Assembly: GCA_963663865.1 (NCBI GenBank)
Contig: OY760686.1
Location: 2,272,001-2,336,000, forward strand
Length of the DNA: 64,000 nt
Reading direction: 5' to 3'
Source of the DNA: Spirochaetota bacterium
Lineage (GTDB): Bacteria; Spirochaetota; UBA4802; UBA5550
Shown: piece after piece, positions 1-64,000 of the stretch
Position numbering within the stretch: the first letter of the stretch is position 1
Layout: every line of letters starts with the position of its first letter
Notes under the pieces: model-generated
What the model was told of the DNA's origin: nothing
Databases searched by the model: none
Seen by the model: the letters and a program-made list of their open reading frames with translations, nothing else
Program-made: the position numbers and the translations under genes

Positions 1-215
1 GTCCTGTTAAGGAACTTAAGGATTTCAAAAGAATCTCACTGGAGCCTAATGAAACAAAAACTGTTGAGCTTCAGTTTGCAGTAAAAGACCTGGGCTATTA
101 CGACACTGATTCCAGTTCATGGATATACGAAAAAATGGAGTACCAGGTCTTTGTAGGCCCATCTTCAGACATCTCTGACACAAACATGAAGACAGGTTCG
201 TTTGCAGTTCAGTGA
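1..215 (+). CDS. 3' end of a glycoside hydrolase family 3 protein (Fn3-like C-terminal domain), partial
   Basis: Frame from position 3 reads PVKELKDFKRISLEPNETKTVELQF...LGYYD...W...YQVFVGPSS, typical of the GH3 Fn3-like domain; stop TGA at 213-215. Confidence 0.85.
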   Translation, partial: PVKELKDFKRISLEPNETKTVELQFAVKDLGYYDTDSSSWIYEKMEYQVFVGPSSDISDTNMKTGSFAVQ

Positions 216-302
216 AATTCAAAATGCATGTCCTGAAATAAACAGAATTCAGTTAATTCAGGACACGCCATAAATAATTTACACCAAGGTTGGTTAAACA
301 CT

Positions 303-1400
303 ATGAATCCAAAAGTTAACCTTTTATTGCTTTTATTTACTGCAGTATTATTAAATGCAACTTCGGCATTCGCAATTGACAGAACAACACCTCCGGGCGT
401 TGAGCCACAATATTCAGATTCCCCTGTAAAAATCTCCGGTTTTATGTGGATTGATACCAGTTATCAGCAAAAGAACAATGAAACTGAAGATAATGAGACA
501 TTACAGACAATGGAAGGCAGGTTTAACTTACATGCTTCTGTGGAGCAAAAGATAGGCGAATATATAATTTCTGCACACGCTGAGTTTCTTGCCCATGTTG
601 ATGAATCAGACTCCTACAAAGTAGACACTGATGATGTCTATATGAAATTCGGTACAAAATTCTGGGATCTCCAGTTGGGACGTTTTCTTCCATGGAAAAT
701 ATATGAAAAAGGTCAGGGCCTTGAACTGTACACCGCTGAAGACGAAGGTGCCGCAAAGGGAGCTAACATATATGAAGTTGATTACGCCTGGGGACGTTTT
801 AATGAAGTCGGTCAGTTTGCTTTTCACCTCTTCCCTTTAAACAAACTCGGCCTGGAACTTTCAGGTCTTTACGGCCAGGAGAGAAATGAAAACTATCTGG
901 GGGCACGTCTTGCTTTGGATTATTCCATTTCAAATTTTCAGATTATCGCTGGTGGCGAATATGTAAATATCGAACCAGACAGTGAAGTATCCCAAAAGAC
1001 CGCGGATAAATTCGGTTTTGGGGGAAGGATACAATACAACAGCAGAATATTCACAATGGGTATCAATTATGCTCGCGGAGATGTTGATTCAACGACAACT
1101 CTTGGCAAACCTGACACCGGGGCCAGCGTTGTAGTACAGAGTGTTGGCGGTTTTATTGATATTGATTTCTGGAAAAACTCTATTGGACTGGGTTTCAATC
1201 ACACCAGCATTGAATCTGACAATAAAGACAAACTCAAACATATTCAACCATATATATCTTACCTGTACAGACTTCCTGCACCAAACGCAAGCATCAAGGT
1301 AGTCGCTGCCTATGCAAAAGCTGATAATGATTACCGAACAGATGTAGATTGCAAAAACGATATGTACAGCATCCGCGTACGAACACGATATAACTTTTAA
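303..1400 (+). CDS. Porin-like outer-membrane beta-barrel protein
   Basis: Signal peptide (AFA cleavage), alternating amphipathic strands, C-terminal Phe (RTRYNF). Confidence 0.65.
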   Translation: MNPKVNLLLLLFTAVLLNATSAFAIDRTTPPGVEPQYSDSPVKISGFMWIDTSYQQKNNETEDNETLQTMEGRFNLHASVEQKIGEYIISAHAEFLAHVDESDSYKVDTDDVYMKFGTKFWDLQLGRFLPWKIYEKGQGLELYTAEDEGAAKGANIYEVDYAWGRFNEVGQFAFHLFPLNKLGLELSGLYGQERNENYLGARLALDYSISNFQIIAGGEYVNIEPDSEVSQKTADKFGFGGRIQYNSRIFTMGINYARGDVDSTTTLGKPDTGASVVVQSVGGFIDIDFWKNSIGLGFNHTSIESDNKDKLKHIQPYISYLYRLPAPNASIKVVAAYAKADNDYRTDVDCKNDMYSIRVRTRYNF

Positions 1401-1552
1401 GGATATTTACACGGGTATATCAATGTAAGTTTGGAAACACTTATTAATACAAGCAGCCGTACTTATTTAAAATAAGTAACCGTATAAAAACAAAACGTTT
1501 TTTTACGGTGCTCCACGGAGCAAATAATTTAATTTTTCGGAGGTCATTTTCA

Positions 1553-3766
1553 ATGAAAGAGAAGTTTATTAAACTCTTTTCAGTAATGGCTCTATTTTGT
1601 CTTGCTATTACAGTCACGGTATCATGCGGGAGTGATGATAGTAAAACAAAATATGTTCAGCCTGAACTGGGGGCCCGTCACAAGGCAATAATTACAAGTG
1701 ATGACTACCAGTTTATTGATCTTAACTCCAATGGCACTGTTGATCCCTATGAAGACTGGAGATTACAACCAGAAGAGAGAGCAGCAAATCTTATTTCTCT
1801 TATGAGTATTGAGCAAAAAGCCGGACTTATGGTAACAGCATCATCTCCAAGTATGGATGATGATGGCAATGTGTCTGTTAGAGACAAGGATGGTGATGGC
1901 GATTCTGATGCTGATGATGTTGATTACTGGATTAATACGTTACACATTCGTATGTCTAACAATCGTGAAAGCAGTAGAATGCCCTCTGTAAAAGCCACCT
2001 GGGCGAACAATGTTCAGGAACTTACTGAAAAATCAAGTCTGGGTATCCCTTACTGGTTTTCTGCAAACGGACTATCAATCGGTTTGAGCGGAACCCGTGC
2101 CGGTCATACTCCGATGCCATATGGACCAGGTGTCGCAGCTTCAGTGAAAAACGGTTCTGACACAGAAGGTCTTGAGCTTATAAGGAAATGGGGGGAAATA
2201 GCAGCAAAAGAATACCGCGCAGTTGGTCTGCATATGCCTCTGTGGCCCCAGCTTGACCTTGCCACCGAACCACGTTGGTACAGAATTTATGAAATCTTAG
2301 GTGAAGACAGTGATAAAGCTGTAGCGATTGTACAGTCCCTTGTAAGCGGAATTCTTCCTGACGGTGAAATCACAAGTGACACTATTACTCCTTGCGTTAA
2401 ACACTGGCCGGGAAGCGGTACAGTTCGTCAGGGTAAAGACAGTCATAATGAATGGGGCAGATGGAGTATTTATCCGGGAAATAATTTCGATTATCACCAA
2501 AGAGTATTTAAGGCCGCCTTCGATGCCGGTGTAAAATCTCTTATGCCCTGCTACAGTATTTATGCAGGCCCCATTGATGTTGATGGTGATGGAACTGTTG
2601 ATGAAACATACGATTGGACTTTTGAAAATCTTTACAGTACATCCATGGAACCAGTAGGAACAGGTTTTAGTTCTGAACTCCTAACAGGTCTTTTACGGGA
2701 CGTCCAGGGCTTTGATGGTGTAACCTACTCTGACACCGGCATTCTTGGTGACAGACCTTGGGGTTGTGAAGACCTGGACGTGATTACTCAAATAGGAAAA
2801 TCAGTCATGGCTGGCATGGACATCAGCGCATACGACAACCCCACCGATATTGTAACTGCATATAATGAAGGGAAAATTACAGAAGAGCGTATGAACGAAG
2901 CCTGTATGAGAGTCATTGTATTACAGATGAAACTTGGTCTTTATGAAAACAGGTACGTTGACCCATCAGTCGCCGATACAATTTGTGCTTCAAATGAAAG
3001 TATGCAGATCAGTCAAGAGATAATGAAACGTTCTGTTGTTGTACTTAAAAACAAAGACGACTTTCTCCCAATTCAGGAACGAATTGCCTATACTGATAAT
3101 GTTGGGAAAAAAGTGTACGCGCCTGATTTTGAAGAAAATGTTCTTTCTCCATATGTTTTCGATAAAGAACCTCTGGCAACCATAGACGGTGCTGAAGTAG
3201 TTATTCTCAAGATTGATGGTCCTACTACACCAGATCCTCAATTTACTGGTTTTGGAACCTATTCACCAAGACTGGATTATGATGACGGAGACTGGACCGA
3301 GTCTGTAGATGGCAATAACAATGGCGTACTTGAAGATTTTGTTCTTATTACTGATGAAGTATGCTCTGGATGGGGTGGATGTACAACATACACACGTTCT
3401 GAAGTTGAGTGGGAAGCCTCTGATGGAGATACTCTTGAAGAACTACTAAAAATCCAGACTACTATTGACGAAATGACAACTAAAGCGGCTGACGGTGCAA
3501 GACTGATTGTTGTTGTAAATATGGACCGTCCAGCAATACTTACACAGTTTATTGATGCTGTAGATTCCGTTATAGTAGATTTTGATGTAACGGATGAAGC
3601 ACTGTTAAAAGTTATTTTCAACCAGACAAAACCTGTTGGAACACTTCCTTTTGAACTGCCATCAACACAGGCTGCAGTTGAAAATCAGCTGGAAGACATG
3701 CCTTATGACAGTGCAGCCCCACTGTTTGAATATGGCTTTGGTTTAACATGGGAGTTGAGAAAGTAA
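1553..3766 (+). CDS. GH3 beta-glucosidase/xylosidase, lipoprotein
   Basis: Lipobox VSC; DLNSNGTVDPYEDWRL, DLATEPRW, KHWPG, YSD, GxLPFELP, PLFEYGFGL motifs; ATG 1553 follows a GGAGG RBS (ORF track starts at 1508). Confidence 0.9.
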   Translation: MKEKFIKLFSVMALFCLAITVTVSCGSDDSKTKYVQPELGARHKAIITSDDYQFIDLNSNGTVDPYEDWRLQPEERAANLISLMSIEQKAGLMVTASSPSMDDDGNVSVRDKDGDGDSDADDVDYWINTLHIRMSNNRESSRMPSVKATWANNVQELTEKSSLGIPYWFSANGLSIGLSGTRAGHTPMPYGPGVAASVKNGSDTEGLELIRKWGEIAAKEYRAVGLHMPLWPQLDLATEPRWYRIYEILGEDSDKAVAIVQSLVSGILPDGEITSDTITPCVKHWPGSGTVRQGKDSHNEWGRWSIYPGNNFDYHQRVFKAAFDAGVKSLMPCYSIYAGPIDVDGDGTVDETYDWTFENLYSTSMEPVGTGFSSELLTGLLRDVQGFDGVTYSDTGILGDRPWGCEDLDVITQIGKSVMAGMDISAYDNPTDIVTAYNEGKITEERMNEACMRVIVLQMKLGLYENRYVDPSVADTICASNESMQISQEIMKRSVVVLKNKDDFLPIQERIAYTDNVGKKVYAPDFEENVLSPYVFDKEPLATIDGAEVVILKIDGPTTPDPQFTGFGTYSPRLDYDDGDWTESVDGNNNGVLEDFVLITDEVCSGWGGCTTYTRSEVEWEASDGDTLEELLKIQTTIDEMTTKAADGARLIVVVNMDRPAILTQFIDAVDSVIVDFDVTDEALLKVIFNQTKPVGTLPFELPSTQAAVENQLEDMPYDSAAPLFEYGFGLTWELRK

Positions 3767-3838
3767 CCTTTCTAAATTAAGTCATGGTTTTATTAGTTTA
3801 TTTTCTATAACATTTTCTAAATGCTATGATTTAATTCC

Positions 3839-3878
3839 AAATAAGGGACTTCATTTATATGTAGTCCCTTATTTATTT
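3839..3878 (+). terminator. Probable intrinsic terminator (possibly bidirectional)
   Basis: AAATAAGGGACT / AGTCCCTTATTT stem downstream of the GH3 gene, between convergent genes. Confidence 0.65.
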
Positions 3879-4266
3879 ACGAATTGGAATCAATATTAAT
3901 GTCAACACCGATTAGATTTTGCCACTTTTAACCGATTTTAACTTGCCGGTTTTGTGCAAAATAAATCAGTCAAAGCTTACAGATCCAGCTTTTAAGCTGT
4001 CCTTCATCCAGTATCTCCGGGTGCTCATACTCTTTCTAAATATAAAATTTATCTCTTCGTTGATACAATCGAAACACCTTCGGAATCCTCATAGTCAGGC
4101 AGATCATACATCTCAGCAACACAAGCCACTCCAAAATCTCTTCATGAAATTCCTGAACAAACCATTTTCCCCAGTTATGCATTTAATTGCTTCCTAACAT
4201 CTCTTCTAACTTTAACGATCTCATCCTGTAAATTATTTGATTAGAACTTAACAAACAGTAGCCTTC

Positions 4267-6564
4267 CTAATTCTCAATCCTGTCGACCGGTCTCCCAATC
4301 AGCCAGCCCTGCGCATAATCAACATCAAGAAGATTCACTTCATGTTGAAGTTGTTCGGAATCTATATACTCAGCTATAGTTTTAATTTTCGAGTATTTTG
4401 CAAAATTAACTATGGACTTCAACAGTTCTTTCGCCCGCACATCCTGCAGAATATTTTGAGTTATTGTCCTGTCAATTTTGATAAATGCCGGATTTAATTT
4501 CAGCAAATAATCAAAGTTTGAATAACCTGATCCGAAATCATCTATTGCGATTCTAAGTCCAGTTGAAGACAGTGTTGAAAGGACTCTCGTAATTTTCTCG
4601 TAATCTTCAAGCTCTTCTGATTCAACTATTTCAATTATTAACCTGTTTAAAACATTTTTATTTTGAGCTTCAGAAATGAGATATGAAATAGTATCTCTAT
4701 TCATTATGTCTTCCAAAGTCAAATTAATGGAAAAATCATATTCCTTATCTTTAAAATAATTAATGGACTTCTCAATCATACGCAAAGTCATCTTGGGATA
4801 CAAATTTGTTTTCTTGCTGATTTCCAAAAATTCATTAGGCATTATAAGATTCTCATTTTCATCACGCAGACGCATAAGGCATTCATACTTCGTAACTTTA
4901 CCTGTTTTCAAATCAATTATTGGCTGGAATGCCGGATATATACGGTCATTTTTTAATGCATAATTTATTCTTCTAAAAATATCAAGATTATCGCATTCAT
5001 CATTAATAATATTATTTGAATCGGGGGAATAAATAAATATTTGCTTTCTAAATTTTTTTGCTTTCTTTAATGCAATATCAGCGTACGCAAAAGAATTGCT
5101 GCCGCTGCATGAAGCGCCAACATTTACAATAATTGGTATAGGAGAAGCACCCTCGTCAATTTGAATCATCATGTTGCTCATACAATCGACAAAGCTGTCG
5201 GCAAAATCAGCAAAATCCGTCTCTATGACACAACTTCCAAGAATTGCGTACGTATCGGCATAGACACGATATACGTTCATGCCTGTCTTTGTAGCCTGCT
5301 GTAATAATATAATACCGACTTTTTTTAGGACTTTATCGCCATTGCAGTTTCCAAATGCCTGATTAATTAAAGCGAAGTTTTTTATATCAATCAATATAAC
5401 TGAAGCGTTGTCAGTTTTTTCAATATCCTTAAGCAGCTTAATTCTGTTCCCAAGCCCGGTCAGAGAATCCGTGTTAAATGCGTTTTCCAACTCTCTGCGT
5501 TTTTCTACAATTTCAGTTATATCCTGGCACGATGATAAAAATTCAGTTATTTTATTGTTTTCATTTTTAAGAGGAGCAATAACTGTTTTTTTTATATAAC
5601 TTGAACCATCAGCTTTACGGTTCTTGATTATCCCCCGCCAGACACTCCCGGCAACAATTGTTGTCCACAATGATTTGAATGTTTCGAGCGGTGTATCAGG
5701 ATGTCTTTCAATATTATGCTTCTTCCCTATTACCGTTTCACGTTTAAACCCGGTAGTCTCACAGTACTTATCGTTAACATAAGTTATTATACCATTCACA
5801 TCAGTTCTTGAAACCATAGAGCTTTCATCAAGAATTTCCTTGTATTGCCTGAGGTTTAAAATTTGAATAATATAATAATTTTCAATATATTTTATTTTTT
5901 TATTGAATATATAAATAATTACAAACGATATTATACCAATTATCAGTATTATTACTATCAGATTTTTTTTATATTTATTGAAGAGTCTGTTGGTTATCAC
6001 TGAATAATAGCTGAATTTTTGTTCCAAATCAGAATTATAATAACCTGATATGATAATCCAGGAAAATTCCGGAAGCTTCAAAGCGTAAGAGGTTTTACAA
6101 TCCACATTCCCTGTTTTAGAATTTTCGCACAAATATTCAAAAAAGCCTGCATCTGAATCTTTAATCCGCTTCATAATAATATCTGATTCCATTGTCCCAT
6201 CAGGAAAATTTGCCGGAAGTGGACTATAAATTACATTTTTTTTATAATCTATAATACAGGTAGATGTTAGATAATCAGAATCGCCCAGCGCGCGTTGAAG
6301 CTGCCTTAATAAAATACCATTTATTATATTTTTATCTATATTAAGATCCTCAAGTGAAACATTCAGGCAGAGAATATCATTCCTGACCACCTCGGCAGTC
6401 TGCTTGATAATTTCATTTTGTACCTCCTGGTAATAGTTTTTATAAATTATATTCTGTTTTACAACCAGATCAGGAAGAATATATTCGATTATAAGAATTG
6501 CTGTTATAAAAAATATAAATAATATAGCTGTATCTTTTAAAATCGTAAAGAATGAAAGCTTCAT
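4267..6564 (-). CDS. Membrane Cache-PAS-GGDEF-EAL protein, probable c-di-GMP phosphodiesterase
   Basis: Two TM helices, PAS (TDVNGIITYVND), degenerate GGDEF (YADTY), EAL domain (ECLMR, DDFGSGYS). Confidence 0.88.
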   Translation of the reverse strand: MKLSFFTILKDTAILFIFFITAILIIEYILPDLVVKQNIIYKNYYQEVQNEIIKQTAEVVRNDILCLNVSLEDLNIDKNIINGILLRQLQRALGDSDYLTSTCIIDYKKNVIYSPLPANFPDGTMESDIIMKRIKDSDAGFFEYLCENSKTGNVDCKTSYALKLPEFSWIIISGYYNSDLEQKFSYYSVITNRLFNKYKKNLIVIILIIGIISFVIIYIFNKKIKYIENYYIIQILNLRQYKEILDESSMVSRTDVNGIITYVNDKYCETTGFKRETVIGKKHNIERHPDTPLETFKSLWTTIVAGSVWRGIIKNRKADGSSYIKKTVIAPLKNENNKITEFLSSCQDITEIVEKRRELENAFNTDSLTGLGNRIKLLKDIEKTDNASVILIDIKNFALINQAFGNCNGDKVLKKVGIILLQQATKTGMNVYRVYADTYAILGSCVIETDFADFADSFVDCMSNMMIQIDEGASPIPIIVNVGASCSGSNSFAYADIALKKAKKFRKQIFIYSPDSNNIINDECDNLDIFRRINYALKNDRIYPAFQPIIDLKTGKVTKYECLMRLRDENENLIMPNEFLEISKKTNLYPKMTLRMIEKSINYFKDKEYDFSINLTLEDIMNRDTISYLISEAQNKNVLNRLIIEIVESEELEDYEKITRVLSTLSSTGLRIAIDDFGSGYSNFDYLLKLNPAFIKIDRTITQNILQDVRAKELLKSIVNFAKYSKIKTIAEYIDSEQLQHEVNLLDVDYAQGWLIGRPVDRIEN

Positions 6565-7389
6565 CGGTCAAATTCCTTCTAGCACTGGATACATGCAATT
6601 AACAGTTTACTGTTCACACCTGTTATTTACACTATTCATTTTATTTCAAAAAGTATGCCAATCCAACGCTGCAACAATTACAAACATCCTGTGCAGCATT
6701 CTTCCACAGGAGAGGCTTTTAAAATTTTTTCACCACCTTATCCACGTATCACATAATTGGGCAATTGCCCATGATGTAGAATTCGGTATTCGTATATATA
6801 ATCTTTAATTAATATTATCTTCTCATTGATTAATTAATTTTTATTAATCATATCAAGTATATATGTATTTTTTAATATTAATTATTATTCAATTGATTAA
6901 TTATTATTTATTAATTACTTTATTATTTATTGACTATATAATTTGAATACATTTCAGCGTTTAATAAACCGATAGAAGTTAGAGCAAGAGGGGGGGGATG
7001 AAATGTATCCATCGCCAAAGCGACTTAGCAGATAATCTCTGTATAAAAAGTTTTCGGTCTCATAAAGGTTGCAATTAGAAATTTATATAAATATACGCTG
7101 ATTGAATTCTCGATATCAACAATGATACTGGACACTTGATGTGATTATTGTTACTATGAAGATGAATAAGCAATCCTAATTTAAATGCCTTGAATGCAAT
7201 ATGTCAATAACTCTGGCTGGTGATGAGGATGAGACTGTGTTCTATAGAGTGTTGGTTGTAGACTTGGTGATGCGCTGTCATTCGGCTAAGCATGCTGAGA
7301 GGCTCATAGGTATTGGCGTTAGTAACACCCTCGAAAATATGACCTTGTCATAACATATATTTTACTATTATAAATGGGTGTATTGATAA

Positions 7390-9102
7390 ATGAATAAAGC
7401 TTATAATTTCTCAATTGTGCTGTCTGGAGAGGCTGGTCAGGGCATACAAATGCTTGAGCATTTAATTGTTCAAATATTTAAAAAAAACGGTGCTCATGTA
7501 TATTCATACAGTGAGTTTATGTCCAGAATACGTGGTGGGAATAACTCAACTGAAATACGGATTTCCTCAAATAAAGTTGGAGCATTTGTTGAAAAAATAG
7601 ATCTTTTTATTCCATTTAATTCAAATGCCATGGATCGGTTCAGTGATAGAATTGATGACAATACAATAATTATAGGCGACAGCTCATTTATTAATCAAAA
7701 ATACAAAAACGGTTCTTACACAGTTGTTGAAATACCTGTATTGGAGATGATGAAAGAGATCGGCAGCACAAAATCATTAAACATTATAGTTTTCGGACTT
7801 TTGTCAAAACTATTTAGGTTCAATGAAATAATAGTCAAAGAACTACTTGTTTCAGCTTTTCAGAATTATAAACCTGCTGTATTGGATATAAATGTTACTG
7901 CTGTGACTTTTGGAATTAGAGCGGCTGAAGATATAATAAATGCAAAGAAAATTAATTTACCTTCTATAGAAATGTCAGATGCAAATAATGATATTTTAAT
8001 GGATGGTTCTGAATCGATTACACTTGGTGGAATCGCAGGAGGCTGCAATTTTATTTCTTCATACCCTATGTCGCCTGGAACAGGGGTCCTTGTTAATTTT
8101 GCGAAATACTCCAAGGATTTTAGAATAATTGTTGAACAGGCAGAGGATGAAATCTGTGCCATAAATATGGCAATTGCATCATGGTACGCAGGAGGGAGGG
8201 CTATGGTTACCACTTCTGGTGGAGGATTTGCTCTGATGGCTGAAGGCTTGAGTTTAGCTGGTGCAACAGAGTCCCCAGTAGTCATTCATGTGGGCCAACG
8301 TCCAGGACCTGCAACCGGATTACCAACAAAAACTGAACAGGGGGATCTTCTTTTTTCTCTATTTGCCGGTCATGGTGAATTTCCCAGAGTTATTTTTGCA
8401 CCAGGAGATATTTCTCAGGGTTTTTCAATAACCCAAAGAGCATTTTACATTGCCGATAAATACCAGGTCCCCGCAATCATACTTTCAGATCAATTTTTTC
8501 TTGATTCCGTACAGACAGCACCAGATTTTAACTTTTATGATGATTTTGCACATAATCATATAGTTGAATCTGATGAAAGCTATAAAAGATACAAAATTAC
8601 AGACAAGGTAATTTCTCCCCGTGCTATTCCAGGAAATGGTAAAGGAATTGTATGTGTTGATAGTGATGAACATGATGAAGGTGGATATATTTCAGAGAAT
8701 GATATTGTAAGAGTGGATCAGTCAAATAAAAGAATGTCAAAGCACGATCTTCTTATTGATGAAGCTTTGGCTCCGGAATTATACGGTCCTGACGATTACA
8801 AGCATTTACTTGTTTCATGGGGATCTAATCTTCATTGCATTCGAGAAGCAATTAATTTATCTGATAGAAATGATGTTGCCCATTTGCATTTTTCACAGAT
8901 ATACCCACTTCATAGAGAAACAATTAATTTTCTGAATAAATCAGAGACGTCTGTGATTATAGAAAATAATTATACTTCACAATTTAGTATGTTAATTCAA
9001 ATTCAAACTGGATATACTTTTGACCATAAACAATTAAAATATAATGGCATGCCTTTCAGTGTTGAAGAAATATCTAAAGTTATTAAAAGTTTGCCAGGGT
9101 GA
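7390..9102 (+). CDS. 2-oxoacid:ferredoxin oxidoreductase alpha subunit (gamma-alpha fusion, KorA-like)
   Basis: [34 protein letters not shown] motifs. Confidence 0.93.
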
Positions 9103-9971
9103 GTGATATGAATACAGAATTCGATTTCAATAAAAAGCCTGATGTAGCCTGGTGCCCGGGTTGTGGTAATTTTAGTATATTAACATCACTGAAGAATGCA
9201 CTGGTAAAATCAAAATTTGAAAGAGAAAAAGTAGTAATAGTATCTGGAATTGGTCAAGCAGCTAAAACGCCGCAATATGTTAACGCCAGCTTTTTTAACG
9301 GACTCCATGGAAGGTCTCTTCCTGCAGCAACTGCTATTAAGGCAACAAATCCAGAATTAATTGTAATTGCAGAGAGCGGAGATGGCTGTACTTATGGGGA
9401 AGGCGGTAATCATTTTCTTGCTACAATCCGGCGAAATCCCGATATTACAAATATTGTTCATGATAATATGGTCTATGGCTTAACAAAGGGACAGGCCTCT
9501 CCTACCAGCAGTAAAGGCTTTAAAACACCTGTCCAGGTTTCCGGAGTTATCATGGAGCCTTTCAATCCAGTGGCCGTTGCAATCACAATGAACGCCTCAT
9601 TTGTAGCTCGTGCCTTTTCTGGTGATATTGAACAGACTACAGAAATTATCATGAAAGCGATGGCTCATAAGGGTTATGCCCTTGTAGATATATTTCAGCC
9701 ATGTGTTTCTTTTAATAAAATAAATAATTATCAGTGGTATCGTGATCATACATATTATCTGAATGATGAATATGATCCAACTGATAAAGATCAGGCTCTT
9801 GCAAAGGCCTTTGAAACTGACAAGTACCCATTGGGTATTATATATAAAGAAAATAATAATCCCACATTTGAAGAAAACATTCAAGTTTATAAAGAGAATA
9901 AAGCCCCACTTTTCATGACATCTTTAGAAAAGGAGAAGTTAGAACGCATAATTGAATCAAAAAGGGCTTAA
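9099..9971 (+). CDS. 2-oxoacid:ferredoxin oxidoreductase beta subunit (KorB-like)
   Basis: WCPGCG, LHGR, GDG...N TPP-binding motif, YGLTKGQ; overlaps the alpha gene stop. Confidence 0.93.
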
Positions 9972-10142
9972 TCGTTAATTTAGTTTTAAAACCGCCCGCA
10001 TACAAATACTCGGGCAACTGGAAGAACGGCATCTGGTTATCGAAGACACTGAATGGACATTTGACAAAGACGGGAATCTCTAAGCACGAAAACAGGCTAG
10101 TGGAAAGTCACTGACTTACATAAAGCCGGTAACTAAGGTTAA

Positions 10143-11117
10143 TTATGGCCTCAGCGCCGCGATGACCTCCCGAGCGACACGCTCACTGTAGCAGCCCGAG
10201 TTCCACCTGCCGGGGCTCCATCCCTTAAGAAATCTGTGGAAGTCCGCCCATGCAACACGGTACATACCCCTCCACTCCCCTTCAAGGGCATCCGCGTCGA
10301 TATCCCTTTTCCGCCGCGCAAGCTGATTTCTCAACTCATCAAAATAGAAGTTGAGGATATCGGCCTCCATTGCTTCGCACTCATCTTCCTGCAGACAGCT
10401 TCCGGCAAAGTATGCGAGGTCCTTCATGCCGCAGCCTCCTCCGGTGTACTGGAAATCAACCGCAGCAGCTTTCAGCCCGTCCTCCGAAAAGCAGAAGTTT
10501 TCAAGCTTCGCGTCTCCGTGCAGCACTGTTTTGAACCGGCAGCTCTGAAGCCTGCTGTCGATCGCGCGGGCCGCGTTTTTCAGCGGGCCGTCCGAAAGCG
10601 CCCTCAGCTCATCGGGCCTTGTATCGAGATGCCAATAGGTCCCGACGCTCCAGAGGCCCTCAGGCTTCCTGCCCATGAAGCAGGCGTGAAACGCAGCCAG
10701 CCATGAGATACAGGCCTTCATCTCCTTCCAGTTTACACTTCCCCGGCGCAGGGTATACCCGGCCTCGTTGAGGTCTTCAAGCACCATTATGAACTCATCG
10801 CCCTGCCAGTCCGAGGCGTAACAGGCGGGTACCCGGCACGCATCATCGCATGAGGACGCCCATTCACGGTAAAAGGCCATCTCAACCCTGTAGGATTTGA
10901 CTTTACGCTGATGTGAAAGTCCGGAACCACCGGAGGTTCTGCCCATTCCGGAAGGAAGCTGAACGTGTTTGACTATTACTGATTTTTGTTCAGAGCCGGT
11001 CAGGCCGCATCGAAAAATCCGGCCATAGCCGCCCCATAGCTCCTGGATTTCATCGATTTCAAAGAGGTCTTCTGGCCCTGTTGACTTTAGCAGAAGAGTG
11101 CGGAAGTGTTTGTTCAT
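10143..11117 (-). CDS. Phosphotransferase (APH/choline/ecdysteroid-kinase-like)
   Basis: HGDAKLENF catalytic loop and DFQY metal-binding motif. Confidence 0.85.
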
Positions 11118-11202
11118 AAGGTTATCCTGATATTTGTTCTTACTAAAAAAATGATCCTCAAAACGAACAAGATGTGTAAAGAGAATTCTTAACTGTCACA
11201 AT

Positions 11203-12294
11203 CTACAAAGGACTCCTTATATTATTAAGTGAAGGATTTTTACAATGCGTATAGATTGACGTAGTAGAAAGGTTCTTGTGGCCTAACAGCACCTGGATAT
11301 ATCGAATATCAATACCGTTTTCAAGAAGATGTGTAGCAAAACTATGCCTAAGGCTATGGCATGAGGCCTTTTTTTTGACTCCAGACCTGTAAAGGGCCAT
11401 CCTGAAAACCTGCTGGATTGTTCGCACAGTTAATTTCTTTTTATCATCAGAATGAAAGTTTGAAACAAACAGATAATCCATGGGCCCTTTGTGTTCAATG
11501 TATTCTTGAAGCTGTGATTTAAGAGATTCAGAAAAGATAGTTAACCTGTCTTTTTTCCCTTTTCCCTGATTTATCCTGATATTCAGGTTTTCCAGATTGA
11601 TGTCACCTGCCCTTAGATTCACAACCTCGGAAACTCTAAGCCCGGCAGAATATAATAGAGAAATCATTAGCCTGTGTTTTAGATTATTAATTGATTTAAT
11701 AATCTTCAGGACCTCGTTTCTTGTTAATATCTGCGGCAATCCCTTCTCTTTCTTTATCCCATTCATGAAAGAGATATCAATATCTCTGTGCAAGACTTCA
11801 CGAAAATAGAAGAGAAGCGCAAAGCGGTAAATTCTAATCGATGACACAGACACTTTTCTTGTATCAGTCAGATAAAGAAAATATTTATACATATCTGCAG
11901 AGGTAACAGATTCAATTGAAAGATTACATTGAGAATGAAAAAATCCGGCTATCTGAACAAGAGCACCGGAATAATTCTTTAGCGTTTTTGGACTATATCG
12001 TTTCAGCTTCATAAGCTCACAGAATCTGTCATAACCAGAAATCAGATTAGTTACCTGTCGGCGGTCAGGTATACCGGACGTTTTTGTAATGCCTATATCT
12101 TCCAGCATTTTATTGAAAATATAACGGCTTACATTATGGGAATTATAGTAATCCCGAATTAGTTCGATAAACCGGGTATTTTGAGTAATACTTTTACTCA
12201 CAAAAAAGCTGTAAATTTCGCTATTACTGATATACCTGAATGATTTATTGTATTCCCTTTCCATTTCAGTCAGCAGTTTCAAATATTCGTCCAT
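11203..12294 (-). CDS. Tyrosine recombinase in the integron-integrase position (SAM-like N-domain), lacking the IntI-specific insertion
   Basis: YSPKTLKNY SAM-like domain; catalytic LLYSAGLR, GKGKKDR, HSLRHSFATHLL, LLGH, IYTH; IntI-like C-terminus IRSPL; GGAGG RBS. Confidence 0.93.
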   Translation of the reverse strand: MDEYLKLLTEMEREYNKSFRYISNSEIYSFFVSKSITQNTRFIELIRDYYNSHNVSRYIFNKMLEDIGITKTSGIPDRRQVTNLISGYDRFCELMKLKRYSPKTLKNYSGALVQIAGFFHSQCNLSIESVTSADMYKYFLYLTDTRKVSVSSIRIYRFALLFYFREVLHRDIDISFMNGIKKEKGLPQILTRNEVLKIIKSINNLKHRLMISLLYSAGLRVSEVVNLRAGDINLENLNIRINQGKGKKDRLTIFSESLKSQLQEYIEHKGPMDYLFVSNFHSDDKKKLTVRTIQQVFRMALYRSGVKKKASCHSLRHSFATHLLENGIDIRYIQVLLGHKNLSTTSIYTHCKNPSLNNIRSPL

Positions 12295-12416
12295 ATCTTA
12301 TCCTCCAACTTAAGCTTAACCGAATATTTTATGCAGTTTGTCTTACTTTTTTGAATTATTTACGAATATTAATTGATTTTTATATATTTTTAAGCTGAGA
12401 ATGTTAAATGAAATTT

Positions 12417-12440
12417 TTGTGCAGACAATGATAGTTGTGC
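12417..12440 (+). other. Candidate attI site (crossover G|TT at 12434/12435)
   Basis: GCAGAC-AATGATA-GTTGTGC; the sequence from GTT onward is complementary to the 3' end of cassette 1, and no attC hairpin precedes it. Confidence 0.7.
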
Positions 12441-12469
12441 GCAATTTTTAAAATAATATCAGGTGTACT

Positions 12470-13354
12470 ATGAGCAGAAAACCAGGAAGATATTATGTAC
12501 ATAGAGTTTCTAAAATTGGTGATGTACCTGTTGAAAAAATATTAGATTCTATTATTAATTCAACATACATTCACTATAATAGCTACAAGTTTGCTTTTAC
12601 GGGTACTATATTAGAAGAAGATTATATTTTTTCATTCTTAACTAAATATTATCCTGAAGATGAAGTAACTATCGTTGACGAGTCAACATCACATATTGAA
12701 CAGAAAAAACAAGAAATTAAAAATTTGGTTAAAGCTGTTTGTCCATTTATTTTTATACCGAAAAAATCAATAATTGCTCATTTACATGTATGGAATGAAA
12801 TTACACCAGAAAATTTTGCCAAAATATTTCCAGTGCTACATGATGTTAAGCATAACACTATGTTCAGTGAAATAGTCATTGAACCTATTGCTGATTTAGA
12901 AGCATTTCTTAATAAACTTACAAAGATGACAGAAATTTCAAAAATAAAATCACGAATATATCCGTCAAATCCTCATTATAGTAAATATTGGAAGCTCCTT
13001 GATGAGTATTTAAAAAAGAGAAATGTCCAAGAAATGAATCTTTCTGAAGAATCAAAACTGGGTGGTTTAAAAACCCCGTTAGTTGAGGCAACGCAAAAAA
13101 TTCTAGATAATGAAGACATCCATGACATAGAAGACCTAAATTTAATTGAAATAAGTGTAATCATGGCTACAGATGGGTATGGCAATTCTGAAATACAAGG
13201 AAAGATCGATGGAGTTGAAGAAGCTATTTTTACAAACAAGAGTAATTTTACCTTTTTATTTGAGAAAGAACCATCTCATGAATTATTATACAAGAAAGTC
13301 GAAAAAATAGTAAAAAGAATTGAAAAGGAAAGGGGACTTCTCAGTGATGAATAA
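12470..13354 (+). CDS. Cassette 1 gene A, hypothetical soluble protein (DUF4747-like by recall)
   Basis: 294 aa ORF with RBS; PSNP and ATDGYG motifs. Confidence 0.55.
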   Translation: MSRKPGRYYVHRVSKIGDVPVEKILDSIINSTYIHYNSYKFAFTGTILEEDYIFSFLTKYYPEDEVTIVDESTSHIEQKKQEIKNLVKAVCPFIFIPKKSIIAHLHVWNEITPENFAKIFPVLHDVKHNTMFSEIVIEPIADLEAFLNKLTKMTEISKIKSRIYPSNPHYSKYWKLLDEYLKKRNVQEMNLSEESKLGGLKTPLVEATQKILDNEDIHDIEDLNLIEISVIMATDGYGNSEIQGKIDGVEEAIFTNKSNFTFLFEKEPSHELLYKKVEKIVKRIEKERGLLSDE

Positions 13355-13841
13355 TAAATTAATCCTCTTTTTTAGAGAATTTTTTTTATCATTTGATTTT
13401 ATTGTTTTTTTGATTTCGATGCTTGTTGTTATAATTAACAAATTAGACATTGAGTTTTTTGAAATATTTTACAGATTTATACTAACAGACAATAAAATAC
13501 TCTCAATTTCAATAATTGTTGTCTTCCATGTCTCAATATTATTTTATTGCATAAAGGCATACAATATGATTTTATTTCCCGATGATAAATTTAATAAGAT
13601 ATTAATTGAATTTGAGTTTTACGATGAATTAAAAATTACAGCATTGGTTTCTATACTAGAACCAGTGATTGCAATATTGATTATGCTTTATTTGCTGATT
13701 TTTGATCTTCAAACAATTATAACAAATAAAGCTATTTTGATCCTTGGGTTAGTATTTTATTCTTTGGTAGACTCAATTACTACTTTTTTTGCACAAAATA
13801 AAATTAAAGAATCACTTTATAAATTTGATCCATATGAATAA
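13347..13841 (+). CDS. Cassette 1 gene B, ~4-TM membrane protein
   Basis: Four hydrophobic segments; ATG 13347 overlaps the gene A stop (ORF track starts at 13320). Confidence 0.7.
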   Translation: MNNKLILFFREFFLSFDFIVFLISMLVVIINKLDIEFFEIFYRFILTDNKILSISIIVVFHVSILFYCIKAYNMILFPDDKFNKILIEFEFYDELKITALVSILEPVIAILIMLYLLIFDLQTIITNKAILILGLVFYSLVDSITTFFAQNKIKESLYKFDPYE

Positions 13842-13860
13842 CATAACTTTTAAAAACTGC

Positions 13861-14021
13861 GCACAACAAATCGTAACAGCTCCGGTCCTCAAGCAGCAGA
13901 GCTGCTTTCCGGTCCTCGGCCTGACGGCACATTGCATTTTGTCACGGATTTGTGCGTTCGCACAAACCGCGCCAACTGGCTAAAGCCAGACATGCAACGT
14001 CAGTTACGATAAACGTTATAT
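13861..14021 (+). other. attC-like site 1
   Basis: GCACAAC...GTTATAT with ATCGTAAC/GTTACGAT inner arms; 161 bp; GC-rich. Confidence 0.82.
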
Positions 14022-14054
14022 GAAAGACGGGCTAAATTTATTAAGGTGTACACA

Positions 14055-14669
14055 ATGAATGATGGTATAAAAGCATTCTATGATGCAACTGCGAAATTTA
14101 CAGCAGATGAATGGTATCCTAACGATTTATTATTGCCAACCATTGCTGATTTTATTTCTGTATTAACAAAAAAACCGTTGGTGCTTGATCTTGGATGTGG
14201 TCCTGGACATGAAAGTAAAAGATTATCAAAGGCTGGTGCAATTGTCACAGGAATAGATTTTAGTGAAGAATGTATTGATATAGCGAAGCAGAGAAGCCCA
14301 GAGTGTAATTTTGTAGTAGGGGATATCAGATCTCTGACTAAAGATATTGGAATTTTTGATGGGATATTTGCTTGTGCATCATTGATACATTTTCCTATGG
14401 ACGAATTATCATTCGTTTTTAAAAGCATTAATGCTATTCTTAAATATAATGGTTATTTAAACATAATAATATTAGATGGTGAAGGAGTAAGTAAAAAGTA
14501 TAGTAATTTAGAATTTGAAGGTAAAAAATATAATAGAACCGTATATCTTTATAGTAAAGATTTTATTATAAATGAGGCTGTGCAACAAGGTTTTTCATTT
14601 GTTCGTGAAGGATTTCTTGAAGAAGAATTGAAGGAATATGACTGGAGAAATTATTTATTTAAAAAATAA
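14055..14669 (+). CDS. Cassette 2, class I SAM-dependent methyltransferase
   Basis: VLDLGCGPG, GIDFS, FDGIFACASLIH motifs; alternative GTG start at 14046. Confidence 0.9.
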   Translation: MNDGIKAFYDATAKFTADEWYPNDLLLPTIADFISVLTKKPLVLDLGCGPGHESKRLSKAGAIVTGIDFSEECIDIAKQRSPECNFVVGDIRSLTKDIGIFDGIFACASLIHFPMDELSFVFKSINAILKYNGYLNIIILDGEGVSKKYSNLEFEGKKYNRTVYLYSKDFIINEAVQQGFSFVREGFLEEELKEYDWRNYLFKK

Positions 14670-14692
14670 TTTATTCTATTAGCCCGTCCTTC

Positions 14693-14790
14693 ATATAACA
14701 AAGCTTATGCGCTTCACTCGCTTTCGCTCGTTCGGGCTTCGCCAAATCGCGCAAAAGGCCGCGCAACGTCGTTTAGCCAAGACGTTAGGC
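14693..14790 (+). other. attC-like site 2
   Basis: ATATAAC...GTTAGGC, 98 bp, imperfect inverted arms. Confidence 0.8.
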
Positions 14791-14818
14791 GACATGACGC
14801 ACTTTAATTATTGGAGGT

Positions 14819-15748
14819 ATGAACTTGTCACTTTTAAGGGATATTCAAGATGCAGCAATAAATTCTGGAATTGAAATTTCAACTGTTTTGCGCAAGTGTA
14901 AAGTTCTATCTGCCCGACTTGGCAATAGTGAATTTAAAAGATGGGTTGATCAAGAATTGAATGGTTACGAAAGTATCGATGATTTACCAAGTTATCGTAT
15001 TTTAACTGTCCAATCAAAAGGACATTTCTCAGGCCCCTTTGGTAGTGGCATAAAGAATGGTGATATACCCTTAATCTGCTTACCTAAAGAATTAAGAGAA
15101 TCTTTAAGCAAAGCTTATTGTACTCAACCAATTTCAGCCTATGAAGCATTAATAAAATCATCAAAAGGCGATAATTTTCAAGAACAATGGCCACCCGATT
15201 TAGTTGCATTATATGGTGGTGAAATTTATCAGAACATGAGCTGCATGACAGCATGGAAAACAATTCCTTATGGATTAATAGTTGCATTAATTGATACTGT
15301 TAGAAATCGAGTTTTGAATTTTGTAATAGAACTAGAATCTGAATCACCTGATGCAGGTGAATCACCAATCAATAAACCATCAATATCACGGGATAAAATT
15401 GCACATGTTTTCAATACTACCATATATGGAAATGTCGGAAATATTGCAGATGGAAGCTCAAATATAAATCAAACTGCAACATTAAATGTTCACAAAGATG
15501 ATCTTTCAAGTTTAAGGACAGAACTAGGAAAACTTGGGATACCTCAAGCAGAACTTGATGAATTAGAAATATCAATCAAAGCTGATGATAAAAAAGAAGT
15601 AATAAAAAATAAAAATCTTGGTTTACAAGTTACTAATTGGCTTGGTGGATTATTTACTAAATCGGCCAAAGGAGTTATTCCTGTACTTCAGGGACTAACT
15701 GCAAATATGATTACAAAAGCTTTATTTTTATATTATGGAATTGAATGA
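14819..15748 (+). CDS. Cassette 3, AbiTii-domain protein
   Basis: N-terminal LRKCKVLSARL...WVDQELNGY...LPSYR signature of AbiTii. Confidence 0.8.
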   Translation: MNLSLLRDIQDAAINSGIEISTVLRKCKVLSARLGNSEFKRWVDQELNGYESIDDLPSYRILTVQSKGHFSGPFGSGIKNGDIPLICLPKELRESLSKAYCTQPISAYEALIKSSKGDNFQEQWPPDLVALYGGEIYQNMSCMTAWKTIPYGLIVALIDTVRNRVLNFVIELESESPDAGESPINKPSISRDKIAHVFNTTIYGNVGNIADGSSNINQTATLNVHKDDLSSLRTELGKLGIPQAELDELEISIKADDKKEVIKNKNLGLQVTNWLGGLFTKSAKGVIPVLQGLTANMITKALFLYYGIE

Positions 15749-15761
15749 AGTGCGTCACGTC

Positions 15762-15905
15762 GCCTAACACGGCGTCATGCGCTTCGTCGCTGCGCTCCTC
15801 GGCCTCCTCGGCCTCCGCGCCCAAGATATGAAGACGGGCGCTCCGGCACATTTTCACCTCCGCTGCGCTAAGGTGAAAACGTCGTATACGCCGGTGGCGT
15901 TATAT
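15762..15905 (+). other. attC-like site 3
   Basis: GCCTAAC...GTTATAT, 144 bp; CGGCGT(C)ATGCG / CGTATACGCCG arms. Confidence 0.85.
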
Positions 15906-15987
15906 GAAATGCGGCTTAACAGATTTTAAAGATCCGGCCATCCATGGCCGGTTATAAATAAATCAACTCTATATTTAGAGGAAAATT

Positions 15988-16572
15988 ATGTCAAAAAATG
16001 AAATAATTATTAAGCTGTTATCAATGTTATTCGAAAGAAATGAAGCATATCACGATCAAAAAGAAAAAATGATTCATGCTGGAGTTTTAATCGAAATTGG
16101 TTTATTAACTGGAATCACATCCTTAAATAAACTTCCATTTGACTGTATTAGTTTAAATATTATAATATTTATTTTATTATGGCTTATCATTTATTCTTTC
16201 ATTCGATTCCATTCTCTTTATAAAAGAACTGCTGCAGTTTATCGTATAGCATATGAACGAGCTCTATGGTTGTGTTATAATGATTCACCAAAAAATAATA
16301 ATACTAAACTTAACAAGAAAAAAAATGAAAGTAAATTATCAAAGACAAAAATAATTCTATCGTTTCTATTCCCATTCTATAATGATAATTTGTTTTTAGA
16401 TTCAGATGTAACAAAAGCAGAACGTAATAATGCATATTATTCAAATTTCTTTTATGAAATTTTAGATAAATCAAGAAATGAACATGTTGGAGCAACTAAT
16501 TATGAAGTTATAATTTCCATAGGAAGTATAATAATTTTAATTATAGGAATAATAAAAATTGTATTATTTTAA
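15988..16572 (+). CDS. Cassette 4, hypothetical membrane protein
   Basis: 194 aa with about 3 hydrophobic helices; GAGG RBS. Confidence 0.7.
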   Translation: MSKNEIIIKLLSMLFERNEAYHDQKEKMIHAGVLIEIGLLTGITSLNKLPFDCISLNIIIFILLWLIIYSFIRFHSLYKRTAAVYRIAYERALWLCYNDSPKNNNTKLNKKKNESKLSKTKIILSFLFPFYNDNLFLDSDVTKAERNNAYYSNFFYEILDKSRNEHVGATNYEVIISIGSIIILIIGIIKIVLF

Positions 16573-16642
16573 AATATTTTTCTTTAATATTAGCTCGTAC
16601 ATCCGTGTACTCGCTAACTATGTGCTACAAGCGCCGCACTTC

Positions 16643-16776
16643 ATATAACACGGCGTCATGCGCTTCGTCGCTGCGCTCCTCGGCCTCCGCGCCCACAATA
16701 TGAAGACGGGCGCTCTGGCACATTTTCACCTTCGCTGCGCTGCGGTGAAAACGTCGCATACGCCGGAACGTTATGC
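16643..16776 (+). other. attC-like site 4
   Basis: ATATAAC...GTTATGC, 134 bp; near-identical to site 3; extrahelical C in the left arm. Confidence 0.87.
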
Positions 16777-16815
16777 GAAAGAGCCCGTTGAACTTTTTTA
16801 TAAAAGGAGACTAAT

Positions 16816-17439
16816 TTGAGTCAATATATAATTGTTGGGAATACAAGGTATTTTTGTGAGAAAACAATTGATTGCTACGAAAATCTTCTCCGCCTTGATA
16901 AACAGTTACATGAAGAAAAAGAACGAAAATCTCGCGATGACGCAATTTATGATGATTTCGAATTAAGTTTTAAGGAGGGACGATTAGCAAAGGATTTATT
17001 AAAAGAAAAGATGTCTATGATCGTTTTTGCTTCGTTTACGATTGAATCATATATTAACGGATACGCAATATACAGTCTAGGAAATAAATATTTTGAAGAT
17101 CATTTAGAAAAAATAAATATTAAAAATAAATGGATTGTATTTCCAAAACTAATTTGTGGTTCAGATTTTCCAAAAGACAAGAAAAGCTGGAATTTACTTG
17201 ATAAATTAATTGATAACAGAAATAAATTAGCACATGATAAACCAAAACGAATTAAGGTTGATGAAATTGATTCATTAAAAAGGAATACTAAAGTAAAACA
17301 TATTTCACCAAGTGAAATTATTGATGCTTTTTATGAACTACAGAAAGATTTAATCTCAATCGATGAAAGCATATCTGAATATTTAATGATTGATGGGTAT
17401 AATAATAAAAGGATTGAAAAATTAAAAAAATCTTCTTAA
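16816..17439 (+). CDS. Cassette 5, HEPN-like protein (putative RNase)
   Basis: Helical protein with IESYIN and RNKLAH (Rx4H) motifs; TTG start after AAGGAG. Confidence 0.6.
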   Translation: MSQYIIVGNTRYFCEKTIDCYENLLRLDKQLHEEKERKSRDDAIYDDFELSFKEGRLAKDLLKEKMSMIVFASFTIESYINGYAIYSLGNKYFEDHLEKINIKNKWIVFPKLICGSDFPKDKKSWNLLDKLIDNRNKLAHDKPKRIKVDEIDSLKRNTKVKHISPSEIIDAFYELQKDLISIDESISEYLMIDGYNNKRIEKLKKSS

Positions 17440-17456
17440 TAATTACGGGCTCCATC

Positions 17457-17575
17457 GGACAACAAAGCTTACACGCTGCGTCGCTATCGGTCCTTGGCAC
17501 TCGCCTTGAGAAGCATGCTCGGCAAATTGGCTTCCCTTACGCTTCGCCGACTTCGTGTAGCCGCGGGCGTTAGGC
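17457..17575 (+). other. attC-like site 5
   Basis: GGACAAC...GTTAGGC, 119 bp; GCT(T)ACACG / CGTGTAGC arms. Confidence 0.8.
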
Positions 17576-17596
17576 GCAATATCAATTGGAGAAGAA

Positions 17597-18097
17597 ATGA
17601 TTCGAGAAGCAATATTATCTGACTCAAATGTAATAGCTGAAATAATTGTAGAGACTTGGCAAAAATCGTTTATTAATATAATTGATCAGAATTACATAGA
17701 GAGCATGGATGTACAACGGTTTGTCAACATAATGAAGGATAATATACAATTGAATAAAGAAATTATATTTGTGTATGAGGAAAATGAAATAATTAAAGGT
17801 TTTATCTCAGGTAAAATCACAGAATATTCTGACCACCAGTGTGAAATAGTTGGTTTTTATATTTTGCCCAAGTATCAACGAATGGGGATTGGCAAAATAT
17901 TATTTCAACAAATTATAGAATATTTTTCTAGGCATAATTATAAAAAAATGATTCTTTGGACTTTGAATAGTGCAAAAAATAATTCATTCTATAAGAATAA
18001 TGGTGGAGAAATTACTGATAAAAAAATATTGGAGATTGGTGGTAAGACGTACGATGGAATAGGATTTTCATTTAATCTTCCCCCTATTTCCAATTGA
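17597..18097 (+). CDS. Cassette 6, GNAT N-acetyltransferase
   Basis: MIREA start, YILPKYQRMGIGK acetyl-CoA motif, FYKNNGG. Confidence 0.92.
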   Translation: MIREAILSDSNVIAEIIVETWQKSFINIIDQNYIESMDVQRFVNIMKDNIQLNKEIIFVYEENEIIKGFISGKITEYSDHQCEIVGFYILPKYQRMGIGKILFQQIIEYFSRHNYKKMILWTLNSAKNNSFYKNNGGEITDKKILEIGGKTYDGIGFSFNLPPISN

Positions 18098-18103
18098 TAC
18101 AGC

Positions 18104-18183
18104 GCCTAACAGAGAATAGGCGTTTCCGCTTCGCTTAACCCAAATTGGCCTGTGGCCAACTTCGTTTAGCCAGGACGTTATAC
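18104..18183 (+). other. attC-like site 6
   Basis: GCCTAAC...GTTATAC, 80 bp; right arm CGTTTAGCCAGGACGTT resembles that of site 2. Confidence 0.75.
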
Positions 18184-18234
18184 GAAATCCGGCAAAACTT
18201 AATTGTGGCACTTTTAACAGAAAAAGGGAACTAA

Positions 18235-18843
18235 ATGAAAGCAAGTGTAATTTTAGCACATCCATACTCTCAGAGCTTCAATCATGCAATATATCAGGCA
18301 GTATGCTCAAAACTTGAGAGTCTGAATATTGAAGTATTTAAACATGATCTATATCAGGAACAATTTAGTCCTATACTTACCGTTGAAGAATTAGGATCGG
18401 ATACTTCAACCGATATTCTTGTAAATCAATATGCATCAGAATTAATGGAATCAACCTTTATTTTTTTTATTCATCCAAATTGGTGGGGACAACCTCCTGC
18501 AATTTTAAAAGGCTATATTGACCGCGTAATTCGTCCACCATATTCATATGATTTCCCAACCGGAGATTCCGGAGGTGGTCTTCCTGTCGGAAAATTGAAA
18601 GGGAAATATGGTATTGTTTTAAATACATCTAATACTGAAGAGGAAAGAGAAAATAATTACTTTAACGATCCGTTGGAAAATATATGGAAACAATGTGTTT
18701 TTGGGTTCTGCGGAATAGAAAAATATTATAGAAAAATGCTTCGAATTATAGCTGATAGCACTTTGGAACAAAGAAATAAATGGATTATAGAAATTAAAGA
18801 AGTAGTTGAAAATGTTATCGGTAATTCGCTGGACATCGCATAA
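18235..18843 (+). CDS. Cassette 7, NAD(P)H:quinone oxidoreductase (flavodoxin-like fold)
   Basis: LAHPYSQSFN, HPNWWGQPPAILKGYIDRV; the stop codon lies inside the inverse core GCATAAC. Confidence 0.9.
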   Translation: MKASVILAHPYSQSFNHAIYQAVCSKLESLNIEVFKHDLYQEQFSPILTVEELGSDTSTDILVNQYASELMESTFIFFIHPNWWGQPPAILKGYIDRVIRPPYSYDFPTGDSGGGLPVGKLKGKYGIVLNTSNTEEERENNYFNDPLENIWKQCVFGFCGIEKYYRKMLRIIADSTLEQRNKWIIEIKEVVENVIGNSLDIA

Positions 18844-18915
18844 CTAGGGATATATTCGACGGCTTCGCCACATTTTTGTGTTGCAAAAACTGATCATATA
18901 CCTGAAACTTTATAG
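18838..18915 (+). other. Degenerate attC-like site 7 (core GTT reads TTT)
   Basis: GCATAAC...AAAC-TTTATAG; AGGGATATAT / ATATACCT arms. Confidence 0.6.
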
Positions 18916-19108
18916 TCAAATGCCCAGCCCCCGTCGGAATGAAATATATTGAAAAACAACTGTCATTCATGCCAGTTGAAACTTAAAGTATTGTTCAGAT
19001 TAAAGAAAGTGACGTTTAAGTGAATATATTAACCTTATTGTGGAATGAATTTTTAATAATTTGTTGATCAACGGCAATGAAAATGCAATTTTATAAAGGA
19101 GGAAAGGT

Positions 19109-19588
19109 ATGTTGAAAATAATCGCTATGGTCGCTTTGCTAATCATGATTTCGGGGCTTTTGATTGCTGGAGATACCGTTGTTAAGGATAACGGCAAGCA
19201 GCCATGGGTGGTCGACATCGAAGATCTGACAGAAAAAAATGAAAATTTCCGTACCTCTCAGTGGACAGGTCGGAACCTTCAGATGACCGTCATGTCGCTT
19301 AAGCCGGGTGAGGAAATAGGATTAGAAAAGCATGACAAGAACGATCAGTTCATCCGTGTTGAAAAAGGGAATGCCCGTGTTGTTATGGGCGTGTCGAAAG
19401 ATAAAATGACTTTCGACAAAAGAGTTTCAGATGACTGGGCTATTTTTATCCCAAGCGGTTTCTGGCACAATATTACCAACGAAGGTGATAAACCGCTCAA
19501 GGTTTACGTTATTTACGCTCCACCAGAGCACCCCGCTGGAACATTGCACAAGACTTTCAAGGAATCGGAAGCTGCTCATGGTCATTGA
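19109..19588 (+). CDS. Secreted cupin-domain protein
   Basis: Signal peptide; GEEIGLEKH...DQFIRVEKG...IPSGFWHNITN...YAPPEH. Confidence 0.9.
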   Translation: MLKIIAMVALLIMISGLLIAGDTVVKDNGKQPWVVDIEDLTEKNENFRTSQWTGRNLQMTVMSLKPGEEIGLEKHDKNDQFIRVEKGNARVVMGVSKDKMTFDKRVSDDWAIFIPSGFWHNITNEGDKPLKVYVIYAPPEHPAGTLHKTFKESEAAHGH

Positions 19589-19842
19589 CCGTGGAGGAGT
19601 GAACAGCCATTGACAAAGGACTGCAAGTGATAAAAAAACGTTGCCCAATAAGGCTTTGTCGAGATTTTTGCGAAGGCAGAATACCAACCAATCGACTACT
19701 CTGACCGCCCAACTCCGTATAGTCGTGAAATGTTGGAAATAGTCGCCAATGTTTTTTTGGGTAAGAAGAATCCTATACCGTGTCAGATAAAGAAAGAAAT
19801 ACTGCCATTTTTATGCTATAACAAACAATGATGTTGGTATAA

Positions 19843-20187
19843 ATGAAGATTCTCAATAAAGCCCCCTTTCAAAATATAATAGATTTTATTGATGTAACCG
19901 TGGACTCTGAAGATTTGATGAACTGGCTCGTTAAATTAGAATATTTACCCAATAATCTCCGCCATGATCATATTATCCGAATGAGACAACGAATGATAGA
20001 AAATGGAGAAGCGGAAATTTTGATTGATATTCTAAATTTGATTAATAATCGAGATATCTTATCCGCTATTAATCTTGTAGTGAAAGATGTTTATCATTCT
20101 TGTATTCGCAACGATCACACCAGCTTAATGGTCTTTTGTAAAAGATATGGGAAAAATGATCCGTTTTTAAATAATAGAGTAATTTAA
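19843..20187 (+). CDS. Hypothetical protein (possible decayed cassette)
   Basis: 114 aa ORF between GTT-core and AAC-core motifs. Confidence 0.45.
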   Translation: MKILNKAPFQNIIDFIDVTVDSEDLMNWLVKLEYLPNNLRHDHIIRMRQRMIENGEAEILIDILNLINNRDILSAINLVVKDVYHSCIRNDHTSLMVFCKRYGKNDPFLNNRVI

Positions 20188-20225
20188 TGGTCATAGTGAA
20201 ATAATATAATAAGATCAATATCTTC

Positions 20226-20323
20226 GCACAACAAAGGTTGGCTGCTCCATCCTGGCGTTGTCGCAAAGCCGCATTGCGTCTTCGGCCTGAGTTTGCCACT
20301 CTTTTTTGAACACACAGTTAAGC
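20226..20323 (+). other. Degenerate attC-like site
   Basis: CTTC-GCACAAC-AAAGG start resembles sites 1, 2 and 5; GC-rich; ends GTTAAGC; arms pair poorly. Confidence 0.45.
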
Positions 20324-20350
20324 AATAATTATTGGAAGAGTTAATAAGTT

Positions 20351-20542
20351 ATGGACGGTAGAAATCGCAGCAACATAAACCAGGGCAAAAAAGTATCCAT
20401 AGTCTTGAAAAAGGATCAGCGGAACGGGAAATTAACCGAAGGTACTGTAAAAGACATTTTAACAAACGCAGCAACACATCCACATGGCATAAAGGTGAGA
20501 CTCGAATCGGGAGATGTTGGAAGAGTAAAGATTATCCATTAA
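20351..20542 (+). CDS. YwbE (DUF2196) family protein
   Basis: IVLKKDQRNGKLTEGTVKDILT...HPHGIKVRLESGDVGRV. Confidence 0.9.
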   Translation: MDGRNRSNINQGKKVSIVLKKDQRNGKLTEGTVKDILTNAATHPHGIKVRLESGDVGRVKIIH

Positions 20543-20685
20543 TAAATTTTCACATGTTAATGAAAGTTACAGATAAATTGGTATTACTGCTATTAAAAAT
20601 ATTTTGCAGTTGCTATAAATGCTTTTTTCAGGGGAAATACACCTTTTCGAACCATCCGCCCTGATGACGTTTGTCGCATTCTTTC

Positions 20686-23355
20686 TCATCTACTCTTCGT
20701 TCCTATATTTTCGTTGATCATTGCTACAAGCTCCGCTTTCCAGAATGGCTTGCAAATACTTGCAGAAAAACCGTAGTCCTTCGGATTTGACATGACCGGG
20801 TCATCCGCATAACCGCTTACAACAAACACAGGTGTTTTCAAACATATTTTTCGTATTTCACCTATGGCTTCCCTTCCACCCATTCCACCGGGAATCGTGA
20901 GGTCGAAAATCATCCCCGCAACTGTGCGCTTGGCCTTGGTTTCTTCATCAAACCATGCGACCGCATCTTCTCCATTCTCTTTGAGTATAACGCTATATCC
21001 AATTGACTCAAGCATACCGCCGATAGTCTCACGCATTACCTTTTCATCATCCATGACCAGAAATGTTCCGGAACTTTTAAATTTACGTGTTGATTTTTTT
21101 TCTGCATCAGAAACGGATACTGGAGAAGCTGGCAGATACATATGGAATGTGCTGCCTTTGCCCGGCTCCGATTCAGCCTCTATACATCCGCCATGACGGT
21201 TGACAATAGAATAAGTGGTAGCAAGACCAAGTCCGTGCCCCGACGGTTTTGTCGTAAAAAACGGATCGAAAATGTGGGAAAGATATTCCTTTGGTATGCC
21301 GATGCCATGATCTGCAATCGAAATTTTGACATAATTCCCAGGCTCCAGAGCATTTGTTTGCTTTTCGGCAAAGGTAATATTTTTAGCGGAAAATTCAATT
21401 TCACCTCCACCGGGCATGGCTTGCTGGGCGTTAATAACAAGGTTGTCAATAACCTGCCCAATCTGGTTTTTGTCAATATCGCATGGCCAGAGGTTTTCCT
21501 GTATCTGGAAGCTGCTGAAAACAGTTGATCCGCTCAGCGCGAATTTAGCCGTTTCCTGTACAAAGGGAAACAAAGGTTCAATTTTTTTGATTGGTGCTCC
21601 GCCTTTGTCAAATGTCAGCAATTGCTGAGTTAGAGCGCGGACCCTGTCAATAGTGCCTAGCGCCTTTGCAAGATAGCTTGAAAGCTCAGGGTCCCTTGAT
21701 AATCCTATTGCCAGATCAATGTATCCGAATACACCGCCCATAAGATTGTTAAAATCGTGTGCTATGCCGCCTGCGAGAATCCCGAGAGATTCGAGTTTCT
21801 GCGAATTCAGTGTGATTTCAAGAAGTTTATCCTTTTCAGTTGTATCACGAAAAACTAGAACGACACCTATGGTATTTGCATTGTTGTCCAGAATTGGCGC
21901 AGCCGAATCAGCAATCATCCGCTCGGTTCCGTCACGCGAAACCAGGATGGTGTGATTTGCCAGTTCAAACATTTTACTGGTCGAAAGCACTTTTTTTACC
22001 GGGTTTTCGTAAGGTTGTCGCGTAGATTTATTTATTATTTTGAATACGGTAGTAAGGCTTTCCCCCCGCGCTTTTTCCTGTTTCCAGCCAGTAAGATCTT
22101 CCGCAACTTTGTTCATGAGGACAATATTACCATCAATGTCGGTGGTAATTACGCCGTCACCAATACTGCGCAGGGTTACCGCAAGTCGTTCTTTTTCAGC
22201 GGAAAGGGAGAGTTCTGCCTTTTTGCGTTCGGCAAGCAATCTGCTTTTTTCGATCGCACTATAACTTAGTGTCGAAATGATTCCTGCCAGCTTTGCATAG
22301 AATTGCATGCCGTTATTCACCTCTTCTTTGGTGAAACGTGGCACTCGCTCGAACGCTGAAAGATATTCACTCTCATCGAATCCATATTTTCTGGCTTGCG
22401 TACGAAACAACTCCACGTCTGGAATCTCGTCTTTATATAAAAATTGGCCAATAAAGACATTACCAACGTGTCTTCCTCCTACAATTATGGGTGTTACTAT
22501 GTCCCACATATTGTTCTTACACCGATAGGCCTTAAATATTCCAGCTGGGACACCAGTGGTGAGGATAGTGTCACTTTCATGGCACTTTTTGAGCGTGTCA
22601 GGATTGCACCTGTGAAATTTGGTACATATATCTTGCCAACCAACTGCAACCAGAACTTTACCTGATATATCGAGTATGGCACCCAGCATTCCGGTAAGCT
22701 TGTAAAAATTTTCCATCATGGATTGTAGAACTGTTGTATCAATAATGTCGGAAAGTTCCAGCTTGCCAATATCGCCTTCGGGTTCTGTAATGGTTTTGAG
22801 CTTGTCCCTGACGACAGTTTTACTTACTCTCAGCTCTTCTTCAATTTGTCTATAGGCTTCATCTTGCCATTTCATCTCTCCAACTAATCCCAACATTGTA
22901 ATATCCATTTCAATCATATCGCGGAGTTGAAGCATTAATTTCCTGTGTAAAGGCGAAAATGAATTCTCTTTACTGTCAAGGACACATAAAGCTCCAAAAG
23001 GATGTTTGTCAGGAAAGTTTATTGGGAATCCAAGGTACGCAACCATACCTACTTTAATATCACAGTTTATGTTCCAGCGCGGATCAGACATTACATTAGG
23101 AATTAACAGCTCTTTTTGCGTTTTGATAACTGTTTGGCAGTACAATCCGAGCCATTTCTCTTTATCACCCGGATGGTATGGATTGTTGTCGGTTTTACTC
23201 GAAACAAGAACTTCCATACACTCAATTTCATTTAACATAATCAATGCAGCAGGAACAGAAATGATTTCAGCAAGTAGATCGGCAATTTCTTGCCACTTTG
23301 CGAATAAATCACTATCAATATTTGCAACAAAAGGTATTAGAGGTTTTCCTGTCAT
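20686..23355 (-). CDS. Hybrid sensor histidine kinase (GAF-PocR-PAS-HisKA-HATPase-REC)
   Basis: PocR (GWQDICTKFHR...YRCKNNMWD), IAHDFNN, FFTTK..GHGLGL, C-terminal receiver. Confidence 0.92.
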   Translation of the reverse strand: MTGKPLIPFVANIDSDLFAKWQEIADLLAEIISVPAALIMLNEIECMEVLVSSKTDNNPYHPGDKEKWLGLYCQTVIKTQKELLIPNVMSDPRWNINCDIKVGMVAYLGFPINFPDKHPFGALCVLDSKENSFSPLHRKLMLQLRDMIEMDITMLGLVGEMKWQDEAYRQIEEELRVSKTVVRDKLKTITEPEGDIGKLELSDIIDTTVLQSMMENFYKLTGMLGAILDISGKVLVAVGWQDICTKFHRCNPDTLKKCHESDTILTTGVPAGIFKAYRCKNNMWDIVTPIIVGGRHVGNVFIGQFLYKDEIPDVELFRTQARKYGFDESEYLSAFERVPRFTKEEVNNGMQFYAKLAGIISTLSYSAIEKSRLLAERKKAELSLSAEKERLAVTLRSIGDGVITTDIDGNIVLMNKVAEDLTGWKQEKARGESLTTVFKIINKSTRQPYENPVKKVLSTSKMFELANHTILVSRDGTERMIADSAAPILDNNANTIGVVLVFRDTTEKDKLLEITLNSQKLESLGILAGGIAHDFNNLMGGVFGYIDLAIGLSRDPELSSYLAKALGTIDRVRALTQQLLTFDKGGAPIKKIEPLFPFVQETAKFALSGSTVFSSFQIQENLWPCDIDKNQIGQVIDNLVINAQQAMPGGGEIEFSAKNITFAEKQTNALEPGNYVKISIADHGIGIPKEYLSHIFDPFFTTKPSGHGLGLATTYSIVNRHGGCIEAESEPGKGSTFHMYLPASPVSVSDAEKKSTRKFKSSGTFLVMDDEKVMRETIGGMLESIGYSVILKENGEDAVAWFDEETKAKRTVAGMIFDLTIPGGMGGREAIGEIRKICLKTPVFVVSGYADDPVMSNPKDYGFSASICKPFWKAELVAMINENIGTKSR

Positions 23356-23812
23356 TCTGCCTCATGGTTTTATCTGCTTTAGATGGGCAAATATTTTTTG
23401 CTCCGGCTTTCTTATCTATCAGACATTACCCGGCTGGGAAACCTGTCCGAAATTTTGACAACATGTTTAAGTTTCATTATTTTCCTTCAAAATGCGAATA
23501 TTCTTTCCAGAGTAAATACCCTGTAAATATGGATCAATTATAACACAGGAGCGCAGGTAAGTAAATTTTTTTTCGGGGGGATTACTCGGCGATCGTTCTT
23601 GCCTGAGCTGAATTAATTGTTAAGGGCTTTTCACAAAATATATTTTAACTATATGTTAATGTTTCACAAATATTTTCATAATGAGAATTGTGTGTTGTGA
23701 AAATATAGACAATTTCCGTATCCGACATTTTTCAAGCTCCTGACAAAAACCCCGGCAATACGGCCGCATCTAATGACACCCCATTTTAATGACATAGAAT
23801 ACTTTTCTCTCA

Positions 23813-25456
23813 TTAAGAAGATTTTGAGCGTTTGCCCCATATTGGAATCATCCTTATAAAATTAGATTGGCAAATTAAAACAAATAACAGAGGTAATCCA
23901 ACTATGTATCTGTACCAGAGACATTTTGGAGACTTTATTAGTCTCCATAACCATTCAAAACCAATTTTTCTGATAAAAACCAATCTTTCGGGAAGTCTAC
24001 TTTCCTTAAATGCAAGAAATTCAAAAAAGGCGCCTACGCAATAAAATGTTATTTCAGGGAAGTTCGGTCTATTTATGTTTATCCACTTTTCCTGTACAGG
24101 TTGACTCATTCCGATAAATGCAATTTGAGGCTTGTAATACTCCAACTTACCGTTAAGTTCCTGTTTATCAGTTTCATTCTTGAAATAACCCGTATTAACA
24201 AATGCTATTTCGATTGTCGGCTCAATGTTCTTCAACTCGACAGCAGCCTTCTCAGCTAACCCCTCTATTCCACCAATTAAAGCTATTTTGATTTTCTGGT
24301 TTGCTATCTCCTGAAACAGCTTCCTGTAATAGCTGTGAAGTGTAACCTTTTTCATAAACCTGAACTTCGTTAATATAGCAGTAATTACTACGCCCATACC
24401 ATCAGAAGCACAGATATCCGAAGTTTCTATGATACGTCGAAATTCCTGATCTTTCCTTGAGATAATCAGCGACCAGGCAGTAAGATATGTTATAAACAAT
24501 CCCTTCTTCTGGCTAATATTCGAAAACATTTTTGCAAGAAGTTTATCTTCATCGATGTCATGGACTTTTGTTGACAGGATTTGAATTTCGACATTACTAC
24601 TGATTTTCATTCTCGAAATAAATCTGCCTGAAGCTTCAAAGAAATACGCCATAAGCACAAAGAAAAAGTCCACTACACTGAGTTCGACGTCCTGACATAA
24701 CCTTCTCATTCTTTTTAATAATTCGAATTTATCAGAGGTATTCATGAAAGGTCTATCTTTGGGAAGAAAGCTTGCCCTGGCTGAAATATTATAATAACCG
24801 ATTCGAAAATGCTTTATAATATACCTAACCATGTTCATGGATGGAGAATGAACAGCTAATGCCTTCTCCAAATATAATGGAATCCTGTCACTCTTCAATA
24901 ATCGGCCAAGCAAATCAGTATCTTCTCCCCGCACGAGTTCCGTATTAAAAAAACCAATCTCTGAAAATATATCTTTCTTTATTGCGAAGGCAGATGTATT
25001 AAGATATTTGATATGACCACTATCAAGGGTTAAGTATTCCATAGTTGGCACTAATCTTAGAAATTCCAGCTTTCCCACTCCGCTTTTCAAATCACCAATC
25101 ACCTTAAATTGAAATGACGACTCATCCGGGTGCATTTCATATGATTTGATGAAATATTCGAACGCATCTTTTGCCAAAAAGCAATCGGAATCTATAAAAA
25201 TAATACACTCGCCCCTTGCCGCTGCAATACCTCTATTTCTTGCGACGGCAATGCCAAGTGGGACTTGTTTTATATAGTTTACCGAACATACTTTTCCCCA
25301 TTCTTCGATTAAATCATGAAAATCACATTTACTGCCATCATCAATGATTACTAATTCAAAATTACTTGAGTCAATTTGCGGTAAAATGAGTTCCACACAG
25401 GTCTTTAATTCATTCTTCCGGTCTTTTATTGGTATGACTACTGTGAATAGAACCAT
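23813..25456 (-). CDS. Fusion glycosyltransferase: GT2 plus WecB/TagA/CpsF
   Basis: N-terminal VVIP, IDDGS, ARNRG, DSD, GEDTD; C-terminal DGMGV, GMSQPVQEKWI, VGAFF, GFEWLWRL. Confidence 0.88.
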   Translation of the reverse strand: MVLFTVVIPIKDRKNELKTCVELILPQIDSSNFELVIIDDGSKCDFHDLIEEWGKVCSVNYIKQVPLGIAVARNRGIAAARGECIIFIDSDCFLAKDAFEYFIKSYEMHPDESSFQFKVIGDLKSGVGKLEFLRLVPTMEYLTLDSGHIKYLNTSAFAIKKDIFSEIGFFNTELVRGEDTDLLGRLLKSDRIPLYLEKALAVHSPSMNMVRYIIKHFRIGYYNISARASFLPKDRPFMNTSDKFELLKRMRRLCQDVELSVVDFFFVLMAYFFEASGRFISRMKISSNVEIQILSTKVHDIDEDKLLAKMFSNISQKKGLFITYLTAWSLIISRKDQEFRRIIETSDICASDGMGVVITAILTKFRFMKKVTLHSYYRKLFQEIANQKIKIALIGGIEGLAEKAAVELKNIEPTIEIAFVNTGYFKNETDKQELNGKLEYYKPQIAFIGMSQPVQEKWININRPNFPEITFYCVGAFFEFLAFKESRLPERLVFIRKIGFEWLWRLIKSPKCLWYRYIVGLPLLFVLICQSNFIRMIPIWGKRSKSS

Positions 25457-25665
25457 TATTACTCACCTGACAAAGTAATCTATATGACTTCCCTCAGAAA
25501 AGTGTATACTTCAATTAGGGAAAATTTCCTGAAAAAATCAAAAAATAATTATGCAGATGACAGATATAAAAAGAAAAAGAATTATCGAACAGCTGATTGC
25601 GACATAATCCTATTGACATGAAGAATAACTTGCCCGATCATTGACCCATCAACAGGGAGGAATCA

Positions 25666-26568
25666 ATGGATAGAATTACAATAACAGAAGATTTATCCTT
25701 CTCAAAAATTATACATGGTTGGTGGAGAGCTGAAAATTGGAATATGACTGTAGATGAAAGAGCAGCTTTTATTTCACGATGCGTAGATAAAGGGATAACG
25801 ACTTTTGATCACGCTGATATATACAGTGGCGGAATCTGCGAAGAACTTTTTGGTGAAGCTTTGGAATTAAAACCGGAATTAAGAAATAAAATCGAAATCA
25901 TAACAAAATGTGGAATCAGATTTATTCATCCGAATATGCCTGAAAATAATGGTCATTACTATGATACAAGTTATGAACATATAATTTATACTGTTGATAA
26001 ATCCTTAAACGGTCTAAAAACAGATTATGTTGATATTCTGCTTATACACAGGCCGGACATGTTTATGAATCCGAAGGAGGTGGCAAAAGCATTTAAAAGA
26101 TTAAAGGAGAACGGAAAAGTAAAATATTTTGGTGTATCTAATTTTCTTCCAGAACAATTTGATATGCTGCAATCATATCTAGATTTTCCTTTAGTTATAA
26201 ATCAACTGGAATTATCTGTGGCATGCTATGAGAATTTTGAAAATGGTGCTGTCGACAATGCATTAAAGAACAGGGTAAAACTTATGGCCTGGTCTCCGCT
26301 TTCCGGAGGAGATTTGTTTGCCTCTCAAGATATTAAATATGTTAGACTTCGCAAGGCATTAGAGGAAATAAAAAATGAAGTTGGAGCGCAAGGGATAGAT
26401 GAAATTGCATATTCATGGTTAATGGCTCACCCCGCTGAAATAGCCCCTATAGTTGGTTCGGGAAAATTTGATAGAGTTGAATCAGCTATCAGAGCTGTTG
26501 ATATTTCACTTACAAGAAAACAATGGTTTAAAATACTGGATGCTTCCAGAGGTCATGAAGTTGCTTAG
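25666..26568 (+). CDS. Aldo/keto reductase (YdhF-like)
   Basis: FDHADIY, LLIHRPD, FGVSNF, WSPLSGG. Confidence 0.93.
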   Translation: MDRITITEDLSFSKIIHGWWRAENWNMTVDERAAFISRCVDKGITTFDHADIYSGGICEELFGEALELKPELRNKIEIITKCGIRFIHPNMPENNGHYYDTSYEHIIYTVDKSLNGLKTDYVDILLIHRPDMFMNPKEVAKAFKRLKENGKVKYFGVSNFLPEQFDMLQSYLDFPLVINQLELSVACYENFENGAVDNALKNRVKLMAWSPLSGGDLFASQDIKYVRLRKALEEIKNEVGAQGIDEIAYSWLMAHPAEIAPIVGSGKFDRVESAIRAVDISLTRKQWFKILDASRGHEVA

Positions 26569-26739
26569 TGAAGAAACCGGAGTGAACCACTGAAGAATGG
26601 CCACTCCGATGGGGAGTCAGGAAGTTTTGCCTGGTTTTTCTCAAAACCGGCAAATTTATATCGGAGTAAAGTGGCATAATCCAATCGGTATTAACAATCC
26701 TGAAATTTTAATAGAGTTTTAATAACTATTTCGGCTTTT

Positions 26740-27513
26740 TTAATAATTCCTCCTGTAGTTAATGATATCTTCAATCCATAACTGTTTACCCTTCAGAATG
26801 ACTTTCATATCAAAAGAAGCCGATCCTTCCTGCATGCCAACCTTTACTGGAATATGAATATAATCTCCGATTACACTTACCAGACCCGAAAACCCTTCAG
26901 AAAATCCCATATTTCCGACAAATCTGAAGATACCAGAACTGTCAGGATTTAGACTTCTGTGTTTGATCTTTTTGTATACTGAATTAGACACATGGAGAAT
27001 GTGGATGCTTCCCCTGGATACTTCGTACAATGCCGGTATAATGAAAACATCATCATCTGGAGCATCATCATAGACGGCTTTTTCGTTGAATGCAGCTAAC
27101 TGATAATTTGTTCCTTTGTAACTGAATCTACCTGTTCCGGCATTGAAAAGCCCCTGATTGAACAGATAAAGAAACTGCCCATATATCCATCCCTTTAAAC
27201 CATCATGGCATTTAATCTTATACCAGTAGTAGGAAAAAGTCCCTTTTTGTGCCAGCTTTACCGGCTTTTCAGACTTCGCAAGGACTCTGACTACAGTCCC
27301 GGTATTCAGCACACCTACTATATCCGAAGAAAGTTTATCCCCTGAACGAAGCCGAACTTTCATACCCACAACAAGCGCAATTGATTGGTCAGGTTTCTGA
27401 TCTACTTCGGCACGTAATGCAGAGAAAGCTGTAAATATCATTATCACATAAACTGACATACATATTTTTTTCAAAATAAATCTCTCTGTCTTAAATTCTA
27501 TAACATAATACAC
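26740..27513 (-). CDS. Secreted bacterial SH3-domain protein
   Basis: VRLRSG...IVGVL...WYKI...GWIYGQFL; true start is probably downstream. Confidence 0.7.
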   Translation of the reverse strand: MYYVIEFKTERFILKKICMSVYVIMIFTAFSALRAEVDQKPDQSIALVVGMKVRLRSGDKLSSDIVGVLNTGTVVRVLAKSEKPVKLAQKGTFSYYWYKIKCHDGLKGWIYGQFLYLFNQGLFNAGTGRFSYKGTNYQLAAFNEKAVYDDAPDDDVFIIPALYEVSRGSIHILHVSNSVYKKIKHRSLNPDSSGIFRFVGNMGFSEGFSGLVSVIGDYIHIPVKVGMQEGSASFDMKVILKGKQLWIEDIINYRRNY

Positions 27514-27621
27514 TATTCCTGTTATACCAACATGATATCAAGTCAATAACTTAACAGGTGAATCCGGCACTCCAAATAATGGGGCTTGAGCCGCTGATGA
27601 ACAAGATTATTTCAGCCATGC

Positions 27622-27645
27622 AAAAAAAACCCCGCGTCAGCGGGG
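27622..27645 (-). terminator. Intrinsic terminator
   Basis: Minus strand CCCCGC-TGAC-GCGGGG followed by T8, just after the carboxylesterase stop. Confidence 0.85.
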
Positions 27646-27659
27646 CTTTAAACAACTCA

Positions 27660-29327
27660 CTACTGCCACAGTCCAAGTTGAGGCCCCAGATAGGCCTTCC
27701 AGAAATCAAACTGAGCGTCAGTAAGGGAAGGAAGAGGCTGAACTTCATCACCGAGCTCCATGAAGTCATAGGTCCCATCAGTGAAGGCATTCCACTGTGC
27801 CAGTCCCGTTCCGTTAGGATTACCGCTCCTGGCAAAATTTGCAAGATACGACGACATTTTGTCACCGAGGTCATAGTCGACCTGTTCCCACGGACGTGTT
27901 TCAGGATCATCGTAAAAATAGTTCAGGAAGTATGGAACATCAGCGGTGTGGAAAGCTCCGGCGGCAGCCACATCGCCCGCTGCCGGCATCTCCCGTGTAA
28001 AGTGATAGAGATATGTACTACCGGTGCCCTTCAGAGATCTTGCCTTTGCGAGACAGTAGAGCTGCATGTTCATTCTGTCAATGGGAACAACATTTGCGTT
28101 GAGGTCATTGGCCTCATCATCTGTGGCAGCCGGATATGCTGCAAGAAACTCGTCGGAGAGGTCTCCGTAAGCTGTTACAGCATTGGCCTGGAACTCGGCG
28201 AGAGTCACTGCCGCGGGTGGTCCAAACATGCTGGCGTCGCCAGTAACCGCCCCTGTCATCATCTCAACATCATTCTGAGTGCCGGCCTTGTAGGCATCTA
28301 TAGGACTATTTGTGAACACATGGTTGTCAAGGGTAACGCTGGAAGAGTATCCTCCGAACATTCCGCCTCCGCCGTAGGCGTTGGAGTAAGTTAAAAGGTC
28401 CTGTGCCGGAATGGCCCTGAGGTCGGCAAGGCTGCTTCCTGTACTGTAGTCCTCGTCAAACGATGAAGCTACCGCGAGTCCGATGGTCTCCTTGTCGGCA
28501 AGTGTAGACATGGTCGTAGTTATAGCATTCCCGCTCTCAGGTACAGCCCTGTGAAACAGCCCCTTCGCGAGTGGCGAGATACATAACATGTTTACGTTGC
28601 TTCCTCCAGCTGACTGACCCATTATTGTTACGTTCGAAGGATCTCCTCCAAACTGAGCAATATTGTTTTTAATCCACTTCAACGCGGCAATCTGGTCAAG
28701 AATCGCATAGTTGCCTGAAACACCGTCAGCTGATTCAGCTGAAAGATCGGGATGCACAAAAAATCCGAATATGCCTACTCTGTAATTGACTGATACATAA
28801 ACAACTCCCTTCCTGGCGATCTCGTCTCCCCAGTAAACCTCGCATGATGATCCCCCGCTTGTGTTGGCTCCGCCGTGTATATACATTATTACAGGCCTCT
28901 TGCCGTCCGTAGAGTTTCCATCTGTCCAGACGTTAAGAGACAGGCAGTCTTCACTGTAAGTCTTGTTGCTGATTATAAACTCGGTTGACCACATCATGAA
29001 TGGTTCCTGGGCATTCTGCACAGCGCTGCTTCCAAACTCTGTGCACGCCTTCACTCCCGTCCATGACTCAACCGGCTGGGGGACCTTCCATCTGAGATCG
29101 CCTACCGGCGGTGCAGCAAATGGTATTCCCTTAAATGCCATGACGGTAGACCCTTCGACCTCAACACCTGAGACCAAACCGCTGTTGAGTTCAACCTCTT
29201 CAGCGAGAACAAAGTCCTGATTATCGGGCAGATTGTCCTCTGGGTCATCATCCGAGTCCGAACATCCGATTGCCAGACCAAGAACGAGAATCTGCAATGG
29301 AACAAGTAACATTTTAAACCTGTTCAT
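27660..29327 (-). CDS. Type-B carboxylesterase, lipoprotein
   Basis: Lipobox IGC; FKGIPFAAPPVGDLRW, SEDCL, GQSAG, AFHTAD. Confidence 0.93.
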   Translation of the reverse strand: MNRFKMLLVPLQILVLGLAIGCSDSDDDPEDNLPDNQDFVLAEEVELNSGLVSGVEVEGSTVMAFKGIPFAAPPVGDLRWKVPQPVESWTGVKACTEFGSSAVQNAQEPFMMWSTEFIISNKTYSEDCLSLNVWTDGNSTDGKRPVIMYIHGGANTSGGSSCEVYWGDEIARKGVVYVSVNYRVGIFGFFVHPDLSAESADGVSGNYAILDQIAALKWIKNNIAQFGGDPSNVTIMGQSAGGSNVNMLCISPLAKGLFHRAVPESGNAITTTMSTLADKETIGLAVASSFDEDYSTGSSLADLRAIPAQDLLTYSNAYGGGGMFGGYSSSVTLDNHVFTNSPIDAYKAGTQNDVEMMTGAVTGDASMFGPPAAVTLAEFQANAVTAYGDLSDEFLAAYPAATDDEANDLNANVVPIDRMNMQLYCLAKARSLKGTGSTYLYHFTREMPAAGDVAAAGAFHTADVPYFLNYFYDDPETRPWEQVDYDLGDKMSSYLANFARSGNPNGTGLAQWNAFTDGTYDFMELGDEVQPLPSLTDAQFDFWKAYLGPQLGLWQ

Positions 29328-29855
29328 AGTATAAACCTCCTAAAATTTTGAGCATATTTTGAGCATATATATTACAAATTATGCTTACAACACCGGGTGT
29401 ATTAATATGAGTAATTTGCACAATACAACGTGCCTGGTTATCAGGATTTAATACGCTCAAAATTTTGATTCCAGATCTGACGGAATTTGAGAAAATTATG
29501 CTAATTTATTCCGGCATGTCTCATGATTCCTTGATATCCGATAAAAACTTAATTGAGAATTCCTGATATCAATGATTTCTTTTTTCTGTTTTCCGAAATA
29601 TAATATGCATTATTCTTATTCTTTGATATGGAACTCGAAAAAGAAACCTCATAACCATGAATATTTCTTAAAGATAGCTTGACTGTTTTTCATATACAGC
29701 ATCATGTTAAAGTGACCTGTTTCACAATCTATGGTGCGTTCCAGACCAGAGGCTGCGGCCCAGAGATTGCTTCATTCTGCAAAAATATCAGATGTAGAAC
29801 CTGAAGAGGGTCAGACTTGTCAGCATGATTTTAACAACCAAAAGGTACCACTGGT

Positions 29856-30875
29856 ATGAGATGCTTTTTAACAGGGGGGATGATGGCTCTCCTGCTGACG
29901 GTTCTATCTGCTTTCAACAGCACGCATGCATTCGCGCAGTCTGCCGGTACAAAAGAGGAAAGCTCCAACATTGTATCATATACTGACAGGCTCATCGTCC
30001 GTCCAATATTGATATTCCCCACCCTTGAACTCAGAATAGTCAGCAAAAACGATCCCGAAAAAGAAGATGACTCAAGCGGAATTTCCTACAATCCGCAGCC
30101 AAGGCTCAGCGCAGGGGCCGGGCTTTCATGGAAGGGATGGGGATTTTCTATCAGTGAAAGCTTAATCCCGCTTAATGCCAGTGACGGCTCTCAGGAGGGC
30201 AAAACTCAGGCACTTGACTTACAGTTTTTCAGCTATTTCAGAAAGTTTCATCTCGATGTATACTACCAGCATTACAGCGGCTACTACGCAACAACCAACA
30301 ATGTGGAGAAGTTCCGCTCAGACCTGAGCCTTACCAGTGCAGGAATAAATCTAATCTACGTCTTTTCGGACAGATTTTCCTTCAGATCATCGTTCAACCA
30401 GACTGAGCGTCAGATTGAGTCCTCAGGTTCATGGCTGGCAATGGCATCTTGCAGCTTTCTGAATATCTCAAGCGGCTACTCACTGATCCCGCCTGAGCAG
30501 GAAGAAATGTTCGGGACGGACAGCGGATACAGAGGAGGAAAATACAAAAGCATTTCCCTGCTCGGCGGCTACTCATATACCTTCATATTCTTTAAGCGCT
30601 GGTACACTACCCTCGCACTTCTTGTCGGGGGAGGATGGATGTATCAGGACTATACTGTCGCTGCTGGAAACGTCGAGGCCCATTCTCTTTCGAGCAAGTA
30701 CAACGGAAGGCTTGCCTTCGGATATTCTGGAGAAAAATACTTCGCCGGCATTCTGTCTATCATAGACATACACTCAACAGAGCCATTTTTAGGTTTATAC
30801 CGAAGAAAGGGTGAAGTAGTTACAGTTACCCGCATGACCGTTTACGGCGAAGCCTTCGCGGGAATTAGATTTTGA
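29856..30875 (+). CDS. DUF4421-like outer-membrane beta-barrel protein
   Basis: Signal peptide, YYQHYSGYY, FNQTERQIESSGSW, C-terminal GIRF. Confidence 0.75.
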   Translation: MRCFLTGGMMALLLTVLSAFNSTHAFAQSAGTKEESSNIVSYTDRLIVRPILIFPTLELRIVSKNDPEKEDDSSGISYNPQPRLSAGAGLSWKGWGFSISESLIPLNASDGSQEGKTQALDLQFFSYFRKFHLDVYYQHYSGYYATTNNVEKFRSDLSLTSAGINLIYVFSDRFSFRSSFNQTERQIESSGSWLAMASCSFLNISSGYSLIPPEQEEMFGTDSGYRGGKYKSISLLGGYSYTFIFFKRWYTTLALLVGGGWMYQDYTVAAGNVEAHSLSSKYNGRLAFGYSGEKYFAGILSIIDIHSTEPFLGLYRRKGEVVTVTRMTVYGEAFAGIRF

Positions 30876-31515
30876 CACACGTTTCATATTCTGAGAAATC
30901 TTTAATAATTGGATAATTGAACAGGCTATAATCTTCGTTATTTGAGTTTACAATAATTATCTCCCCGGCTTTTGCTGCAATAGCCGAGTTAATCCCTGCC
31001 ACAGAGTCTTCAAAAATGACCACATCCTCCGGGCTCATATTTAATTTATGTATCGCAATATTAAAAATCTCCGGATCGGGCTTGCTCTTTATTGTTCCAT
31101 CATTGTAGATGATTAAGTCAATATCAAACCATTTCAGCAGATTAAATCTATTGATGTAGAAATCAACATTCTCTTTACCGGCTGAAGTAGCGATTGCAAA
31201 AGGTATTCTATTATGCTTACAGTATTCGAATAATTCTATAGCTCCATCGGCCAGCTTAACATCCGCTTCCAGGCATAATTTGCGGTAAATCGACTCCTTC
31301 TCTTCCGACAACTGAGTCATGGCCAGTGAATCGAACTTTTTATTGAACAAACTCGTGAATATGTCCTGATTGGTTTTACCATGAATAACATGGTTTTTTT
31401 CCTCATCAGATAAATTTATATTATACTGTTTAAGAAAATCATCCCAGGCCCTGTTGTGCAGATGAGTGTCCCATAGCAAAGTACCATTAAAGTCAAAAAT
31501 CACGGCTTTCTTCAT
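30865..31515 (-). CDS. HAD-family phosphatase (beta-PGM-like)
   Basis: IFDFNGT, ATSA, KPDPEIF, FEDS; likely start 31515 (ORF track starts at 31566). Confidence 0.9.
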   Translation of the reverse strand: MKKAVIFDFNGTLLWDTHLHNRAWDDFLKQYNINLSDEEKNHVIHGKTNQDIFTSLFNKKFDSLAMTQLSEEKESIYRKLCLEADVKLADGAIELFEYCKHNRIPFAIATSAGKENVDFYINRFNLLKWFDIDLIIYNDGTIKSKPDPEIFNIAIHKLNMSPEDVVIFEDSVAGINSAIAAKAGEIIIVNSNNEDYSLFNYPIIKDFSEYETCVKI

Positions 31516-31810
31516 CAGAAATACCCCCATTATTAAAACAACCCACCTGCCTATGACCACCATCATGATACTTATATTTCAGAACAAAGGCCTTCAACGA
31601 TCAAATATAATAATTACAAAATATCTGTCAATCATAGTATTGTTCGAATTATTGCAAAAGGGAAACAAGGACTGCAAGCTATTTGTGAATGTTAAGCGCT
31701 CGGATTATTTCCGGCAATCTGGCATAGTCCGGATACAACACGCCACCCTGTTAAGCCAGCAATAATCCCGGCTCAACAGGGTGAATGACGGTAATATCCT
31801 CAATATTGTT

Positions 31811-33412
31811 CTATTTCTTAATATTTTTAAACGCTTGATCAAGTATGCCTTGAGAAGGCGGTCTGGAAAAAAACGTAACGGCAACCGCAGTAAGTGCTGA
31901 CACAGGCAGCGCCAGTATAAGCGGATCGAGATTCTGTAAAGCAGGTACAAGTGTATCAGTTCCGAACAGCATTCTGCACAGCCCCAGCGGTTTTGACTCC
32001 TTGATATGGATAAAAATCAGAGAAAAAAGGCTTATGCCGATTCCTGTCCAGAAACTTGCAAGCGCGGCTGCTGCTGTCATTCTCTTTGAATAAAGCGCCC
32101 CGACAAACATTGGCAAAAATGATGACGCACATAATCCGAAAAATATCGCTGTTCCCGTTGCAATTATCGCTGTTCCCTCCTGATAGAACAACGGAAGCCC
32201 TAAAGCTAACAGCGTCGAAAACATGATCGCCGCAATCATGGCAAGTTTGTTCACTGTCATCGAATCCTTAATCTTTACCTTCAATCCTTTTTCCAGAAAA
32301 TCCCGGCCGAAGGCTGAACCCATTGAGTGAAACTGACTTGATAGAGTTGACATGGCAGCCGCCAAAAGCGTAATCATAAAGAGTGAGGTAAACCACCAGG
32401 GCATGGCGTCATTAATAAACAAGGGGATAATAGCATCAGTCTTTTTATCTGCAGCCATAAGAGCTATTTTCCCGGTATGCTCAAAAAAATAGACGTTGGC
32501 AAGAGCCCCTACAACAAAAGCGACTCCCGTCATCATCATTATAAATACACCGCCTGCCAGGACAGCCCTGTTAAGCTCATGTCCGCTTTTGACTGTCATG
32601 AACCTGACAACAAGCTGCGGCTGAGCCAATACTCCGATACCGACACCAAGCACAATTGTGGTTACTAGCTGCTGCCAGAGAGGCGACAGGAACACCGGCA
32701 TTGCCGTCCACCCCTGATGACCGGCACCTCCCCAGGTCTTAACAGCCTCCGGTGCCAGAGAAGTAAGCTTGGCATGCGCTGCGACGATACCGCCTGTGGA
32801 AGAATATATCGTTACAAGAAGGATTGTCATACTGACAAACATGATCGTGCCCTGAAAAGCGTCAGTATACATAACACCGCGCATACCCCCCATAATAACA
32901 TACATCGCTACAATACCAACAAACACTACAAGGGAAACCTCATAGGGTATAGCGAGTGTCGTTGACATAAACTGAGCCCCGCCCAGAATGATTGCAGCGG
33001 CATATAAGGGCATTGCCAGAAAAATCAGAAGCCCTCCGGCTGTCTGTAAAAATTGCGAATCAAAGCGCCTTCCAAGCAGTTCAGGAAATGTGTGTGCGTC
33101 AAGATTGTGGCCCATTTTTCGTGTACGCAAACCGAAAAACACAAAGGCTATGAAGATACCCACAAAGATGTTCAGAACCGTCAACCAGAGGACACCCATA
33201 CCGAAAACGGCAGCTGCCCCCCCAAATCCAACGATTGCGGATGTACTGATAAAAGTTGCACCGTAAGATATTGCCATTATCATCGGATGTATTCTGCGAC
33301 CGGCAAGCAAATAATCAGAGGTGCTCTTCGTCCGCTTGTATCCGCGATATCCCAAAAAGGCTATAACCGATAGATAGAGAATGACGATAAAAACGAGAAA
33401 AATCATATTCAT
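31811..33412 (-). CDS. Sodium:solute symporter (SSS family)
   Basis: About 13 TM helices; DYLLAGR, GGMRGVMYTD, QPQLVVRF, AAAMSTLSS. Confidence 0.93.
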   Translation of the reverse strand: MNMIFLVFIVILYLSVIAFLGYRGYKRTKSTSDYLLAGRRIHPMIMAISYGATFISTSAIVGFGGAAAVFGMGVLWLTVLNIFVGIFIAFVFFGLRTRKMGHNLDAHTFPELLGRRFDSQFLQTAGGLLIFLAMPLYAAAIILGGAQFMSTTLAIPYEVSLVVFVGIVAMYVIMGGMRGVMYTDAFQGTIMFVSMTILLVTIYSSTGGIVAAHAKLTSLAPEAVKTWGGAGHQGWTAMPVFLSPLWQQLVTTIVLGVGIGVLAQPQLVVRFMTVKSGHELNRAVLAGGVFIMMMTGVAFVVGALANVYFFEHTGKIALMAADKKTDAIIPLFINDAMPWWFTSLFMITLLAAAMSTLSSQFHSMGSAFGRDFLEKGLKVKIKDSMTVNKLAMIAAIMFSTLLALGLPLFYQEGTAIIATGTAIFFGLCASSFLPMFVGALYSKRMTAAAALASFWTGIGISLFSLIFIHIKESKPLGLCRMLFGTDTLVPALQNLDPLILALPVSALTAVAVTFFSRPPSQGILDQAFKNIKK

Positions 33413-33594
33413 TGTATATCTCCTTCCTTGAGTTCCGGATCATTTTTTTCCCAATTAAGCTCCTCAGTAATTTCAGACTCTTCATCCTCTCTCGGTTTAT
33501 TCCAGTTTAGAATACCGTAGACAACACATACACCCGCGGAGACTATCGTCCCCACATAAGCCAGGGTCACTCCCCAATCCTGAAAACCCAGCAT
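33409..33594 (-). CDS. Symporter small accessory membrane protein
   Basis: MLGFQDWGVTLAY...CVVYGILNWNK; GGAGG RBS; overlaps the symporter start. Confidence 0.85.
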   Translation of the reverse strand: MLGFQDWGVTLAYVGTIVSAGVCVVYGILNWNKPREDEESEITEELNWEKNDPELKEGDIQ

Positions 33595-33859
33595 GATAAT
33601 ACCTCCTCCGTTTTTCAAACCATCCTTCAACAGGTGTTTTTCCGGCATTTATATACATTTTTTAGATTATGTCAATCATGGAAAATATTTGAATAATTAA
33701 TTTTACAACCAGCTTTTCGTTACTTCGTTAAGAGGTTAAATTATCACAGGATACATCTTCTGATCATGTGAGCAATCATCCACTAGCAGTAAAGCTGTGG
33801 GCTTTCATAATTAAATTCCGTCACCTGCGACAAAAAACAGCATTTAACACTGTCAAAAC

Positions 33860-34279
33860 CTACTTGTGCCGCATATATACCGGGAAATAAATGAAGACAG
33901 CGATAAGCAGACCGTATAAGGTCGTAAAGAGTGCAACAGGCAGAATGTTTTCCAATGGGACGTTTTGTTGAGCTAAAACACCTGTTATGAAGCCATGTAT
34001 TGAGGAACATATACCCAGGACTATCGTGGAGATTGTTAATCCACCAAAGATTTTTTTCACATTCTGGTTTTTTTCTCTTTCCAGTCTAAATGAAAATATC
34101 TCCTTCAAACCATACAGAAAATCTTTAAAATGCCCCGAACTGAAAGCACATGCAGATATTAGGGACCCGATAAAAACAAAAAAAAGACTGTCCCAATTAA
34201 TAAAATTATGCACACTTCCAGCGAAATATGAATAGATCAGAAATAAACCTGTTATTAAGACAAAAGATAGAAATATCAT
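33860..34279 (-). CDS. Small membrane protein, MotA/TolQ-like
   Basis: FINWDSLFFVFIGS and VALFTTLYG segments; 4 TM. Confidence 0.6.
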   Translation of the reverse strand: MIFLSFVLITGLFLIYSYFAGSVHNFINWDSLFFVFIGSLISACAFSSGHFKDFLYGLKEIFSFRLEREKNQNVKKIFGGLTISTIVLGICSSIHGFITGVLAQQNVPLENILPVALFTTLYGLLIAVFIYFPVYMRHK

Positions 34280-34315
34280 TACCTGACCTTCATTTTAAAT
34301 TCTGGATGTTATACA

Positions 34316-34690
34316 CTATTTCTCGTCAAATCTAATTGCCCTGGATAGTGTCTTCCGAACGGGACAAGTACGTATGATTTCTTTTATTTGCGATTCAATT
34401 TCAGAAGATATATTTTCACCCTTGATTTCAACGTGATATTCAAAAATTGCATCCGTCATATTATCTCTTCTCAGATTTACTTTCGTTACTACACTGGTAT
34501 CATTAATACTCATTCTATTTAATTCATTTTGGATACTTATGTTAAGACAAGATGCAAATGCAGCCTCCAACAACTCATGCGGTCTAATGTAATTTCCGCT
34601 CCCCCCTTTATCTGTGGTTGTATCAACAAATATTTCATGTTCAACTATTTTGGTCTTGAAACTGTCTCCGGTATTCTCAGTTACTATCAT
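34316..34690 (-). CDS. OsmC family protein
   Basis: RPHELLEAAFASC and CPVRKTL cysteine pair. Confidence 0.9.
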   Translation of the reverse strand: MIVTENTGDSFKTKIVEHEIFVDTTTDKGGSGNYIRPHELLEAAFASCLNISIQNELNRMSINDTSVVTKVNLRRDNMTDAIFEYHVEIKGENISSEIESQIKEIIRTCPVRKTLSRAIRFDEK

Positions 34691-34756
34691 TTTATTAGTC
34701 CTTTTTCACTCCACCTGATATCCTCTGTGTTCACGATTTAATCCTTTTTACGATGC

Positions 34757-35118
34757 TTACTTGTTCTGAAAAAACTGAACAGTAAAGCCGTCAGGGTCTT
34801 TGACGAGGAAGTAGCTTCCTCCGGGGACCTCTACCGGGCCCGAGTGAATCTGAATGCCCGAGTCAGTGAACTTATTAATGACGGCTTCAACCGATTCAGC
34901 TTCGAAACCAATTGAGACGGTGTTAACTTGAGCGCTATCGACTGAATCGTTTATAAGCTCAAGAAGGGCCTCTCCTCACCTGGGTTGCCCATGAAGGCTA
35001 TCTCGATCGACGGGCCGGCCTTAAACCTGTTCAGCACCTTAAGCTCTGCCATCTCTGAATAGAACTTAATCGACCTGTCAAGATCGGCGACATGCAAAGT
35101 CGTCCATAAAATCTTCAT
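34757..35118 (-). pseudogene. VOC/glyoxalase family gene with a frameshift
   Basis: N-half MKILWTTLHVADLDRSIKFY... continues in another frame as EALLELIND...YFLVKDPDGFTVQF*; the shift is near 34968-34978. Confidence 0.8.
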
Positions 35119-35201
35119 AGTTAATTCTCCGGATTTATTGTTTTTCGTTATACGGCATTTTTTAAAGTCTCTGTCAAGGTTATTCCTAATATTTGTGCGC
35201 A

Positions 35202-36164
35202 TCATTGGACTTCGAATCCCATTTTTTTCAGCATGAATATATCATCACCCGTACTTATCCCGTAAGTAGTTAGCATATCTCCTGTTATGGCCGCGTTAGC
35301 TCCAGAGCGGAAGCACCTCTGCCCTCCGTCCGGCATCAGGCCTCTTCCTCCCGCAAGCCTGATAAAGGCGCAGGGCAGGATAAAGCGGTAAATAGCTACG
35401 GTGCGGCAAACCTCATCGTAAACCGTAACCGCATTGTCCTCAAACGGCGTGCCCGGAATCGGATTGAGCAGATTGACCGGAACGGATACCGCTCCAAGCT
35501 CCCGGAGTTCAAGGGCCATATCAACTCGGTCCTCGATTGTCTCTCCAAGTCCGATTATGCCTCCGCTGCATACCTCGAGACCAGCTTCCCTGGCAGCGCG
35601 TATTGAGGTGAGCTTGTGGTCATAACTGTGAGTTGTGCATATTCGCGGGAAGAACCGGCGTGAGGTTTCAAGGTTATTGTGAATTCTCGTAATTCCGGCC
35701 TCCCTGAGCCTTTCGAACTGCCGCCCGTCAAGAAGCCCGATAGACGCGCAAACCTTGAGTACAGTTTTCGCTTTAACTGTTTCAACAGCGGAACAGATGA
35801 GTTCTATCTCATCATCCGATATTTTTCTTCCCGAAGCAACAATCGAGAAACGGCTTACCCCTTCGTTGTAATTTCTTACGGCTGAATCCACAATCCTTTT
35901 TTCTTCCAGCGGATAGAACTCCACCGCACTGAGATTGCCTGATACCGACTGGGCGCAGAAGCGGCAGTCCTCGCTGCACAGACCGCTTTTTGCGTTTACG
36001 ATGGCGCAAAGTTCAACAGCGCTGCCGCAAAACCGCTCGCGTATTTCATCAGCCGCGCTGCATAGCGCTTCCAGAGGCGCCTCCGCAAGCTCTAATACCT
36101 CTTCCCTGCCGGGATATTCTCCGTCAAGGACCCTGTTTTTAAGATCATCAAGTATTATCACCAC
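35202..36164 (-). CDS. bioB: Biotin synthase
   Basis: NAKSGLCSEDCRFCAQS, HNNLETS, CSGGIIGLGE, RLAGGR, GDMLTT. Confidence 0.96.
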   Translation of the reverse strand: MVIILDDLKNRVLDGEYPGREEVLELAEAPLEALCSAADEIRERFCGSAVELCAIVNAKSGLCSEDCRFCAQSVSGNLSAVEFYPLEEKRIVDSAVRNYNEGVSRFSIVASGRKISDDEIELICSAVETVKAKTVLKVCASIGLLDGRQFERLREAGITRIHNNLETSRRFFPRICTTHSYDHKLTSIRAAREAGLEVCSGGIIGLGETIEDRVDMALELRELGAVSVPVNLLNPIPGTPFEDNAVTVYDEVCRTVAIYRFILPCAFIRLAGGRGLMPDGGQRCFRSGANAAITGDMLTTYGISTGDDIFMLKKMGFEVQ

Positions 36165-36401
36165 AGCTCCAATATGTCATTTATGCTGGTTTTAATTTCC
36201 ACATTTGTTATTCTTAAAAACAAAGCAAATTTTTCAAGATATTATTTCAGCATATCATCTGCCCTGCGATTATTCTTTAGTGTGACCAACAGATGAATCT
36301 AACATATAATTTTTATATTAAACTATTGTTTAAAAAATGTTGACAGTAATAAGTTTTTATTTACAAACAGCTCTATTATTGTAATTACTGGTGGAGGACT
36401 C

Positions 36402-36749
36402 ATGAAATTGCTCTTTAAAAACTCTCAGCTTTTAATTGCAATCGCCTCATTCCTTGCACAGGGATGTTCCAGTACAACCCGAATTAACAGCGTGCCAAAG
36501 GGCGCAAAGGTATACATAGACGATCAGTATAAGGGAGTTACGCCTTACGACTACAGCGACACGAAAATTGTCGGCTCTCCCACAAGGATCAGGCTCGTCA
36601 AAGAGGGTTACGAGGAATTTCATACTACCATTCAGAGAAGTGAAAGCTTTCAGCCATGTGCCTGCGCGGGCGGAGTCGTCTTCCTCGTTCCATTTCTCTG
36701 GATAATGGGCTACAATCCCGACCGCACCTATGAGATGAACAAAGAGTAA
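36402..36749 (+). CDS. PEGA-domain lipoprotein
   Basis: Lipobox QGC; INSVPKGAKVYID...GVTP...LVKEGY. Confidence 0.85.
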   Translation: MKLLFKNSQLLIAIASFLAQGCSSTTRINSVPKGAKVYIDDQYKGVTPYDYSDTKIVGSPTRIRLVKEGYEEFHTTIQRSESFQPCACAGGVVFLVPFLWIMGYNPDRTYEMNKE

Positions 36750-36780
36750 AAGAACAAATTAAACGGATACAAGGGAATAA

Positions 36781-37848
36781 ATGAAATTCATTCTTCTTTC
36801 CGCCTTTATATCAATCTCGAGCCTGGCGTCAGCGGACGAAATCGTTCTTTCAGGCGGCAAAATAATTCAGTGTGAGATCCGTTCCGTGACAGCAACTGAA
36901 ATATCTTACTCTGAAAGAAACTCTCTTCCAGGCTCGTTCACTACAGTCCCCAGAGAGTCCGTTCGGAAGATTATTTACACTGGCGGAAAGGAAGTTGACG
37001 TTCCCTCACTGGAAAACAACGACGCTGAAAAAATCACCATCCTCCCCATAGAAAAAGAAAAACAACCCGCAACCGAAGACGAAGAAAGCCAAAAGAAAGA
37101 CGAATCGTTTCTAATGAGGATAAGCCTTATCGGAAACCAGGGGACAACCTCAGTCAACATTTTCGACAACAATGACAACCAGATTGCCGACGGTACCGGT
37201 CGGATTTCACAGAGAATTATAAGGACTTCGTTCGACCCGCTGAAAACTGACGTGTTCATAAGCCCGGAGCTGGGATACTTCTTCAGGAAGGTCAGCGTTA
37301 AGGACTATTCGTACAATGTTGAAAGCTCAAATGCCGGGGTCGAAGGCTTTATTCCCGGTATTGTAACATCACCCGAGACTGGGGAGGTCGTTTCGAAGGA
37401 CTCCCTCTCTTCGCTCGCCTATGAAGCAGAATTTCATTCATTCTTTCTCGACATGAAGGCCGGAGCTAACCTTGTCACAAGGGAACCGGGGCTTAAGCTT
37501 TTTTTTAATCCCTACGTTTACGGAAGCATCGCCGAACTCAGAAAGTCGACATTCACCTTCGACTACTTCGCCGGTGAACGCGAGTTTAATTCATCGTTCA
37601 AGTTTGCTTTTTTCAGCTCCTTCGGCTTTGGCTTTGAGGTCGGGTTTTATTATCCGTCAATAAGAACAGGGATTCAGTTCGGCTACGACAGACGCTACAT
37701 AAACAGGTTCAGCATTCCGGACAATGTTGTTTTCATGGAGGTCTACGACGATGAAGAGCTCAACATCAAAAGGACAAGGGAGATGAAGCCGGCCAAAACC
37801 GACATTGTCGCCGACATATTCACATTCTCTGTTTTCTACTGCATTTGA
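36781..37848 (+). CDS. Exported protein, probable outer-membrane beta-barrel
   Basis: Signal peptide, ADEIVL N-domain, beta-rich C-terminal part. Confidence 0.6.
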   Translation: MKFILLSAFISISSLASADEIVLSGGKIIQCEIRSVTATEISYSERNSLPGSFTTVPRESVRKIIYTGGKEVDVPSLENNDAEKITILPIEKEKQPATEDEESQKKDESFLMRISLIGNQGTTSVNIFDNNDNQIADGTGRISQRIIRTSFDPLKTDVFISPELGYFFRKVSVKDYSYNVESSNAGVEGFIPGIVTSPETGEVVSKDSLSSLAYEAEFHSFFLDMKAGANLVTREPGLKLFFNPYVYGSIAELRKSTFTFDYFAGEREFNSSFKFAFFSSFGFGFEVGFYYPSIRTGIQFGYDRRYINRFSIPDNVVFMEVYDDEELNIKRTREMKPAKTDIVADIFTFSVFYCI

Positions 37849-37851
37849 GGG

Positions 37852-38397
37852 ATGCCGCTTATGACACACAGATATAAGTTACATTTAATTATCGGTTTTC
37901 TTTTTACGTCTCTTGCCCTGGCTTCCTGCGCGGACGACGCGGATTCCGGTTACGCTCCATGCGATCAGCCTCCGGAGCTCACCGTTATAAACAGAAGCAG
38001 CTACGTCATAGACGCGCTTTACCTTCACAGGACCGTGGACTACTCGGGAAGCACATCAATTCTTGAAACACCAATGGACCCGGCCATTCCCGAGTCCATG
38101 ACGTTCACGATTGATTTGAATGACGCCGATTCCCGGTACATAACTTTCATCAGAAAGGATTCCATGGGGGAAGATATCGCCGTGACAACCTTTACGCCTG
38201 TAGAATTTGTCGAATGCGTCAAATACAAGCTGAACCTTCTTGAGCTCGATTTCTTTCTGGAAACATCTGACAACTATAACGGCGATGTTGATCCGGAGAC
38301 CGAGTCTTCGTATACACTTATCAACGAGATTACAGAGAAAAAGACCAGCGGCCTGACATGTTCACCGTCTTCAGCGAGGCAGCCTCATGAAGACTAA
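37852..38397 (+). CDS. Hypothetical lipoprotein
   Basis: Lipobox LASC. Confidence 0.65.
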   Translation: MPLMTHRYKLHLIIGFLFTSLALASCADDADSGYAPCDQPPELTVINRSSYVIDALYLHRTVDYSGSTSILETPMDPAIPESMTFTIDLNDADSRYITFIRKDSMGEDIAVTTFTPVEFVECVKYKLNLLELDFFLETSDNYNGDVDPETESSYTLINEITEKKTSGLTCSPSSARQPHED

Positions 38398-39214
38398 CAT
38401 TACATTCGTAATAATATCGTCTGTCTTCATTCTTCTTGCATCTTCCCTTTCAGCTGATGAGATAGTACTAAAAAGCGGTGAAACAGTAAACGGCAAGATA
38501 TTAAAGATCGGCTCCGAGTTCATTGAATATGATCCTGACGGTACTGTTCCGTTCGGGACCGTACCTGTATCTGAGGTTTCAGAGATAATCTACCTTGACG
38601 GTTCGGCCTTCGTTATTAAGGCACTCAAACCAGAAGAAGCCGGCGATACAAACGTCGACAGGGACGCTTCCGTCTCGAAAGAAGCCCTGAAAAAGCCGGA
38701 GGGAGCAATCGAGTTCGAACTTGGCTTTAACGGATATGTCGGCGCCGGCTTCAGAATAAATCGGACTATCTGGGACGGGCTGACAGCCAATGGAGGTGTA
38801 GGCTACGGAGTCTGGGGAACGCGTTTCTCAGCCGGGCTCCGTTACTGCTTCAATCCCGATCTCTCAGGAATAGCGCTGGGTCTGGGTGCCGCGTACAATA
38901 CCGGAAAGCGAGGTTACAGCAGAGAAACCGATATTATTACCGCCGATGGACTAAAGCTTAAGAATAATGTAATATACGACTACAAGCCGGTTACGGTTGT
39001 GAATCTTACTTTTCTATACAGCTGGAGAATGAACGAATCAACCAGGTTCTACATCGAAACCGGTTATTCATATGCCTTTCAGAGGGACGATTACACGATG
39101 AAATCGTATACATATTCAGGCTTCACATTAACAAAGGAAGAAAAAGATTACATGAATGTCGAACAACCCGGCGGGTTAATTTTTTCGCTCGGCATTGCTA
39201 TTATGTTCCATTGA
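38387..39214 (+). CDS. Exported protein, probable outer-membrane beta-barrel
   Basis: Signal peptide, ADEIVLKSG N-domain, Gly/aromatic alternating strands. Confidence 0.65.
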   Translation: MKTNITFVIISSVFILLASSLSADEIVLKSGETVNGKILKIGSEFIEYDPDGTVPFGTVPVSEVSEIIYLDGSAFVIKALKPEEAGDTNVDRDASVSKEALKKPEGAIEFELGFNGYVGAGFRINRTIWDGLTANGGVGYGVWGTRFSAGLRYCFNPDLSGIALGLGAAYNTGKRGYSRETDIITADGLKLKNNVIYDYKPVTVVNLTFLYSWRMNESTRFYIETGYSYAFQRDDYTMKSYTYSGFTLTKEEKDYMNVEQPGGLIFSLGIAIMFH

Positions 39215-39558
39215 GAGGTCATCTCTATTTTGGCTTGTTGTATCTGCCGCTATTTATACGTAGCAAACTCCCTCTTACGCTTAAGACGCATATCCTCATT
39301 TTAAGCGCAAGCCTCAGATACTCATTGATGACAGGAAACGGTCTCGACCGGCTCCCCAAGTCAATATTTTATAATCTGCGTGTCACGGTGAGGTAGAGCC
39401 GGCCCAATGTTCCGGCCTTCGGCTTCCCTCCTCATCTTATCATATGTGGAGGCTTTTTTTCCTCTCGCAAAGTTCGCTAAGCACGCGAAGTCCCTGATCT
39501 GCATCTTCATAGGCGGAATTAATAAACTGCAGGCCCCCTTCTTCAAGAACACATCCAA

Positions 39559-39903
39559 TGCGATTTGCATGGATGCAAATCGCCCAGCGCCGACGTTCAG
39601 GATGAACTAGTGCCTAAGCCGCCCAGGAGGGGCAAAAAGGCTTAGGCCTTTTCATCAGGATGATGATAACGGCGCTGAAATAGTTTGGTAACTGCAAATG
39701 CCAAGCCCTTCCGGCGCATGAGGAACGGCTTTTTCCCGCCCCTTTTTGGCCGGTCAAAAAGCGGCAAAAGAAGTGTCCGTGAGCTCCACACAGAAAACAA
39801 TGGTAGGGGACGGTCGAGACCGTCCCGAACAAACACAGAGTCACACTCCCAGTGTAAAAACAGCCGGCAGGCTCCCTGCCAGGAGAGAAGCGTCTCGCGC
39901 AGC
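39559..39903. repeat. Modular palindromic intergenic repeat, copy A
   Basis: Shares TGCGATTTGCATGGATGCAAATCGCCC and a ~125 bp block with 42018-42238. Confidence 0.85.
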
Positions 39904-39936
39904 TGAGCGGGTTAAAGCCTGCGGCAGTCCCGTGTC

Positions 39937-40608
39937 TCAGGTTAGCCTGTTAACTTTAAATGGCTCTCCGTGCCCGGGTATAATTATATCAGAATTTGCT
40001 TTTATGAATTTCATCTGATCAGGAATCGGCGCCTCGCGCCATGTAGAGCCGGGAATTTTCATCTCTTTATAGTATTCTTCATTGAGAAATATATCTCCGA
40101 CAATAGCGTACACATTCCCGCTTATGTTTACAAAGATAGCCATTGATCCGGGTGTATGGCCGGGACAGTGATGCAAGTAAATGGAGTTACCGAGCTTATT
40201 AAAATCGGGAACGGCTTTCGCCTTCATCGGGCCAGTAACACAATTCTCAGTAATTCCAAAAACTGAAGATCCTGAAAGCTCTATTTTTTTATGGTTTTTA
40301 AAGACAAAACTGAGCTTTTCATCTGCATGAAAAATAAAAGTACTGTTTTTAAAAAGGTTACTATGCCCAAAATGATCCGGGTGAAGATGTGTAAAAATAA
40401 CATACAATATGTCAGAGGGAGAAAGACCTGCTTCTGCAAGGCCTTCAACAATGACATCCGGGTCTTCCTGAGGATCTGCGAGGTCAACTAACATATTCAT
40501 TAATCCCATTCTTAATAACGTACAGGAAGGTCTCGTGTCCACCACGCCTTTTTCAAGTGATATATCTATGTTTCCGCTCTTGATTACGGAGAGCTTCAGC
40601 TCAGTCAT
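39937..40608 (-). CDS. MBL-fold metallo-hydrolase
   Basis: THLHPDHFG, PGHTPGS, GD, PGHG. Confidence 0.9.
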   Translation of the reverse strand: MTELKLSVIKSGNIDISLEKGVVDTRPSCTLLRMGLMNMLVDLADPQEDPDVIVEGLAEAGLSPSDILYVIFTHLHPDHFGHSNLFKNSTFIFHADEKLSFVFKNHKKIELSGSSVFGITENCVTGPMKAKAVPDFNKLGNSIYLHHCPGHTPGSMAIFVNISGNVYAIVGDIFLNEEYYKEMKIPGSTWREAPIPDQMKFIKANSDIIIPGHGEPFKVNRLT

Positions 40609-40682
40609 TGTCGCGCCCCATGACGTAAATGAGTTCTTTCTAAGATACTGCCCGCTTGTGTCAAGGGATTTGATTAAATGCT

Positions 40683-41801
40683 TTATAAAAGCTTATCCGC
40701 CCTTCTCACCAACCACTCGAAGCTGTATCTGAATTCCTTTCTGTTCCACTGAACTGCTGCATATATGAACAGCGCAATGACCGCATAGGCTAACAGGTAA
40801 GCTGTCCAGTAGGGTATTTTTCTGTAATACGATGTGAGTGAAAGAAGCTGTTTGAAAATAAACACATGTGCTATAAACGCTGTCAGTGACATCCTGCCAA
40901 AGAGAACAACGGAATTTACAGACGAGATTGAGCGCCGAAGCTCATAACGGCGGGCAAGAGCTACTACTGGCAACACTATTCCGGCAAGCAGGAAAAACAT
41001 TAACGGCATCATTGGATAAAACGACTCTGGTACGTAGACCAAGCGTTTCAGAATTCCAGAACGTGCATCTATCAATGCTGAAGCAAGTATAATGAGTACA
41101 GTAACGGCTAACGAGACCGCCGAGATTGAGCAGACCTTTCGATATTTTCCTTTTTCAATAATCGGGGCGCAATAGTATCCAAGGATGAACATCCCTGACC
41201 ATGGCAGCAGGGGGAAATGCCCTGACGCTAAAGCAATTCGCAAAACTCCACCGGGCTGCGACATATCACTCATCTCCTTATTGAAGGCGTGAAGCGAGAC
41301 ATTAAAATAATGCTGAGCTAAAATCGCAGCAGCGGTAATTGTGATGACAACGAGGGGAAGCAATTGATGCGGCAACTTTCTTATCAGAGGAACAAAAATC
41401 ATCATAGCACCGATGAGATGAAGCACATACCATGATCCCAAACTAAACCACACGGGACAGATAAGATTTAGAATATATCCGGCAGCAAGAATCATGACAC
41501 CTCGAGTTATGATGCGCGAAGCAGATCCGTTTCCTGTTATAAAAAACCATGCCCCCATTCCGGAGATCATCACAAAGGCCGGGGCAGAAAATCCGCCAAG
41601 AGCATTCATAATCAAGAAAAACAGATTCTGGAATTGATTAATAAATCCATGTCCACTCGTTTTCCAGGCGGGGTCAACAAACCAGATTGAAAAATGCTGT
41701 ATCATCATGAAGATGACAGCGATTCCTTTCAGAAAATCAAGGGATTCAAGACGCTTCACCGGGACAGGATGTTGTTTCATATGGATTTTTATTCTCTTCA
41801 T
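40683..41801 (-). CDS. DUF1624 / heparan-alpha-glucosaminide N-acetyltransferase-like membrane protein
   Basis: RLESLDFLKGIAVIFMMIQH, VLHLIG, FPLLPW; multiple TM helices. Confidence 0.8.
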   Translation of the reverse strand: MKRIKIHMKQHPVPVKRLESLDFLKGIAVIFMMIQHFSIWFVDPAWKTSGHGFINQFQNLFFLIMNALGGFSAPAFVMISGMGAWFFITGNGSASRIITRGVMILAAGYILNLICPVWFSLGSWYVLHLIGAMMIFVPLIRKLPHQLLPLVVITITAAAILAQHYFNVSLHAFNKEMSDMSQPGGVLRIALASGHFPLLPWSGMFILGYYCAPIIEKGKYRKVCSISAVSLAVTVLIILASALIDARSGILKRLVYVPESFYPMMPLMFFLLAGIVLPVVALARRYELRRSISSVNSVVLFGRMSLTAFIAHVFIFKQLLSLTSYYRKIPYWTAYLLAYAVIALFIYAAVQWNRKEFRYSFEWLVRRADKLL

Positions 41802-42017
41802 TTATGCGGTGTCATAACATATTTTCATTGCACATTTTATTAATACACTTGCTGCTTTTATAGCTGATTAAGTTCTTAATAGCCATTTTATCATTTATCC
41901 CATATTGCCTAATTGATTTACGCAAGAGATTTTTAATGTTGGGGTATAACATAGAACTTAAACATCTAATGAACCCACTAATTTTTTTGCGGGCGGAGGG
42001 CATATCAACTCATTCAG

Positions 42018-42238
42018 TGCGATTTGCATGGATGCAAATCGCCCGGGCGCCGTTTCATCAGGATGATGATAATGGCGTTGAAATAGTTAGGTAACAGCTA
42101 CAGCCAAGCCCTTCCGGCGCCTGAGGAACGGCTTTTTCCCGCCGCTTTTTGGCCGGTCAAAAAGCGGCAAAAGAAGTGCCACGCTCTCAGCGTGAAAAGG
42201 AACGACAGGCTCCCTGCTAAAAAAGCGTCTCGCGCAGC
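42018..42238. repeat. Modular palindromic intergenic repeat, copy B
   Basis: Aligns to 39559-39903 with two modules missing. Confidence 0.85.
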
Positions 42239-42290
42239 ACTGTGGCGAAAGAAAAGCCCGTGTGCTCCGCAAAAAAAAGGGGCCCCGCTC

Positions 42291-43529
42291 TCAGCGTGAA
42301 CCCCCTCTCACCCTGATCAGCCTGACAACGGCCTCGGTGTTCAATATTGTCCGGGGAATGAACGAATCAAGCTCGGCGAACTCCTGCCCGGTCACACCGT
42401 CAGGGCCTGCTTCGGAGCAGTGTGAACATTCCCCAGCCGGTCCGAGCCCGTCAAGGGTGGGAATCCTCTCAGCGGTCCAGTTGCCGTCGCTGATACCGCC
42501 GCGCCTTTCCGGCTCAACAGCCCATCCCAATGAACGGGCTGCGTCCTGCCAAAACCCAAGAAGCATTGAGCTGCCTTCGTTTGCAGGCCATGGCGGAACG
42601 TCCCGTGAACATTCAACAGTCAGTTCGCAATCGTACTTTCCGTCAGCAGAGGGCCTGCCCCGTTTTCCCGAGAGCCTCAGCATCCCGGATGTCCCGAACT
42701 CCATAGCCTCCGGATCGAAGGCGCGCATCTCAGCGAAAGCTTCAGCCCGGTCAGGAACGCGGTTAAGTACCGTACCGCCGCTTATGGTAGCTACGTTCAC
42801 GGTCAGCCCTCGGCTGTAATCGGTAATTCCTCCAACTTCCGGAAGCAAGTCACAGAGATGAAGCAGAGCATTGGCGCCGGAGGCGTGATCCACTCCCGCA
42901 TGAGCTGAACGTCCCTTTGAACGAATCACAAACACTGAACGTCCCTTGCGCGAGGTGACTACATTGAAAGTTTTTCCCTGCATATTGCCTGCCTCAAAGA
43001 CAAGACAGGCAAGAGCATCAATGCCCTCCTCAAGGCACAGCGCACCGAAGTCATCCGAAACAGTCTCTTCGGTCGCGTCGAGAAGCACCTTCCAGGTCAC
43101 AGCCTTAAACTCTTCGGGATAGAAGCGCTGAAGGAGTTCCATCATCATGAGGATAATTACAGTCCCGCCCTTTATGTCGTTCGTCCCCGGACCGTACACC
43201 CTGCTGCCCCGCAGCTTCCATCGAAAGTCGCGGGACTTTTCCTCTTCCTCTGTAAACACCGTATCCAGATGTGAGACACAGAGAACGGAGTTCCTGCCGC
43301 TTCCCTGCCTTGTCATCACAAGATGCCTGCCGCTGCCCTTCTGGAGCGAATCGACATATCTTGCAGAAAAACCAACCCCTGAGAATATTTCTGCAGTAAA
43401 CTCTGCAAGGCGGTTTACGCCTACTGGATTAAGCGTGTACGAGTTGATATCGACCATCGCCCTGTATATTTCAAGATAACGGTTGAAATTGTCCGCGAGG
43501 TAGCTGCTGAGTTCTGAGTAATCTGCCAT
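42291..43529 (-). CDS. M20 metallopeptidase (glutamate carboxypeptidase-like)
   Basis: HLDTVF, GPGTNDIKGG, TEE, AHAG, GGISDGN, DGLGP. Confidence 0.9.
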   Translation of the reverse strand: MADYSELSSYLADNFNRYLEIYRAMVDINSYTLNPVGVNRLAEFTAEIFSGVGFSARYVDSLQKGSGRHLVMTRQGSGRNSVLCVSHLDTVFTEEEEKSRDFRWKLRGSRVYGPGTNDIKGGTVIILMMMELLQRFYPEEFKAVTWKVLLDATEETVSDDFGALCLEEGIDALACLVFEAGNMQGKTFNVVTSRKGRSVFVIRSKGRSAHAGVDHASGANALLHLCDLLPEVGGITDYSRGLTVNVATISGGTVLNRVPDRAEAFAEMRAFDPEAMEFGTSGMLRLSGKRGRPSADGKYDCELTVECSRDVPPWPANEGSSMLLGFWQDAARSLGWAVEPERRGGISDGNWTAERIPTLDGLGPAGECSHCSEAGPDGVTGQEFAELDSFIPRTILNTEAVVRLIRVRGGSR

Positions 43530-43738
43530 CGAAGTTGATCTCCTGCCTATGAGGGACGATATCCGCCCATAGATTATATTACTTTTTTTCGTAAAATATT
43601 GTAGACATCAGGCGAGTAAAATCTTCAATATCCAAATATTGCAATTCTTTTTCTCACCTTCCATGTGGCGTTTTTATGACAGTCGGCCATTCGCAGGGTG
43701 GCTTCGATTTGCAGAAATAAAAACTTCACAGGAGTAGT

Positions 43739-45349
43739 ATGTCCACACTTGAAAAATTCAGGGCGATGGGCCTGTCAGAGGCCGTGCTCGAAAAGCTTGA
43801 AAAAAAAGGCTTTAAAGAACCCACTTCCATCCAGGAGAAGGCGATACCCGCGATTCTCAACAGTACAGACGACATAGTCGCGCTCGCGAGAACAGGAACC
43901 GGAAAGACCGCAGCATTCGGCCTGCCGCTTGTTGAGATGTTAGATCCCGAAGCGCGCCATGTTCAGGCAATAATCCTCGTGCCTACGAGAGAACTGGCTC
44001 TGCAGGTCGCCGATGAGATCACTTCCTTTACGCCTTCACGCAAACTTCAGGTTGCCGCGTTCTATGGCGGAGACCCTATAACAAAGCAGATCAGCAAGCT
44101 TAAGGAAGGCGTACACATCGTGGCAGGAACCCCCGGCCGCGTGCAGGACCTCATCAACCGCAAGGCGCTTAAGCTCAGCAACATCTCCTTTCTCGTCCTT
44201 GACGAGGCCGATGAGATGCTTAACATGGGATTCATCGATGATATCGAAAAAATAATGAGCTTTACCGGCGAGAACAAACGTACCGTACTCTTTTCTGCAA
44301 CCATGCCTTCACGTATACTGAAAGTAGCCTCTTCTTATATGAAGAAGCACACAGTCATTAAAGCAGACGAGGGCCCTCAGAACGTTTCTCGTACGGAGCA
44401 TTCATACTTTCCCATCAACCAGAAGGGCAAGCTGAATCTCCTCTGCCGTCTCATGGAAATGGAGCCGGAATTCTACGGCCTTGTCTTTTGCCGAACAAAG
44501 AAAGACGTCGACGAGCTGGCCATTCAGCTGAACGATAAAGGCTATTTAGCCGAAGGCATACACGGCGATCTGTCGCAAAGCCACCGTGAACGCATTCTCG
44601 ATTCTCTTCGCCGTAAAAAGACAAGGATACTCGTGGCGACTGATGTCGCTGCCCGCGGAATCGACATTAATGATCTGACTCACGTAATCAACTACTCAAT
44701 ACCTCAGGATTCGGAGACCTACGTCCACCGGGTCGGCCGAACCGGACGTGCGGGCAAAACCGGCAAGGCTGTTACCTTCGCCTCACCGTCAGAGGAAAAG
44801 CGTATTCGATATATCATGAAGGACACCGGTTTTGAGATTGCCAGAGGAAACGTCCCGTCAGTCCAGGAGATTATTGACTTCAAGAAGGATATGATCTGTA
44901 ACAAAATCGCGAAACTGCTCGGGGGGGATATTCCTCAGAACGAGCGCGCTCTTGCCTCGAAAATGCTGACAGGCTGCGACCCGCTCGAACTCGTCGCGAC
45001 ACTCATTCACCACTCCTTCGGAAGCGATCTGAAGGCTGAAAGCTACGGAAAGATACAGGAAAAGCAGGCTTCGGAAATCAAGGCCGGCGGTCGAACCCGC
45101 AATGTGGATACGGACGCCGCTAATCTGAGGCTCTTCGTATCTCACGGAAAAAAGGACGGAATGAATTCACGCAAGCTCGTTACCCTTGTTGAAGAAAAAG
45201 CCCGGGTAAAACGCAGCCGAATTAACGGCGTTACAGTCATGGAAGAGTTTTCATTCCTGACTGTCCCCAGGGAAGACAGCGGAAAAGTTCTGCTGGCCTT
45301 TAAACGCCGCAAAGGCGGCAGCCTTCCAGTCATTGAAAGAGCAAAGTAG
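43739..45349 (+). CDS. DEAD-box RNA helicase with DbpA-type C-terminal domain (DeaD/CshA-like)
   Basis: Q motif, GTGKT, PTRELA, DEAD, SAT, ARGID, HRVGRTGR. Confidence 0.95.
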   Translation: MSTLEKFRAMGLSEAVLEKLEKKGFKEPTSIQEKAIPAILNSTDDIVALARTGTGKTAAFGLPLVEMLDPEARHVQAIILVPTRELALQVADEITSFTPSRKLQVAAFYGGDPITKQISKLKEGVHIVAGTPGRVQDLINRKALKLSNISFLVLDEADEMLNMGFIDDIEKIMSFTGENKRTVLFSATMPSRILKVASSYMKKHTVIKADEGPQNVSRTEHSYFPINQKGKLNLLCRLMEMEPEFYGLVFCRTKKDVDELAIQLNDKGYLAEGIHGDLSQSHRERILDSLRRKKTRILVATDVAARGIDINDLTHVINYSIPQDSETYVHRVGRTGRAGKTGKAVTFASPSEEKRIRYIMKDTGFEIARGNVPSVQEIIDFKKDMICNKIAKLLGGDIPQNERALASKMLTGCDPLELVATLIHHSFGSDLKAESYGKIQEKQASEIKAGGRTRNVDTDAANLRLFVSHGKKDGMNSRKLVTLVEEKARVKRSRINGVTVMEEFSFLTVPREDSGKVLLAFKRRKGGSLPVIERAK

Positions 45350-45357
45350 AATAGCTT

Positions 45358-45386
45358 GAAAGGCGGTTTTTAACCGCCTTTCTTTT
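45358..45386 (+). terminator. Intrinsic terminator
   Basis: GAAAGGCGGTT / AACCGCCTTTC stem followed by TTTT. Confidence 0.88.
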
Positions 45387-45548
45387 ATCCGTGTCCAGTC
45401 ACCCCTCTGTCCGATAAAATCATTGACCCTTAACTTCCATACCTTATAAAAGAAAAGGGGAAATCATTCCCTTGATTTCCCAATTCCATTTGCGAATTGG
45501 AAGGATTAATATATTCATTTAACATTAATCAAGTATTGGGAGCATTAA

Positions 45549-46631
45549 ATGAAAAGGATATTATCGACGCTTATTGCTCTTACTGCTCTGTCAGGATGCA
45601 GCAGCGCGGACATTGCATTTACCGAAGAAGGATGGCGTCGCAAAGCAGACAGCTCTCACACAAAATTACTCTATGCTCCCAACATAAAAGACGGCAGCTT
45701 CTATAACCCCTGGATGGTGAAACCGGACTACTCATTCTTCACTATGCTGCGTTGGCGTTTCTCTTCGTCACCCGACTTCACCAATGAAGAGATTAACTCG
45801 CTACCCGACGTTGAAAAAGATTCACTGAAAAAAATAGCCGCATTAAATGGCGGTGACTTTATTATGTGGATAGGCCATAACACATTCCTTATAAGAACCG
45901 ACGGAATATACTGGCTGACAGATCCCATATTCTCCGAACGGGCGCTTATAATAAAACGCAAAACGCCGCCAGGCATCCAGGCAAGCGAGCTATCCTCACT
46001 TGTCGGAAGCTCGCCTCTAAACGTAGTGATATCCCACAACCACTACGACCACCTTGATGAGGAAAGCGTGATATCCATACCCAGACATGCCCGCTTCTAT
46101 GTACCCTCCGGAATGGGCGCGCTTCTTAAGGAATGGGGCCTAAAAAACATCCATGAGATGAACTGGTGGGACGAAACCAATACAGGCAGCGGATTCAAGC
46201 TCACTGCCCTGCCCGCGCAGCACTGGTCCAGAAGGATCGGGCGTGACACAAACGCGAGTCTCTGGTCAAGCTTCATGCTCGACGGTGGAGGCTACAGAAT
46301 ATACCTGGGCGGAGACAGCGGTTACTTTATCGGCTACAGGGAATTCGGCAAAAAGTTTCCTGGAATAGATTACGCGCTACTGCCCGTAACGGCGTACACC
46401 CCGCGCTGGTTCATGCACTACAACCACATGAACGCGGATGAAGCCCTTGACGCCTTCAATGAGCTCGGCGCCAGGGAGTTCATACCGACACAGTGGGGCA
46501 CATTCAAACTCGCCGATGAGCCGGCGGGATTTCCGGGCATCGACCTTAAGCGAAAAATCGCATTGAGGCACCTCAACCCGAACCGTTTTCACATAATGAA
46601 CATAGGCTCCATTCTGCCTATTAAACCCTGA
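45549..46631 (+). CDS. MBL-fold hydrolase, NAPE-PLD/RomA-like lipoprotein
   Basis: Lipobox LSGC; ISHNHYDHLD, PAQHWS, GDSGY. Confidence 0.88.
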   Translation: MKRILSTLIALTALSGCSSADIAFTEEGWRRKADSSHTKLLYAPNIKDGSFYNPWMVKPDYSFFTMLRWRFSSSPDFTNEEINSLPDVEKDSLKKIAALNGGDFIMWIGHNTFLIRTDGIYWLTDPIFSERALIIKRKTPPGIQASELSSLVGSSPLNVVISHNHYDHLDEESVISIPRHARFYVPSGMGALLKEWGLKNIHEMNWWDETNTGSGFKLTALPAQHWSRRIGRDTNASLWSSFMLDGGGYRIYLGGDSGYFIGYREFGKKFPGIDYALLPVTAYTPRWFMHYNHMNADEALDAFNELGAREFIPTQWGTFKLADEPAGFPGIDLKRKIALRHLNPNRFHIMNIGSILPIKP

Positions 46632-46632
46632 C

Positions 46633-47553
46633 TCAGCTTCCGCTTTGTTTTTTTGCCTTCAGCACTGAGAGAAGGATCGACGCAGTAAGAGTCAGAGCGA
46701 CAAAGCCGAGGGCAGCCCATACAGGAATCTTGTAAAGGTCTGCAATAAGCATCTTCACTCCGACAAAGACAAGTATGACAGCGAGCCCATAGTTCAGATA
46801 AACAAAAAGCCTCATTACTCCCGAAACAGCGAAGTAGAGAGCCCTGAGACCCAGTATGGCGAAAATGTTTGATGTCAGTACAATAAACGGGTGAGTTGAT
46901 ATCGACAGAATCGCGGGTATTGAGTCAACCGCGAAAACAACGTCTGTTGTTTCAATTACAAGCAGCACGATAAACATCGTAGTCGCGTAGAGCTTCCCGT
47001 TTTTACGCACAAAAAAACGGCTGCCCCTGTATTCCCTGTCAAGCCTCAGGAACCTTCCAGCCGCCCTCAGAACCGGATTCTTCTCAGGATGGACCTCTTT
47101 CTCCTTCTGCACAGCCATCTTAATGCCTATGTAAACGAGGAAGGCGCCCAGAACATAGATTATCCAGTGGAAACGCTCAATAAGGGCCACACCTGCAAAA
47201 ATAAACACTGCCCTCATGACAACGGCCCCAATTATTCCCCAGAATAAAACCTTGTGCTGATATTTTGCCTCTATTCCGAAATACGAAAAGATGATAATAA
47301 AAACAAATATATTGTCAACGCTCAGTGATTTTTCAATAAGATATCCGGTTATAAACTCCAGCGCCATCTCCCTGCCGGCGAAATACCATATGCCGGCATT
47401 AAAAATCAGAGCGAGCAGTATCCAAAAAAAAGTCCATATCGCGGCCTCTTTCACCTTGATTTCGTGCTCATCCCTCTGCAGCACGAGAAAATCAAGCGCA
47501 AGCATTCCAAGTACGAATACAGCGAAGACCGCCCATAGAATAATCGAAGTCAT
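46633..47553 (-). CDS. TerC/Alx family membrane protein
   Basis: EKSLSVDNIFVF, DVVFAVDSIPA, SNIFAILGLR. Confidence 0.93.
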   Translation of the reverse strand: MTSIILWAVFAVFVLGMLALDFLVLQRDEHEIKVKEAAIWTFFWILLALIFNAGIWYFAGREMALEFITGYLIEKSLSVDNIFVFIIIFSYFGIEAKYQHKVLFWGIIGAVVMRAVFIFAGVALIERFHWIIYVLGAFLVYIGIKMAVQKEKEVHPEKNPVLRAAGRFLRLDREYRGSRFFVRKNGKLYATTMFIVLLVIETTDVVFAVDSIPAILSISTHPFIVLTSNIFAILGLRALYFAVSGVMRLFVYLNYGLAVILVFVGVKMLIADLYKIPVWAALGFVALTLTASILLSVLKAKKQSGS

Positions 47554-48404
47554 TATTTTTTCTCTCCGGAAATATCAAGAAACGGAACAGCTCCGCTTGT
47601 AACGCTCGGCAGCACGCCATTCCACTTTTCTATAGCTTTGATGTTAGCTTCCACCTTTCTCAATTCAATAAGATCGCGTGATATATTGGCCCTCTGCAGC
47701 CGCAGCGACTCAGCCTCGGCCCGTGCTGAGGTAATCTTCTGGTCCGCTTCAATCTTGACTCGATCAAGGTCGCGCTTTGCTTTCAGCGCAAGCTGTTCAG
47801 CCGTCTGCTTCGCTTCAATTGCCTCGGTGAACACACTTGAAAAGCTGAAAGACACAATCGAAAAGGCGTCTACTGCAATATCGTGCTTCAGAAGTCTCTG
47901 CTGAAGAGTTGACCTCATTGATTCGCTGACAGCAGGCCTTTTTGTAATCAGCTCCTCAGCCGTATACTCGGCCGTAACAGCCTTGACGACCTCCTGTATT
48001 GCCGGATCAATTATCCTTTCCCTGTAGGCCTCCCCAATGTTCTGGTAAAGCCTGTTCGCGCTGTCCGGAATCACGTGATAGTTCAGCACAACCTGTGACG
48101 AAACATCCTGCAGGTCTTTCGAGGCCGCTGGAGCATTGCTGGTGGCCTTCTGAACCTTAACATCCAAAATCACCATTTCCTGCTGAAGCGGTATCCTGAA
48201 GTGAAGCCCCTCTCCAAGTACTTTATCCTGTACGGCCCCGAAGTTTAGGACCACGCCTCTCTCTCCGGCGCCTATCTGCACCCACGGCTTTACAATGAGA
48301 ATCAACACCGATACTCCCAGAATCAGAAGAAGTATTCTTACACTCCTGTTTTTCAGAATCCCTTCGAGGGTTTCCCTGGTCTTGTCATAATCGTTTTGAT
48401 GCAT
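47553..48404 (-). CDS. SPFH/prohibitin family protein
   Basis: N-terminal TM, GERGVV, EGLHF, SKDLQ, AIEAKQTAEQ. Confidence 0.92.
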   Translation of the reverse strand: MHQNDYDKTRETLEGILKNRSVRILLLILGVSVLILIVKPWVQIGAGERGVVLNFGAVQDKVLGEGLHFRIPLQQEMVILDVKVQKATSNAPAASKDLQDVSSQVVLNYHVIPDSANRLYQNIGEAYRERIIDPAIQEVVKAVTAEYTAEELITKRPAVSESMRSTLQQRLLKHDIAVDAFSIVSFSFSSVFTEAIEAKQTAEQLALKAKRDLDRVKIEADQKITSARAEAESLRLQRANISRDLIELRKVEANIKAIEKWNGVLPSVTSGAVPFLDISGEKK

Positions 48405-48457
48405 AAAACAGCCTCCGGTAGTATTTAACTTTCAGACATCCTCTCATATCGGGAAGC

Positions 48458-48856
48458 TTAACCCGCACTGAGTTTTCTGTAGCCCATGCCAGTGAATCTG
48501 GCTACAATGCTTCCGTCTTCATCGAAGACGTCGACATTATAGGTTGCTATTCTGTTGCTGCGGGATATCTCCTGAGCGACGGCACGTATGAATCTGCCCG
48601 CCGGCGGTTTAAAGTACGATATGTTCACGCTGAGTCCCAGAGCAGGAGTACCCTCGGAATTTGAAGCCGCCGCGAAGGCATAATCGGCAAGTGTGAAAAT
48701 GACTCCGCCCTGTACAATATCCACACCGTTCAGATGCTTTTCAGACAGCTCAAGCTTTGTCTCAGCCTTACCTTCGCCAGTACTCACAAGCTCAATTCCC
48801 ACATGTTTTATGAACCTGTCATTTCTGATCTTTGCAAGAAGTTCGTCTCTGTTCAC
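48458..48856 (-). CDS. PaaI family thioesterase
   Basis: HLNGVDIVQGGVIFTLAD hot-dog fold motif. Confidence 0.9.
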   Translation of the reverse strand: MNRDELLAKIRNDRFIKHVGIELVSTGEGKAETKLELSEKHLNGVDIVQGGVIFTLADYAFAAASNSEGTPALGLSVNISYFKPPAGRFIRAVAQEISRSNRIATYNVDVFDEDGSIVARFTGMGYRKLSAG

Positions 48857-48904
48857 ATTATTCCTCAGTCAAAGCTTATTTTCCAGCAGGGAAATAGAGC
48901 AAAC

Positions 48905-49465
48905 TTAACCTTTCCGTACAAGCAACACAGTCCTGCTCATTGAAACCGCCGGCATATCCTCAATATCAAAACCACAGTTCAAGGCGAGGTCAACCGTTTT
49001 ATCAAAATCCGGCCCGCTGACATGAAATTTTGGTTCTACTACAAGCAGCCTCCCGCCTTTTTCAAGATGGTTTCTCATTGCTGAAAGCGTTTTCTCAGCG
49101 TCGGGAACCTCATGAAGCATGTAAAACATCAAAATAAAGCCGAACATTCTATCAAAGACCATGCTTTCATCTGCGCAACAGTGAAAGCTTACTCTGTCTG
49201 CAAGTCCGCTGTTGACAGCCTTCATTCTCACCCTGTCAAGCATTCCCTGCTGCAGGTCAGCTGCAACAACATGGCCATTCGCACCGACCATTTTCGCCAT
49301 ATCAATTGTAAAGAACCCCGGACCGCATCCAAAATCGAGGGCTTTGATTCCTTCCCTCAGATACGGTTTTAATATTCGCCGGGGACTCTGAAACAGCTTT
49401 CTGATCTTCATATCAAGAACCCCCGCATGTTCCACGGGGCAGACCCTTACTTGCTTCTTCTTCAT
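48905..49465 (-). CDS. Class I SAM-dependent methyltransferase
   Basis: LDFGCGPG; likely start 49465 after AGGAGG (ORF track starts at 49510). Confidence 0.88.
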   Translation of the reverse strand: MKKKQVRVCPVEHAGVLDMKIRKLFQSPRRILKPYLREGIKALDFGCGPGFFTIDMAKMVGANGHVVAADLQQGMLDRVRMKAVNSGLADRVSFHCCADESMVFDRMFGFILMFYMLHEVPDAEKTLSAMRNHLEKGGRLLVVEPKFHVSGPDFDKTVDLALNCGFDIEDMPAVSMSRTVLLVRKG

Positions 49466-49597
49466 CACAAAATCCTCCTTAATAGATAAACATATATGTT
49501 GCATCAACAATCTTGCAAATGCAAATCATTTGCACTTACAAATAAATAAGACGTTATAATCGTGGTTTTATTGGTAAAAATTTTGTTGGTTTAACAG

Positions 49598-52288
49598 TCA
49601 GGATGCTGAACCGATATGTTTTTCCAGAATGTCCGCGAGCTCGCTGCTCCTAAACGGCTTTCTCAGGCTCGCGGTAAATCCGTACCGTGAAGGCCTGGCC
49701 ATGACCGGATCTTCAGCGTAGCCGCTGCAGACAATGACGGGGATCGAACCCGATATCTTTCTCACACGGGCTACAGTATCGAGTCCACCGATACCGCCGG
49801 GTACGGTAAGATCAAATATCATGCCTCTAATCCGGCGGGAGCCATTGTAATCGTTAACGAATATATCAAGCGCTTCTTTGCCATCCACCGCGGTTATAGG
49901 GTTATAGCCGAATGATGACAGCATGTCTGAAGTTACTTCGAGAATTGCCTGTTCATCATCCATGACGAGAATATCACCCGTCCCTCTGTGGACACAGGCG
50001 GACATCTCAAAGTCACTGACCGCCTCTCCCATGACAGCCGGCAAATACAGTGAAAATACCGTTCCCTGTCCCGGAACTGAATCCACTTCCATAAATCCGC
50101 CATGCTTTTCAATAATTGAATATGAGGTCGCCAGTCCAAGTCCGTGGCCCTGTTCCTTGGTGGTAAAAAATGGATCGAATATTCTTTCGACCACCTCAGG
50201 AGGCATGCCGCTTCCGCTGTCTTCAACATCAATTTTAACGTAATTGCCGGGGGAACGCGTGGGCGAAACAGTTACAGCCACTCTCATATTCGACGCTGAA
50301 ATGCTCATTTCTCCGCCATGTTCCATGGCCTGACTCGCGTTAATTACCAGGTTTTCTATAACCTGGCCAATCTGATTTTTATCAAACTCGCAGACCCACA
50401 GGTCATCCGGGACGAAGAAGCCGCATTTGACGTTTGTTCCGCTTAGTGCAAACTCGGCTGTTTCTCTGACAAAAGGGAACAGCTTTTCGGCCTTTTTCAT
50501 GGGGGTTCCGCCCCTTGCAAAGGTTAGCAGCTGACCGGTTAGTGCCCTCGCCCGGTCGATTACCTTCAGCGCCCTCGTAATGTAATCACATTTAATTGAA
50601 TCAGTACATTTTTTCTCCGCAAGGTCGAGGTATCCGAATATTCCTCCCAGAAGATTGTTAAAATCATGGGCGATGCCTCCGGCGAGTACTCCAAGCGAAT
50701 CGAGCCTGGCCGTTCTCTGCATGGCAAGAAGCATCTTCTGCCTTTCGGTCATATCCTTAAAAACAATAACTGTTCCGATAATTCTGCTGCTGGCATCCAA
50801 AATCGGCGATCCGCTCGCGGAGATCATCCTTTCCTCTCCATTGCGTGAAATTAAAAGAACCTCGCCTTCAGATTCAGCAAGGATTCCATCCGCAAGAACA
50901 CTGGCTGCCATATCCGGGCATGCTTCGCCTGTTCTGTCTCTTACAGCTCTAAAAACATCCGCAAAGGGCTTTCCTTTAGCTTCAGTCCGCTGCCAGCCAG
51001 TCATTCTTTCAGCCGCTGGATTGATGTTAACAACTCTTCCGTCAAGATCGGCGGAAATAACACCGTCTCCGATACTTCGCAGCGTCACAGAAAGCCTTTC
51101 CCTTTCATCGGCAGCTTCCTGTTCAGCAAGCTTGCGTTCAGTAATATCCGATATTATACCGTGCCAGAGCGTGCCGCCATCCTCAAGCCTGACCGGCTGA
51201 GCCTGAGACCATCGCCACCGCAATCCCTGTTCAGGCAGAATTACCCTGAACTCACAGTAAAAGGTTTCAAGTGTTCGGGCCGATTCGCCTATTTTTGAAG
51301 CAACATGGTCATAATCCTCCGGATGAAGCCTTCCAAAGACTACAGTCGCGTCATCCTTCACTTCTTCCGGCGTGACCTCGTATATAGCTTTGATACCCGG
51401 ACTCGCGTATGGAAACGACGAATGACCGTCAGGATAAAGCCTGTACTGATAAATAACCCCAGGTACAAGTCTCGCCAGGTTTGTGAGGAGATTGTTTGTT
51501 TCCTGCAGCTTTTCACCGGCCATGATCCTGTCTGTAATTTCTTCTGTGTAAACGATGATTCCACCTATGTCACCATTTTCTTCGTACCATGGCCTGCACT
51601 CCCATCTTGTCCAGCCGGTACTCCCATCGCTCCGAATGTAGGGATCTTCTTCAGCGCTTATAACCTCTCCGCTTAGCACCCTTCGGTGCACAACTCTCAG
51701 GTTTTCCGGAAGTTCGGGAAAAACCTCGTAATGGTTTTTCCCCAGAATTTTTTCATCATCCAGATTGAAATCTTCTCTATAGCGTCTGCTGACATAGATG
51801 TAGTTCATGTTTTTATCATGAACCGCTATTGCAGTCTTGTTGTGTTCAATGATGTACTGCATAAGGTCGTGAGAGTATTGGAGTTTAGCTATATCGTTTT
51901 TATGAAAGGTCACATCCTTAACAAACAGGATATACAGTCCTCCGCTTTCATTGAGATAGGATGCAAACACCTCAGCGAAAAACCCCGTTCCGTCCTTTTT
52001 CCTACAGAAGAATTCAAACTCTTCAAACCTGTTTCCCCTTAGTTTTTCCGCTATAACCTCTCCGCAGGAACAACCACGAAAAATATCAAGGTCAGGGAAT
52101 CTCTTTCCCATCAGCTCTTCCCGGTTAAAACCGCTCATCCGGCAGAATCTGTCGCTAACTTCCAGTATCCGGAAATCCGGACAGCCAAGAGCCAGAAAGC
52201 CTTCGTCCGCAGTTTCAAGCATTGTACGGATAAGAGTTCCTGGTGAGACAATACCATCCAAAAGCGATTTTCCATTAATGTCCGTCAT
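49598..52288 (-). CDS. Multi-PAS hybrid sensor histidine kinase
   Basis: Four PAS-like repeats, IAHDFNN, FFTTKEQGHGLGL, C-terminal receiver. Confidence 0.92.
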   Translation of the reverse strand: MTDINGKSLLDGIVSPGTLIRTMLETADEGFLALGCPDFRILEVSDRFCRMSGFNREELMGKRFPDLDIFRGCSCGEVIAEKLRGNRFEEFEFFCRKKDGTGFFAEVFASYLNESGGLYILFVKDVTFHKNDIAKLQYSHDLMQYIIEHNKTAIAVHDKNMNYIYVSRRYREDFNLDDEKILGKNHYEVFPELPENLRVVHRRVLSGEVISAEEDPYIRSDGSTGWTRWECRPWYEENGDIGGIIVYTEEITDRIMAGEKLQETNNLLTNLARLVPGVIYQYRLYPDGHSSFPYASPGIKAIYEVTPEEVKDDATVVFGRLHPEDYDHVASKIGESARTLETFYCEFRVILPEQGLRWRWSQAQPVRLEDGGTLWHGIISDITERKLAEQEAADERERLSVTLRSIGDGVISADLDGRVVNINPAAERMTGWQRTEAKGKPFADVFRAVRDRTGEACPDMAASVLADGILAESEGEVLLISRNGEERMISASGSPILDASSRIIGTVIVFKDMTERQKMLLAMQRTARLDSLGVLAGGIAHDFNNLLGGIFGYLDLAEKKCTDSIKCDYITRALKVIDRARALTGQLLTFARGGTPMKKAEKLFPFVRETAEFALSGTNVKCGFFVPDDLWVCEFDKNQIGQVIENLVINASQAMEHGGEMSISASNMRVAVTVSPTRSPGNYVKIDVEDSGSGMPPEVVERIFDPFFTTKEQGHGLGLATSYSIIEKHGGFMEVDSVPGQGTVFSLYLPAVMGEAVSDFEMSACVHRGTGDILVMDDEQAILEVTSDMLSSFGYNPITAVDGKEALDIFVNDYNGSRRIRGMIFDLTVPGGIGGLDTVARVRKISGSIPVIVCSGYAEDPVMARPSRYGFTASLRKPFRSSELADILEKHIGSAS

Positions 52289-52336
52289 ACTCCCCTCACA
52301 CTAAAACATCGAAAGAAGAAGCCCCTAAACTTCACC

Positions 52337-53389
52337 TCACTCACTAAGAATAACCCTGTTTCTACCCTGCTCTTTACCTCTGTACAAAGCTTTATCAGCC
52401 TTCTCAAACATGGAGCTGAAAGTGCATCCATTAACGTAAAACGAGATTCCAACTGTGACCGTAACAGAGATATTTTCTCCAAATGCAAACTGCTCTACTT
52501 TTTTTCTTAGCCTCTCTCCGAACTGAACCGCTTCGTCAGGAGCCTTTGCGAACATAAATACAATAAACTCTTCGCCTCCAAATCTCGCAGCGAGGTCAAT
52601 TTCACGTATTGATGATTTTAATATGGATGCAAACTGCTCCAGAACCACATCCCCTGAGGAATGACCATGGGTATCGTTGATTGATTTAAAGTGATCAATA
52701 TCAAGGATCAACAGGGCGAAGGTACGCCCTGTTCTTTCCGCGACAACATATTCGCGTTGGATATGATTTAAAAAAAAATGTCTGTTAAACAGGCCAGTCA
52801 GACTGTCGAAGTTAGCCCTGTACTCCACCTTGTCACGAAGCGTATATCTTGCATATATAATTATATACAACAAAAAGAACATAACGAAGGCAAGCACAAC
52901 CGTTATTACGTAAAAAAGCCTTACTGCTGTCAAAGTACGACTTTCAACATAAGAGACCAATTCATCTGAATCATGCCATATTCTCTCACCTATATCTATC
53001 ATTTCCTGACTGACAACTGAACGGTTAAGAAGCCCTTTCAAGGTGTTCCAATCCTTTTCAATTCGGTCAATTGATGAATCTCTAAATGAACCATAGATAA
53101 CACTCTCATAGGACTGTATGTTCTTTATCTGGTCGATTGAGCGGTCAATCGCGGAATAATAGCTGCCGCATTCCATTCCAAGCAGGCTTCGTTTAATAAC
53201 ACGCTGTATACCGCCCCTTATGCGGCCTGAGTCATTGATCAATGAGGAATATCTGCTGATAATCTCGGAATTCAGGACCACAACACCAGTTAGAATAGTA
53301 ATTGTCGCGAGTATTATCACAACGGGCAGTATCAGTCTGCTTGAAACCGCACTAGCTTTGAATTTATTTCTTTTCAAGTTATCCTCCAT
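52337..53389 (-). CDS. Membrane diguanylate cyclase
   Basis: Two TM helices; DIDHFK, RxxD I-site (REID), GGEEF. Confidence 0.92.
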   Translation of the reverse strand: MEDNLKRNKFKASAVSSRLILPVVIILATITILTGVVVLNSEIISRYSSLINDSGRIRGGIQRVIKRSLLGMECGSYYSAIDRSIDQIKNIQSYESVIYGSFRDSSIDRIEKDWNTLKGLLNRSVVSQEMIDIGERIWHDSDELVSYVESRTLTAVRLFYVITVVLAFVMFFLLYIIIYARYTLRDKVEYRANFDSLTGLFNRHFFLNHIQREYVVAERTGRTFALLILDIDHFKSINDTHGHSSGDVVLEQFASILKSSIREIDLAARFGGEEFIVFMFAKAPDEAVQFGERLRKKVEQFAFGENISVTVTVGISFYVNGCTFSSMFEKADKALYRGKEQGRNRVILSE

Positions 53390-53413
53390 ATTTATAACTC
53401 ACCGCTGGTATAA

Positions 53414-53695
53414 TTAAAGGCTGTAACTGTCTTCCATTTCTTCTTTATGAGAAAATTCGCTGCTTAATGAACCCGCAATTTTAATAAGTTCCAATGATCC
53501 CTTTCTCAAGCTTACTGCGCTTTCAGCATTTTCCATAACGAGTTCCGTCGTATTTTCAATCGACTTTACTACTTCTTCAATCGCTTTCAGCTGTTCAGAC
53601 ATTGTCAGATCAATAAGCTCTGATTTCTCTGTCAGCAAATCAGATTCACTGAATTTCTTACTGATACGTTTTTTCAAGGAAGTATAAACAAACAT
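53414..53695 (-). CDS. Small protein resembling a chemoreceptor (MCP) C-terminal tail
   Basis: EQLKAIEEVVKSIE...ENAESA heptad pattern; GAGG RBS. Confidence 0.45.
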   Translation of the reverse strand: MFVYTSLKKRISKKFSESDLLTEKSELIDLTMSEQLKAIEEVVKSIENTTELVMENAESAVSLRKGSLELIKIAGSLSSEFSHKEEMEDSYSL

Positions 53696-53774
53696 AATAA
53701 CCTCACATTCTGTTATATTAAATCAGAAATCGATTTTGACTAAATGGCAAGCTATGTGTTTTCAAGAAAACCAG

Positions 53775-55655
53775 CTATCTTGATACAGCCGTAACCACCT
53801 CAAGCAAAAAATCCCGATTCAGGCGCTCCCTGATCTGTTCTTTGATGGCTGTGATTTCCGAATCTGCAACTGAGCTGCCGGAAACAATTTTTATTGAAAT
53901 TTCAGTCGGATGCATCCTCGTAACCCTCACGTCCCTTATTGTTCCCGTTTCTGTCCTGAGGCCCTCAAGCTGTTTCACTATTCTCCGCTCTTCGACCATC
54001 TGATTGAAGCCCAGCGCGAGAGGGACGCATAATGCAGCCACCAGAATTATTGAAACGAGCATCCCCCTGTTGGCGAGCTTAAACGGGCTGAATCCCAAAA
54101 ACATAAATGTAAAGGACGCGGCAAGGGTTATCCCCGCAAGGTTTGTTGTCAGAAGCAGGAGCGCCCCGAAAAAGATGCTCCAGTCCCCCCAGGCAAGTCC
54201 AATAGCGGAGACGCAAAATGGCGGGATAAGAGCCACAGCGATAGCTACTCCGGCAAGCGATTTTGCTATTTCCTCCCTTGCGTGAGCGTAAGCGCCCGCC
54301 ACGCCTGATACCACAGCGATGCCCAGGTCGAGAAGGTTTGGACTGGTCCTGGCCATGATCTCTGAGCCTGCATATTGAATTGGGGTAAGCCAGGTTATTA
54401 TTACCGCAAATACAGCAGAGAAAACAAGTCCTACCGCTATTGTTTTAAGCCCTCCGCTGATAAGCCTGCGGTCCTGCCTAAGTGTTCCCATGCTCAGAGA
54501 GATTATTGGAGCCATCAGCGGCGCGAGAATCATCGCACCAATAACTACCGGCGTTGAATCAGCAAAGAGCCCGAATGTCGCAAGCATGGTTGACAGTGCC
54601 ATAAGAGCCAGATATGATCCGCTTATCCTCGCATTTTCACGCAGTGTCTGGAAAAGGTCCTTGAATTCGTCGGATGAGGCATGCCGTATAAAAGGAAGCC
54701 TGTTCATTGACAGCTCTAACGCCGCCTCACCCGCCGGAAGGGCAGCGGTTTTAAATACCTCGCCGGAATCACTGCCCGCTTCAGGAACCTCAAGGAACGC
54801 GCCGGGAACAATCCTGATGACTCCCTTACGAACCTCAAGCTCAATCTCCTGCGCGTTGTTAACTACCCTGTCCAGTGAGAAATCCCTTGCTCCGGAGGGG
54901 AACGTGAGCTTCAATCTGCCGGTTTTTATGTGCGCGGCGAAGGGTGGAAGCTTTTTCTTTGAGCCTGAGTAGCGGAAGGCACAAACAAATAACTCAATCA
55001 GGCTTCTGGGCATTATTAGAAACGCGTGCATCTTCCCATCGCTTATTGACGAATCGTCAAGCATGAGCCTTGAGAGCAGGGAACTCTTTCTGTGCTCTGA
55101 TATCACAATGCCGGCAGCCGCGGTTTTCAGCTTCTTGTCTCCGGCAGTTTCAATATCCACACGAAATGGCTTGATATTAAAGAGCCTCTTCATCCTCATG
55201 AAGAACCTGGTCATGCCCGATCTGCCGGGCACATCTTCGCCGGCGAGAGCAATTGTCCGTCCTACAATTACAGAGTTGAAAACCGGCACATCATTGCAGT
55301 ACAGGATATCGGCCGTTATTGACTCTGGGCCAGACATAATATGAGTCAGGGCTTTGTCGAGAGTGCGGTCAATTCCGTATCCCGCAGAGAATTCACGTGC
55401 CTCCGGATGAGGGAGCACCGCGAGGGAAAAACCCCTGCCTTCCACACCGGGAAGCAGCTGTTTAAGCTGAAAGTCTGACAGGTATAGCAGCATGGCCTCC
55501 GATGAAGAAGCCGGTTCAAAGTCATCACTGAACGGCCTTGCTTCCAGTACTGAACCCTCAAGCATTGGCATCAGCTTTTGATTAACAAACTCAGCCTGTT
55601 CCTGATCGTAGATGAGGCGGAAACCGGGTTTATCGACAATTTTCGAATTTTCCAT
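53775..55655 (-). CDS. TIGR00341/DUF389 membrane protein with a diacylglycerol-kinase-like N-terminal region
   Basis: IGAMILAPLM, ARTSPNLLDL, GVAIAVALIPP; N-terminal DGKMH DAGK-like segment. Confidence 0.85.
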   Translation of the reverse strand: MENSKIVDKPGFRLIYDQEQAEFVNQKLMPMLEGSVLEARPFSDDFEPASSSEAMLLYLSDFQLKQLLPGVEGRGFSLAVLPHPEAREFSAGYGIDRTLDKALTHIMSGPESITADILYCNDVPVFNSVIVGRTIALAGEDVPGRSGMTRFFMRMKRLFNIKPFRVDIETAGDKKLKTAAAGIVISEHRKSSLLSRLMLDDSSISDGKMHAFLIMPRSLIELFVCAFRYSGSKKKLPPFAAHIKTGRLKLTFPSGARDFSLDRVVNNAQEIELEVRKGVIRIVPGAFLEVPEAGSDSGEVFKTAALPAGEAALELSMNRLPFIRHASSDEFKDLFQTLRENARISGSYLALMALSTMLATFGLFADSTPVVIGAMILAPLMAPIISLSMGTLRQDRRLISGGLKTIAVGLVFSAVFAVIITWLTPIQYAGSEIMARTSPNLLDLGIAVVSGVAGAYAHAREEIAKSLAGVAIAVALIPPFCVSAIGLAWGDWSIFFGALLLLTTNLAGITLAASFTFMFLGFSPFKLANRGMLVSIILVAALCVPLALGFNQMVEERRIVKQLEGLRTETGTIRDVRVTRMHPTEISIKIVSGSSVADSEITAIKEQIRERLNRDFLLEVVTAVSR

Positions 55656-55851
55656 GTTAATCCTTAAATATATATCAAACGTTTAATTAATCACCATATT
55701 CTATTAGAATACACCCAAAAAGTCAAGATGAGTTAAACAGGTCATGGATATTCCTTCTTATTACCTGGCTCACGCCCCGCTTTTAATTGACATTCTGAAC
55801 TGATTCATCCATATATGCACATGCAACATAACAGGCAACAGGAGCAGAACC

Positions 55852-56298
55852 ATGTCAATGATGGATAAAATAACCGAACAGCTCAGAGACGCTATGAAAA
55901 GCGGCGATGATACCAGAGCCGCAACGCTTAAGATGCTTAAGAGCGACATCATGTACGAAAAAGCTAAAACAGGAGAAGAACCCGGCGACGAAAAGGTCAT
56001 GGAAATCATAGCCAGGGCCGCAAAACGCCGCAAGGAGTCCATCGCCGAATATACAAAGGGCGGACGGCCTGAGCTTGCCGCGTCAGAGGAGGCTGAACTC
56101 AGAATAATTGAAGAATACCTGCCGAAGCAGCTCAGCGACAGCGAGATTGAAAATGAGCTCAAAGCTCTCCTTGCCTCGATGGGTTCACCCACCAAAAAGG
56201 ACTTCGGCCGAGTCATGGGACAGTGCATGAAGGAGTTCAAAGGAAGAGCGGAGGGTGATGCGGTACGGCGCATTCTGACAGCTCTGCTGCCTGACTGA
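55852..56298 (+). CDS. GatB/YqeY domain protein
   Basis: AMKSGD, KRRKESIAEY..GGRPELA, YLPKQLS, DFGRVM. Confidence 0.93.
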   Translation: MSMMDKITEQLRDAMKSGDDTRAATLKMLKSDIMYEKAKTGEEPGDEKVMEIIARAAKRRKESIAEYTKGGRPELAASEEAELRIIEEYLPKQLSDSEIENELKALLASMGSPTKKDFGRVMGQCMKEFKGRAEGDAVRRILTALLPD

Positions 56299-56314
56299 TA
56301 CCGGCGGCATCCGG

Positions 56315-58105
56315 TTAAACGAGCTTTTCAGCAAGACCGGATGCCCGGCTTATCCTTCTTTCCAGCGATGCCTTCAGCACCTCCGGAGAACCCAGAATTC
56401 TAACCGATTTTTTAGCCCTCGTCACCGCGGTATATATAAGCTCGCGTGTCATTATACCGGACTGTTCTTCGGGAAGTACAAGAACTACATGGTCAAACTC
56501 TGACCCCTGACTCTTGTGCACCGTCATGGCATAAGCCGTTTCATGCTGCGGCAGAAGAGAAGGATTGATCATCCTGACAGAACCGGGTCCGCTCTGGAAG
56601 CAGACCTTCGGGCCGTCGCCTGTTTGTCTGACGATGCCTGAATCCCCGTTAAAAAGCCCGCTGTAATAATCGTTCCGCGTGATAATTACCGGTCTGTTTT
56701 CATAGAATCTGCTCCGCCCGGGGATGAACCCTTCCGCGGCAAGGGCGCGTTCAACAAGGGAATTGAGCTCGTCGACTCCGGCCCAGCCCCGCCTGAGCGG
56801 AGAGAGTATTCTGAATCCGGCATACAGCTCAAGGGCTCTGAGATCATCACAACTGCGGGAATAGCTGGAAAACCACTCCAACGCTGGAACGGCTATTTCT
56901 GCTTCGATTTCAACACGCGGCACATCCGCCGCCGAAACCTGAGGGTCTGTTCCTGAATACAGTATGTCGCAGACATCCTCTGCGCTGCCCGATGTAATCA
57001 GCTCCGACAGCCTTCCTATGCCAGAGTCCTTTGTAAACCTCCAGGTTTTAGATAGAAGGACAGCTTTTCCTGCAAGTCTGCTCTCCGGAGTGAAGGCGCT
57101 TGAACAGATGTCCGCCATTACCGAGCCGGCTTCAACACTCGCGAGCTGATCCCTGTCTCCAAGCATCACAACCGAAGAGCTGTCCGGCAATGCCGCCATA
57201 AGCAGGCTCATCAAAGACGTGTCGATCATAGAGGCCTCGTCAACGATAACAGCGTCACACACAAGCAAATTCTCCTGGTTATAGCGCGGCGGCTGACTGT
57301 CATAGCCTATTCCAATCAGGCGGTGGATAGTCATTCCCGTCATTCTGCTCAGGGAAGCAAAGGCCGCCTCATTTACAAGCTCAGGGTTCTCTTTCTCAAG
57401 ACTCCCCCGGATTTTAGCTATTGAATTGTCGATAGATTCATTCAGCCTCGCGGCCGCCTTCCCTGTCGGGGCCGTTATATAGATAACCGCTTCGGGATTT
57501 ATATCAAGCATGATGTACAGAATTCTGGCTACGGTAGTCGTCTTCCCGGTACCGGGGCCTCCGGCTATTACGGTGAACTTGCCGGTTACAGCAATCTCTG
57601 CGGCCCTCCTCTGCTCAACACAGCCTTCATCCGCGAAGAGAATATCAATAAGCTGCCCGGTTCTGACATTGATCCCGGAAGGTCTTGATTCAGAACGCGC
57701 GATTATGCGGTCTGCCGCCTGGCGTTCGAACCTCCAGAACCTCTGAAGATAGACCCGCCCTCCCTCAATAACAAGCGGGGAAAACTCTTCCGGCGAGGAA
57801 GCAGTCCCCGACTTCAAAAGAGCTTCCGACCATTTAGATTGATCAGGGAAGCTGAATTCAAGGCCCGCATCCCTGAACTCTTCCGGGATCCTGCACGCGA
57901 AGTCCTCAAAGTTAACACATATATGCCCTTTGGACTGCTCATGCCCTGCGAGAAGTGCAGTCATTGCCGCTATAAGCCCATGCTCATCCGCCTGTCTATA
58001 GACAAACTTCGCAAGCTGCAGGTCTATCTCCCTGAAGTTCCTTGACTCCCTCAGAAGTTTTATATCCCGATCAATCACGTAACCTTTATCAACAGTATTA
58101 TTCAT
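56315..58105 (-). CDS. recD: Exodeoxyribonuclease V alpha subunit
   Basis: GGPGTGKTT, APTGKAAARL, DEASM, GDRDQLASVEAG, TVHKSQGSEF. Confidence 0.96.
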   Translation of the reverse strand: MNNTVDKGYVIDRDIKLLRESRNFREIDLQLAKFVYRQADEHGLIAAMTALLAGHEQSKGHICVNFEDFACRIPEEFRDAGLEFSFPDQSKWSEALLKSGTASSPEEFSPLVIEGGRVYLQRFWRFERQAADRIIARSESRPSGINVRTGQLIDILFADEGCVEQRRAAEIAVTGKFTVIAGGPGTGKTTTVARILYIMLDINPEAVIYITAPTGKAAARLNESIDNSIAKIRGSLEKENPELVNEAAFASLSRMTGMTIHRLIGIGYDSQPPRYNQENLLVCDAVIVDEASMIDTSLMSLLMAALPDSSSVVMLGDRDQLASVEAGSVMADICSSAFTPESRLAGKAVLLSKTWRFTKDSGIGRLSELITSGSAEDVCDILYSGTDPQVSAADVPRVEIEAEIAVPALEWFSSYSRSCDDLRALELYAGFRILSPLRRGWAGVDELNSLVERALAAEGFIPGRSRFYENRPVIITRNDYYSGLFNGDSGIVRQTGDGPKVCFQSGPGSVRMINPSLLPQHETAYAMTVHKSQGSEFDHVVLVLPEEQSGIMTRELIYTAVTRAKKSVRILGSPEVLKASLERRISRASGLAEKLV

Positions 58106-61100
58106 CTTGAAATCAACGCCTCCGTAAACCTATCTGCCTCATCAACGGACGGCCTGTGGTAGTATATGCCCGTCCTTCCGTCCTGACTTACTCCGCGCAA
58201 AAAGACGTAATAAACACCTCCGAAATCCCTCTCATAGCTGTAAGCGGGATAAACATTCGCGAGATGAGCGTTAAGAGCGGCTATGTAGATCATGTACTGT
58301 AGGCGGTAGCGGTTAACAGACATGGCCTCATCCATCCTCTCAGAGCTGTAATCACTGAAGGCGCCGCCCAGCCAGTTGGACTTCCAGTCAAGAATGTAGA
58401 ACTTTCCATTATGCCTGAACACCAGGTCAATCGCTCCGGTCATAAATCCCTCAATCTCGCTGACTTCGACTGACTCATCCAGGTAATCAAAATATCCTTC
58501 TTTAATCTTACCGAGGGGAAAGAAGAACTTCATCTCAGCGAGCATATTCTCTGAGGAAATGTCCGCAAGGCGTAAATTCCCGTCTCCCGGCATAGAGGCG
58601 GATAATACTCTTCTGATCATTCCGTCCACCTGACTAATCTGGCCGTCATCCGCCAAAATGCCGTAGGAGCTGAGCTTCTGAGAAATAATCTCTCCGAACT
58701 CAACATCTGAAAACGAGATGTTCTCGAATATCTCATGAAGCGCGCTTCCCGTTGCCGCGCCCGCCGGAAGGTCAATGACATCCTCGTGCAGCTCTGTTTC
58801 AGGGGCGCTCATCCTTCCATGCTTTCCGGCAGTGATGGTGGAAAAGCTCGTTATGTGCCAGCAGCTCTCGATGCTTCCCTTGAATTGCAGAGCTGAATAA
58901 TCCTGATGGCTGTTTTCCGATCGGAACACGCCTTCGACAGGAGCGGGCATCGTCTTAATTTCAACAACAGCCGAATCCGAAAAGCGCTTTTTCATGTCAT
59001 CAAGGTAGTAGGCCGGAGCGCTCATCGAAAGATTGTTGCCCTGGCGGTCCTTCAAACTGCCCCAGGCCAGATAACATCTGTTCACGGCACGCGTAAGCGA
59101 AACATAGAACAGCCTGAGCAGTTCGGCCCTCTGCTGTAAAGCGGCCTCACTGCAGACATCCTCGCCCGGATCGTCCAGGCACAGCCTGTACTCGTTACCG
59201 TCATGATAGAGAGGGTCCTTCAGGGATGACTTGCTGACATCGCTCCAGACATACGGACAAAAAACAATCGGGTACTGAAGCCCCTTGCTCTTGTGGACTG
59301 TAATGATAGTTACCGCATCGGCCTCGCTCTCAAGCCTCTGCTCATACTCTTCGTCAACACCGCTTCCCCTTTTGACTTCAGCGATTCTTCCGGAAAGCCA
59401 TTTCAGGGCATCCTCAGGCGAATAAGGCGACACGTTCCTGTGAATAATCTCTCCAAGATGGAGGATATTCACAATCGCCCGTTCACCGGCGTTCCTGCGG
59501 CCCAGCCTTTCCATGACCTCATACTCTCTTATAAACTGCCTGAACATCCTCATGAAACCCCACTGTTTCCAGGCCCTGTTAAGTCCGGAAAAGGAGTCCA
59601 ACCGCTGCTCACGGCACTCCTCGCTGTCGTTTATTCGGACAATATCGTTCAGGTCTCCTCCAATGAGGCTGGACATAACGGCAGCCTTGAGGAAGGACAG
59701 CTTTGCGGGATAAGCAAAAGCGGACAGAACAGTGTAAAGCTCCACAGCCTCTTCGGAGTTGAAGACGCTGCTGCTGCTGCTCATTACCGAAGGAATGAGG
59801 TAGCGGTCCAGGGCAGCACGTATCTTGGCGGCATCGCTGTTCCTTGGGACAATGACAGCTACATCGCCCGGTGTCGCCTTTCTTCCGCCTATTTCAGCTT
59901 CCCCGGTCACAAGGCTGAAAATTTCGGAAGCCGCCGCTTTTGCGATATCACCCTCGACAGAAGACCTGCTGACCGGCTCTTCTCCGCTAAAGTCCCAGAT
60001 GACCATGGGCTTTCTCCTCTGGCCGAGTATTTCCAGCGGCTTTTCATCCGCGCGTCCTGCGGAGTCAAGGGGATGATAGGCTATACTTTCATACCCGAAC
60101 GGATTATCAACGCTGAAAATCTGATTCAGGGCCTCCACCATCCCCTTTTCGGAGCGGAAATTAGTTGACAGGGTATAGCGGCGCTCGGCGTCGGCTGCCG
60201 CTGAAATGTATGAAAAAATATCGGCCCCTCTGAATGAGTAAATCGACTGCTTGGGGTCTCCAATAAAAAAGAGTATTGAATCACCTCTGCCGAAAATCCG
60301 CCTGAAGACAGAATACTGCATGAAATCAGTGTCCTGGAACTCATCAATAAGCGCGGCTCTGAATCTGCTTCTTATCATTCCGCAGAAGGAGTCCGCTCCC
60401 GGTCCTGTTACCGCTCCATGAAGCGCTGTAAGAAGATCGTTAAACGCCCTGACATTTCTTGCCCTCTTTCTGACAGGGAGCTCCTTCCGCACATACTCAA
60501 GCATTCTTCCCCTGAGCTGCTTTGCCAGCCTCCCGCTTTCATCGTTGATTCTCTGACAGAGCCTGAAGAAAGCGGTATCAGGAGGAATTCTATCTTTCTT
60601 TGTTTCATTTTCGATATTGGATGATGAAAGCTTTTGAATGAGCTCAGGATCAGGTACGTCGTTGATTATTGAGCTTATCACTCTTTCAAAAAGCCCATCA
60701 AGCGCCTCCTGCTTGAAGTTATCAGCATTCCTTTTGATGTCTGATGAGCTCCTGAGCAGCTCCATAACCGCTTCGCCAGACCTCTCCCATTCAAGAGCAA
60801 ACTCAGCCCAGAGGGCTTTCAGTTCCTCTGCAACGGCTCCTCGTGGATAATCTATTTTCAGCAGCAAATACGCGTTAGATCTTCTTGAATCAGTCAGGAA
60901 TAAGTCAATCCCCGTTTGTTTTTTTATAAGAGCGTACACAGAGGGCGGAAGCGTAGAAACATTTGTCCGGTAAAAATCAAGCGCCGCCTCTTTAACAATA
61001 TCGCTGTCATCTGTAACGAGTTCAGTATTGTACAGAGTACCGGTCTCGAATGCATTGTCCCCGAGAAGACGCTGACAAAAACCATGTATTGTGAAGATGG

Positions 61101-61464
61101 AGGACTCATCAAGCCACAGGACAGCCTCTCTGAGCATATACCTTCTCTGTTCAGCTTCAGGGTCTACTCTGAACTTGTTTACAAGCTCCACGATTGTGCT
61201 GTCTTCCGACTCCTCACCGTCCCAGACCTTGAGCGCTTCCCTGATAAACCTGCGGGTCCTGTCCCTGATTTCAGCTGTTGCCGCCCTGGTGAAGGTAACT
61301 ACAAGGATTTCCTGAACAGGTATCATATGCTCAACGAGAAGCCTCAAAAAGATTATCGCCATGCTGTACGTTTTCCCGGTACCTGCTCCGGCCTCTACCA
61401 GGTTTGAGCCTTTAAGGGAGACGTTAACAGCATCAAATCGCTTCATCTCATTTTGTTCTTTCAA
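58102..61464 (-). CDS. recB: Exodeoxyribonuclease V beta subunit
   Basis: AGAGTGKT, DEFQDTD, GDPKQSIY, HKSKGL, nuclease motif GAIDL...DWKSN. Confidence 0.96.
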   Translation of the reverse strand: MKEQNEMKRFDAVNVSLKGSNLVEAGAGTGKTYSMAIIFLRLLVEHMIPVQEILVVTFTRAATAEIRDRTRRFIREALKVWDGEESEDSTIVELVNKFRVDPEAEQRRYMLREAVLWLDESSIFTIHGFCQRLLGDNAFETGTLYNTELVTDDSDIVKEAALDFYRTNVSTLPPSVYALIKKQTGIDLFLTDSRRSNAYLLLKIDYPRGAVAEELKALWAEFALEWERSGEAVMELLRSSSDIKRNADNFKQEALDGLFERVISSIINDVPDPELIQKLSSSNIENETKKDRIPPDTAFFRLCQRINDESGRLAKQLRGRMLEYVRKELPVRKRARNVRAFNDLLTALHGAVTGPGADSFCGMIRSRFRAALIDEFQDTDFMQYSVFRRIFGRGDSILFFIGDPKQSIYSFRGADIFSYISAAADAERRYTLSTNFRSEKGMVEALNQIFSVDNPFGYESIAYHPLDSAGRADEKPLEILGQRRKPMVIWDFSGEEPVSRSSVEGDIAKAAASEIFSLVTGEAEIGGRKATPGDVAVIVPRNSDAAKIRAALDRYLIPSVMSSSSSVFNSEEAVELYTVLSAFAYPAKLSFLKAAVMSSLIGGDLNDIVRINDSEECREQRLDSFSGLNRAWKQWGFMRMFRQFIREYEVMERLGRRNAGERAIVNILHLGEIIHRNVSPYSPEDALKWLSGRIAEVKRGSGVDEEYEQRLESEADAVTIITVHKSKGLQYPIVFCPYVWSDVSKSSLKDPLYHDGNEYRLCLDDPGEDVCSEAALQQRAELLRLFYVSLTRAVNRCYLAWGSLKDRQGNNLSMSAPAYYLDDMKKRFSDSAVVEIKTMPAPVEGVFRSENSHQDYSALQFKGSIESCWHITSFSTITAGKHGRMSAPETELHEDVIDLPAGAATGSALHEIFENISFSDVEFGEIISQKLSSYGILADDGQISQVDGMIRRVLSASMPGDGNLRLADISSENMLAEMKFFFPLGKIKEGYFDYLDESVEVSEIEGFMTGAIDLVFRHNGKFYILDWKSNWLGGAFSDYSSERMDEAMSVNRYRLQYMIYIAALNAHLANVYPAYSYERDFGGVYYVFLRGVSQDGRTGIYYHRPSVDEADRFTEALISR

Positions 61465-64000
61465 CGCCCTGCCTCCTCTTCATGCCTGATAACCGGTTCG
61501 AACACCTTCATGGCGGTTTCTGAAAATTCACGATATATTTCTTCGACTGAGACTCCCTTAAAAAGCCTTGTGATGTAAGGGTTCTCGGCCTCCCCTGTGG
61601 CAAAGAGATTCCCCTGCCAGGCAACTTCAGCGGCCTTGAGAGCGGCGCTCTCTACTGCATCTTCACAGGTGCGGCTTGAGGGGGAAATCATCTTTGAGGC
61701 GTAGACAAAAGATGTTTCGGGGAAAAAAGCGAGCGCCCTGCCGCAGCCGAGAGCAAACAGCCCGGCCAGCTCTTCAAGCAGTCCTGACGCGTTTTTAACC
61801 GGCTTATACCTGACGGCCCCATCCTTCCCTATAAAAACGGATTCACACTCATTGCCTGCCGCACAGGCGAAGAGGTGATCAATCCAGAGGCTTATTCTGT
61901 CTTTTACCTTCACCTTCGCGGGCCTGAATCTTACAATCTTGTCTCCGTAAACCGGCCTGATAATACCGCCGATACTGTACTTGCCGGCATTGAGCGTTGC
62001 GGATATTACCCGCTCCTCAGAGCCGGCAATCTCATTTCTGAAGGCTTCAACGATACGCGCTGATTCCTCCAGCGACTTCCTGAAAAGCAGCCCGCCGGGG
62101 GCACCCGAGGGAAGAATGCCCGCCGAGCGGTAAAGCGCCTCAGACGGCTCCTCTCCCGCTGCTATATCGCGGATCAGGCTTTCCTGCAGGCTGTAAACAG
62201 CGAGAGGCTCTTCCTCAAGCGGTTCAACATCTTCCTCTTTCTCCTCTTCCAGAGGGAAATACACGCCAAGCTGCCTCATCAAAAGATAACGGCTCGGGTT
62301 ATGAAAGAACTCTCTGATATGGCTGATGTTTAACTCGCCGATCTCAGGGGTTGAGCTCAACTCCCTGAGTGGAGGCAGCTCCCTTTCCTTTACAGACTGT
62401 ATTGAGCTGACTACCGGACAGAGATCAGAGCGGAAGCTCCTGAGTTCCGGGAATTCACCGCTGAAGTAATCGGGGCTAAAGGCCTGCATCCTGTGACTGA
62501 CAGCGACAGGAGCCAGAGTATCGTCCAGCTCGTACATGTTCTTAATGCAGTTAAGCAGCTCATCCACAACCGCCGACGGCAGCCTCATGGAGTTGTCTCT
62601 CGGACTCTGACCCGTATATGTAATGCAGAGACGCTCCCTTGCCGAAAGCACTGATTCCAGGAATAGGTAGCGGTCGCTCTCCCTCGGATTCCGGTCGCCC
62701 GGCTCAGGATTGAGCGCGAGCAAATCAAAGCCGAGGTAGGTTGACCTCTTCGGGAAATCACCGTCATTCATTCCCATCATGCAGATCACTCTGAACGGAA
62801 TACTTCTCAGAGGCAGCATGGAGCAGAAGGTTATTCCGCCCCGTATAAAGCCCCTTCCGCTGACAAGCTCCTCAAAGCGGTCAGAGAACAGATTTTTTAT
62901 TACAGCGAATTCAACTTCAGAATCAAAACCGCTGAGAGCCTCAATCTGGTCCAGAAAGGTTATCTGCCTTATCACATAGTCGACTCCTTCCTGGTTTTCT
63001 CCACGTCCGTCAAAGAGCCTGCCGGCGATATCAAGAAGGAAATGCTTCCACTCCTGAATGCTTCTCGACGCGGAAGCCGACCGGGTTATATCAATGAGCT
63101 CATCGGCAAAATGCAGAAAGCGCCCAAGCACGGCGGCCCTGTCTCCGTCAATTCCCTGCAGAGGATATATTCCCCTGTACAGCCTTCTGTCCCCTGAATC
63201 AGCCGCGTAACCGAGAATGATCCGTTCAATCCCAGCCCTCCACGTGTTCCGGTGCGGCTCGCTCAGGCCTGTCTCTTTCAGATGGCCGTCATCCGCGCCC
63301 CACCTTATCCCGGCCTCATAGGCGGCATCCCTCACCAGAGCTATATCGCCCTCCGAAATCCCAAATCTTGCGGATATTTGCGGCGCTTCCAACAGCGAGA
63401 TTACACGGGACAGCTCAAGCCTGCTTTCACAAAGCTCAAGCACCGCGACAAAAACGTCAGCGGCGCGGTTCTCAGCCCTTACGGACCTGTCAGCGATTGT
63501 GTAAGGGAACCTTTTCCCATCCTCCTGATTGGCGAAAACAGCGTCAATAAATGGCGCATAGCCATTGATGTCAGGAGTCAGCACCAGAACGTCTTTCGGC
63601 CTGAGGCTGCTGTCCCGGTTAAAGAGGCCGAGAAGATAATCGTGGAGGACTTCAGCTTCCCGCATCGGGCCGTGACAGCTTAAAAGCCTGACGGTGTTAT
63701 CTTCGGGATCAACAGTGTACTTATTAAATCCCTCTTCAGATGCAGGATCTTCCATGTCAAGTATGCTCTGCTGCAGCCTTGAAAGGATTGTCCCGTTATC
63801 CCTGTTATCTTCAAAGAGAAGGCTCTCTTCGATTTCATATTTATACAGGTTGGAGAAAAAGTTCCTGCCGGTCTTTCCCATCGAGGCCAGCAGGGGATTC
63901 CCCTGCTCAAAGTGGTAATCGCCAACATCGGCATTCTTCTTTTTCAGACGCCGGGCGAAGCGCGCAGACTCCCGGTCGGGGCGGATATCCCCCCAGTAAT
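61461..64000 (-). CDS. recC: Exodeoxyribonuclease V gamma subunit, 5'-partial
   Basis: Frame is open to the window edge (YWGDI...GNPLLASMG); CHGPMREAEVL, RSIPFRV, DRYLFLE. Confidence 0.95.
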   Translation of the reverse strand, partial: YWGDIRPDRESARFARRLKKKNADVGDYHFEQGNPLLASMGKTGRNFFSNLYKYEIEESLLFEDNRDNGTILSRLQQSILDMEDPASEEGFNKYTVDPEDNTVRLLSCHGPMREAEVLHDYLLGLFNRDSSLRPKDVLVLTPDINGYAPFIDAVFANQEDGKRFPYTIADRSVRAENRAADVFVAVLELCESRLELSRVISLLEAPQISARFGISEGDIALVRDAAYEAGIRWGADDGHLKETGLSEPHRNTWRAGIERIILGYAADSGDRRLYRGIYPLQGIDGDRAAVLGRFLHFADELIDITRSASASRSIQEWKHFLLDIAGRLFDGRGENQEGVDYVIRQITFLDQIEALSGFDSEVEFAVIKNLFSDRFEELVSGRGFIRGGITFCSMLPLRSIPFRVICMMGMNDGDFPKRSTYLGFDLLALNPEPGDRNPRESDRYLFLESVLSARERLCITYTGQSPRDNSMRLPSAVVDELLNCIKNMYELDDTLAPVAVSHRMQAFSPDYFSGEFPELRSFRSDLCPVVSSIQSVKERELPPLRELSSTPEIGELNISHIREFFHNPSRYLLMRQLGVYFPLEEEKEEDVEPLEEEPLAVYSLQESLIRDIAAGEEPSEALYRSAGILPSGAPGGLLFRKSLEESARIVEAFRNEIAGSEERVISATLNAGKYSIGGIIRPVYGDKIVRFRPAKVKVKDRISLWIDHLFACAAGNECESVFIGKDGAVRYKPVKNASGLLEELAGLFALGCGRALAFFPETSFVYASKMISPSSRTCEDAVESAALKAAEVAWQGNLFATGEAENPYITRLFKGVSVEEIYREFSETAMKVFEPVIRHEEEAGR

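Follow-up and report, generated by a model that had tools for sequence, protein, structure and literature searches.

The window, as we call the 64,000-nt stretch of Spirochaetota DNA analysed here, most probably carries a sedentary chromosomal integron-like platform run by a Spirochaetota family of IntI-like recombinases without the I2 insertion, which we named NEXT after its N-terminal extension. The initial annotation had read the locus as a possible non-canonical integron class, and this reading is supported here: of the two outcomes named there as contrary to it, neither occurred. Comparison of sequences shows an association of the recombinase with the array, a particular site structure, a defined crossover point and mobility of the cassettes; the activity of the enzyme itself is presumed. 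The features of the locus are the following.

11203–12294, minus strand: recombinase gene, 363 aa, IntI-like, without the I2 insertion
~12040–12294, minus strand (residues 1 to ~85): family-specific N-terminal four-helix domain
residues 88–173: SAM-like core-binding domain of the recombinase
residues 189–351: catalytic domain of the recombinase
12312–12434, plus strand: attI left half, ending in ...TGTGCAGACAATGATAG, with the crossover between G12434 and T12435
12435–14015, plus strand: cassette 1, two ORFs without a known family (12470–13354 and 13320–13841)
13856–14026: attC1, own-end inverted repeat 12434–12453 / 13848–13867
14016–14784, plus strand: cassette 2, class I SAM methyltransferase (14046–14669)
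14688–14795: attC2, own-end repeat 14015–14035 / 14679–14699
14785–15899, plus strand: cassette 3, AbiTii abortive-infection protein (14819–15748)
15757–15910: attC3, own-end repeat 14784–14804 / 15748–15768
15900–16770, plus strand: cassette 4, 194-aa membrane-like ORF (15988–16572)
16638–16781: attC4, own-end repeat 15899–15915 / 16633–16649
16771–17569, plus strand: cassette 5, weak HEPN-like ORF (16816–17439)
17452–17580: attC5, own-end repeat decayed, by our reading, to 13 of 17 positions
17570–18177, plus strand: cassette 6, GNAT acetyltransferase (17597–18097)
18099–18188: attC6, own-end repeat 17569–17590 / 18089–18110
18177–18198, plus strand: attI right half, GTTATACGAAATCCGGCAAAAC, displaced to the end of the array

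The array consists of six cassettes, from G12434 to G18177, and its genes are bracketed by inverted repeats of 17–22 nt of the form GTT...AAC, which bear out the earlier description of a recombinase divergent from attI and of unrelated genes separated by sites. The GTT positions of the six attC are 14015, 14784, 15899, 16770, 17569 and 18177. At least seven attC-like hairpins had been counted previously, but only these six were found, along with the decayed left half of another site at about 20228. Nor does the array extend to position 20542, as had been proposed: it ends at G18177 because the segment 18177–18198 is the right half of attI, so the genes at 18235–20542 (flavodoxin-like, cupin and DUF2196) lie outside it. 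This right half has no complementary partner downstream and shares homology with the corresponding side of an empty attI copy. The left-half segment has three further copies in the same genome; the attI motif CAGACAAT-(4 nt)-GTT is kept among orthologues. The sites attC4 and attC3 are 86–92% identical, and three of the six, namely attC2, attC5 and attC6, have weakened L stems, so the array of the window may be decaying. A search for a Pc promoter driving the cassettes returned 4 promoter-like sites against 3.7 expected.

The recombinase scores 147.6 bits with PF00589 and 53.6 bits with PF13495 in a Pfam search. All catalytic residues had been reported as present, and indeed R220, K245, R316, H339 and Y348 are invariant in 76 family members, with H313 kept in at least 90% of them. 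The short distance noted earlier between KDR and YLF (...GKGKKDR-LTIFSESLKSQLQEYIEHKGPMD-YLF..., 23 aa) is likewise borne out by the ORF, and so is the absence of the IntI insertion. The best solved structural match is VchIntIA (PDB 2a3v, E 2e-16), which aligns in two blocks, residues 93–266 with 11–181 and 291–363 with 245–317, separated by 24 residues in the recombinase and by 63 in VchIntIA, with an IntI insertion of about 38 aa having no counterpart in the former. Among 140 aligned relatives, the R250–H313 segment has 58–66 residues in all the short forms and Xer proteins (62 in the recombinase of the window) and 99–102 in 31 canonical IntI, with no intermediate lengths between the short forms and canonical IntI. 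Both IntI-specific profiles remain below their cut-offs (204.1 against 265 for TIGR02249 and 143.5 against 435 for NF011946), each match being split into two stretches, and the insertion is physically missing. The only NCBIfam model passed, and barely, is NF040815 of the XerA type (221.3 against 220), which settles nothing because the name of the model, 'tyrosine recombinase/integron integrase', spans both functions. The recombinase and VchIntIA have a C-terminal ...SPL tail in common. The N-terminal domain of NEXT is rare (45 of 1.84 billion representatives), and its comparison with recombinase core-binding domains gave Z scores of 4.9–5.7, which is below the reliable level for helical bundles.

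In a tree from a quick IQ-TREE run, with SH-aLRT as the sole measure of support, canonical IntI carrying the insertion form a single clade (support 100) borne by a long stem (0.67); NEXT forms a separate clade (98) located beside it and not inside. A wider clade (95), in which the order is not settled, holds both of these and in addition seven proteins without the insertion, and the nearest neighbours of NEXT are four insertion-less CPR proteins (85). The Xer clade is set apart at a support of 100. This separation, together with the presence elsewhere in the genome of housekeeping XerD-like (307 aa) and XerC-like (367 aa) genes, speaks against the recombinase being an orthologue of housekeeping XerC or XerD; XerD turned up in 40 of the 41 genomes sampled in the phylum.

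The link between the recombinase and the array is not due to chance. A full-length orthologue is present in 27 of 401 sampled genomes of the phylum Spirochaetota, and close homologues do lie beside such arrays: of 18 orthologues whose upstream sequence covers 800 nt or more, the window included, 16 have the first cassette GTT 32–171 nt from the called start, behind the conserved attI motif, and for 10 further orthologues the contig ends 3–670 nt upstream. An HMM of the attC sequence gave 39 matches in NEXT loci and one in 1.04 Mb of other loci; the surroundings of canonical IntI from the same order (81 kb) and Xer loci (105 kb) contained none. In the whole 3.16-Mb genome there are 32 GTT...AAC repeats of at least 16 nt, only seven of which have A/C at position 11, five of them in the 5.7-kb array of the window and two in two other mini-arrays; 80 unrelated loci (1.04 Mb) contained five repeat matches. 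This one-contig, 98% complete genome has no TIGR02249 match above the cut-off and no canonical IntI. Within the order, 8 of 121 genomes do have a canonical IntI, and G400 and G051, two of these eight, possess a NEXT gene as well.

The sites of NEXT arrays differ from classical attC, which by definition have extrahelical bases in the R''-L'' arm together with a central spacer that stays unpaired (PMC2727003, in excerpt). Such extrahelical bases are absent here and surplus unpaired nucleotides are located on the R'-L' arm, the right spacer being longer than the left one by 2–4 nt in 37 of 38 sites. The L stem is ungapped with 9–11 bp in 30 of the 38 sites and with 16 bp in two more, the search tolerating at most one mismatch. 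The R helix formed by the cassette's own two ends has 17–20 bp and pairs at positions 1–10 and 12–17, while position 11 carries, in 62 of 67 cassettes, a mismatch that reads A·C on the one strand and G·T on the bottom one; complementarity at positions 1–16 is partly given by construction, as it was the criterion for detecting cassettes, which leaves the mismatch position and the extension beyond position 16 as the only free observations. In the context of the array, R''/R' pairing covers only about 3–7 bp by our reading of the boxes, and the sequence around G|TT in attI resembles, again by our reading, an imperfect inverted repeat. Some genomes have long VCR-like repeats (about 225 nt in L125). 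For 12 attC from six genomes, 96.3% of cells are paired against 76.1% in shuffled and about 32% in slid controls, and 19 pairs are changed on both sides, a number reached in none of 500 shuffles. The mean L-stem score is 9.3 against 3.6 with mismatched partners, and the bottom strand gives the more stable fold in 36 of 38 sites (−64.6 against −58.4 kcal/mol).

Besides one empty attI, the genome of the window has three filled copies, in each of which the insert (2215, 2454 or 5743 nt) sits exactly at G|TT. One cassette is present in two arrays of this genome, and for two duplicated cassettes in L120 the identity spans from GTT to the next GTT(A). Duplicated cassettes bring their own attC along and the copies are 97.6–100% identical, with the exception that one copy has a hybrid R' box in which the identity begins at position 10 and not at G|TT. 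Among cassettes with the longest ORF exceeding half of the length, 35 of 40 read away from the recombinase, and NEXT arrays include ORF-less cassettes as well. Contigs of four public runs contained only the cassette order of the window, with no excision or circle joints.

The reaction probably runs as follows. Cassettes would exist as circles, where attC would fold into one long hairpin of three parts: the R helix of the cassette's own ends, starting with GTT/AAC and having the 12-nt consensus GTTRYRYGMMAT and the A·C at position 11; an internal loop with unequal sides, 1–2 nt against 4–5 nt; and the perfect L helix of 9–11 bp, capped by a branched, partly sequence-conserved tip. The NEXT recombinase, as the probable catalyst, would join the folded attC to double-stranded attI at G|TT, and new cassettes would enter beside the recombinase gene, reading away from it. 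The folded bottom strand, more stable in nearly all the sites, is the likely substrate; one strand would be exchanged and replication would resolve the junction, as in integrons and CTXphi. The hairpin may mimic a full duplex core site, which would make I2 and extrahelical bases unnecessary, and the extra N-terminal domain may bind the outer R helix or the mismatch.

The platform resembles sedentary chromosomal integrons such as the Vibrio cholerae superintegron in having a divergent recombinase gene with an adjoining attI, promoterless-looking, mostly co-oriented single-gene cassettes, cassettes that each terminate in an imperfect palindrome with ...AAC and GTT... as its borders, a crossover at G|TT, duplicated and ORF-less cassettes, VCR-like long repeats in some genomes, defence genes such as AbiTii in the cargo, and a recombinase whose closest solved fold is VchIntIA. 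Unlike in these integrons, the enzyme is devoid of I2, falls short of the integron-integrase cut-offs, carries an extra N-terminal domain and lies outside the IntI clade, and its sites combine surplus nucleotides on the R'-L' arm, instead of R''-L'' extrahelical bases, with a 12-nt R box consensus and the long own-end R helix with A·C / G·T at position 11. By analogy, NEXT would share with the CTXphi/XerCD system (IMEX) a folded single-stranded hairpin without extrahelical bases that mimics a duplex site and a recombinase without I2; however, the NEXT recombinase is dedicated, located beside its own attI and distinct from host XerC/D, and its mobile units are arrayed gene cassettes and not a phage genome at dif. 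A partial published precedent is rAID-1 of Bacteroidales (Ross et al., bioRxiv 10.1101/471110, in excerpt), defined by a recombinase more than 44% identical to BF9343_RS08045; there the recombinase precedes the array on its 5' side and is read in the same direction, and the cargo consists of immunity genes, whereas NEXT is divergent and belongs to Spirochaetota.

Several other explanations were considered. The arrays could be CALIN-type leftovers of a lost or distant canonical IntI, with the adjoining Xer-like or mobile-element integrase being an unrelated bystander. Cury et al. 2016 (PMC4889954, in excerpt) stated that recombinases without intI_Cterm next to attC 'are not IntI' and judged in this way all 21 neighbours of this kind that they examined; that judgement, like the source names 'XerD' and 'tyrosine-type recombinase', also fits the prediction of the initial annotation that such loci would be miscalled as CALIN plus an Xer-like gene. 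Canonical IntI does occur in the order, in two genomes even alongside NEXT, and the XerA-type model NF040815 is the only one passed. Despite that, a bystander is highly unlikely given the complete genome without canonical IntI, the unchanging order in which 16 of 18 orthologues keep the gene, attI and the first cassette, the absence of NEXT-type attC from the 81 kb around canonical IntI genes, and sites without the extrahelical bases used by IntI. Still less credible is that the recombinase flips single genes as in invertons or shufflons, even though every cassette is bracketed by an inverted repeat and adjoined by a tyrosine recombinase gene, since the coding cassettes mostly keep one orientation, attC travels with duplicated cassettes, attI occurs both empty and filled, and the L helices between the repeats covary.

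It is also improbable, though less so, that NEXT arose from a canonical IntI by loss of I2 and is now either degenerate beside fossil arrays or active with co-evolved sites. The unsettled order inside the wider clade, the ...SPL tail shared with VchIntIA and the decay of some attC of the window would agree with such a loss, but NEXT is placed outside the single, long-stemmed IntI clade and groups with insertion-less CPR proteins, its catalytic residues are invariant over 76 members, and the nearly identical cassette copies and the empty/filled attI series argue for recent activity. About equally doubtful is a reaction on duplex sites with two strand exchanges, as by Xer or Cre, in which the hairpin potential would be incidental or serve another role. 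It would suit the absence of both I2 and extrahelical bases, adaptations tied to single-strand recombination (PMC4792948 and PMC2727003, in excerpt), the hybrid junction at position 9/10 of the R' box, as expected of an 8-bp overlap region, and the inverted-repeat appearance of attI. However, strong compensatory change maintains the L helix, the inner helix and the long-range R helix, for none of which duplex recombination selects, and position 11 as well as the better folding of the bottom strand distinguish one strand from the other.

Beyond the preferred reading, a dedicated platform acting on folded sites, we tentatively put forward a broader view that may well prove wrong. According to it, insertion-less IntI-like recombinases would be one old family of integron-type platforms whose hairpins imitate a full duplex core site. 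This family would include NEXT, the proteins closest to NEXT from CPR bacteria, DPANN archaea and Firmicutes, and more distant members from Bacteroidota, while canonical integrons would be a single offshoot that gained I2 and extrahelical bases. Escudero et al. 2016 (PMC4792948, in excerpt) regarded CTXphi-type integration as the nearest analogue and possible ancestor of cassette recombination and postulated a 'proto-integron' from this analogy; NEXT would then be a living relative of it that has independently solved strand choice, and the prevention of a second strand exchange, by the G·T at position 11 and the asymmetric loop.

Both the way in which integrons are detected and the prevailing view of how they arose depend on the I2 insertion and its extrahelical-base partners, and an insertion-less recombinase with long bulge-free hairpins has a bearing on the latter. 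If a conserved family indeed runs arrays without either, integron surveys would miss whole phyla or file their loci as CALIN plus 'XerD', and I2 would not be required for cassette capture as such. The AbiTii gene and other defence cargo extend the idea of cassette arrays as defence banks to spirochaetes, and a natural enzyme acting on sites of its own would open the step from Xer-like to integron recombination to direct tests.

The recombinase gene of the window and the gene directly downstream of it are located as follows:

11203-12294, minus strand: tyrosine recombinase ORF of 363 aa (sequence and Pfam)
10143-11117, minus strand: EcKL/APH-type kinase gene

The kinase gene lies in a 1-kb bin with a G+C content of 55%, compared to 37% and 29% in the two bins that follow, and this region is probably foreign DNA. 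The recombinase possesses a PF00589 catalytic domain (147.6 bits) and a PF13495 SAM-like core-binding domain, the latter being typical of IntI and Xer proteins. Among the NCBIfam profiles, it scores under the cut-offs of TIGR02249 (204.1 vs 265) and NF011946 (143.5 vs 435), matching each in two stretches, and narrowly passes that of NF040815, "site-specific tyrosine recombinase/integron integrase" (221.3 vs 220). Alignment with VchIntIA (2a3v) is likewise in two pieces, residues 93-266 corresponding to 11-181 and residues 291-363 to 245-317, so the window recombinase has 24 residues vs 63 in IntIA; the 23 aa counted between GKGKKDR and YLF in the initial annotation were found again in the ORF translation. 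Both proteins share a C-terminal ...RSPL tail. With 76 family members as input, AlphaFold gave a confident model (mean pLDDT of 91.5); among solved structures, it is closest to VchIntIA (E 2e-16), with XerA behind.

Residues 1-67, when modelled alone, form a four-helix bundle with pLDDT >90 for 62 residues. Searched against 1.84 billion representatives, a profile of this N-terminal domain matched just 45 at E 0.001 or better; the domain is N-terminal in nearly all of them and in all the strong ones, and the full-length matches are recombinases of ~360-370 aa. Foldseek with the domain alone gave no match at E 0.001 or better. A wide structural search placed the core-binding domains of tyrosine recombinases (Brujita integrase, XerA, Cre, XerD, VchIntIA and 3nrw) among the top rows with Z of 4.9-5.7, and since these values are below the level of trust for helical bundles, a duplication of the core-binding domain is no more than a lead.

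On the plus strand upstream of the recombinase gene, there are six genes or gene pairs, each within inverted repeats of 17-22 nt starting with GTT and ending with AAC. Such a repeat is formed by the two ends of a cassette, the R' arm at its start and the R'' arm at its end, and is hereafter called an own-end repeat. GC-rich segments of 67-148 nt separate the AAC of each cassette from the next GTT. The cargo differs from cassette to cassette and consists of mutually unrelated genes:

two ORFs of no known family
methyltransferase
AbiTii
membrane-like ORF
weak HEPN-like ORF
GNAT acetyltransferase

PADLOC, applied to 8 proteins, matched AbiTii and the weak HEPN only. A scan for promoters gave 4 candidate sites vs 3.7 expected. 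The whole 3.16-Mb genome contains 32 own-end-type repeats of at least 16 nt, seven of which have A/C at position 11, namely five in the window array and two in two mini-arrays; the same signature was matched 5 times in a further 1.04 Mb (80 other loci).

The array begins at an attI site, whose left half (window 12312-12449, copy W) has three more copies in the genome (A, B and D), none of them with a recombinase gene beside it (C1 is the single contig of this genome):

Copy D, C1:2870313: uninterrupted at G/TT, the reference for identities
Copy A, near 638.9 kb: 2215 nt inserted, left 130 nt 84% and right 100 nt 73% identical to D
Copy B, near 979.8 kb: 2454 nt inserted, left 130 nt 90% and right 100 nt 81% identical to D
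Copy W, in the window: 5743 nt inserted, left 130 nt 79% and right 100 nt 64% identical to D

Copy D reads ...caatgatag/TTATACGAAAGTCAGAGCGCC..., and the insertions in A, B and W are located exactly at that G/TT. It follows from this comparison of empty and filled sites that the window array extends from G12434 to G18177 and that 18177-18198 is the displaced right half of attI. The initial annotation had placed the recombinase and array at 11203-20542; its geometry was borne out, its extent was not, as the array ends at G18177. The R' arm at 18177, for which no partner was found in a search for downstream cassettes, had been suggested to be a truncated cassette before it was explained as the attI right half. 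A candidate attC at ~20228-20324 was not counted, as by reading it consists of a left half only; this decayed half (GCACAAC-AA-AGGTTGG-CTGCTCC...) has no right half and lies 2 kb past the array end. The empty copy D element, outside the window, spans C1:2870311-2870424 with its halves joined directly, and could be a natural landing pad for cassette capture.

The window recombinase belongs to a Spirochaetota family with an N-terminal extension (hereafter NEXT). A protein search recovered more than 100 full-length relatives of 350-390 aa sharing 38-54% identity with it, from Spirochaetota and Leptospiraceae, named in their sources, where a name is given, only as "XerD" or "tyrosine-type recombinase". 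All of them have the motif PKYISNxEI in the N-terminal extension and the tail NPxLxGIKSPL, and none of the full-length relatives has the insertion (I2), i.e. the extra residues specific to canonical IntI. A full-length orthologue is present in 27 of the 401 sampled genomes of the phylum, the window's own excluded. There is also a second insertion-less family in the phylum (L115, L116, L018 and other loci) with ORFs of ~350-380 aa, which aligns only to residues ~90-363 at 37-44% identity and has matches at E 1e-40 or better in 66 of the 75 Leptospiraceae genomes sampled (family code f15).

The initial annotation had raised the question of whether close homologues adjoin arrays, and they do: in 16 of the 18 orthologues with at least 800 nt upstream, the window among them, the called start codon lies 32-171 nt from the beginning of a cassette with an own-end repeat, and a conserved CAGACAAT-(4 nt)-GTT-type motif precedes every one of these first cassettes. 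The exceptions are L099/L121, with the first such cassette 3360 nt away, and L100, with none within 1446 nt upstream. For the 10 remaining orthologues, the contig ends 3-670 nt upstream; assembly breaks of this kind are commonly caused by repeats. The arrays reach at least 17 cassettes in L125, from a complete genome, and at least 15 in L120. In four loci from CPR bacteria (L007, L009, L011 and L045), which hold the nearest insertion-less neighbours of NEXT, the contig starts 141-578 nt before the first matched residue in 4/4, the same pattern of breaks as upstream of the NEXT genes.

Several comparisons bear on cassette mobility. Behind the solo attI copies A and B there are mini-arrays of two cassettes each (C1:638755-641113 and 979654-982247), with one cassette, coding for a 225-aa ORF, present in both; an IS3-like transposase fragment was seen upstream of the second mini-array by ORF reading. 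The R' boxes of the two copies of this shared cassette (C1:981443-981460 vs 640309-640326) differ at positions 4-9 and are identical from position 10 on, so the junction is not at G/TT in one of the copies; the hybrid R' box of copy B, a single case, would be in line with an overlap region of 8 bp and a second exchange of strands. In L120, two cassettes are duplicated at separate places (494 nt at 97.6% and 620 nt at 92% identity), and in both pairs the identity extends from GTT to the next GTT(A), attC included. The attI copies and the duplicates show that insertion takes place at G/TT and that cassettes move together with their attC. Out of 40 cassettes with the longest ORF exceeding half their length, 35 read away from the recombinase. 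Lone attC sites with no attI near were found at C1:1702368-1702476 (plus strand) and 2243244-2243350 (minus strand), adjoined by small ORFs, one of them HTH (XRE-type)-like by reading; they may be cassettes at secondary insertion sites.

Among public reads, four runs from three studies contain the array, as contigs only, and these showed no excision, circle or reordering joints, and the joints listed in these runs, with short sides of 21-38 nt, probably come from other organisms. In one run (X4), a contig of a variant strain at depth 53 covers 11707-12432, that is, the 5' part of the recombinase gene and attI, with 12 differences, and breaks off at 12432, short of the attI crossover G by two bases, an end point that is at most a weak hint at other cassettes behind the same attI.

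The 38 distinct attC sites from 10 loci, anchored at AAC and GTT, follow one plan. It starts with the R'' box ACKKCRYRYAAC, followed by 1-2 nt (3-5 nt in four sites), the L'' stem, an interior conserved in part (CTKCGCTCC...GGGCTTCGCCACA type) with an inner hairpin, and ACGTC; on the right side there are L', 4-5 nt often ending in AAC, and the R' box GTTRYRYGMMAT. The L stem is ungapped with 9-11 bp in 30 sites, and the right spacer is longer than the left one by 2-4 nt in 37. The mean L-stem score is 9.3 vs 3.6 with partners from other genomes; three of the six L stems in the window array are weakened. For 12 aligned sites from 6 genomes, RNAalifold predicted the L helix, the inner helix and two small hairpins, with 96.3% of cells paired vs 76.1% after shuffling and 30.6-52.3% after sliding, and both-side changes in 19 pairs, a number reached by 0 of 500 shuffles. 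According to the accessible text of Bouvier et al. 2009 (PMC2727003), a classical attC has two or three extrahelical bases of its R''-L'' arm as the defining feature, whereas the NEXT sites have none on that arm and carry their surplus bases on the other.

In 67 distinct cassettes, start and end pair at positions 1-10 and 12-17, fading by ~20, with A opposite C at position 11 in 62 (equivalent to G·T on the bottom strand); since a cassette was detected only if 12 of the first 14 positions matched and the pairing ran on to position 16, the location of the mismatch and whatever pairs past position 16 are the only observations independent of the detection. Pair types in the R helix are many at positions 4-7, 9-10 and 12-20. 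When the circular sites were reconstructed, the bottom strand was more stable in 36 of 38 (mean -64.6 vs -58.4 kcal/mol), and the circular form gained 13.7 kcal/mol in stability over the same site in the array context, where R''/R' pairing is just ~3-7 bp by reading and single-site MFE folds give classical stems for attC1 and attC4 only. Comparison across sites and cassettes shows selection on a two-helix hairpin in the excised form. True sites could not be told from background by scanning for AAC...GTT hairpins on energy, and the own-end signature and a sequence HMM were used instead.

The alternative that another integrase serves the arrays was weighed against the distribution of such genes. 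The window genome, one contig and 98% complete, has no TIGR02249 match above the cut-off, and its XerD-like and XerC-like genes are located elsewhere than the array; XerD occurs almost throughout the phylum (in 40 of the 41 genomes sampled). Canonical IntI was detected in 8 of 121 sampled genomes of the same order, together with a NEXT gene in two of them (G400 and G051), the match in G051 being interrupted by a stop codon. Another genome of the order has two canonical IntI genes lying divergently back to back (G100:C33:33360-35958; L128, L133, L134). The attC HMM was trained on 12 sites; some of the matches at NEXT loci are by construction, and some loci overlap. Its hits were distributed as follows:

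NEXT loci, 206 kb: 39 hits
Around canonical IntI of the same order, 81 kb: 0 hits
Xer loci, 105 kb: 0 hits
Other loci, 1.04 Mb: 1 hit (L018, a Spirochaetota MAG)

Long own-end repeats were likewise absent around the canonical IntI genes, a weak control as these loci may hold no arrays. A canonical integrase very probably does not serve the arrays of the NEXT loci.

The position of the family itself was assessed in a tree of IntI and Xer proteins, as the initial annotation had proposed. In the underlying alignment of 140 proteins, the residue count from R250 to H313 is bimodal, either 58-66 or 99-102. The tree was made from 139 of these: besides the window protein, it has 27 orthologues and 55 relatives from many phyla that lack the insertion, along with 31 insertion-bearing proteins and 25 Xer. 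Left out were the duplicate loci L117-L125 and L132-L134 (the second IntI of L134 was retained), the broken L136, the fragment L061, and L027, L049 and L067, which had no ORF hit. It was built by a quick IQ-TREE search rather than the careful one, with SH-aLRT support, on 281 core columns after removal of the insertion columns. Xer split off with support of 100, the insertion-bearing proteins form one clade (100) with a long stem of 0.67, and NEXT forms another (98); both lie within a clade (95) that also includes seven insertion-less proteins, four from CPR, two from DPANN archaea and one from Firmicutes, with the CPR proteins adjoining NEXT (85). Given this topology, NEXT is IntI-like and not nested in IntI, standing apart from Xer. 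Gain and loss of the insertion would both be compatible with the tree, which cannot tell them apart. Its placement fits the remark, in the part of Smyshlyaev et al. 2021 (PMC8138268) available to us, that the insertion "is not fully conserved" within the integron-like subgroup.

In the accessible portions of Cury et al. 2016 (PMC4889954), 21 recombinases without intI_Cterm beside attC were tested, with the conclusion that they "are not IntI"; the four intermediate ones had fewer than three attC sites each. A 2013 study (PMC3607928), as far as its available text goes, gives Treponema as the only spirochaete clade with integrons. The rAID-1 clusters of Bacteroidales, in which a recombinase of the XerD family accompanies repeats between genes that are "reminiscent of" integrons (Ross et al., 10.1101/471110, accessible text), are a partial precedent for insertion-less arrays. 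Our literature search, which covered subscription papers in part, found no spirochaete insertion-less integrase tied to attC arrays, nor any description of the NEXT family, of its N-terminal domain or of the structure of its sites.

As for the mechanism, the folded bottom strand of a cassette circle would present a pair of duplex arms, with at least 12 conserved bp in the R helix, 9-11 bp in the L helix and a short asymmetric loop between them, so that the folded attC may closely imitate a duplex core site, and a Xer-like enzyme could bind such a hairpin without I2. The asymmetric loop and the G·T at position 11 might serve to select the strand and to prevent the second exchange, and the extra N-terminal domain could read the outer R helix. 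In its accessible text, Escudero et al. 2016 (PMC4792948) describes the CTXphi hairpin and XerCD in the same terms and speculates that integrons originated that way; there, too, an imitation of a duplex site is bound without I2, as is proposed here for the NEXT sites.

By the membership tests for IntI and classical attC, the window element falls outside both. The comparative evidence shows a dedicated arrangement of recombinase, attI and cassettes, in which the window recombinase likely runs the array. The initial observation is essentially right, and its reading as a non-canonical integron with an insertion-less recombinase is supported by the comparisons: the element would work like an integron.

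What the first reader, a model, noticed from the sequence alone, without database searches (positions are those of the whole stretch)
12434..18844. Each cassette has its own 17-22 bp terminal inverted repeat with an invariant A/C mismatch at position 11
Seen (cassette start vs reverse complement of cassette end). C1 GTTGTGCGCA[A/G]TTTTTAAAA (12434; end 13867). C2 GTTATATGAA[A/G]GACGGGCTAA (14015; 14699). C3 GTTAGGCGAC[A/G]TGACGCACTT (14784; 15768). C4 GTTATATGAA[A/G]TGCGGC (15899; 16649). C6 GTTAGGCGC[AA/TG]TATCAATTGGA (17569; 18110). C5 (16770; 17463) and C7 (18177; 18844) have more mismatches but keep A/G at position 11. The distal sequence differs between cassettes yet is complementary within each one. 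Established: standard attC sites need only the 7 bp core/inverse-core match. Inference: the attC stem gains ~10-15 bp only in the excised circle or a looped-out single strand, with a G.T wobble on the bottom strand. This could favour integration over excision, give an I2-less integrase another recognition element, or record how cassettes are made.
Basis: partly seen in the sequence, partly recalled or inferred. Interest (0 to 1): 0.88.

Follow-up and report, generated by a model that had tools for sequence, protein, structure and literature searches.

The report
Long cassette-end stems, I2-less integrons
Each gene cassette in this integron-like array has its own 17-22-base matching ends with one fixed mismatch, and the same design marks a whole overlooked class of integrons whose integrase lacks the usual extra domain.

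Summary
All 7 cassettes at 12434-18844 begin and end with cassette-specific inverted repeats. Position 11 is always A at the start and G in the reverse complement of the end.

It is a class property:
- 63 cassettes (61 unique) in 16 of 18 loci beside homologous integrases show it. Position 11 is A/G in 61 of 61 and positions 12-17 are 96-100% complementary, against 23-68% for unrelated ends.
- 16 of 80 metagenome loci show it as well.
- In canonical integrons (TIGR02249-positive IntI, 53 cassettes, 13 arrays) complementarity falls to background by position 13.
- One genome holds both kinds, each with its own end type.

The integrase lacks about 39 residues of the IntI-specific I2/beta-4,5 region. 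Duplicated cassettes place the crossover at the canonical G|TT. The long stem therefore forms only when a cassette's own ends are joined. It adds about 14 kcal/mol and gives a T.G wobble on the bottom strand.

The function is inferred, not shown: substrate recognition and strand choice without I2. I found nothing in print on this in six searches. I file it as a new variant of a known kind.

The parts
11203..12294 (-). Integrase, 363 aa. IntI/XerA-like tyrosine recombinase without the IntI-specific I2/beta-4,5 insert, with an extra N-terminal domain of about 70 aa made of four helices.
   Evidence: Pfam Phage_integrase and Phage_int_SAM_4. NF040815 scores 221.3 bits (cut-off 220). TIGR02249 scores 204.1, below its cut-off of 265, and matches in two pieces. 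The alignment to VchIntIA 2a3v skips chain residues 182-244. Catalytic R220, H313, R316, H339 and Y348 are invariant in 22 clade members. Predicted models.
12295..12433 (+). attI-like region between the integrase start codon and the first GTT crossover triplet.
   Evidence: Read. A near-copy lies at about 979.6 kb of the same genome, directly before another cassette. In relatives the first cassette starts 120-220 nt from the integrase start.
12434..13867 (+). Cassette C1 (two ORFs without a family). Start arm 12434-12453, end arm 13848-13867.
13868..14014 (+). attC core of C1 (147 nt, GC 0.53).
14015..14699 (+). Cassette C2 (SAM-dependent methyltransferase). Start arm 14015-14035, end arm 14679-14699.
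14700..14783 (+). attC core of C2 (84 nt).
14784..15768 (+). Cassette C3 (AbiTii-family protein). Start arm 14784-14804, end arm 15748-15768, which abuts the stop codon.
15769..15898 (+). attC core of C3 (130 nt), nearly the same as the attC core of C4.
15899..16649 (+). Cassette C4 (ORF without a family). Start arm 15899-15915, end arm 16633-16649.
16650..16769 (+). attC core of C4 (120 nt).
16770..17463 (+). Cassette C5 (weak HEPN-like matches, below cut-off). Positions 1-10 of the two arms disagree at three places; positions 12-19 are perfectly complementary.
17464..17568 (+). attC core of C5 (105 nt).
17569..18110 (+). Cassette C6 (GNAT acetyltransferase). Start arm 17569-17590, end arm 18089-18110. 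The end arm overlaps the last codons of the ORF (ORF ends at 18097). Mismatches at positions 10 and 11.
18111..18176 (+). attC core of C6 (66 nt).
18177..18844 (+). Cassette C7 (flavodoxin-like fold, NAD(P)H-dependent reductase type). Arms are degraded (5 mismatches in 20) but keep A/G at position 11. No complete attC follows, so this is the end of the array.

Best explanation
This is an integron of an undescribed class. Its integrase is IntI/XerA-like but lacks the I2/beta-4,5 insert.

The attC site has a much longer outer (R) arm than in canonical integrons:
- about 10 semi-conserved base pairs (consensus GTTRKRYGMM);
- then an obligatory mismatch at position 11 (A on the start arm and C on the end arm of the top strand, so T.G on the bottom strand);
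- then 6-12 further base pairs of free sequence that co-vary within each cassette.

The crossover is at the canonical G|TT. One half of this arm therefore sits at the cassette's 5' end and the other half before its attC core. The full stem exists only in the excised cassette. In the array each attC is a hybrid with a poorly paired R arm.

Inferred, not shown:
- The long stem with its fixed wobble is what the I2-less integrase uses to recognise the folded bottom strand and tell it from the top strand, in place of the extrahelical-base/I2 contacts of canonical IntI.
- The difference in foldability between circle and array biases the reaction towards insertion of circles and stabilises integrated cassettes.
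For: Shown:
1. The stems, with A/G at position 11 in 7 of 7 window cassettes and in 61 of 61 unique cassettes from 16 of 18 loci beside homologous integrases. Positions 12-17 are 96-100% complementary, against 23-68% for ends of unrelated cassettes. Complementarity then decays: 83, 75, 68, 47 and 37% at positions 18-22.
2. The same design occurs in 16 of 80 metagenome loci encoding relatives. It always lies either upstream and divergent (10 loci) or downstream and co-directional (6 loci), never elsewhere.
3. Canonical control. 53 cassettes from 13 TIGR02249-positive arrays reach background by position 13. The longest stem is 12 bp with no mismatch and 14 bp with one. For 145 canonical starts the best partner runs 5-14 bp, against 16-23 bp for true I2-less cassettes.
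4. Genome G051 holds both an I2-containing IntI, whose array has 5-10 bp ends, and an I2-less one with 20 bp A/G ends.
5. The I2 region is missing in the window protein and in clade members. No TIGR02249 hit over cut-off exists in the window's own genome, which is 98% complete in 1 contig.
6. The crossover is at G|TT, from duplicated cassettes.
7. Folding: a mean gain of -14.3 kcal/mol for the circular junction. The bottom strand is more stable than the top in 41 of 43 junctions.
8. The own start matches the end at 15.2 of 17 positions; the next cassette's start matches at 7.5 of 17.
9. 27 of 42 unique attC cores have an uninterrupted L box of at least 9 bp, so extrahelical bases are not a constant feature.
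10. The stem is kept even where it overlaps the ORF end (C6).

Against: No experiment shows that this integrase acts on these sites or that it reads the wobble.

The extra N-terminal domain cannot be the general reader of the extension. Metagenome relatives of only 270-285 aa, with neither the N-domain nor I2, sit beside arrays with the same long stems.

The unpaired spacer is also asymmetric, 1-3 nt against 4-5 nt. It could give strand choice by itself.

Other mismatches in the stems favour bottom-strand wobbles only weakly: 8 bottom wobbles, 2 top wobbles and 13 transversions.

Cassettes were found by their inverted repeats, so positions 1-20 of the I2-less profile are partly selected for. 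This is mitigated three ways: the cassettes tile the arrays contiguously (16 in a row in L048), an attC-first pipeline gives the same result, and the genome-wide scan is specific.

Two of the 18 loci (L065, L067) gave no cassette. Both have short flanks.
Confidence: 0.55

Rival explanations
1. The long stem is a by-product with no function. Repeated folding of the hairpin lets template switching or repair make the arms complementary and extend them outward. Position 11 differs only because each arm is separately constrained by sequence-specific protein contacts.
For: Positions 1-12 are semi-conserved in sequence: G8 in 59 of 61, A11 in 61 of 61, T12 in 51 of 61. This is as expected for a protein-binding arm. 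Stem ends are ragged, 17-23 bp.
Against: Canonical cassettes fold in the same way, yet complementarity stops at 8-12 bp. A single mismatch that survives in 61 of 61 stems which are otherwise 96-100% paired argues for selection on the mismatch. The stem is kept where it overlaps coding sequence and the ribosome-binding site (C6).
Confidence: 0.15
2. Positions 11-13 are a second, weakened copy of the crossover triplet, one helical turn from the first. They read ATT on the start arm and GTT on the mirrored end arm in about half the cassettes. This copy is occasionally used for strand exchange, or acts as a decoy.
For: T at position 12 in 51 of 61 and T at 13 in 29 of 61. Two copies of one cassette in the window's genome (starts at 640309 and 981437) differ at 6 of positions 1-10 and are identical from position 10/11 onward. 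Window C5 and the cassette at 638878-640224 have discordant positions 4-10 but perfect positions 12-19. In L001 a 42-nt GC-rich insert sits exactly between positions 11 and 10 of an end arm.
Against: There are only three or four cases. Positions 4-10 agree between the two ends in 93-100% of cassettes, so such exchange is rare at best. The right-hand end of the 640 kb/981 kb duplication does not lie at a cassette boundary. The duplicates in L043 break at the first GTT.
Confidence: 0.12
3. The complementarity acts in RNA. Either the 5' and 3' ends of each cistron pair in the array transcript, or they pair in an antisense transcript, where position 11 would be a G.U pair.
For: The start arm lies in the 5' untranslated region just before the ribosome-binding site, and the end arm lies just after, or over, the stop codon.
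Against: In the sense transcript position 11 is an A.C mismatch. Rfam finds nothing. The arms are contiguous with AAC/GTT and the attC core, and their outer limits fit a DNA recombination site. No expression data were examined.
Confidence: 0.04
4. The units are small transposable elements with terminal inverted repeats, moved by a transposase and not by site-specific recombination.
For: Each unit has terminal inverted repeats of 17-22 bp.
Against: The repeats differ from unit to unit, and no transposase lies in the array. Duplicated units carry the downstream hairpin and break at GTT. The arrays always sit beside, and are oriented relative to, a tyrosine recombinase.
Confidence: 0.02

Closest known systems
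Canonical integrons (IntI with the I2 domain; attC with R''-L''...L'-R' boxes)
   Same: A divergent integrase next to an attI-like region. A one-directional array of promoterless cassettes, each followed by an imperfect palindrome bounded by AAC...GTT. Crossover at G|TT. The bottom strand folds better than the top. The structurally closest solved protein is VchIntIA, 2a3v.
   Different: The integrase lacks about 39 residues of the I2/beta-4,5 region and scores below the TIGR02249 cut-off. The R arm is 17-23 bp with a fixed T.G/A.C at position 11, against 7-12 bp. The L box is often an uninterrupted 9-12 bp duplex. The unpaired spacer is 1-3 nt against 4-5 nt. The R box is defined as 7 bp in PMC5027507 (passages read).
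Xer-type recombinases (archaeal XerA; NCBIfam NF040815)
   Same: Best NCBIfam model, at 221.3 bits against a cut-off of 220. Similar length, with no insert in the catalytic domain. The second-best structural matches are XerA 5hxy and 4a8e. From recall only: Xer sites have arms of about 11 bp, the length of the semi-conserved part of this arm (positions 2-12).
   Different: The context is a cassette array, not a single dimer-resolution site. The site is a folded hairpin with arms unique to each cassette. The C-terminal tail aligns with that of IntI. Other Xer-like genes lie elsewhere in the same genome.
CALINs (clusters of attC sites lacking an integron integrase) as called by IntegronFinder
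   Same: Pipelines that require the IntI-specific domain (described in 10.1101/2022.02.06.479319 and PMC8352920; passages read) would not call this integrase. They would probably label the array a CALIN, if they detect its attC sites at all.
   Different: Here a conserved recombinase gene sits next to the array in 16 genome loci and 16 metagenome loci, in a fixed orientation. I did not run IntegronFinder.
Reverse-orientation integrons of Spirochaetota
   Same: Six metagenome loci have the array downstream of the integrase and co-directional with it. The canonical IntI pair in G100 is arranged back to back. The archaeal-integron preprint mentions reverse orientation as typical of Spirochaetota IntIs.
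   Different: As described, those integrases carry the IntI-specific domain. The window's integrase is divergent from its array and lacks the domain.

Membership tests
Integron (sensu IntegronFinder / Messier and Roy) | Tyrosine recombinase carrying the IntI-specific additional domain (alpha-I2 helix, beta-4,5) | tested here: not met
   The alignment to 2a3v skips chain residues 182-244 and the query has 24 residues there. TIGR02249 matches in two pieces, model positions 5-179 and about 216-313. The same split is seen in 6 clade members.
Integron (sensu IntegronFinder / Messier and Roy) | Score over the curated cut-off of the integron-integrase model TIGR02249 | tested here: not met
   204.1 bits against a cut-off of 265.
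Integron (sensu IntegronFinder / Messier and Roy) | Array of cassettes, each with an attC: an imperfect palindrome bounded by AAC...GTT with inner L boxes | tested here: met
   Six sites of 66-147 nt in the window. 42 unique sites in relatives, with a paired L box.
Integron (sensu IntegronFinder / Messier and Roy) | Crossover at G|TT, so that a cassette carries its own attC at its 3' end | tested here: met
   Duplicated cassettes in L043 share sequence from GTT through the next attC up to the following GTT. This was shown in a related array, not in the window itself.
Integron (sensu IntegronFinder / Messier and Roy) | Recombinogenic bottom strand marked by extrahelical bases in the L box | tested here: inconclusive
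   The bottom strand is more stable in 41 of 43 junctions. However, 27 of 42 attC cores have an uninterrupted L box of at least 9 bp; the others carry a single bulge or an A/G mismatch.
Integron (sensu IntegronFinder / Messier and Roy) | The integrase catalyses attI x attC and attC x attC recombination | not testable with these tools
   Indirect evidence only: duplicated and shared cassettes.
Xer recombinase (NF040815 XerA-type) | Score over the curated cut-off | tested here: met
   221.3 bits against 220, which is marginal. NCBI's own description of the model reads 'site-specific tyrosine recombinase/integron integrase'.
Xer recombinase (NF040815 XerA-type) | Acts at a single chromosomal dif-type site | not tested
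   No dif site was sought. The gene context is a cassette array.
Transposable element with terminal inverted repeats | Copies share the same repeat, carry target-site duplications and are moved by a transposase | tested here: not met
   The repeats are specific to each cassette. There is no transposase among the ORFs. No copies lie outside arrays.

The most novel reading that the evidence does not exclude
A widespread and so far unrecognised class of integrons works without the I2 domain that defines integron integrases. In this class a fixed T.G wobble, ten base pairs from the cleavage site in a roughly 20-bp R arm, takes over substrate recognition and strand choice from the extrahelical bases. 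That arm exists only in the excised cassette. The same triplet (ATT/GTT at positions 11-13) may now and then serve as a second crossover point.
Probability: 0.35. Interest if true: 0.85.

Novelty: new variant of a known kind. Interest (0 to 1): 0.78.

Why it matters
Integron detection and the accepted mechanism both rest on the I2 domain and on extrahelical bases. Three consequences follow from this finding.

- **Detection.** A class of arrays with an I2-less integrase and a different attC design means current surveys miss these integrons or label them orphan arrays. They occur in genomes of at least two phyla-level groups and in many metagenomes.
- **Evolution.** This may be a natural intermediate between Xer-type recombinases and IntI, which bears on how single-stranded recombination arose.
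- **A testable rule.** The design is simple: arm length, plus one wobble at a fixed distance from the cleavage site. It can be probed with standard recombination assays and might be used to design structure-specific recombination sites.

The cassettes here include defence-type genes (AbiTii, HEPN-like), as in other chromosomal integrons.

Tried and rejected
1. **Generic attC detectors.** The local alignment of inner flanks at threshold 22 found nothing in the window. The detector based on minimum free energy with forced AAC-GTT pairing found 3 of 6 sites, one with a wrong boundary. The relaxed alignment found 1 of 6 window sites but worked on canonical sites. It was therefore used mainly for the canonical control. 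I2-less cassettes were defined by their repeats, which carries the circularity noted in the Against line.

2. **Canonical IntI pair in G100 as a same-order control.** No array could be recognised. G400:C99 also gave none.

3. **Weaker relatives of the integrase.** These have E about 1e-50 and align from residue 90. The 9 loci fetched and scanned had no long-repeat cassettes upstream. They are probably ordinary Xer-type genes. Their downstream sides were not searched.

4. **The N-terminal domain as a duplicated core-binding domain.**
   - Foldseek found no match.
   - VIA-align rows reach at most Z 6. They include several N-terminal domains of tyrosine recombinases, but are below the level the tool says to trust for helical bundles.
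   - hhalign of the N-domain against the core-binding domain gave probability 3.6%.
   - Pfam hit Phage_int_SAM_4 in 4 of 22 members. This may come from overlap of my cut with the true domain.
   - Not supported.

Rejected as a general explanation, because relatives of 270-285 aa have the same stems.

6. **Rfam.** No family matched in the window.

7. **Same 20-nt scan on the 20 canonical loci.** It gave 19 hits at up to 4 mismatches in 276,855 bases. By eye, one is a real cassette (L110 2507-3211, 13 perfect bp). The rest are small hairpins, an IS-like repeat or scattered matches. The I2-less loci gave 81 hits in 119,548 bases.

8. **Literature.** Six searches found no paper on an integron integrase without the additional domain, on an extended R box, or on a wobble in attC. 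I read passages only of PMC5027507, PMC8352920, 10.1101/2022.02.06.479319 and PMC3053210. For all other papers I saw listings and abstract starts only.

Full report
**The region.** A 363-aa tyrosine recombinase gene lies on the minus strand at 11203-12294. From 12434 onward there is a one-directional series of AT-rich units (GC 0.26-0.34), separated by GC-rich segments of 66-147 nt (GC 0.52-0.65). The units carry ordinary accessory genes: a methyltransferase, an AbiTii protein, a weak HEPN-like protein, a GNAT acetyltransferase, a flavodoxin-like reductase and ORFs without a family. Each GC-rich segment is bounded by AAC on the left and GTT on the right. Each folds into a hairpin that is more stable on the bottom strand. 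This is the anatomy of an integron cassette array with attC sites.

**The observation.** I compared the first 30 bases of each unit with the reverse complement of its last 30.
- C1, C2, C3 and C4 are complementary over 20, 21, 21 and 17 positions, with a single mismatch at position 11.
- C6 is complementary over 22 positions, with mismatches at 10 and 11.
- C5 has three extra mismatches in positions 4-10 but a perfect 12-19.
- C7 is degraded.
- Position 11 is A at the start and G in the mirrored end in 7 of 7.
- The sequence beyond position 3 differs from cassette to cassette.

A scan of the complete 3.16-Mb genome on both strands for this pattern returns 6 hits. All are in cassette arrays: four here and one each in two further arrays near 640 kb and 980 kb.

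**Where the mobile unit begins and ends.** A related array (L043) contains duplicated cassettes. The two copies of one cassette have unrelated sequence to the left of the GTT. They share the ORF and the whole following hairpin, and diverge again right after the next GTT. So the unit is the canonical one: it runs from the TT of the crossover triplet through the ORF and its own attC. Consequently the two halves of the long repeat come together only when the cassette's ends are joined.

Joining them in silico for 43 cassettes gives a terminal stem of about 20 bp. The bottom strand has a mean folding energy of -63.8 kcal/mol, against -49.5 for the site as it stands in the array. It is more stable than the top strand in 41 of 43 (DNA parameters). 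In the array, the end arm meets the next cassette's start and matches it at 7.5 of 17 positions. It matches its own start at 15.2 of 17.

**How general it is.** Full-length homologues of the integrase (39-51% identity) occur in 27 further genomes among 401 sampled from the same phylum.
- I fetched the flanks of 17 of them. With the window that makes 18 loci.
- 16 of the 18 contain such cassettes, 63 in all and 61 unique. The two without (L065, L067) have short flanks.
- In the best array (L048) 16 consecutive cassettes are tiled without a gap.
- Across the 61, position 11 is A/G in 61 of 61.
- Positions 4-10 are 93-100% complementary and semi-conserved: G at position 8 in 59 of 61, and C or A at positions 9 and 10.
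- Position 12 is T in 51 of 61.
- Positions 12-17 are 96-100% complementary, while ends of unrelated cassettes agree at 23-68% (68% at position 12, 23-33% at 13-17).
- Complementarity then fades: 83, 75, 68, 47 and 37% at positions 18-22.

A Bdellovibrionales MAG (L001, integrase 44% identical) shows the same design. In a metagenome scan with the clade alignment, 16 of 80 loci carry A/G-marked cassettes. They always lie either upstream and divergent (10 loci) or downstream and co-directional (6 loci). Many of the other loci are too short to judge.

I took 20 loci upstream of integrases that pass the integron-integrase model TIGR02249 in gammaproteobacterial genomes. I located attC sites from their inner complementarity alone.
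- Of 112 pairs of consecutive sites, 53 from 13 arrays have positions 4-7 fully complementary.
- In those 53, complementarity is 84% at position 8, 60% at 9, 41% at 10, 49% at 11 and 32% at 12, and at background from 13.
- The longest stems are 12 bp without a mismatch and 14 bp with one.
- A best-partner search over 145 canonical starts never exceeds 14. True I2-less cassettes give 16-23.

Canonical ends therefore pair over somewhat more than the textbook 7 bp, but nowhere near 17-22, and they have no fixed mismatch. Genome G051 holds both an I2-containing IntI, with an array whose ends match over 5-10 bp, and an I2-less integrase with 20-bp A/G ends. The feature follows the integrase type and not the host.

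**The integrase.**
- It matches Phage_integrase without an insertion.
- It scores 204 bits on TIGR02249 (cut-off 265), in two pieces, and 221 bits on the XerA-type model (cut-off 220).
- Against VchIntIA (2a3v) the alignment jumps from chain residue 181 to 245 while the query advances by 24 residues. About 39 residues covering the alpha-I2/beta-4,5 region are missing. The C-terminal tail aligns with IntI.
- Clade members show the same split.
- The catalytic residues are invariant in 22 members.
- The predicted structure (pLDDT 84.6) is closest to VchIntIA and then to XerA.
- The window's genome has no integrase over the TIGR02249 cut-off.
- According to passages I read, the I2 helix and beta-4,5 strands are what contact the extrahelical bases of canonical attC sites (PMC3053210).
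- In this class those bases are not constant. 27 of 42 unique attC cores have an uninterrupted L box of 9-12 bp. It follows an asymmetric unpaired spacer, 1-3 nt on one side and 4-5 nt on the other.

**The N-terminal domain.** The clade has an extra, confidently modelled four-helix domain at the N-terminus with a conserved YISN motif. I tested whether it is a second core-binding domain that could read the extension.
- Fold matches are weak and below the trust level.
- The profile comparison is negative.
- Metagenome relatives of only 270-285 aa, without this domain, sit beside arrays with the same long stems, mostly with mismatches at both 10 and 11.

The common denominator of the long stem is the absence of I2, not the presence of the N-domain.

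**Most likely mechanism.**
- Shown: a cassette-specific, co-varying stem with a fixed mismatch; its restriction to integrons with I2-less integrases; the canonical crossover; and the energetic difference between circle and array.
- Inferred: the integrase binds a long R arm. The T.G wobble, one helical turn from the cleavage site, marks the bottom strand, since the top strand has A.C there. It replaces the I2/extrahelical-base contacts. Poor pairing of the hybrid in-array sites makes excision rarer than insertion.

That a single mismatch survives in stems otherwise kept perfect, even over coding sequence (C6), argues that the mismatch itself is selected.

**An unexplained lead.** Positions 11-13 read ATT on the start arm and GTT on the mirrored end arm in about half the cassettes. 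That is a weakened copy of the crossover triplet. Four observations bear on it:
- Two copies of one cassette in the window's genome differ at 6 of positions 1-10 and are identical from position 10/11 onward.
- C5 and one other cassette have discordant positions 4-10 with perfect 12-19.
- L001 has a 42-nt insert exactly at the 10/11 border.
- Two mini-cassettes in L066 share positions 11-20 but differ, concordantly at both ends, in positions 4-10.

This hints at occasional exchange at the second triplet, but the cases are few.

**Novelty.** Six literature searches found nothing on integron integrases lacking the additional domain, on an extended R box, or on a wobble in attC. The papers I read in passages define the R box as 7 bp (PMC5027507). 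They identify IntI by the additional domain (PMC8352920; 10.1101/2022.02.06.479319), which would exclude this class. I file the finding as a new variant of a known kind: it works like an integron, but it fails the defining integrase test and has a different attC design.

Noticed in passing
own genome G000:C1 about 979600-982300 and 637000-641300 (outside the window): There are two further cassette arrays with the same end design. The one at about 979.6 kb is preceded by a near-copy of the window's attI-like region 12300-12433. No integrase homologue was found there with the protein search.
   Followed up: partly
own genome G000:C1 640309-641036 versus 981437-982164: Two copies of one cassette differ at 6 of positions 1-10 of the start arm and are identical from position 10/11 onward. 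The copy at 981437 no longer matches its own end arm in positions 4-10.
   Followed up: partly
L001 (reverse complement of 1-1721), end arm of the kinase-like cassette: A 42-nt GC-rich insert lies exactly between positions 11 and 10 of the end arm. The first base of the start arm is A, not G. The contig ends shortly after.
   Followed up: no
window 14819-15748 and 16816-17439: The cassettes encode an AbiTii-family protein (E 1.8e-47) and a protein with weak HEPN matches below cut-off. So defence-type genes sit in the array.
   Followed up: no
window 18845-18900: After the last cassette only the left part of an attC-like sequence is present. The array ends there and ordinary genes of higher GC follow.
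   Followed up: no
L135, L138-L140, L142, L143, L145, L146, L158 (metagenome loci): Minimal recombinases of 270-285 aa, with no I2 and no N-terminal domain, lie beside arrays whose arms carry two adjacent mismatches (positions 10 and 11). Window C6 shows the same pair.
   Followed up: partly
L148, L150, L151, L175, L192, L195 (metagenome loci): Here the arrays with the same end design lie downstream of the integrase gene and co-directional with it, that is, in reverse orientation.
   Followed up: no
G051 and G400 (same family as the window's genome): Each of these genomes holds both an I2-containing integron integrase (387 and 400 bits on TIGR02249) and an I2-less one.
   Followed up: partly
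window 12091-12294 (-), integrase residues 1-68: This is a conserved four-helix N-terminal domain with a YISN motif. It has no Pfam family and no trustworthy fold match.
   Followed up: yes
L040-L048 attC cores: A conserved ACGTCG-like motif sits on the R' side, just inside the L box, opposite non-complementary sequence on the other arm. This gives an asymmetric internal loop.
   Followed up: no
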